Shown here one piece after another: positions 1 to 32,000 of a DNA stretch of 32,000 nucleotides (position 1 is its first letter; each line of letters opens with the position of its first letter). The stretch lies in contig NZ_CP046579.1 in NCBI RefSeq assembly GCF_013365475.1, positions 780,001 through 812,000 of the forward strand. Direction: 5' to 3'. Made by a program: the position numbers and the translations under genes. The notes beneath the pieces are model-generated. The model searched no databases. It saw only the letters and a program-made list of their open reading frames with translations, and had not been told where the DNA came from. Origin of the DNA: Candidatus Saccharimonadota bacterium. Its GTDB lineage: Bacteria > Pseudomonadota > Alphaproteobacteria > Rickettsiales > Anaplasmataceae.

Positions 1-549
1 TGGTATAGATCCTATGAGGTGTAGTCAACAAAATACTATGTACTATAGAGTGTTTTTACTACTTTATTTCAGGATTAAGATTCTTACATATTATGTATGA
101 TAGATTGAATGTTTTCTGTATTCTTGGCTATAAATTTACATTTAAATAAAGTTATTACTTTCATAACCAAGTCAAGTTAATTTGATTTATATAGATTTTC
201 TAGAGAATATTTTGGTATAGGTAAGAAATATTCCCTTACATCTTTTTATTTAAGATTATACAACTTAGATCATGAGTCTAATTAGACTTTGGGGTATATG
301 GTATTCATTGTTATATATTTCTATGACCATTAAAGAACTTAATTATATTACCAGAATACATCATACTTGTAAGCTACTGCACAAAGACTAACTTTTGTAG
401 TATTAGAGTTTTTTTTAACTACAGGCTAAAAATAATTATTCTTATTACTTTTTTTGATAAATATAGTTTTATACTTAGATCTAGCTATTTTAGCAGGAAC
501 TTTCTCATGTTATTTTAACTTGCAGTATTTTGATAGTTTGAGAAATTAG

Positions 550-579
550 TTGACGAAAATCCGTTAATAATTGTATCTA
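550..579 (+). promoter_or_regulatory. Putative sigma70-type promoter for tRNA-Thr
   Basis: TTGACG (550-555), an 18 nt spacer, then TATCTA (574-579), ending 10 nt upstream of the tRNA 5' end. This is a sequence match only. Confidence 0.25.
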
Positions 580-589
580 TATAACAGAT

Positions 590-662
<73 letters not shown>

Positions 663-1844
663 CGTATTAGGTAAGGCATAAGGTGAACAGAAGAAACTTC
701 TATTGGTAAATAGAGCTTTTTAATACTATATAGAATAGCAGATAACTGAGAGTTCAATCCCCTTATTAAGTAAGGTAAGAAGCTTTATATTAGCTAAAAA
801 AGGTATATTCCAAAGCAAAGCTAAAGATAGAATAATCTCAAAAGAACAATGTGGAACTTACGTTATAGCTGATCTGACATTCTTGTTATTTGGTTCTTGA
901 AATATTTATTATGTTTATGTAGATGGTGTTAAGGTATAGCTAAGTCTGCATAACTTCATTTATGCTTAATCTCACATTATATTTTAAGCTCTATCTATGG
1001 CAGGTAAAGGTCATGCTGGTTTATTAAGATAGTTTTTCAGATGAGTAAAATATGCTCTTACAGCTTTTATAATGTCAATTTTAGATCATGTCATATATAC
1101 TGTTAAAGCCTGGCCTTTTAATAAAATCTGACTAGAAGATTAGCAGTTTATTATATGTCACATGCAGCGTTAATATTCTTGTGCTTGCTAAGTTATGAAC
1201 ATATTTTAAAATATCTACTGTTTAAGTTTAGATTTATATTAGTTTTTCCATATCTTAATCATAAGAAACATTATAAATTTCTCCTCGCTTTTTAGGAAAA
1301 ATTATTCCACTATTTTTATAGGTAGTGAGATTCATTTAACTTTTACTGTAATTCTGACCTACACTAACTGTTGTAGGGTGATTTCGTAAATCAGTACTAA
1401 ACTTCAATGTTACAGAGGTAGAGTTTAATATCTTCTTCACTAAAGATGCACTTTTATAGTCTTTTTTCCATTATCTGCTTCATTAGTACGAATAAGTGAA
1501 ACTCTACAATTCCACTCATAGTTTCACTGTGTCATTTGTAATTAAAAATAGTTAAGTGGATCAGCTTGTTGAAAGACTTAGGTATTGAAATATCGCTTAA
1601 AAATTAAAATTAACTTTCTTTTTATAACTAACTACTAATACAAAGGCTAGTAGATTTCGCAATAAAGAACTACTCTTCAGCTTCAAAGTTTGATTTACCT
1701 AGTGTTTGACTCCTTAGATAACTTATCTATCATTAATAATGCTGCTAAAAATAAAGTGAGAAGAATAGCTAATTAGGATATAACATCTTGTGCAGGAAAA
1801 TAACAACTAATCCTTTAAAAAGGAGTATTGATCGTGATATATGT

Positions 1845-4397
1845 CTAAGTAAATTCCTTTACAACTATATTTACTATCTTGTTTGGTACAGTATATATGT
1901 CCTGAACTTTATTCTGATCAATTTTATTAGATACAAAGCTTATTGCTATTTTCTTTAATTCATCTTTAGACAAGTTGGTTGGTACCTCAATTGTTGCACT
2001 CAATTTTCCATTGATTTGCACTGCTACAGTTACTACATCATCAATCAGTAGTGACTTAACAGCTTTTGGCCAAGGCTGTAGGTATAGCATACCTTTACCC
2101 CCTATTTCTTGCCATAGACTTTCTGCTAAGTGTGGCATAACCGGTTCAATTACCCTGATTAGTATACATATTCCTTCATCAATGAGGCATTTCCCATTTT
2201 TTACATCTATTTCAGATATTAGATTTGTCATCTCACGAAATTTTGCTACTGCACAATTTAATCTGCAATTTTCTAAGTCATCTGTAATTCCGTATAAGAG
2301 TCTATGAATTTTCTTTCTGTATTTTAAAAGTTTACCTGTAACATTTTTGCCTGGTGTCATTTTAGCATGTAATAATACATCTTCTCTTTTTGTCTCAGTT
2401 TCAACTAGTTGGATGTTGTGAAATTGATTTTGAATGTTAATAGGTTTTAATTGCATTACCATATGCCATAATTTATTCCGATAACGGAAACATCCTTCTA
2501 TGCCATCACATGACCATTCTATGTCTTTTTCTGGAGGAGTGTCAGACAATACAAATAAGCGAGTAGTATCTGCACCATATTTTTCGATAATAAAATTTGG
2601 GTCAACTGTGTTCTTTTTTGACTTGCTCATTTTCTCTGCCTTACCAACCAGAATCTTAAAACCTAGATCTGCTAGTTTTTTTGCTTCTTCAGGAAAAAGT
2701 AACTTACCGTTTTCATCTTTGTAAGTTCTATGACAAACCATTCCTTGGGTGATTAAAGTAGAGAAAGGTTCCTTAACATCAAGATAACCACATCTAGTTA
2801 AAGCATGGCAGAAAAATCGTGAATAAAGCAGGTGCAAGATTGCATGTTCTATTCCACCTATGTAATAATCGACAGGCATAAAGTGATTACATGCATCTTT
2901 ATTAATAGATTTGTCTTCACTACAAAATGCAGCAAAATACCAAGAAGATTCAAAAAAGGTATCAAATGTGTCAGTTTCACGCTTTGCTTGCTCTCCGCAT
3001 TTTGGGCAGTTAACAAATTTCCATGTTGGATGTTTATCTAGTGGATTCCCTCCACTTGTAAATTCTACTTCTGTTGGCAGAATTACAGGAAGGTTTTTTT
3101 CTGGTACTGGGACAATGCCACAATCTTTACAATATATGATAGGTATAGGACATCCCCAATAACGTTGCCTTGAAATCCCCCAGTCATGTAAGCGGTATTT
3201 TACTGTTTTTTTGCCTATTCCTTTCTCTTCAAGCTTCTTGGTAGCTACCTCTTTTGCTTTACTGGCTGTTAACCCATTTAAGAATTCAGAATTAAATATC
3301 ACTCCATCACTAACATATGCTTCTTTTAATATCCCTGTAGTTTGTACTCCATTTTTATGAATTACAGGAATAATTGGTAGATCATATTTTTGTGCAAATT
3401 CAAAATCACGCTGATTGTGTGCAGGACATCCAAAAATTGCACCTTCTCCGTGTTCCATTAACACGAAATTTGCTACATAGAGTGGTAATTCCTTATCCAG
3501 AAATGGATGTTTTACGTTTAATCCAGTGTAAACTCCAGTCCTTTCATCATTTTTTTCATTTTTTTTTATATTATTAATAAATCCCTGTATTTCTTTATTC
3601 TTAAAATTCTGTACAATAAAATGCTCTGCAGCTACTGCACAAAAAGAGGCACCAAACAAAGTATGAGGGCAAGTTGTAAAGACCTTTAATCCCTTATTCA
3701 AACCAATTATTTCAAACTCTATAGTTACCCCTTCATATTTTCCTATCCAGCGTTCTTGCATTGTTTTAACTTTTTCAGGCCATCTTTTTAAACTTTGTAA
3801 GTACTTAAGTAAATCTTCGGCAAAATCAGTAACTTTTAAAAACCACTGGGATAATTTACGTTTTTCAACAACTACACCAGAGCGCCATCCTTTCCCATCA
3901 ACAACCTGTTCATTTGCAAGTACTGTCTGGTCTACTGGATCCCAATTAACCCATGACTCTTTTCGATAGGCAAGCCCATGTTTTAAAAGGTCCAAAAAAA
4001 ATTTTTGTTCATGTTTATAATAATCAGACTCACACGTAGACAGTTCACGCTCCCAGTTGTAAGAAAGACCTATGGATTTTAGCTGCATACGCATGTTATC
4101 TATATTTTCTTTTGTCCAAATTGCTGGGTTAATATTGTTTTCCTTTGCTGCATTTTCAGCTGGTAATCCAAATGCATCCCATCCAATTGGATGTAAAACC
4201 TCAAATCCACAAGCTCTCTTATAGCGAGCTATCACATCTCCTATTGTATAGTTACGTAAATGGCCCATGTGAATTTTACCAGATGGATATGGAAACATCT
4301 CTAGCACGTAACATTTATTTTTTTTGCTATTCTTGCTTACAGAAAAGTTCCACTTATCTTGGTAAAATTTTTCTATACTTTTGAAATCATATTTCAT
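1845..4397 (-). CDS. leuS: Leucyl-tRNA synthetase
   Basis: 850 aa ORF with class I signatures: HMGH ([10 protein letters not shown]) and KMSKS ([10 protein letters not shown]). CP1 editing region is present ([19 protein letters not shown]). Confidence 0.97.
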
Positions 4398-4409
4398 ATA
4401 AATGAAAAC

Positions 4410-5051
4410 TCAATTGCAATCTGTGTGTACCAAAGGATCAATTGCTTGCCCGTTATGTCTTATTGTAAAGCACATTTGAGGATATTTGTCTTGTGTGCCT
4501 AATTTTCCTGCAGACCCAATAATCTGGCTCTGTTGTATCTTATCACCTATTTCAACATATATATTTTTCAAGTAGGAATATATAGTCATGTAATTATCTT
4601 TGTGTTCCACTATAATTAGATTCCCATACCACCTAAGCCCTTTGCCTACATATATTACTTTACCAGGTGCAGAAGCGACCACATTTGTTCCATTTTGTGC
4701 AACAATTTTTACTCCATCTTTACATGCTTTATCAAAAGAAGCAAATGTACCTTTTATTGGCATTATGAATTTGCAATTTACAGCACTAGCTTTTATGCTT
4801 TGCACATCATTTTTGTTCCTGTATACCCTGCTTATAATGTTTTTTTTATTTTCTTTTACTGAAGAATCAATGTCTCCTCTGGTCAAACGGTATTCCCTTG
4901 TATACTCTAGATCTCTTTTCCCATAAAACTCCTCACCTTTAAGCAGCACAGGTGCAGGTTTTTGTAAACTACAGTTCACTAATATTACTAATAATATAAA
5001 GAACAAGGCTATGCGGCACATAATAAGCTTATTTGTGGCAATTTGAAACAT
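4410..5051 (-). CDS. LytM/M23-domain protein with degenerate active site, probably exported or a lipoprotein
   Basis: 213 aa. Hydrophobic N-terminus ending LVILVNCS. The C-terminal M23 fold signature is present (GTNVVASAPGKVIYVG...YGNLIIVEH...IIGSAGK), but HxxxD and HxH are replaced by KDGVK and QMCF. Lies 12 bp upstream of leuS. Confidence 0.8.
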   Translation of the reverse strand: MFQIATNKLIMCRIALFFILLVILVNCSLQKPAPVLLKGEEFYGKRDLEYTREYRLTRGDIDSSVKENKKNIISRVYRNKNDVQSIKASAVNCKFIMPIKGTFASFDKACKDGVKIVAQNGTNVVASAPGKVIYVGKGLRWYGNLIIVEHKDNYMTIYSYLKNIYVEIGDKIQQSQIIGSAGKLGTQDKYPQMCFTIRHNGQAIDPLVHTDCN

Positions 5052-5157
5052 ATTAAATAGCTTCCTTCATTAAGGAAACAAAATTTTTTGCTAGTAAAAC
5101 ATTCTATTCTTCTTTCTTCCTGTTTCTTTAGTAAGATTGACAATAAAATTACTGCTG

Positions 5158-5637
5158 TTAAGCTTTAATGTTTCTTTTCTTAGAATACATTCTTCTTAAT
5201 AAGAATAGAGTTAATGTAAGGTAAATAAGATTCCATGTTGCTAAGGAAATACCAAGAACATAATAAGGCTTGTTGCAGGATGGAGAATAATTAGGGTTTA
5301 ATAGTTTATCTCTAAGCTCTTCTATGTTAATATTACCACTTGCTATTTGCTCTGTACAACCTAAAATATCATAAAACAAATGTAACTCAAGGCCCACGTG
5401 ATAAAAGGATATTGCTGCACCTATAAGATAGCTACAAAACATTGTATAGATTAGTATTTTGCTGTCTTTGAACATATACATTACTGCAAGTAATCCTGTA
5501 ATATAGTAAACTGCTCGCTCATATATACATAGTTTACATGGCAGCATATTAAAAAAATACTCTAGCACATATGCAAAAATTATTGCAAAAGCGCTTGACA
5601 ACAAAAATGTTAAAGAAATTTTAGAGTTATTAGACAT
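5158..5637 (-). CDS. dsbB: Disulfide bond formation protein B
   Basis: 159 aa polytopic membrane ORF with the DsbB motif PCKLCIYER and a second Cys pair (GCTEQ...SCNKP). Confidence 0.85.
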   Translation of the reverse strand: MSNNSKISLTFLLSSAFAIIFAYVLEYFFNMLPCKLCIYERAVYYITGLLAVMYMFKDSKILIYTMFCSYLIGAAISFYHVGLELHLFYDILGCTEQIASGNINIEELRDKLLNPNYSPSCNKPYYVLGISLATWNLIYLTLTLFLLRRMYSKKRNIKA

Positions 5638-5687
5638 ATTTTTAAGTAGGTTATTATAAAGACTTCTGTAAATATAGAATAGAATAT

Positions 5688-7013
5688 TTATTTTACGTAA
5701 GGATTTTTATTCTTTCTCAAGAGTAGCCTAACTGGCACGCTTTTACCAAAGAAACTCTTCCTGAGATTATTAATTAAGTATCGTTTGTAACTCTCATCTA
5801 TACCTTCAGGTATATTACATACTAAAGAAAAGGCAGGAGGTTTAGTACCAATCTGGGCAATATACTTCATTTTAATCGCTCTACCTTTTACAAGCGGATG
5901 AGGATGATTATTCAAAGCACTAATTAACCACTTATTCAACTTTGCAGTACCAATCTTCCTGTTTAATAATTGATTTATCTCAAGGCATTTATCTATCACA
6001 TGACTGCAACGTATACCTTTTAATGCAGAAATTGTTATAATTGAAACTTCCAGGGATAGCCGAGTTATTTTCTGCTGCTTTACAAATTTTATTAATTTGC
6101 TCCTATCATCTTTATTTATTAAATCCCATTTGTTTAAAACAATAATAATTCCTTTTCCTGCTTTTATTATAAATTCGCCAATTGATAAACTCTGCTGCTC
6201 AACCCCAATAATGGAATCTATCATTAAAATTACCACATGAGAACGCTTTATTGATTCCATGCTTTTTTTCATGAATCTTGATTCTAAGTTGTCTGTAATA
6301 TTCACTTTTTTGTAGATTCCTGCAGTGTCAATGAGAGTAATTAACTCTCCATTGTAATTGTATGTAATGTCCACAGAATCACGTGTAGTTCTTGGTTCTG
6401 AACTTGTTATTAGTCTATTTTCTGCTAGTAAACTATTTAAAAAGGTTGACTTCCCAACATTTGGACTGCCAATTATTGCAATTCTAAGCTTACTGGACTT
6501 ATCAGCTGGTAATTCAGTGTCTTGATTTAGATTTTTAATAGCGCCAGACAACGCTTCATAAAGATCAATCATGCCAAGGTTGTGCTCAGCTGAGATGTAT
6601 ACTGGACCTATGAAATCAAAAAACTGTAGGTAGTCGACATTCTTAGATCTGTGACTTTCACATTTATTTGCTATGAGTATTATAGGATTATTTGTTTTTT
6701 TCTTCAGCCATTTTGCAAACTTCTTATTTTGTTCATCTTGTATTTTTGCATCAACAAGAAAGAAAATTATGTCTGAGTCGAATAAAGAAATCTCAATCTG
6801 CTCAATAACTTGTAATGAGAAATTAGTTCTGTCATCCCACCCTCCTGTGTCTATAACTGTAAATTCCAAATCACTAATTCTTCCTACTTCTTCACGTCTA
6901 TCTCTTGTTATTCCTGGAATATTGCTTATTACTGCTGCTTTTCTCCCTACTAGCCTATTAAATAGGGTTGACTTGCCAGCATTCTGTAGACCTACTATGG
7001 CAATTCTTAGCAT
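5688..7013 (-). CDS. der: Ribosome-associated GTPase Der/EngA
   Basis: Two tandem GTPase domains (GLQNAGKST and GSPNVGKST P-loops, DTGG/DTAG, NKCE/NKWD) plus a KH-like C-terminus. The ATG at 7013 gives the canonical MLRIAIVG start. The ORF track extends to a TTG at 7028. Confidence 0.95.
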   Translation of the reverse strand: MLRIAIVGLQNAGKSTLFNRLVGRKAAVISNIPGITRDRREEVGRISDLEFTVIDTGGWDDRTNFSLQVIEQIEISLFDSDIIFFLVDAKIQDEQNKKFAKWLKKKTNNPIILIANKCESHRSKNVDYLQFFDFIGPVYISAEHNLGMIDLYEALSGAIKNLNQDTELPADKSSKLRIAIIGSPNVGKSTFLNSLLAENRLITSSEPRTTRDSVDITYNYNGELITLIDTAGIYKKVNITDNLESRFMKKSMESIKRSHVVILMIDSIIGVEQQSLSIGEFIIKAGKGIIIVLNKWDLINKDDRSKLIKFVKQQKITRLSLEVSIITISALKGIRCSHVIDKCLEINQLLNRKIGTAKLNKWLISALNNHPHPLVKGRAIKMKYIAQIGTKPPAFSLVCNIPEGIDESYKRYLINNLRKSFFGKSVPVRLLLRKNKNPYVK

Positions 7014-8339
7014 AGATTTCAAGTGCAAAGTAAATTGTAATCAGAATTTTTTAATTTAGCTACTGGTTTTACAAATTGTATCAGTATAATGATAGAGAAA
7101 AATGCTTCGCCTTAAATTTATTAAGTAAAGCCAAAATATAGCAATTACCAATGTTTGAGCAAGTAACAAATGCGAGTTAAGAGGGGTTAAGAAAGCGAGA
7201 AGTATAGAAGCCTTATGTGAAAATAGAGCGTTTAGAAGAAACAAGTAATTCACAATTAAGTGTGATGATATAAACAAATCTGGAAAGAAAATGGAAAAAG
7301 ATTTTATGAGAGCGGAAGATTAGAGTAGGTATAGAATATTTTGTGAATGTAAAACTATGAAAATGTTAAGCGAGTTGTTAAAAATTATAAATCTTGCATA
7401 GGTAAAATAATGTTTGGTAAGCTGTGTTGGATTAATATATGATGTGATGTTATATAACAAGAAAAAGCAAGCAGTAAGGAAAATATTATTGATAGAACAT
7501 TAATAAAAGATGTAAGTCTCAATCAAAAAGGCAAGGTTTAAGTTTTAAAAATTGGGAAAGGAAAGTTAAATTTTCTTTGTTTTTAAGTAACTTATTTCAT
7601 AAGGTATAATGTGTTAGTAAATAAATCTTAGATTTGTATCATAGCAGAATAAATCAAACCTCAAATGAAAGCGTAGTGATTGCTTATTATACCTAGAGCA
7701 AGTTATACAGTGGTATCAAATAATGATAAAAAGAAGAAATTATAGCGAAGAGAGGCAACGAGTTTTATTGTATAAAATGTTCAGAGAAGAGTGTTATTAC
7801 TTTGAAAAAGTCCCAAAACTCAGAATTTGGAGATTAGAATATGGTGCGTTAAGAAGTATGAAGGAAATGATGCATCTACTATGTAATTGACAATTGATAT
7901 ATTACATATTAATGGTAAACTAAAAATGACTCTTAATTCAGGTAATAGAAAATTAAGATGGTTCTATTTTCTAATAGAACTCATGAACATGAAAACAATG
8001 TACTAATTCTGGTATGATTAATGTTATATATAGATGATAAGAATTGTGAAGTCCTCTTAAAACATTGAAAGGATCTAAAAGATCAGCCATGTTATAGGAA
8101 AAGTCATTAGAATAAAAATTCTGCTTGGTAAGAACAGAAAGCAAAGTGTTTAGTATTTTAGAAGGAGTTGGTGTACTTGAATGCGCTAATTATATTCACT
8201 ACTTTTGGCTTAGAGGTTTTATTACTTAATGCACTGTATGTGCAATAGTATACCCAGGTATTCTATGATTTTTGATTTTACCAAATGTTAAAATTTTCTT
8301 ATTTTGTTATCGTGACAAGCATTTCAGGGTCCTTCTCAT

Positions 8340-9290
8340 AAAAGAAAAGTATCAAATTATAAGCTTTATAGAACCTATAGCAGCAGAAAATACTTGGTTT
8401 TTATCGCATTTGTTTCTTTAAGGGCCGAAAAAGACTCAAGGTATCCAGTATTTGTTTATTAATATGTAACTTACGATCTCTCCCATACTTATAAGTTGAC
8501 TAGTTTCTCCTATAAGAACTGCTTTATTAATTTAGTCTTTCTGCCTTTAAAATTGCTCCTTTACTAATTCAAGCATTGCTTCAACTCTTGGTTTTATAAT
8601 ATCAATAAGCTTGTATTTAGATACTTGAGTTAGTTTATCATCTCCATATTTATGGATCATAATGTATTCAGTTTTATCTATCAAGGTTATGGCAGTGTTA
8701 CCATGCAATATTTTTATATGCCCTGCATATTCTATGCTTGTACATAGTTCATAAGCTATGTCTCAGGTAATATGAACAACTCCTATTGGAATGCTGTTTG
8801 CATATATAACCTTACCTCCTTAAGAATTCTGACTACAGTGTAACCATCTATATCAACAATAGCAGTTCTGAGCTCTTTCTCATCTTAGCATAGGAAAGTA
8901 AATCCCACAGAATATGCAGAAGCAACACAACTAGCCATACTTATCGCTATCATTATACTTTTCAAATGTTTGGAAAACTACAAGTTTTATATCTCTGTCA
9001 GAAATTTTATGATTATCTTCTATAATTTCATTTGTACGTTGAAAGATGAAATTTCACATCCAGCAACTTCAACACATACTTGTTCTATGATTTTTTTGAT
9101 GCTTTTCAGCAATACCTATAGTTGATGGAATGGAGTCGGTTGTATCCCTTGCATATCAGTTACTGATCTGCTATATCTTCTGCAATTTTGTAACCTGTTC
9201 CTGCCATTTTATATCTGAGTTATTACTGATCTCAACAATTAGGAATAATCTCTATTCTACCTGTATCTAAAACAAAAAATATTTTTTTTG
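8340..9290 (-). pseudogene. ftsA: Decayed ftsA (actin/Hsp70-fold cell-division ATPase) remnant
   Basis: Reverse-strand translation in shifting frames gives collinear FtsA-like blocks: VLDTGRIEI (from 9273), VEVAGCEISS, ASAYSV, DEKELRTAIVDIDG, GGKVIYANSIPIGVVHIT*DIAYELCTSIEYAGHIKILHG (8819 downward, in-frame TGA at 8763-8765), SKYKLIDIIKPRVEAMLELVKEQF, NKAVLIGETSQLISMGEIV and VFSAAIGSIKLII. Order and spacing match E. coli FtsA (DERELGVCVVDIGGGT...VIPYAGNVVTSDIAYAFGTPPSDAEAIKVRHG...). There are multiple stops, frameshifts and an internal deletion. End coordinates are approximate. Confidence 0.75.
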
Positions 9291-9450
9291 GTTTTATTAT
9301 TACTGTAGAATACAGTAGTTGATTAATTATAGAATATCATTTAAGTTATGGATTGCTTTTAATTTATATTTCTGTTGTAGAAATGCATCAACATTTTTAT
9401 ACCTAAATATTGGATAGAATGGGAAGAAAAACTAGTAAAATTATAGTATT

Positions 9451-9987
9451 ATGTCTAAACTGAAAATTCTAATTTTCCCACATGAAAAGTTAACCACACG
9501 TGCCAGTCAAGTAGATGATATAAATGATAAAATCATAGAATTAGTAAATGACATGTTTGAAACTATGTACAATGCGGAAGGTTTTGGCCTTGCTGCAGTA
9601 CAGGTTGGAGTGTTAAAAAGAGTTTTTGTTATGGATGTCTATCTAGAAGATATCGAAAGTCGATCAGCAGGGCATGAGTCGATAGGTAAGTTTTGTATGA
9701 TTAATCCTGAAATTATGGAATTGTCTGATGAACAAATAATTCTCAAAGAAGGATGTCTTTCAATTCCTGAGCAAAATTATGAAATTAAGCGTCCAAAGTA
9801 CCTGACTGTGAAATATAAAAATTTAAATAATGAGGTAAAAACACTGAAAGCTTGCGGTTGGCTTGCAAGATGTATTCAGCATGAGATAGACCACTTGAAT
9901 GGTATATTATATATTAAACATTTATCTAGATTGAAGCACAATATGGCTATGAGGAAGGCACAAAAAGTTAAGAGGCGATATGAGTGA
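9451..9987 (+). CDS. def: Peptide deformylase
   Basis: 178 aa with the three PDF motifs: GLAAVQVG, EGCLSIP and HEIDHLNG. Confidence 0.96.
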   Translation: MSKLKILIFPHEKLTTRASQVDDINDKIIELVNDMFETMYNAEGFGLAAVQVGVLKRVFVMDVYLEDIESRSAGHESIGKFCMINPEIMELSDEQIILKEGCLSIPEQNYEIKRPKYLTVKYKNLNNEVKTLKACGWLARCIQHEIDHLNGILYIKHLSRLKHNMAMRKAQKVKRRYE

Positions 9988-10756
9988 TAAAGATCTTGAG
10001 TTATTAAAATTTTACCATGAGGAAGGTATTGATTGCTCTCTAAAAGAAATAGAAGAAAGAAGTGATAAACTTATACAGTCCAATGATGTTGATAGGAGGG
10101 ATCAAGAAAGAAAACGGCAATTCATGTTTCCAAGTGACCGTGTAATTGAAGCAAGAAAACTTGCCAGTAAATGTAATAGTATAGAGGAATTAAAAAATAC
10201 AGTTTCATCATTTGAAGGTTGTGAGATAAAAAAGACATCCACTAACACTGTTTTTTCTGATGGTAATCCAAATGCAAAAATTATGCTTATTGGTGAAGCT
10301 CCAGGTATGAATGAGGATCTACAAGGCATACCATTTTGTGGTATGAGTGGAATACTGCTTGATAGAATGTTAAGTGCAATAAACCTAGATCGTACTAAAG
10401 TATATATAAGCAATGTTATATTTTGGCGTCCACCAGGTAATAGGAAACCAACTGATTTGGAGATTGACATGTGTAAGCCATTTGTTGAGAAGCATATTGT
10501 ACTAGTTTCACCACAAATTCTGATCTTATTAGGAGGAATTGCATGCTATAGCCTTCTTAACAACACAGAAACTATATCTGCCATGCGTGGTAAGTTTCAT
10601 GCTTATACTAATCAATACTTATTTCATTCAATTACTACAGTTGCTATGTTCCATCCAGCCTACTTACTTCGTCAACCAGCACAGAAACGTTTAGCTTGGA
10701 AGGATTTGAAGATGATCAGAGAGTATCTTGATAGCAACTGTACTGGTATTTTGTGA
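9980..10756 (+). CDS. Uracil-DNA glycosylase, family 4
   Basis: 258 aa with GEAPGMNEDLQGIPFCGMSGILLD and FHPAYLLRQP family-4 UDG signatures. The ATG overlaps the def stop (ATGAGTGA). Confidence 0.85.
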   Translation: MSDKDLELLKFYHEEGIDCSLKEIEERSDKLIQSNDVDRRDQERKRQFMFPSDRVIEARKLASKCNSIEELKNTVSSFEGCEIKKTSTNTVFSDGNPNAKIMLIGEAPGMNEDLQGIPFCGMSGILLDRMLSAINLDRTKVYISNVIFWRPPGNRKPTDLEIDMCKPFVEKHIVLVSPQILILLGGIACYSLLNNTETISAMRGKFHAYTNQYLFHSITTVAMFHPAYLLRQPAQKRLAWKDLKMIREYLDSNCTGIL

Positions 10757-11122
10757 GGCAATCGTTAACGTTAGGAAGTAGCTGAATAAAGAATTTACTT
10801 AACAATTTCAGCAACTTACTTCTTTAAAGCTAACAGTATCAGTATCTGTTTTTAAAATTTTTTAACCTAAACTTAGTAGTAAACTAGGTAAAAACACGAT
10901 GTTTTTGATAGATTTATACGTGTCTTTTAAGTTTTTCTAAACTTAGAAAGTACTCCTGGATAAGCATCATGAAAAAAATTATTGGCATCTATTATGAGAA
11001 AAGAGTAGAAACCGAAATTATATTCATTTTTTCTTCTACTTAGCAAACATTCAATAGTTATTCTGGCTAGACTAAATGAGAATTGTTATTTCGATACAAA
11101 CAGAGGCGCGATCACATGAATT

Positions 11123-12619
11123 TTACTCTAAATCAGATACTGATGAATTAGGTATTTGATATGTGTAATTTAGATCGTTTTGTGTGATAACTATATCATG
11201 AGCATGGCTTTCTCTTAATCCTGATGCAGTGATAGTGATAAATTTGCAATTTTTTCTCATTTCTTCTATATTCCTGTTACCAGTATAACCCATTGCAGCC
11301 TGCAATCCGCCAATTAGCTGATGGATTACCTCTGAAGCAGGACCTTTGAATGGAACTTTCCCTTCTACTCCTTGTGGTACTAATTTTAGTTTTGAATCTT
11401 TATTCTGAAAATAACGGCTAGCTGAGCCTCTTTTCATTGCGCTAATAGACCCCATCCCTCGATAGCTTTTGTACGTTCTGCCATTGCATGTGATAACCTC
11501 ACCTGGGCTTTCATTAGTACCTGCAAAGAGTGAACCAATCATTACAGAATCAGCACCTGCTGCAATAGCTTTTGCAATATCTCCTGAGCATTTTATACCA
11601 CCATCAGCAATTAATCTTATTTTTCTTGCCTTGCATACTTCTGCAATGTTCTGAATTGCGGAAAACTGTGGGACACCAACACCAGTAACTATCCTTGTTG
11701 TACAGATCGACCCAGGCCCTATACCAACTTTTACTGCGTCAACTCCTACATCAATTAAAGCTTCAGCAGCTTCTTTTGTAGCAATATTTCCACCTACTAG
11801 CTGTATATTTGGGTACATAGCTTTTATTTCCTTAATAGTATTAATAACATTTTCGGAATGACCATGAGCAGTATCTACAATAATCGCATCAATTTCTTTC
11901 CCGATCAAAGCTTCACATCTTTCGATGCCATCCTTTTTACCAGTACCAATTGCAGCAGCAACTCTTAATCGCCCTTTACTATCTTTGCATGAATTAGGAT
12001 ATCTATTATATTTTTCGATATCCTTAACTGTGATTAGTCCTATACAACAAGAATTTTCGTCTATAACTAAAAGCTTTTCTATTCTATTCGCGTGTAGCAA
12101 CCTCATTGCTGAAGTACTGTCTACTTCTTGTTCACGGACTGTAATTAACTTGTCTTTTGTCATTACCTCAGAAACTTTTATATTTATACCTCGGCCTTCA
12201 ATAAATTTTACATCTCGATTAGTGAGAATACCAACTAACTTATGTTGATCAACTACAGGAATGCCAGAATAATTGTGTTCTCTCATTAGTAAAATTGCTT
12301 CTGCAACTGTTTTATTTGGTGAAATTGTAATTGGATTGTATACGATCCAGCTTTCATACTCTTTTACCCTTTTTACCTCTGAAACTTGCTCCTCTATCGA
12401 TAAGTTTTTATGTATGCAGCCTATTCCCCCATGTTGTGCAATAGTTATTGCAAAGTCTGATTCAGTAACAGTGTCCATTGCAGAGGATACAAGAGGAATG
12501 TTGAGTTCTATATTATTTGTTAGATAGGTCTTTGTGTCAGTATCACAAGGTAATATGTTAGAATGAGCTGGTAAAAGAAGTATATCGTCAAACGAATAAC
12601 AAACTTCCATTTTTTTCAT
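11123..12619 (-). CDS. guaB: Inosine-5'-monophosphate dehydrogenase
   Basis: 498 aa. Catalytic loop [11 protein letters not shown], an inserted CBS pair, and [17 protein letters not shown]. Confidence 0.97.
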
Positions 12620-13363
12620 AGGCTTTATTTAAAGCTTATACGTCAATTGGTTGAATTGCAATAGGCTTTGTTAGATTAACTTAAATTGACTTAAACAAGG
12701 AGTTACTTTACTTCATTACTATTGATATAGTAGTAGCACTGTATTTCACTTAATTACTAATTGCTTTCAATCAGTTTATAAAAAACACCTAGAAAAACAC
12801 AAAAGTTACATCAGGTCAAAAACAAAGCAGATAATGTGATAAAGCAAAATAGAGAAAGAAAAGGTGATAACGTGCTTGTACCTTCTTTAGAAGAGAACAT
12901 CAAATTTATAAGAGTATATAAAGATATCAATGATAATTGAACGATAAAATGGTTTGCTATAATGTTAATTCAAATAGTATAACCAATTCAAAGGAGAAGG
13001 AACATCTGCATATAGTTTAATATTAAGACCAGTAATAATAATGAAATAGGTAACAGCAGTATATAAGACAAAGTAATAATCAGCTAGTTTTAGAAAGATG
13101 CAAAAAGGATTAAAGAGAACTTCAAAATATTCAAAGTAAATCTACTATTAAGAATAAGTTACATCCATTTAAAACAATAACTTACAAGAATAGTTAAGAA
13201 AGTACTCATACACATTAGTAAAAGAGTAGTCAAGAAAGAGCTAAAAGCTATAATCGGTAATAGATGATTTTTATGTACAGCAATAAAAACTAGAGTAAAA
13301 ACAGCTAAAGGGCGGAAAATATCTTCAACTAGATGGTTATGTCGTCATTTAAATGATAAATAT

Positions 13364-13927
13364 GTGCAAAGAACCAGCAAGGATGGCTATAGATCACGCT
13401 CAGCATACAAGTTGATAGAGATAGATAATAAATTTAAATTATTCCAAAGAGGGCAGAAAGTCATTGACCTTGGTGCTTTTCCTGGAGGTTGGTCACAAGT
13501 TGCGTCACAGAAAGGAGCTAATGTAGTTGCAATTGATACAAAACAAGTCAACTTGATTGATGGAGTAGAGTACATAAAGTGTGATATTGTAAATGAGCTT
13601 GAAATTTTAAAAGAAAGACTTAAGGATCAAAGATTTGACGTAATTCTGTCTGATATGGCTCCGGAATCTTGTGGTGTAAGATCATTAGATCATATTAGGA
13701 TCATGTTTTTATGTAAATTAGCACTTAATCTTGCAAATTATTGCCTAGCCTGCGGTGGCAAATTTGTAGTAAAAGTTTTTCAAGGTGAATCTGATATGGA
13801 CTTTTGTAACGAATTAAAAAAAATATTCAAAATAGTAAAATACTTTAAACCAAGATCAAGTAGATCTGAATCTACAGAAATATATTTAGTAAGTTTAGAC
13901 TTTACTAAAAATAGATTTTTTTCATAG
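13364..13927 (+). CDS. rlmE: 23S rRNA (U2552 2'-O) methyltransferase RlmE/FtsJ, with a disrupted 5' end
   Basis: YRSRSAYKL, DLGAFPGGWSQV, LSDMAP, KVFQG and STEIYL motifs (the K-D-K-E tetrad is retained). The ORF-track start is a GTG. The reading frame stays open and conserved (SSTRWLCRHLNDKYV) back to 13268 without any start codon. The ATGs at 13264 and 13273 are in another frame (see findings). Confidence 0.85.
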   Translation: MQRTSKDGYRSRSAYKLIEIDNKFKLFQRGQKVIDLGAFPGGWSQVASQKGANVVAIDTKQVNLIDGVEYIKCDIVNELEILKERLKDQRFDVILSDMAPESCGVRSLDHIRIMFLCKLALNLANYCLACGGKFVVKVFQGESDMDFCNELKKIFKIVKYFKPRSSRSESTEIYLVSLDFTKNRFFS

Positions 13928-13940
13928 GAATGAGAAACTT

Positions 13941-14591
13941 TTAGTCCTGTTCTATAGCAAACTTTAATGCCATATAGACAGCTATAGTGCTGTTAATCAT
14001 CATAATTAAAAAAATTAAAGCAGTAATAAGTAATGTATGAATACTCAGAGATAAACTTTCAAACTGAACTAGCAATTTGAAATACACAAAAGTTGGCATT
14101 ATGATTGGTAAAATAAGGACTTGTGGTACTCCTGATGCTAAGAAACTATTTCGACCAATCATTAATGCATTCCCAGTAGCTGAGATATTAATTACTATCA
14201 GCATATTGAGTAATAAAGACAAACCAACTATCATCGAGTATTTAACACCAGTGCCTAAAACTACGGAGCTAAATACAAAAGAAATTACTGCAATCGGAAA
14301 TCCAAATAATACCCAGTGAATAAAAATTTTGTAAATAATCATAAGCTTAGAGGAAAACGGTTGTATAAAGATCTGCTCTAATATTCCATCACGATAATCA
14401 GGAGCAAATAAATTGCTTGTAGAGATTTGCAGAACAAACGCAGCACATATCCATATCAATGCTAACATAGTTTCTTGTTCACTGTCATTCCCAAGTGTGA
14501 GTGAAGATAAACTTAACATTACAATGAAGATACATATTACATAGATGAGATCACTATTACTTGCCACTAACCTTCTTATTGAGCTGATCAT
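13941..14591 (-). CDS. ccmB: Heme exporter protein B (cytochrome c maturation ABC permease)
   Basis: 216 aa, six-TM-like hydrophobic ORF with the CcmB signature LFAPDYRDGILEQI. Confidence 0.85.
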   Translation of the reverse strand: MISSIRRLVASNSDLIYVICIFIVMLSLSSLTLGNDSEQETMLALIWICAAFVLQISTSNLFAPDYRDGILEQIFIQPFSSKLMIIYKIFIHWVLFGFPIAVISFVFSSVVLGTGVKYSMIVGLSLLLNMLIVINISATGNALMIGRNSFLASGVPQVLILPIIMPTFVYFKLLVQFESLSLSIHTLLITALIFLIMMINSTIAVYMALKFAIEQD

Positions 14592-14671
14592 GCTAGGCTT
14601 TTAAAGATTTATTATAAATTATAGTGTTTGCTTTGAGATAGTATATTGATTACTTAATAAACGATTAAATC

Positions 14672-15055
14672 ATGAAAGAATTACCAAAAATAAAGTTACC
14701 AGAAGACTATGCTCCATCAGAAAATGAAGAATATATGAGTGTGAAACAGATTGAATACTTCAGTTTAAAACTGCAATCAATGCTTGCTGAGATGGAGAAG
14801 CATCAACTAGAAGAAAGTGCATACTATTCTGACGAAGATAATGGAAATGAAAGATTAATTAAGCTCAGAAAAGAGAGAAAAGAAAAAATCAAAGATGCAC
14901 TAAAAAAAATAAAATTGGGCACATACGGCTATTGTGAAAGAACAGGAGAAGAAATAGGAGCTGAAAGACTTAAAGCTAATCCGTTTGCTATATATTGCAT
15001 TGAAGAGCAAGAGAAATTAGAAAGGGAAAAAAATGCATATAATATTGAAGACTAA
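14672..15055 (+). CDS. dksA: DksA/TraR-family RNA polymerase-binding regulator (two-Cys variant)
   Basis: 127 aa. Coiled-coil N-terminus and C-terminal CERTGEEIGAERLKANPFAIYCIEEQ, aligning to E. coli [26 protein letters not shown]. Confidence 0.85.
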   Translation: MKELPKIKLPEDYAPSENEEYMSVKQIEYFSLKLQSMLAEMEKHQLEESAYYSDEDNGNERLIKLRKERKEKIKDALKKIKLGTYGYCERTGEEIGAERLKANPFAIYCIEEQEKLEREKNAYNIED

Positions 15056-15708
15056 CTTGAAAATATTTTAACAAATCTATTATTTGATTTCTTTCTTCTT
15101 GATCTTTCTAGCTTTTCTTTCTCTAATATAGAGCTTATTTCTTTCACACTTTTATCAATGTCATCATTGATTATTATGTAATCATATTTATCTCTCTTGC
15201 TTATCTCCTTTTGAGCTTCAGCTAGTCTACACTCTATCTCATTTGCACTATCAGCATTACGTTTTTGCAAACGTAGCCTAAGCTCTTCTATTGAGGGAGG
15301 AAGCATAAAAATGCTCACAACCTTTTCTCTCATAATTTTAAACAAATGAAATGCTCCTTGCCAATCTATACTCAGTAAGACACTTACTCCATTGTTTAGA
15401 TTTTGTTTTATAAAATCCTTTGGTATACCATAAAAATTTTTAAAGACCTTAGCGTGCTCAAGCATTTTACCAGACTTGCACAATTCATGAAACCTTTCCT
15501 CAGTGACGAAAAAATAGTCTTTCCCGTTTATTTCACCAGGACGAGGTTTACGTGTAGTTACAGAAATAGATCTAACTAGGTTAGTTGATTGATTAAATAA
15601 CCTCTCTAATACAGTAGTCTTTCCTGTCCCAGAGGGAGAAGATAGAATTAACAGTATACCATTCACTCTTTTTTGCCATTTTAAAAAGTAATTTAATAAG
15701 AATATCAT
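15052..15708 (-). CDS. gmk: Guanylate kinase
   Basis: P-loop SSPSGTGKTT with the guanylate kinase fold throughout. I prefer the ATG at 15708. The ORF track extends to a GTG at 15723. The stop overlaps the dksA stop convergently. Confidence 0.93.
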   Translation of the reverse strand: MIFLLNYFLKWQKRVNGILLILSSPSGTGKTTVLERLFNQSTNLVRSISVTTRKPRPGEINGKDYFFVTEERFHELCKSGKMLEHAKVFKNFYGIPKDFIKQNLNNGVSVLLSIDWQGAFHLFKIMREKVVSIFMLPPSIEELRLRLQKRNADSANEIECRLAEAQKEISKRDKYDYIIINDDIDKSVKEISSILEKEKLERSRRKKSNNRFVKIFSS

Positions 15709-16255
15709 AAATTCCTCACTCACTAAATTATAAACTTTCCAGAATTCATTCTTTCTTTAGGTCGGCTTCCAAAAGGCTATAACAGACAAAACTAGAATTC
15801 AATAGATTAGTAACCTTAGAAAGGAGCTACTAAAAGTAGCACAAGGCGAATCAGCCTTTTTAAAGGTTCAGCTATTTAAATTAATATTTATAAATTTCGT
15901 TCCGCTTAATCTTGAACAAGAAAAACAAGCATTTTTCAGATTCATGCTTTTAAACTCAAAGAGAGTAATTTATATTAAATCCTTTGCTTTGCAATATTTC
16001 TTCTTGTAACCCTTCAATTAAAGTTTTTTCTGCTATTTATTAGCAATTAAAATTGAATGGCAAAACCTATAATCTATCAGCAAGTATCAACAGTAGAATC
16101 TACATGCACTTGAAGAATAAAAATGTGCATTATCGATTACTGAATTACTGAGAAAAAAAGCTTATCTTTTTAAAAGCATTACTATTAAGCAGAGAAGATT
16201 TGAAGCTATTCTTAATAGAGCCTGAATTAGATACTCCTAGTTAAGAGATCCTGAA

Positions 16256-17473
16256 CTACTTCACTATTGAACTAGCAAACACTGGGTTTTCTATTTCACT
16301 AGAACTAATGCTATGGGAAAGGGTTGACTCATCAATTTGGGAGCCTTTTACCTTAACCTTATACATTGAGACCTTTGAAAGATCTATATTTTTTATCTCT
16401 GTAGAGGTAAATGATGAATAATCAAAAAAAGAACCGTTCATATTAGAATTTGTAACTTTAGCATTATTAAATTTCCCGTAACGGACGTCAGAGTCAGAAA
16501 TATTCACTTGGTCAAGTTCACTAGAACTGAAATCAATGTTAGATAGATCAGCATCACGAAGGATAACTTCATAAGCATATAAGTGTTTTATTTTAGAACC
16601 ATTCAGTATAGATTGCACAAAACTTGAATTATTACTACTGACATAGGAAATTTGTGTATTGCTTAAATTAGCCTTATTGAAGTTACTGTTAGTTATGATA
16701 GAAGAACTAAGGCGAACATTAGAAAGATCGCTACCTGTAAAATCTGATTCCTTTATTTCTGTACCATATATATTAGAATTCTCTAATGAAGAAAATTGTA
16801 CTTTTAATCCATGTAAATCAACTCCAAAAAAAATCGCATTATCAAGATTACTCTTTTGCACAACAGTATTACTTATTTCACTATCACTAAAGTCTACGTA
16901 ACCAATATCGGAGTTTAATAAACTAGAAAAATTCATTTTTACATTTGAAAAGTTAGTATGTATCCCAGCTATGTTGTGCATTCTAACCTTTCTTAGATTA
17001 GAGCTGATAAACTCAGCATAACTAACATTAGATTGAGTCAATATAATATCCGTCAAATTTGTATAAACAAATTTTGCGAAACTTAAGTCTGTATTTTCTA
17101 TTCTTACACCTTGTAAATTAGCATTGGAAAAATTAGCCCCACGTAAGTCAGCCTTAATAAAAGATACACCTGACAAATCAGTGTAAGAAAAATCAGATCC
17201 AACTAGATTAACCCCATCAAATGTGGATCTATTTAGGTACAACCCACTAAAATCAGCTCCACTTAAGTTAGGGCCAAAATTTTTCCCAAAGTCTTCTGGT
17301 ATACCTTCTTTATGGCACTTCATTAGAAATTTAGCAAAGTCTTGTTTACTATAAGATACATACTTTACCTCATGTAAAGTACTCAAAAAATTATCAACAG
17401 GATCTTCTATATTATTCACCACATACCCATAGCACAAATGACAGGCAAAAATCAATACCAAAAACTTAATCAC
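16256..17473 (-). CDS. Exported pentapeptide-repeat protein
   Basis: 405 aa. N-terminal signal-like segment (M)IKFLVLIFACHLCYG. From ADFSG to STLSH there are 63 consecutive pentapeptide units in one unbroken register, with the centre residue almost always L/F/I/V/M. The GTG start overlaps the upstream stop (GTGATTAA). Confidence 0.85.
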   Translation of the reverse strand: MIKFLVLIFACHLCYGYVVNNIEDPVDNFLSTLHEVKYVSYSKQDFAKFLMKCHKEGIPEDFGKNFGPNLSGADFSGLYLNRSTFDGVNLVGSDFSYTDLSGVSFIKADLRGANFSNANLQGVRIENTDLSFAKFVYTNLTDIILTQSNVSYAEFISSNLRKVRMHNIAGIHTNFSNVKMNFSSLLNSDIGYVDFSDSEISNTVVQKSNLDNAIFFGVDLHGLKVQFSSLENSNIYGTEIKESDFTGSDLSNVRLSSSIITNSNFNKANLSNTQISYVSSNNSSFVQSILNGSKIKHLYAYEVILRDADLSNIDFSSSELDQVNISDSDVRYGKFNNAKVTNSNMNGSFFDYSSFTSTEIKNIDLSKVSMYKVKVKGSQIDESTLSHSISSSEIENPVFASSIVK

Positions 17474-18698
17474 TTTTTTTGCTATAACAAAATTTATTAT
17501 CTTCTTTTGCCTTTATAGACCAATTATGCATCTCTAAGTCTTCTCCTTTATTGCCTATTCCTTCAGATTCCGAAAAACATGGCATCATCTCAGCAATCGC
17601 ATTTACTATGTCAACTCGTTCTCTTTCAATCGCTATACTAATAGGAGATTGAAGATTGTTATTAATCACTCTAGGGTCAGCACCTTGTAATAAGAGGAAA
17701 CGCACTATATCTATTCTTCCTTGCTTGACAGCATAAATTAGAGGAGTATCTCCCAGCTTATTTCTAAACTTCAGCACCTCTTGAACTGTTAACTCAAGCT
17801 TTTCTAATTTACTCATTATTCCTCTTAAGCAAATTAAATTGTTCTTTCTAACACAATAAAAAAGCTGCTTACTATAGTCAGTAACAGACACGGCTGTTGG
17901 AAGATGCTCATTAAGCAGACCATATTGTTTCTTGTATATTGCACTATCTTGTGCATCTTTATAATGCCATCCTTTCGCTGATTCTCTGCTTAATTTTATC
18001 CACTTTTGTAAATTTTTCTCTTCCTCACGTTTACTTTTCTCATCTTTATTAGGAATAGTTCCATCTATATCAGAGCCTTTATCTAATTCCTTCACTCCTT
18101 CTGCAACTAAGGCATGCAACTTTTTCTCTTCTAACAATTCGTCTATATTATTTCCAAAATGTTCATTCTTTTCAATATCAACTTCCCTATTAATTTGTAT
18201 ATTCCCCTCCAAATAAGTTGGATTTTCACTTAGACTAGTACTTGCAAGGAAAGTTAAATTTTTACTAACCCCTATGTTAATAGAATTAAGTAAATTTAGA
18301 GTAGTCCAATTTTTACTTCTCTTTAACAGATCCCAGCTAAAATCCAGTAAAACTTTATTATTCCTCTTTGCCAAATTTACATCATTTTCAATTGCAAAAG
18401 TTTTGTTCTTATTATAGTGTAGCCTTTCTTTACTTCCTGTTTTTCTAGTTTTGATATTCTGTATATGTTCAATATCTAACTTATCAACTGCATTTTTGAA
18501 TGGCTCCAAGACATTTCCCTGTCGAATCTTACTTTGTAGTAAAACTTGTTTTAGATGCTCCACAACACCTATATCTCCAAGTAAAGGACTAATTGGCTTA
18601 CTTATATTGATTTTCTTTTCTTCAAACTGACCTATAGCAAATAAACTCACTGAGCTAAATAAGAAAAATAATGATATAAAGTACAAAATACTCTTCAT
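17466..18698 (-). CDS. Exported ankyrin-repeat protein
   Basis: 410 aa. Signal-like N-terminus MKSILYFISLFFLFSSVSLFAIGQ. C-terminal ANK repeats (GDTPLIYAVKQGRIDIVRFLLLQGADPRVINNNLQSPISIAIERERVDIVNAI, roughly nt 17583-17870). The remaining ~270 aa have no recognisable family. Confidence 0.8.
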   Translation of the reverse strand: MKSILYFISLFFLFSSVSLFAIGQFEEKKINISKPISPLLGDIGVVEHLKQVLLQSKIRQGNVLEPFKNAVDKLDIEHIQNIKTRKTGSKERLHYNKNKTFAIENDVNLAKRNNKVLLDFSWDLLKRSKNWTTLNLLNSINIGVSKNLTFLASTSLSENPTYLEGNIQINREVDIEKNEHFGNNIDELLEEKKLHALVAEGVKELDKGSDIDGTIPNKDEKSKREEEKNLQKWIKLSRESAKGWHYKDAQDSAIYKKQYGLLNEHLPTAVSVTDYSKQLFYCVRKNNLICLRGIMSKLEKLELTVQEVLKFRNKLGDTPLIYAVKQGRIDIVRFLLLQGADPRVINNNLQSPISIAIERERVDIVNAIAEMMPCFSESEGIGNKGEDLEMHNWSIKAKEDNKFCYSKKSD

Positions 18699-19347
18699 AA
18701 ATGTTTTATTAGAAGCTTAGCTAAAAAGTATTACCAATAGAATAATTAATCTATATTAAAAATGAATATGAGAAATAAAGGAAAATTATGAATTTTGTAA
18801 CAGCAATATTAGCATGATACAAAAATAAAACATGTATTCTTATAAAAGTCTTGCAAATGCAGCACAATCGGCATTCATTAAGCTATCCAAGAAAATTGCA
18901 ATTTTTCTATTCTCATAGCCATCAAACTTACTACTCTATTTTTAACAATGTTCTTACTAAATTTGTAACACCAACTATATATCTGTGCATAAACTTAATC
19001 TTTCAAGCCCTTTGCTTTTATTTCTAATCATTACCTGTTTAAAACTACTTTTATTGTTCACTAAAACTAACATTTCTTCTAGACCAAGCTTCTCGAGTTT
19101 ACAATTTTCTTTCACAAGAAAAACATAGCCCGACTTCCATATTTTAGAAGAGAACAAAATACTACATATTTTATACATATAAAATACTAATGCTTGCCTT
19201 GACTTATATTAGCTCTATTAATAAAGGTATAGAAACAACTCAACTACAACATTAAAAGCTATCAACAAGGATTCAGTATAATTTAGGTTACATACCTAAG
19301 TAATATAAAATGACTAAAGTGGACAATTATGCATTAGCAGCAATATA

Positions 19348-19437
19348 CGGAGAGAGAGGGATTCGAACCCTCGATATAACTTTTAATTATATAACGGTTT
19401 AGCAAACCGCCGCCTTCAGCCACTCGGCCACCTCTCC
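19348..19437 (-). tRNA. tRNA-Ser (anticodon GCU)
   Basis: The reverse complement folds as a class II tRNA. Acceptor GGAGAGG/TCTCTCC, anticodon stem GCGGT/ACCGT with loop TTGCTAA, a long all-A/T variable arm, T arm GAGGG-TTCGAAT-CCCTC. Confidence 0.9.
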
Positions 19438-19565
19438 AAATTTTGGAACAAAGCTCATATATAATACCAAGGCCTCTAATAACCTGTCTAACACTTTTAA
19501 TAGCAATATTTTACGATACTTTATTACCCAAATAATTGAAAATTGGTTCTCATCACAAACAAGTT

Positions 19566-20072
19566 TTACTCAATAGCACTCTCAATAATCTCTTTAGCTT
19601 CTTTCATACCGACCCAATCACTAACTATTACTGTTTTTCCCTTCTCTAAATCTTTATAATGTAAAAAGAAATGGGTAATTTTATCCAGCAGATTTTTAGG
19701 TAAATCAGAATAGTTTTTTATATTATCATAATAATTATCAACACTGGAGATAGGTACAGCCAATACTTTTTCATCTTCTCCTTTCTCATCCCTAGTAAGT
19801 AAAGCACCTATTAGACGTACTGGTATCAAAACACCAGGTGTCAAGGGATATTGGGTTAATACTAAAGCATCTACAGGATCACCATCACCTGCACAGGTAT
19901 TTGGTATAAATCCATAATTACAAGGATAGACCATTGTAGTAGATAAAAATCTGTTGACTTGCAATAATCCAAGTTCCCTATCAAATTCATACTTTATAGG
20001 TTTAGCATTCGCACCTATTTCAATCATCACATTTATTACATCTGCTGTTACAGTTATTTTACTCAAATCCAT
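19566..20072 (-). CDS. ppa: Inorganic pyrophosphatase (family I)
   Basis: 168 aa with YPCNYGFIPNTCAGDGDPVDALVL. Confidence 0.96.
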   Translation of the reverse strand: MDLSKITVTADVINVMIEIGANAKPIKYEFDRELGLLQVNRFLSTTMVYPCNYGFIPNTCAGDGDPVDALVLTQYPLTPGVLIPVRLIGALLTRDEKGEDEKVLAVPISSVDNYYDNIKNYSDLPKNLLDKITHFFLHYKDLEKGKTVIVSDWVGMKEAKEIIESAIE

Positions 20073-20138
20073 AAATTACCTCTTACTAAGAGTAAACAAT
20101 TATATAATATATATTTTTAGCGGCTATTTAGAAACCAC

Positions 20139-20687
20139 TTAAATTAACTTAGATAAGTAAATGGCAACTTTACAACCTGTTTTTATGAATGAAGATAAAA
20201 CATTATAGCCAAATACGTCCTTAGCGTTGTACTTAATTGCAATATTCCTATGCTCTAACTCTTCATCACGAAACTTGTTTATAGTTTCTCTTAATTCATC
20301 ATCTTCTAAATGTAAAACTTGCTCTTTATAATGCTTTTCAATTACTTCCTCAACTGCAGCAGTACAAGCCATGGCAGCTTTTTCACCCATAATGGCCGTT
20401 GCAACACCAAGTGATACTCCCAATATACGCCAAATCGGTAATAAAATAGTAGGATGAATTTTCCTCTTTTTAATCTCCTGACTAAAATAGTGAAAATGTT
20501 TCTTTTCTTGTTCTTCCATTTCAATTATTCTATTGATTATAGAAGATTCTTTAAGAATAAATTTTTGACCAGAATAAATACAAACAGCTCCATACTCTCC
20601 AGCATGGTTTACTCTAATTGCTTGTTCTAAAAATTTTCTTTTCATCATCCCAATATTGCAGCTTCCTTTTCTCAAAATCTTCTCCAT
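20139..20687 (-). CDS. coq7: Demethoxyubiquinone hydroxylase (COQ7-type di-iron ubiquinone biosynthesis protein)
   Basis: 182 aa. RVNHAGEYGAVCIYSGQ, EEQEKKH and DEELEH carboxylate/His di-iron motifs. Confidence 0.9.
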   Translation of the reverse strand: MEKILRKGSCNIGMMKRKFLEQAIRVNHAGEYGAVCIYSGQKFILKESSIINRIIEMEEQEKKHFHYFSQEIKKRKIHPTILLPIWRILGVSLGVATAIMGEKAAMACTAAVEEVIEKHYKEQVLHLEDDELRETINKFRDEELEHRNIAIKYNAKDVFGYNVLSSFIKTGCKVAIYLSKLI

Positions 20688-21977
20688 CTATTTCTAATCA
20701 ACACTACTATAAGCAAATTTACTATGGTGAATAAAACTTTACATAATAACTGTATGAACTTTTATGACTTCTAGAAATTTAAAGTTTTCCTTAAAATCAC
20801 TTAAGAACCTCATTAATCACGTTCTACCTAATACCTAGATATTTTATTATCTTTAATCTTACAAGTTAATGATCGAAGTACTGATTATTAGTATCTTATA
20901 TCTAATTTTTGCACCACATATATTTTTCGTCTTTATTAACTTTTTTAGATCATAAGTCCTACAGCTATAGTTGTTTCAAGAAGCAAAGAAAATTAACTCG
21001 CAGAACGAGGAAATGGAAATTCTCTCTTATAGAATATACTTTATCTTGTTTTACTTAAAGATTTTTTAGCAGCTATAGTTAATATAATTATTAAAGAAAC
21101 ATTTTTATTTATTTTTCTGGATTCTCTACTGTTTGTTACTAGATAACATTTCTTTGGACAGATACTCAAGCCATAATATTTATATGGCTTTAAACCTAGA
21201 AGAGAAGGATGAGACTACAAACCTTATACTGCCAGACAGTGGGGGTGCTTATTTCATTAAGCTGCAATTACAGAATAAATTAGGAAAAACTTCACTTCTA
21301 ATCAGCATGAAATAAGGGAATTGAAATTCACAATTAGGAACTTAGATATCTATTTTTATACCTCATTTGTTTCTCTTCAGTCTTTCTCCTGACATCTCAA
21401 AGATTCTACATGTGAGATTTGCTCTGTAGACTTTCTAGCTTTGTTTCTTTAACAGAGGAAAAGACATAAAACTTATAGAAAGCAACACAAATTACAGCTA
21501 CTATCTAAAGCTAATAGACCATACTATTTCTATTTTTTTATTTTCTCTGCTTTAATAACCGTTATTATTTAGTCCTACTATATTTGCCAAACAAAGAATT
21601 GATACCATTATCGTGATAGAAATATTGGAAGATCAGACTTCTATCATTAGTGCTGTAATTTTTCAAAATCTCTAAGAAAGTTACTATTATTGCTTGCAAT
21701 ATATTACTCTTCCTTCTCCTCTCATTGGATATATTATCCAATAGATTTTCCGCAGCAAATTTTTATACAAACCTTTAAGCTTTTACTTATCCATTAATTC
21801 ATAACGCCTAATGTATCAAGGAGTGTAAAAATTCTTAAGTATCCCTAAGGACTTTTTCAATATGATTCAACTTATGCCTCTTTAAAAGACCATTATCGAT
21901 TAACATAGTGGACTACCTAAATCTACAAATAAATATTCACTGCACAATTTTATAACTATTTATCAATTGAACATAAT

Positions 21978-23381
21978 TCAGTATCCTGTTAACATCCTTT
22001 CTACCAACTCTCTTACTGTTGGTATGTATCCATTCTCATAAAATGGATCCCGCTTAAACTTGTACACATTATGCCCAGAAAATAAGAGTTCATTTTCAAC
22101 ATCACCACTATACATAATGTTTTGCAGTGTTTTTTGTATACAGAAGCTTCTCGGATCTGGCTTTCTACCTGTTGAATGGTTACCATGATCCTTCCAATTA
22201 CTAAATAAACAATGACTCAAACACCCCATACAATTGATTTGATCTTGCCTTATCTTCGCAAATTTATCAGGTGTTACAAAAATGACAGTTATATCTGGAG
22301 TCTTCATTACTTCTGTATACCCTGCTTTAATCCATGTGTTCGCAAGCTTTTTATCTTCTGCAGTTAAGTAGATTTTTCTACCTCTTGTACCAACCGTAAA
22401 TTCACTATTGAATTCCTCATTAGCACTTTCTGAAAATTTTAGTTGTCGTAAGTTTCGTTCCTGCAATTCACGTATAAAGTTGTTTTTCACTGCAGATGAG
22501 TAAAACCCTGTTGGGCTAAACCTATTTAAAAATACGTCGCCCTCCTCTAAAGTTAATAACTTTTTTTTCCATTCCATAGAAATTGGGCTCTCCTTAGTCA
22601 AAAGTGGGCGAGTACCAAACTGAAAAGCTATTGGTCCAATCTGCAGATTGTCAAGCCAGTGTTCCCAATCCTTTAAATGCCATACTCCTCCTGCCATAAT
22701 AATTGGTGCTCTAGAAAGGCCAACCTCACTCATGAAAGATCTAAGTTCTACAATCCTTTCAAACGGAGCTTGTGGAAACATCGGATCTTCATTGCTACTG
22801 AGTCCATTATGCCCACCAGCAAGCCATGGATCCTCATATACTACTCCACCAAGCAAAAAAGAAGATACTTTTCTGTAAGCACGCTTCCATAATGCTTTAA
22901 AAGCGCGTACTGATGAAATAATCGGGTAATAATAAACCTGATATTTAGACGCGATCTCCCCAAGCTTGTAAGGCATACCAGCTCCACAAGTAATACCATG
23001 CACTAAACCTTTCGCCCTTTCTAATATACCATGAAGTACCCGTTCCGCTGCTCCCATCTCCCATAGCACATTCATATGTACTCTTCCATAGCCTCGTGAG
23101 ATTTCGTTTGCTATCTTTGCTTGACTGACACCAGCTTCAATACTATATTGAATTAACTCTTCATGTTTTTCACTTCTTGTTTTTCCCCTATAAATCAGTG
23201 GTACTAACTCCCCATTATCATCAATAAGCTTAGCATTTGCTCCCGAAAATGTACCAACAGCACCTGCTGCGGCGAATGCTCCACTTGACTGTCCATCACT
23301 AATTGCAATGCCTTTGCCACCTTCAATAATCGGCCATACTTCCTTTCCTGAAATTATTACCTTTTTTATCTTATCTTTCAA
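21978..23381 (-). CDS. Nitronate monooxygenase / 2-nitropropane dioxygenase-family flavoprotein
   Basis: 467 aa. N-terminal IIEGGKGIAISDG...AAAGAVGTFSG and GITCGAGMP resemble long NPD-family TIM-barrel proteins annotated in Rickettsiales. TTG start. The family assignment is from recollection of motifs only. Confidence 0.6.
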   Translation of the reverse strand: MKDKIKKVIISGKEVWPIIEGGKGIAISDGQSSGAFAAAGAVGTFSGANAKLIDDNGELVPLIYRGKTRSEKHEELIQYSIEAGVSQAKIANEISRGYGRVHMNVLWEMGAAERVLHGILERAKGLVHGITCGAGMPYKLGEIASKYQVYYYPIISSVRAFKALWKRAYRKVSSFLLGGVVYEDPWLAGGHNGLSSNEDPMFPQAPFERIVELRSFMSEVGLSRAPIIMAGGVWHLKDWEHWLDNLQIGPIAFQFGTRPLLTKESPISMEWKKKLLTLEEGDVFLNRFSPTGFYSSAVKNNFIRELQERNLRQLKFSESANEEFNSEFTVGTRGRKIYLTAEDKKLANTWIKAGYTEVMKTPDITVIFVTPDKFAKIRQDQINCMGCLSHCLFSNWKDHGNHSTGRKPDPRSFCIQKTLQNIMYSGDVENELLFSGHNVYKFKRDPFYENGYIPTVRELVERMLTGY

Positions 23382-23530
23382 ATCTCCCTCATAATCTTCT
23401 GTTCCATTCTACTTTAATTACTAAAAAAACATAGCATATCTATTTTCTCTTGACATAATTAGAGTTTGTAAGAGAATCTAAAATTTAAGTAGATATATAA
23501 AAACAACTGTTACAGACATATTTTTGCTAT

Positions 23531-24121
23531 ATGATTATAGGGTTAACAGGTGGAATTGGAGTAGGAAAAAGTTTTGTAGCCAACTGCTTCAAAAAACTTG
23601 GTGCCGTTGTGTTTGATGCTGATTTCGTAGTACATCAACTTTATACAATGAACAAAAACTTAATAAGGCATGCGGAAAAAAAATTTCCTATAGTGGTAAT
23701 AAACAGTAGAATAGATAGGGCAGTGCTATCTAAATATTTTATATCTCATGATAAAAATTGGAAGAAATTTCAATTTTTGGTTCATTCAGCTGTACGTGAT
23801 GAACTAGAATTTTTCATTACATGTGAGAAAAGAATCAATAATAAGAAGATCTTGATCTTAGATATCCCTCTTTTGCTGGAAACAAGATTTTATTTATACT
23901 GTAACTTTATTGTTCTCGTTCATGCAGACAGTATTGCACAAGATCAAAGACTTAGTGAACGTAATATAAACAAAGAAAAACTAGATCTAATCCTGAATAT
24001 TCAGTTACCTTTCAAAGAAAAAAGGAAGATGAGCAACTTTATTGTTAACACCAGTACAAGTAAAGAGCATGTTTTTTCTCAAGTAAAAGACATAGTAGAT
24101 TCATTGAACCCCAGAGCTTGA
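23531..24121 (+). CDS. coaE: Dephospho-CoA kinase
   Basis: 196 aa. N-terminal IIGLTGGIGVGKS P-loop and DIPLL motif. Confidence 0.92.
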   Translation: MIIGLTGGIGVGKSFVANCFKKLGAVVFDADFVVHQLYTMNKNLIRHAEKKFPIVVINSRIDRAVLSKYFISHDKNWKKFQFLVHSAVRDELEFFITCEKRINNKKILILDIPLLLETRFYLYCNFIVLVHADSIAQDQRLSERNINKEKLDLILNIQLPFKEKRKMSNFIVNTSTSKEHVFSQVKDIVDSLNPRA

Positions 24122-25303
24122 TTTCAAACTACAACTTGAATCCACCAAATTACTTCTAATTTCAGATATATTATTCATAAGTTTCACTACCGAAATTTCA
24201 AATTTTGAGCTTGCATTTAGAAACGACTCAACTGATCTACCAAAAAAATCATACCTCCATCCTTTAAATAGCTTATCCACTTGTCCAGATATTGACCCAG
24301 CCAACTCTTCTTTTGAAGAAACCAATTTTCTGGATATATTATTTTCCTTACACTTACTCTCCAAGATAACTGAAAGTATATCAAATACAGACCTATCATA
24401 AGCATTTGATGGAGCACAGTTCTGCTGCATAAAATCCTTCTCATTTTCACTGAAAATATCTATAAATTCCAATAAATCTTCCTCCTTTATGTTTTTAGCG
24501 TTCTTCTTCAGATCATCTAAAATATCATCAACACGTTCTATATTCCTCTCAATAAATCCAGCTATTATAGAGTTATTAATAACTTTATTACGATTTACAT
24601 TATAGCGCTGTGCTAAGGTTTCTTGCCATTCACTAACTGCTTTAACAGTCAATATTAATCTTGGATTTGCTTTACAATTAAATTTAATTCTCTTCCATGC
24701 ATTCCTTGGACTGCGCAAGTATTTATTTATATCAACCACCGACTCCATTTCCTCTTGAAACCAGCTCATTCTATTCCTTTCTTCAAGTTTATCATGTAAT
24801 ATTTGGTGTAGATCATATAGGTAAATTACATCGCTGACTGCGTAGTCCAACTGATCCTTAGATAACGGTCGTCTCAGCCAATCCGAATTTTTAGCTTTAA
24901 CTTTATTTAGCACTATTCCCTGATATTGTTCCACTACTTTTGAATAACCAATAAAGTTATAGTAATAATGACAAAACATAGCAGCAACTTGGGTATCAAA
25001 AATTGGAGCAGGGATACACTTGAACACAGTAAATAAAGATTCTATGTCCTGTTGGCAGCTGTGGAACACTTTAGTTATCTCTCGATCAAGCATAACACTC
25101 TTGATAAATGATAAGTCAATTCCTGGTGCTAATACATCTATAATAAAGCTCATCTCTTTATAAGAAATCTGAATTAACGATAATTTAGGGTAATAGGTTA
25201 AGTTATTTCTAATAAACTCTGTGTCAACAGCTATGAGCTTTGGTTTTTTTGCTATTAGCTCCTTGCACATACCATCCAGATCTGACATTCTACTAATTAG
25301 CAT
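24101..25303 (-). CDS. rnd: Ribonuclease D
   Basis: DEDDy exonuclease motifs IAVDTEF, HSCQQDIE and YAVSDVIYL, plus an HRDC-like C-terminus. The ATG at 25303 gives E. coli-like spacing to DTEF. The ORF track extends to a TTG at 25354. The 3' end overlaps coaE by 21 nt. Confidence 0.9.
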   Translation of the reverse strand: MLISRMSDLDGMCKELIAKKPKLIAVDTEFIRNNLTYYPKLSLIQISYKEMSFIIDVLAPGIDLSFIKSVMLDREITKVFHSCQQDIESLFTVFKCIPAPIFDTQVAAMFCHYYYNFIGYSKVVEQYQGIVLNKVKAKNSDWLRRPLSKDQLDYAVSDVIYLYDLHQILHDKLEERNRMSWFQEEMESVVDINKYLRSPRNAWKRIKFNCKANPRLILTVKAVSEWQETLAQRYNVNRNKVINNSIIAGFIERNIERVDDILDDLKKNAKNIKEEDLLEFIDIFSENEKDFMQQNCAPSNAYDRSVFDILSVILESKCKENNISRKLVSSKEELAGSISGQVDKLFKGWRYDFFGRSVESFLNASSKFEISVVKLMNNISEIRSNLVDSSCSLKSSSGVQ

Positions 25304-25423
25304 ATATTTCTCATTTAATAATGCAATTTTATCTCTTGAATTTAATCTTTGCAATTAGTGACTTCCAGAGCAAAATTCCAGCTTTTGTTTTATAAAAGTT
25401 TCAGTTATATATACAAAAAACTA

Positions 25424-25452
25424 TTTACAATCAAATTGTAATGTGATAAGTT
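25424..25452 (+). promoter_or_regulatory. Putative promoter for tRNA-Asn (duplicated with the repeat)
   Basis: TTTACA, 17 nt spacer, TAAGTT, ending 13 nt upstream of the tRNA 5' end. An identical copy lies at 25794-25822. This is a sequence match only. Confidence 0.25.
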
Positions 25453-25465
25453 AAAGATAGTTTAC

Positions 25466-25540
25466 TCCTCGGTAGCTCAGTGGTAGAGTAATTGGTTGTT
25501 AACCAATTGGTCGCTGGTTCGAATCCAGCCTGGGGAGCCA
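25466..25540 (+). tRNA. tRNA-Asn (anticodon GUU), variant copy
   Basis: Cloverleaf TCCTCGG/CTGGGGA, D arm GCTC-AGTGGTA-GAGT, anticodon stem ATTGG/CCAAT with loop TTGTTAA, T arm GCTGG-TTCGAAT-CCAGC, and an encoded CCA. Confidence 0.85.
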
Positions 25541-25730
25541 CATCGATATCGATCTCAGTAGTGAGCTTTGTTTCTAATACTTAACATATGTAGCTCTTTC
25601 TTTTAGTTACTACTTAAAGGTTTCTGCTTCATATTAAGCTTGTTAGTTTTTACTGTTTTCTTGAAGGTTGGTACTCTCTAGTTTCTACGAAAAAGTGAAT
25701 TTTCTTAAAATCAAATCTTTATAATCAACA

Positions 25731-25964
25731 ACTTCCAGAGCAAAATTCCAGCTTTTGTTTTATAAAAGTTTCAGTTATATATACAAAAAACTATTTACAA
25801 TCAAATTGTAATGTGATAAGTTAAAGATAGTTTACTCCTCGGTAGCTCAGTGGTAGAGCAGTTGGCTGTTAACCAATTGGTCGCTGGTTCGAATCCAGCC
25901 TGGGGAGCCACATCGATATCGATCTCAGTAGTGAGCTTTGTTTCTAATACTTAACATATGTAGC
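25731..25964. repeat. Direct repeat copy 2 (234 bp, contains tRNA-Asn copy 2)
   Basis: See copy 1. I aligned the two copies block by block by eye. Confidence 0.97.
25836..25910 (+). tRNA. tRNA-Asn (anticodon GUU), canonical copy
   Basis: Same fold as copy 1, but with D stem GAGC, anticodon stem GTTGG/CCAAT and the canonical loop CTGTTAA. CCA is encoded. Confidence 0.92.
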
Positions 25965-26013
25965 CCTTTATCATAATATAAAGCTTATTAAAAATTAAGT
26001 AAAGCTAATGCAT

Positions 26014-27039
26014 TTACTGCTCAAAGCTTGGCAAATTTCCAGTAAAGAGTAATAACCCTGAAGTTAGAATTAACCAAAGTGTTGACATTGGTAGAAACAC
26101 TTTCCAACCAAGACGCATTAGTTGATCATATCGATAGCGAGGTATAGTTGCCCTGACCCAAACAAACATGAACAACAGTAAAACTATTTTTAAAATAAGC
26201 CAAACTAAACCTGGAATTTTGTACAGCAAATCAAATTCTGCAGGAGGATACCATCCTCCTAGAAAGAATATTGCTGTCATAGCACTTGCTAGAATCATAT
26301 TAGCATATTCTCCAAGGAAGAAAAGAGCAAAAGGCATTGATGAATACTCAACACTATACCCGGAAACAAGCTCTGCCTCAGCTTCTGGTAAATCAAATGG
26401 GTGACGATTAGTTTCTGCAAGAAGAGAAATAAAGAATACCAATGCTATAGGTATTAATAGGATATCAATCCAAAATGGCATATTATGTTTTATTACAACT
26501 ATTTCCCCGAGATTTAGCGTACCAGTTATAGTAACGATTACAGCAACTATAAGGCCTATTGAAACCTCGTATGAGATCATTTGAGCAGCTGATCTTATGC
26601 TACCTAAAAATGCATAATTAGAATTACTAGACCAGCCTGCAATAATAATACCATATATTCCTAAAGAGGATATAGCTAGAACATAGAGTACACCAACATT
26701 GATATTAGCTATTACATTAGGAATTACTATTTGCTGCCTATTCTCTATAATTACTTTAGCACCAAACGGTATCACTGCCCACGCAATCAATGCTAAAATA
26801 AATGTAAGAACTGGAGCTGCGATGAATAGCATAGTATTTGCTCTAAATGGTATTATTGCCTCTTTAGTTAGTAATTTAATAGCATCTGCAAACGGCTGTA
26901 GCAGTCCAAAAGGACCAACAACACTAGGACCATGCCTCAGTTGAATTGCAGCAATAACTTTGCGTTCAAAATACACTAAGTATGCAACTGAAAGCAGTAG
27001 CTGCACTAAGATGAATAGGATACTAATTAGCGTGTTCAT
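26014..27039 (-). CDS. nuoH: NADH-quinone oxidoreductase subunit H
   Basis: Polytopic membrane ORF with [36 protein letters not shown] and [20 protein letters not shown]. The ATG at 27039 overlaps the nuoG 3' end by 17 nt. The ORF track extends to 27078. Confidence 0.96.
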
Positions 27040-29071
27040 AGAAAGCTTTAGTACAATTTGCCATTGTCTTTGAAGCACGACTTATAGGGTCTGTCATATA
27101 AAAGTTACATTCCTTTAAAGTGAAAGGCTTACCACTTAAGCTTATTTTATCGCAATTAATTGAAACTAACTTATTTTTTATCACTTGATCAGTATTTCTA
27201 AATTGTGGGCCAATAGTATCTAATTTTTCTCTCACATCAGATAAACTATTATATGGCAACGAAAAGTCCAAATATTGAGATAAACTCTTAATGATTAGCC
27301 AATCTTCCTTTGCTTCACCAGGAGGGAATATAGCTAAATTTGTACTCTGGACTCTGCCCTCAGTATTTACGTAAGTTGCACATTTCTCTGTATATGCAGC
27401 TCCAGGTAAGATTATATCTGCTATATTTGCTCCTCTATCACCGTGATGACCTTGATAAATTACAAAAGTATTTCTTAATTTTGATATATCAATTTCATCT
27501 GCACCAAGAAGATAAACAACCTCTATTTCGCCGCTCTCTGCTTGCTTGAGTATTTGTTTAATGTCTTTCCCACCTTTTTTAGGAATGAATCCAACATCCA
27601 ATCCACCGACCCTTGCTGCAGCTTTGTGCAGAATATTAAAACCATTCCAGTTGTCTCTAACTACATTAAATTTTTCTGCAATTGAAGTAGTTAGAGCTAA
27701 AATTGATTCAGAATCACTTCTTATTAACGCATCTTGACCTATAATAAGCATAGGATTTTGAGCAGAATTCAGTAATTTGCAAAATTTATGATTTCCTTTC
27801 GCTATTTCATACAAGATATTAGGGTTATTACCTAGATTTTCAACATGATACAAATACTTAACATTAGGACCGATGCTTGCAATAGGAAAATCTCCTTGTA
27901 AATACCTTTTTCTTATACGCGCATTAATAATAGGTGCCTCCACTTTAGGATTTGTGTTTATAAGCAAACATAAATCCGCGCTTTCTATGCCTTCAATAGT
28001 AGTGTTAAACACATACGACCCACGAGTACTGGATATAAGTTGAGCTCCATCTTGCCTACAATCTAAATTTATTGAACCAAGCTTATGCATTACCTCTTTT
28101 AATAGAAGCATAGATTCACAATCTGACAAATCACCTGCAAGTGCAGCTATCCTATTTGGTTTTGTGTTCTTTAATTTTTTTGCAGCAAGAGTTAGTGCTT
28201 CATTCCAATCAGCTGAGACTAATTTACCATCTTTCTTTATATAAGGTTGATCGAGGCGTTGCACTTTTAGCCCATCGTAAGCAAAACGAGTTTTATCTGA
28301 TATCCACTCTTCATTAATTTCCTCACTAAGTCTTGGCAAGACTCGCATAATTTCAAGACCACGATAATCAATTCTGATTGCGCTTCCTACAGCATCAAGC
28401 ACATCTATAGTTTCACACTGTGAAAGTTCCCATGAACGAGCTTTAAATAAATAAGGCTTTGAAGTCAAAGCACCTACAGGGCAAAGATCTATGATATTCC
28501 CAGACAATTCAGAGCTAATGTATTTTCCTATATAAGTACTAACCTCCATATTTTCTCCTCTACCAATTCCTCCTAATTCACTTGTACCTGCTACATCAGA
28601 CAGAAATCTAATGCATCGAGTGCAATGAATGCACCTATTCATTGCAGTTTCAATTAATGGACCGAAATGCTTTTTCTGCACTGCCCTTTTATCTTCATCA
28701 AACCTACTTATTCCCTTACCATAAGCTACTGCTATATCTTGTAGGTCACATTCACCTCCTTGATCACAAATTGGACAGTCAAGTGGATGATTAATAAGCA
28801 AAAATTCAAGTATGCCTTCACGTGCCTTTTTAATTTTTTCAGTGTCAGTACGAATAACCATACCTTCTGTAACTGGGACTGCACAAGAAGCTATTGGCTT
28901 TGGAGATCTTCCTTCAACTTCAACTAAACACATCCTGCAGTTGCCAGAAATTGCTAAGCGTTCATGATAACAAAAGCGAGGAATTTCAATGCCAAATGCT
29001 TCACAGGCTTGAATTATAGTAAACCCAGGTTCTACCTCATACTCCTTAGAGTTAATAGTAACCTTAACCAC
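27023..29071 (-). CDS. nuoG: NADH-quinone oxidoreductase subunit G
   Basis: 682 aa. N-terminal 2Fe-2S ([19 protein letters not shown]), His/Cys 4Fe-4S ([17 protein letters not shown]) and [10 protein letters not shown] clusters. GTG start. Confidence 0.96.
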
Positions 29072-29083
29072 AAACTTAACCTA

Positions 29084-29296
29084 CTATATACTTTCCCACT
29101 TTATAGGATCGCCACTTATCTCGTCTTTAACTAAGCTGCCATCATCATACTGAGCAGACATATAATTTGCACGCAAGTCACGGTCTATATATCTAACTGG
29201 CTTTACAGGTTTATCCTTATACACCTTTTGTTCAACCTTTCTACGCTGAGTAGGGTTATTTTTACTAGCTACCTTCTCTTTCCGTCTTGCTACCAT
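29084..29296 (-). CDS. Small basic hypothetical protein
   Basis: 70 aa ORF (MVARRKEKVASKNNPTQRRKV...GDPIKWESI) ending 12 nt upstream of the nuoG GTG on the same strand. I recognise no family. Coding status is inferred from position and the absence of a competing frame. Confidence 0.4.
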   Translation of the reverse strand: MVARRKEKVASKNNPTQRRKVEQKVYKDKPVKPVRYIDRDLRANYMSAQYDDGSLVKDEISGDPIKWESI

Positions 29297-29733
29297 ATTA
29301 AGACCATAAAAACCTCTTATCCTATTTTAACACTTAAGCGCATAGCGTCAATACTAAATAACTTCAAAAATTAAATCGATAAGCAATCAGTAACAATCAA
29401 GAAAATACTAGTTAAGTTATAAGATATCACTAATATCTTTACAATCTACCACAAAAAGTCTGCTTATGTTTCAAGTATTTTATAAATATTAGAACTGAAC
29501 TAGGACTGAGTGAGATTATACAGCTATTAGGTTTGAGAATATGATTGGAAGTATGATGAAACAGGCTATACTATAAATGTTATCTTATCTAGTTCATATT
29601 ATTACTTGCATCAGAATATAGTGATGCTAAAAGCAGGTTCGCAATGAGAAGATATAATTTTTACCATTTGCGAGTAAGTAATATGCCATTAATTGGTCTT
29701 TATTCGTTATTTGAATTTTAGTTGTTGCTAGGT

Positions 29734-30978
29734 TTAGAGATTTGTGCTACTTATCATAAAAAATAACTTATATACACTGATTACATAATTACTTTTCGCT
29801 TCAACAAGATCAGAACGTGCTTTAAATAATGCATTTTCAGTATTCAAGAGCTCAGTTGTACCTTTTAAATTTAAGTTAACTTCTTGCTTAATACCTTCTA
29901 ACGCTAGAGCTGCTGCTTTTTCAGCTTTCTTACTTACTTTGATAATAGCATCTGCTGCCAGAATATTGTTCCAAGCGCTCACAACCTCTTTTTCTATATT
30001 TTTTACTGTTTCATAATAATTATGAGCAGATTTTTTTGCATCCATTTTGGCTTGGCTTATACTAAAAGTATTAACTCCTCTTCTAAAAATCGGAATATCA
30101 AGGGTAAAAGTGATATTGGTAGTATCTAAAAACTTGTTAATACTAATATTTTCGTTTAAATTTTTACTTGCGCTAAGATTCACAGATGGTAGCCACTTAG
30201 AAGTTTCAGCAATTACTGCTATGCCATCTGCTCTTTTTCTATGAATTGCTGCCTTTAGAGATAGGTTATTGGTTTTTGCTAGCTGCAGGCATTTGTTTAG
30301 CTCAGAAGGAATATATGGTAATTTATCAACTTCAAAGAGTTCATTAGGATCTTCACCAATTAAATGAAAGTAAGCAATGTTTGCTAATTTTAACTTGCCT
30401 TCAGCGTCAACCCTTTCTAGGGCTGAGGATGAAAATTTTGCTTTTGCAAGTGAAACTTCAGCATTAGTAACTTCTCCAAGAGAAAGGCGCTTTTTCATTT
30501 CGGATAGGTCTTCTGAAGAAACACGTTCTTTATGCTCTCTTAATTTTAATATTGCTGTTTTTCTTAGGACATCAACGTATGCTTTTACAGCGTTAAGTGC
30601 AACATCTTGTTTTGATTGTTGAAACTTCATCTTCTCTGCTTTGAGAAGATGACTTGATTGGCTAAATGTAGCAAAAGTTCCTCCACCATCTATTATTTTT
30701 TGACTTAATGTAAGAAGTTTTTCAGGTAAACTATGCTTATTATTGTGAAGACTAAAATTGCTATTAAAACTATACTGCAAATTAATACTTGGCAAAAAGT
30801 TAACTAGTCCTGAAGATTTTAGTTGTTTTTCTATGCTCTTGTAATGGTAAAATTGAGACTTTAGCTTTGAGCTATTTCTGATGGCTTTACTTATGGCTTC
30901 TTCAAGACCAATTGCATAGCAAATTGTAGTACTAAGGGTGACTACAAGTGTAACAATCAATTGAAACATACGAAACAT
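29734..30978 (-). CDS. tolC: TolC-family outer membrane efflux / type I secretion channel
   Basis: 414 aa. Signal peptide ending TICYAIG, then the typical LEEAISKAIRNSSKLKS start and two repeated OEP halves. Confidence 0.85.
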   Translation of the reverse strand: MFRMFQLIVTLVVTLSTTICYAIGLEEAISKAIRNSSKLKSQFYHYKSIEKQLKSSGLVNFLPSINLQYSFNSNFSLHNNKHSLPEKLLTLSQKIIDGGGTFATFSQSSHLLKAEKMKFQQSKQDVALNAVKAYVDVLRKTAILKLREHKERVSSEDLSEMKKRLSLGEVTNAEVSLAKAKFSSSALERVDAEGKLKLANIAYFHLIGEDPNELFEVDKLPYIPSELNKCLQLAKTNNLSLKAAIHRKRADGIAVIAETSKWLPSVNLSASKNLNENISINKFLDTTNITFTLDIPIFRRGVNTFSISQAKMDAKKSAHNYYETVKNIEKEVVSAWNNILAADAIIKVSKKAEKAAALALEGIKQEVNLNLKGTTELLNTENALFKARSDLVEAKSNYVISVYKLFFMISSTNL

Positions 30979-31047
30979 ACTTCCCCTATAATCAGGCTAT
31001 ATAGCTAAGTTATTAGCACAAATTGTTCTGATAATCAATTAATATTG

Positions 31048-31077
31048 TTGACTCTGTTTAGAGATTTTATGTACCAT
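31048..31077 (+). promoter_or_regulatory. Putative promoter of the rplM-rpsI operon
   Basis: TTGACT (31048-31053), 18 nt spacer, TACCAT (31072-31077), about 46 nt upstream of the rplM ATG. This is a sequence match only. Confidence 0.25.
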
Positions 31078-31123
31078 ATACCATACAATATGATTGATAC
31101 TTTATATACATTGTTAAATTAAT

Positions 31124-31582
31124 ATGAAGACTTTTTTTTTGAAAGAAAGGCAAATTAACAAAAGGTGGCTTATCATAGATGCAGATGGGTTAACAGTAGG
31201 AAGACTTGCAGCGTTTGTAGCAACTCTGCTGCGTGGGAAGCATAAGCCTGAGTATACACCTCATATGGATTGTGGTGATAATGTAGTTATCATCAATGCA
31301 AGAAAAGTCCATTTCACTGGAAAGAAATTTAAAGAGAAGATTTACTATAAATATACAGGATACCCTGGTGGGTTAAAAGAAACTACTCCAAATAGTATTC
31401 TGAATAGCAAATTTCCTGAGCGTATAATGGAGGCAGCGGTGAAAAGGATGCTTGATGATGGCCCTATGGCACGTAAGCGCTTTAAAAATTTATATATCTA
31501 TCCTGGTCCAGAACACAAGCACCAAGGACAGAAACCTGAAAAGGTAGATTTTGCTTCTTTAAATCGAAAGAATAAAAAATAG
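31124..31582 (+). CDS. rplM: 50S ribosomal protein L13
   Basis: 152 aa. [45 protein letters not shown]. Confidence 0.97.
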
Positions 31583-31593
31583 TGGAGTCAAAG

Positions 31594-32000
31594 ATGAGAA
31601 ATTCTGTAACAAGTCAATCAGAAGGAGTAATTAATCCAGTAATCGATTCATTGGGTCGTTCATATGCTACAGGCCGAAGGAAAGAATCTGTAGCGAGGGT
31701 ATGGATAAAGTCAGGGAGTGGAGATTTTATTGTTAATCAGAAAGATAAGCTATTCTCTTATTTTAAGAGAGAATCCATATGCCAAATAGCAAAAATGCCA
31801 CTTATTGTGGCTGCTGTGTTGGATAGGTATGATATATTTGCAACTGTGAAAGGTGGAGGACTATCTAGCCAAGCTGGTGCTTTAGCTCACGGAATAAGCA
31901 GAGCTTTAAGTAAAATAAGCCAAGACTTACGTTCCATATTACGTAGTAAAGGGTTCTTGACACGAGATTCACGTGTTGTTGAGCGTAAAAAATATGGTCA
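31594..32000 (+). CDS. rpsI: 30S ribosomal protein S9 (3' end truncated by the window edge)
   Basis: ATG at 31594 preceded by AGTGGAG. My own translation gives [17 protein letters not shown]...[20 protein letters not shown]...[14 protein letters not shown] and is open to the window end. It is absent from the ORF track because no stop codon falls within the window. Confidence 0.93.

Follow-up and report, generated by a model that had tools for sequence, protein, structure and literature searches.

A start/stop-overlapping ankyrin and pentapeptide-repeat gene pair conserved among Wolbachia, with a truncated partner gene in a divergent strain

Two genes on the minus strand of a divergent Wolbachia genome overlap by eight nucleotides. 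The upstream ORF, with an ATG start, encodes an ankyrin-repeat protein of 410 amino acids (hereafter ANK), and the downstream ORF, with a GTG start, encodes a pentapeptide-repeat protein of 405 amino acids (hereafter PRP). Judged by sequence and gene order, this pair is the strain's own copy of WD0441 and WD0440 of wMel, which were found in every Wolbachia genome examined. Somewhat in favor of the idea, I think that the locus represents an ancient, genus-wide two-gene unit whose products would be translated together, exported via the Sec pathway, and act as a pair.

Results

The window, that is, the whole stretch of 32,000 nucleotides analyzed here, is of Wolbachia origin by its sequence, though divergent, and a supergroup C/J-like filarial Wolbachia is its likely source. 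Among the strains compared, wOo, wDcau, and wDimm come closest, with flanking proteins at 74-90% identity. The ANK gene (17466..18698, minus strand) is orthologous to WD0441 of wMel, Wbm0582 of wBm (AAW71170), and wPip_ANK34, as indicated by collinear full-length similarity and by the gene neighborhood. These three genes have been equated in the literature (PMC2045654). Relatives covering 92-100% of the query, with 43-57% identity, were found only in Wolbachia, while matches outside the genus are confined to the ankyrin repeats (10-22% coverage). Since all full-length relatives belong to Wolbachia, an earlier reading of the locus in terms of Ehrlichia and Anaplasma effectors had to be given up.

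Is the PRP gene always the neighbor of the ANK gene? Twenty Wolbachia loci were fetched at the DNA level by means of the ANK alignment, and wBm, wWb, and wMel were examined besides. It was revealed by tblastn that a PRP ortholog lies directly 3′ of the ANK gene in all of the 20 loci, and that gmk then follows in 19, the contig of the remaining one (L011) ending before gmk. At the same position, wWb and wBm have intact PRP genes for proteins of 596-601 amino acids, and in wMel the WD0440 gene (1806 nt) and the WD0441 gene (1209 nt) overlap by 8 nt. The sequence-only reading had named co-conservation of the two genes as one of its own touchstones, and the two genes occur together in every Wolbachia locus examined.

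The downstream gene order in Wolbachia is PRP-gmk-dksA-ccmB, while coq7-ppa-tRNA-Ser is found upstream in the genomes of the supergroup C/J/D type. In the window, gmk for guanylate kinase (15052..15723) lies on the same minus strand, and it follows PRP in every locus that extends that far. The tRNA-Ser(GCU) gene (19347-19438, minus strand), detected with ARAGORN and the Rfam tRNA model, is separated from the ANK start codon by 648 nt on the upstream side, close to the 650 bp estimated from the letters. Only about the last 75 nt of these 648 nt are conserved among Wolbachia. This block (18699..18775, minus strand; core TTTTTAATATAGATTAATTA), immediately 5′ of the ANK start, is the only upstream part that aligns across 12 Wolbachia loci and may be a promoter or a leader. 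A consensus promoter scan gave nothing in the block; shuffled sequence contained more promoter-like sites than the real one, which had none at the ANK/PRP junction. An Rfam scan of 15000-20200 returned the tRNA only, plus an antisense artefact on it. ORF-poor stretches also occur elsewhere in this genome region, for example at 7060-9450, whose small ORFs had no match in a Pfam scan.

At the junction GTGATTAA (17466..17473, minus strand), the GTG start codon of the PRP gene occupies 17473-17471 and the TAA stop codon of the ANK gene 17468-17466. Thus the 8-nt overlap and the tight coupling that had been noticed at first sight are real, and they are conserved genus-wide: in the Wolbachia loci examined, the start codon of PRP either overlaps the stop codon of ANK or adjoins it, and a homologous junction (ATGATTAG/ATGA) with an overlap of 4-8 nt is found in most of the loci surveyed. 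Most PRP orthologs start with ATG, while the window copy has GTG. A terminator scan detected no terminator-like site at the junction. With the overlapping codons, the common strand, and no intervening terminator, the pair has the features of a coupled operon and would be expressed as a single transcript with coupled translation. Read counts per kb in wMel are similar for WD0440 and WD0441, and WD0441 has been reported among the highly expressed ankyrin genes (PMC4683655). The correlation of their expression (rho 0.75) was tried as a test of co-transcription and set aside as uninformative, because raw counts of unrelated neighboring genes correlate equally well (0.7-0.9).

Each of the two proteins has one hydrophobic segment, at its extreme N-terminus. 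By hand inspection, both proteins and all of their orthologs show the marks expected of a Sec signal peptide, with a positive n-region ahead of a hydrophobic h-region and with small side chains at -3 and -1. The signal-like N-termini noticed at first are thus conserved in the genus. In ANK, the predicted Sec signal peptide (residues 1-21; 18636..18698, minus strand) is MKSILYFISLFFLFSSVSLFA, followed by IGQ, and is the sole strongly hydrophobic segment. The LFA pattern at the cleavage site is conserved in the genus; M1, L19, and A21 are invariant in 15 ANK orthologs. In PRP, the predicted signal peptide (residues 1-16; 17426..17473, minus strand) is MIKFLVLIFACHLCYG, followed by YVV. Its hydrophobic core is short (about 8 residues). 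The motif M-I-R-F-L-I-L-I-L-x-G-H-L-C-Y-G is kept across Wolbachia, and C-[YF]-[GAS] precedes the cleavage site throughout the genus. The cysteines of this segment were considered as a lipoprotein site and rejected, as there is no lipobox; each Cys is preceded by A or L, not by G, A, or S. Both proteins are predicted to be exported via Sec and to be cleaved, ANK after A21 and PRP after G16. For wPip_ANK34, a "Signal peptide" was annotated as early as 2007 (PMC2045654). A table of Carpinone et al. (PMC6160203), which gives this evidence second-hand, lists the wBm ortholog WBM0582 with the mark "S, detected in Wolbachia secretome".

In the ANK protein, the signal segment is followed by some 240 residues of predicted disorder. 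Then come a conserved motif, an ankyrin domain of three repeats, and finally a short tail. Residues 22-230 (18009..18635, minus strand) are charged, fast-evolving, and probably disordered, as suggested by the poor conservation of the alignment and the low confidence of the model (pLDDT below 50 over residues 18-260). It has been reported that the 5′ part of WD0441 shows less than 50% identity between supergroups A and B (Siozios et al. 2013). The sequence-only reading saw here about 270 residues with no recognizable family; it is true that no fold matched, since the fold search hit the ankyrin domain only, but the region seems to be disordered and fast-evolving rather than a cryptic domain. 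Residues 231-270 (17889..18008, minus strand) form a conserved motif, QKW..L....K.W....IYK.QY..LNEHLP, whose columns are invariant or nearly so although the model confidence is low, and which directly precedes the ankyrin domain (residues 271-372; 17583..17888, minus strand). The domain is supported by the model, Foldseek, and Pfam. Three helix-pair units are modeled at residues 272-371 with a pLDDT of 84-96 (about 90), in line with the earlier estimate of two to three C-terminal repeats, and they superpose in Foldseek on three-repeat ankyrins (3ANK) and DARPins over about 99 residues with an rmsd of about 2 Å. In Pfam, Ank_2 matches residues 309-369 (E 5e-9; 37 bits, cut-off 27.3), and Ank scores 33.6 bits against a cut-off of 21.1, which places the protein in the ankyrin family.

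The PRP gene (16256..17473, minus strand) is a truncated copy, encoding 405 residues, of the WD0440 family of about 598 residues, as revealed by the ORF, Pfam, and the collinear orthologs. The product aligns with residues 1-405 of the orthologs at 48-74% identity. It belongs to the WD0440 orthologous group by position, signal segment, cap, and helix, while the full architecture of about 598 residues is not present in the window ORF. The Pfam Pentapeptide family (PF00805) matches over nine stretches with 139 bits (E 2.7e-41, cut-off 20.2). After the signal segment, residues 17-65 (17279..17425, minus strand) form a predicted helical N-terminal cap with the conserved sequence DFL..LH..KY.SYSK.DFAKFL..C.KEG; helices are modeled at residues 25-34 and 43-56 with low pLDDT. 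Residues 66-390 (16304..17278, minus strand) comprise 65 pentads, or about 16 coils, according to the register analysis and the AlphaFold2 model. The center position is hydrophobic in 90% of the pentads, and there are zero register breaks, in agreement with the 63 units in one register that had been counted at 16319-17272. In the model, a continuous beta-helix with period-5 strands extends from about residue 69 to 380 (pLDDT mostly 70-94, mean 75), and its top Foldseek matches, which are pentapeptide proteins throughout, include HetL, synthetic beta1 solenoids, MfpA, Qnr, and AlbG. Thus, PRP is predicted to be a right-handed quadrilateral beta-helix with four pentads per coil. Searches of two protein libraries returned as PRP relatives only generic pentapeptide proteins of about 25% identity and two fragments (P0001 and P0263). 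These libraries evidently lack the Wolbachia PRP family, for the intact wBm PRP fails to match itself there, and the absence of PRP outside Wolbachia is therefore not to be concluded from them.

What became of the last third of the gene? The sequence-only reading took the pair to be insulated by spacers on both sides. The supposed downstream spacer of about 530 bp turned out to be what decay has left of the 3′ third of the PRP gene, corresponding to ancestral codons of about 406-598 (15724..16255, minus strand). Homology found by tblastn continues beyond the stop codon through three in-frame stops, a shift of frame, and six more stops, so that the relic has at least nine stops and a frameshift, as well as many indels. 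Its nucleotide identity to the 3′ ends of the orthologs is 71-78%. Gap events number 27-38 in about 520 nt of the relic versus 8-17 in about 1200 nt of the intact part, an excess of some 5 indels per 100 nt in the relic. The ancestral PRP had the signal segment, the helical cap, a beta-helix of 83 pentads, a linker of about 45 residues, and a second block of about 14 pentads. In the window PRP, the main helix is short by its final 18 pentads, and the linker and the C-terminal block are missing; all of these parts remain only as the relic.

The retained 5′ part of 1215 nt has neither a stop nor a frameshift, and the protein alignment shows one single-codon gap. The dN/dS values are 0.18-0.29 between the window and the orthologs and 0.13-0.23 between orthologs. 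At about 0.2, these values show purifying selection on the retained part, although, being pairwise averages of both lineages, they are no proof of present constraint in the window strain. Where the gene is intact, conservation among orthologs is at the same level in the N-terminal part (68%) and the C-terminal part (67%), and therefore the decay of the 3′ third is specific to the window lineage. Other shortened PRPs are those of wDcau (382 residues) and wOo (536 residues), truncations comparable but not identical to that of the window. No alignment was obtained between the wDcau and window relics, so the two truncations may be of common or of independent origin.

Discussion

If the favored explanation holds, both proteins would work as a pair beyond the cytoplasm, be it in the periplasm, the envelope, or the vacuole lumen. 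The acidic PRP (pI 5.1) might serve as a rigid rod about 8 nm long, and the basic ANK (pI 8.7) might bind proteins through its ankyrin groove, carried on a flexible tether. The C-terminal module of PRP would be dispensable in the window lineage. A bolder version may be put forward, although I rate it as rather doubtful: the pair would be a genus-defining, Sec-exported heterocomplex of an acidic rod and an ankyrin adaptor with a disordered tether, working at the interface between Wolbachia and its arthropod and nematode hosts, with the PRP C-terminal module needed in some hosts only. Such a restricted need would explain the repeated shedding of the module in filarial-type lineages (the window strain, wDcau, and wOo).

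The PRP gene may, of course, be a pseudogene whose 405-codon ORF is a remnant not yet disrupted, leaving the ANK gene alone functional. One third of the ancestral gene has been lost and has decayed, the gene starts with GTG rather than ATG, PRP is also eroded in the filarial-type wDcau and wOo, a Logan contig carries a frameshifted PRP gene, and there are other ORF-poor stretches in the genome region. With its GTG start and lost third, the gene would probably be labeled a pseudogene in automated annotation. Nevertheless, I consider this unlikely. The stops and the frameshift that riddle the relic spare the whole of the 5′ part; the identity to most arthropod and filarial strains (66-74%) is at the level between orthologs (68%), with a dN/dS of about 0.2; and PRP has kept its signal segment, cap, and register intact.

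Action in the host cytosol via a type IV secretion system (T4SS) is generally assumed for Wolbachia ankyrin proteins. Accordingly worded for this pair, both proteins would be T4SS effectors, PRP being either a motor or cytoskeleton adaptor like PipB2 or a DNA mimic like MfpA and Qnr. The partial matches of PRP to the PipB2, PipB, Qnr, and MfpA models and the acidity of mature PRP would fit, but the scores are far under the cut-offs (81 vs 354 bits for PipB2, 69 vs 240 for Qnr, and 48 vs 360 for MfpA). The conserved, cleavable-type N-terminal signals favor Sec over recruitment from the cytoplasm by a T4SS, and the strong conservation of the pair across arthropod and nematode hosts, with a dN/dS of about 0.2, is unlike that of arms-race effectors. 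Wbm0582 has been short-listed as a candidate effector, but it appears there in the candidate table only (PMC6160203). I regard this possibility as remote, and I give equally little weight to a role that is bacterial only, with housekeeping in the periplasm and no contact with the host, such as envelope architecture or chaperoning in the manner of the thylakoid-lumen pentapeptide proteins. The latter would suit a pair that is core to all Wolbachia supergroups, reduced filarial genomes included, that is under purifying selection, that is set among the housekeeping genes ppa, gmk, dksA, and ccmB, possibly co-transcribed with gmk, and whose PRP finds the exported proteins TL15 and Rfr32/Rfr23 among its sequence matches in the PDB. 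On the other hand, the N-terminal half of ANK evolves very fast, which is commoner in interface proteins, and no relatives were seen outside Wolbachia, though in libraries that evidently lack this PRP family. The report of Wbm0582 in the worm secretome (PMC6160203) also speaks against it.

The claim that such a pair is not a described system is half right. The ANK gene is already catalogued as a core gene with a signal peptide, but the PRP partner WD0440 and the pairing were not found in the literature searched. WD0441/Wbm0582 has been screened alone as an effector candidate, while it is joined at the start and stop codons to WD0440 in every genome examined. If it is true that both proteins work together, single-gene screens in yeast or flies would have missed the functional unit. 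What had looked like a 63-unit PRP between spacers is a shortened ortholog with its own relic behind it, and such natural C-terminal truncations would delimit the dispensable part of PRP. A conserved, exported pair could be a handle on the biology of the Wolbachia envelope and interface, including that of filarial symbionts, which are drug targets.

Among known systems, AnkA and Ank200 are ankyrin-repeat proteins of the same family Anaplasmataceae, but they are large, lack a Sec signal, and have no detectable orthology with ANK. Salmonella PipB2 and PipB are pentapeptide-repeat effectors of an intracellular bacterium acting at the vacuole-host interface, and PRP gives a partial model match (E 5.6e-23). 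PRP does not belong to either NCBIfam family, the PipB score being 73 bits against a cut-off of 274. PipB2 is delivered without a Sec signal, through type III secretion, which Wolbachia is not known to possess. No C-terminal kinesin-binding motif is evident in the PRP alignment. MfpA and Qnr share the acidic right-handed quadrilateral beta-helix with PRP; however, they are cytoplasmic, gyrase-binding dimers of about 200 residues with about 8-10 coils, whereas PRP has a predicted signal and twice that length (405 residues in the window, 598 in full-length copies) and scores below the Qnr and MfpA membership cut-offs given above.

Exported pentapeptide-repeat proteins are also known from the thylakoid lumen, namely TL15 of Arabidopsis (3n90) and Rfr32 and Rfr23 of Cyanothece (2f3l/2g0y and 2o6w), which have the Rfr beta-helix and, as predicted for PRP, an N-terminal targeting signal. 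All three are lumenal, and the thylakoid lumen is a compartment equivalent to the periplasm. They have about 5-6 coils, versus 16 in the window PRP and, in the ancestral form, about 21 with a further block besides; they have no ankyrin partner and no specific sequence relation to PRP beyond the repeat. The closest counterparts are those within the genus. With the WD0441/Wbm0582/wPip_ANK34 group, the window ANK shares the signal segment, a variable 5′ half with a conserved 3′ ankyrin half, and the genomic neighbors; it is divergent, its closest relative being 57% identical, and it keeps the C-terminal tail that the supergroup C copies have lost. Likewise, the window PRP shares with WD0440 of wMel and the orthologs of about 598 residues in wBm, wWb, wDimm, wMoz, and other strains its position, the overlap, the signal, the cap, and the register over residues 1-405.

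Two overlapping ORFs on the minus strand

Two ORFs lie back to back on the minus strand: an ankyrin-repeat (ANK) gene at 17466..18698 (410 aa, ATG start) and, downstream of it, the gene of a pentapeptide-repeat protein (PRP) at 16256..17473 (405 aa, GTG start). The GTG start of the PRP ORF overlaps with the TAA stop of the ANK ORF by 8 nt (17473-17466, minus strand, reading GTGATTAA). This GTG is the earliest possible start past the upstream in-frame stop, and it is aligned with the start codons of the orthologs. The PRP belongs to the pentapeptide-repeat family (Pfam, 139 bits, E 2.7e-41), and residues 309-369 of the ANK protein are ankyrin repeats (Pfam). When the PRP was written in fives, 65 pentads were counted in a row from residue 66 to ~390, in a register without a slip and with a hydrophobic centre position in 90% of them. 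Each protein has one strongly hydrophobic segment, located at the extreme N-terminus. A tRNA-Ser(GCU) gene lies 648 nt upstream of the ANK gene. Thus, the sequence-only reading was right about the two ORFs, the stop/GTG overlap, the single pentapeptide register (it had counted 63 units), the hydrophobic N-termini, and the tRNA-Ser about 650 bp upstream. Chance could not account for any of these features.

The ANK gene is a catalogued core gene of Wolbachia

The same reading placed the pair in the context of the Anaplasmataceae effectors AnkA and Ank200. This framing does not hold, and the window is from neither Ehrlichia nor Anaplasma: every full-length relative of the ANK protein is from Wolbachia (43-57% identity), covering filarial, arthropod, collembolan, and plant-nematode strains; the non-Wolbachia matches are generic ankyrin repeats only, with no full-length relative. 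The ortholog in wBm is AAW71170. In the literature, wPip_ANK34 was given the orthologs WD0441 (wMel) and Wbm0582 (wBm) with the remark 'Signal peptide' (Walker et al. 2007, PMC2045654). WD0441 was described as a 'true ortholog' found in every strain of supergroups A and B under test, with a 3′ ankyrin part ~90% identical between supergroups and a 5′ part <50% identical (Siozios et al. 2013, PMC3563639). WBM0582 was listed among candidate effectors since it was 'detected in Wolbachia secretome' (Carpinone et al. 2018, PMC6160203), and WD0441 is among the highly expressed ankyrin genes of wMel (PMC4683655). From this orthology and these entries, the ANK gene is a known, catalogued core Wolbachia gene.

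The PRP gene follows the ANK gene throughout Wolbachia

The gene that follows the ANK gene in wDimm codes for a protein of 598 aa whose N-terminus is the same as that of the window PRP. An ANK-alignment scan over species-representative genomes returned 20 Wolbachia loci, and in all 20 a PRP ortholog (46-82% identity to the wDimm protein) was found by tblastn directly downstream of the ANK gene. The gmk gene comes next in 19 of them, while the contig of the remaining locus (L011) stops short of gmk. Intact PRP genes lie at the same place in wWb (596 aa) and wBm (601 aa). For wMel, the coordinates tabulated by Gutzwiller et al. put WD0440 (422906-424711, 601 codons) and WD0441 (424704-425912) in an identical 8-nt overlap, with WD0439 downstream of WD0440 at the position of gmk in other loci. 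The co-occurrence of the two genes, which had been proposed for checking, was thus seen at every locus examined.

This universality is not visible in protein-library searches, as the Wolbachia PRP orthologs are absent from both protein libraries; even the intact wBm PRP does not match itself there. On the contigs, the Wolbachia PRP genes are called with an empty Pfam column, while the window PRP scores 139 bits on PF00805. In a wBm-like contig (L001, Logan SRR3111503), the PRP ortholog shifts frame at a T run around ~850-910 (…NANF|FGVD…) and stays open in the new frame up to the contig end. The frame change may be genuine, but it may also reflect polymerase slippage at this site or an error in the assembly.

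A survey of the junctions found that the common state is a homologous ATGATTAG/ATGA arrangement with an overlap of 4 or 8 nt, and the start/stop overlap is therefore ancestral to the genus. Larger gaps were found mainly in supergroup C, where the loss of the last ~25 codons of the ANK gene results in a 61-80-nt gap before the PRP gene. The ANK genes of wDimm and wOo (L003 and L005) have lost these codons, and the tblastn similarity in wDimm runs beyond the stop.

Truncation of the PRP gene in this strain

Full-length PRP orthologs are ~590-606 aa in length, and the window ORF aligns with residues 1-405 only. By tblastn, the homology to the wMoz ortholog passes the window stop codon uninterrupted, with three stops in the same frame (…SSIVK*FRIS*LGVSNS…FFSQ*). 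It then picks up in a different frame, which has six further stops, and continues up to the C-terminal block of the ortholog (…FEFKSMNLKNACFSCSRLSGTKFININLNS*). The alignment of the region 15724-16255 extends over the entire 3′ third of the orthologs, with 71-78% nucleotide identity and 27-38 gap events in ~520 nt, compared with 77-83% and 8-17 gap events in ~1200 nt for the intact part. Therefore, what had been read as an insulating 530-bp spacer is a gene relic and not an insulator. An intact ortholog has an unbroken register of 83 pentads (residues 66-480), a ~45-residue linker, and a second block of ~14 pentads; of all this, only 65 pentads are left in the window PRP. C-terminal erosion was also found in wDcau (382 aa) and wOo (536 aa), while wDimm, wBm, and wWb have intact genes.

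Is the PRP gene a recent pseudogene in this strain? This explanation carries some weight, since the dN/dS values (0.18-0.29 for the retained part) are pairwise and do not single out the window lineage. However, they are near those between intact orthologs (0.13-0.23). Moreover, if the excess indel rate of the relic (~5 per 100 nt) is applied to the 5′ part, no open 405-codon frame could remain, but the frame is open. In intact orthologs, conservation is equal up to residue 405 and beyond it (68% and 67%), while in the window PRP the identity to most orthologs is 66-74% up to residue 405 and the remainder has collapsed. It was concluded from these comparisons that the 5′ two-thirds of the PRP gene has probably been kept by selection after the loss of the 3′ third.

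Predicted structures

The ANK protein was modelled using AlphaFold2 with 50 orthologs. The model has a signal helix (residues 4-15) and a confident ankyrin domain (272-371, pLDDT 84-96) that superposes on three-repeat ankyrins and DARPins. The region of about 270 aa claimed to have no recognisable family is charged, fast-evolving, and, given a pLDDT <50 for residues 18 to 260, predicted to be disordered. At its end lies a motif of 40 residues that is strongly conserved. The PRP model is a single continuous quadrilateral beta-helix from residue ~69 to 380 (mean pLDDT 75), in agreement with the long uninterrupted helix that had been predicted. Structurally, it is most similar to HetL, synthetic solenoids, MfpA, Qnr, and AlbG. 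Nevertheless, the NCBIfam scores for Qnr, MfpA, PipB2, PipB, HetL, and DotG are all far under the cut-offs, and thus the PRP belongs to none of these families. The predicted mature proteins differ in charge: the PRP is acidic (pI 5.1) and the ANK protein basic (pI 8.7).

Other features of the window

A direct repeat of 261 nt (25339-25599 and 25709-25969, 95% identity, starts 370 nt apart) carries a tRNA-Asn(GTT) gene in each copy (25466-25540 and 25836-25910); it is a local tRNA gene duplication in a reduced genome. Between a der/engA-like GTPase gene and the peptide deformylase gene, ~2.4 kb (7060-9450) lack an ORF >75 aa. A Pfam scan of the small ORFs there gave no match, and the region probably holds decayed gene remnants. 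Another 1.3 kb (20688-21977) between COQ7-like and NMO-like genes have no ORF of 110 aa or longer; a similar gap without called genes is found here in wDimm, while a DsbB gene adjoins COQ7 in wBm and wWb. Opposite the tRNA-Ser, Rfam gave a match to 'Plastid-psbl-rps4 3UTR' (19348-19402, plus strand) that, at 61 bits, falls short of the gathering score of 68. This match is almost certainly an artefact, as the model contains an antisense tRNA.

Possible role of the pair and comparison with known systems

The start/stop overlap and the signal-like N-termini are conserved genus-wide, and the PRP is truncated in this strain. Of the 648 nt between the tRNA-Ser and the ANK gene, only 18699-18775 (minus strand, core TTTTTAATATAGATTAATTA) is conserved in an alignment of 12 Wolbachia loci, and this block is a candidate promoter or leader. 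The tRNA-Ser is much nearer to the ANK gene in arthropod strains. One mRNA, probably starting near the block (~18775-18699), may carry both genes; with coupled translation, the two proteins would then be made in matched amounts, and both may undergo Sec export and signal cleavage and act jointly outside the cytoplasm. A purely periplasmic role would fit the housekeeping gene neighbourhood and the strong conservation of the pair. An envelope or interface role is favoured because Wbm0582 was reported in the worm secretome and the ANK tether is fast-evolving.

The pair had been called 'not a described system'. Both genes are orthologs of genes found in every Wolbachia genome examined, and the ANK gene is already named in the literature and catalogued with a signal peptide (PMC2045654). 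In the literature searched, no paper ties Wolbachia to this pentapeptide protein, and WD0440, Wbm0581, and Wbm0583 are unmentioned. Thus, the part of the claim that stands is the pairing: the obligatory association with WD0440 appears undescribed, and so does the recurring erosion of the C-terminus. The window locus itself is an unexceptional copy of a known pair and has partly decayed; the ANK/PRP pair as such gives specialists on Wolbachia a useful lead.
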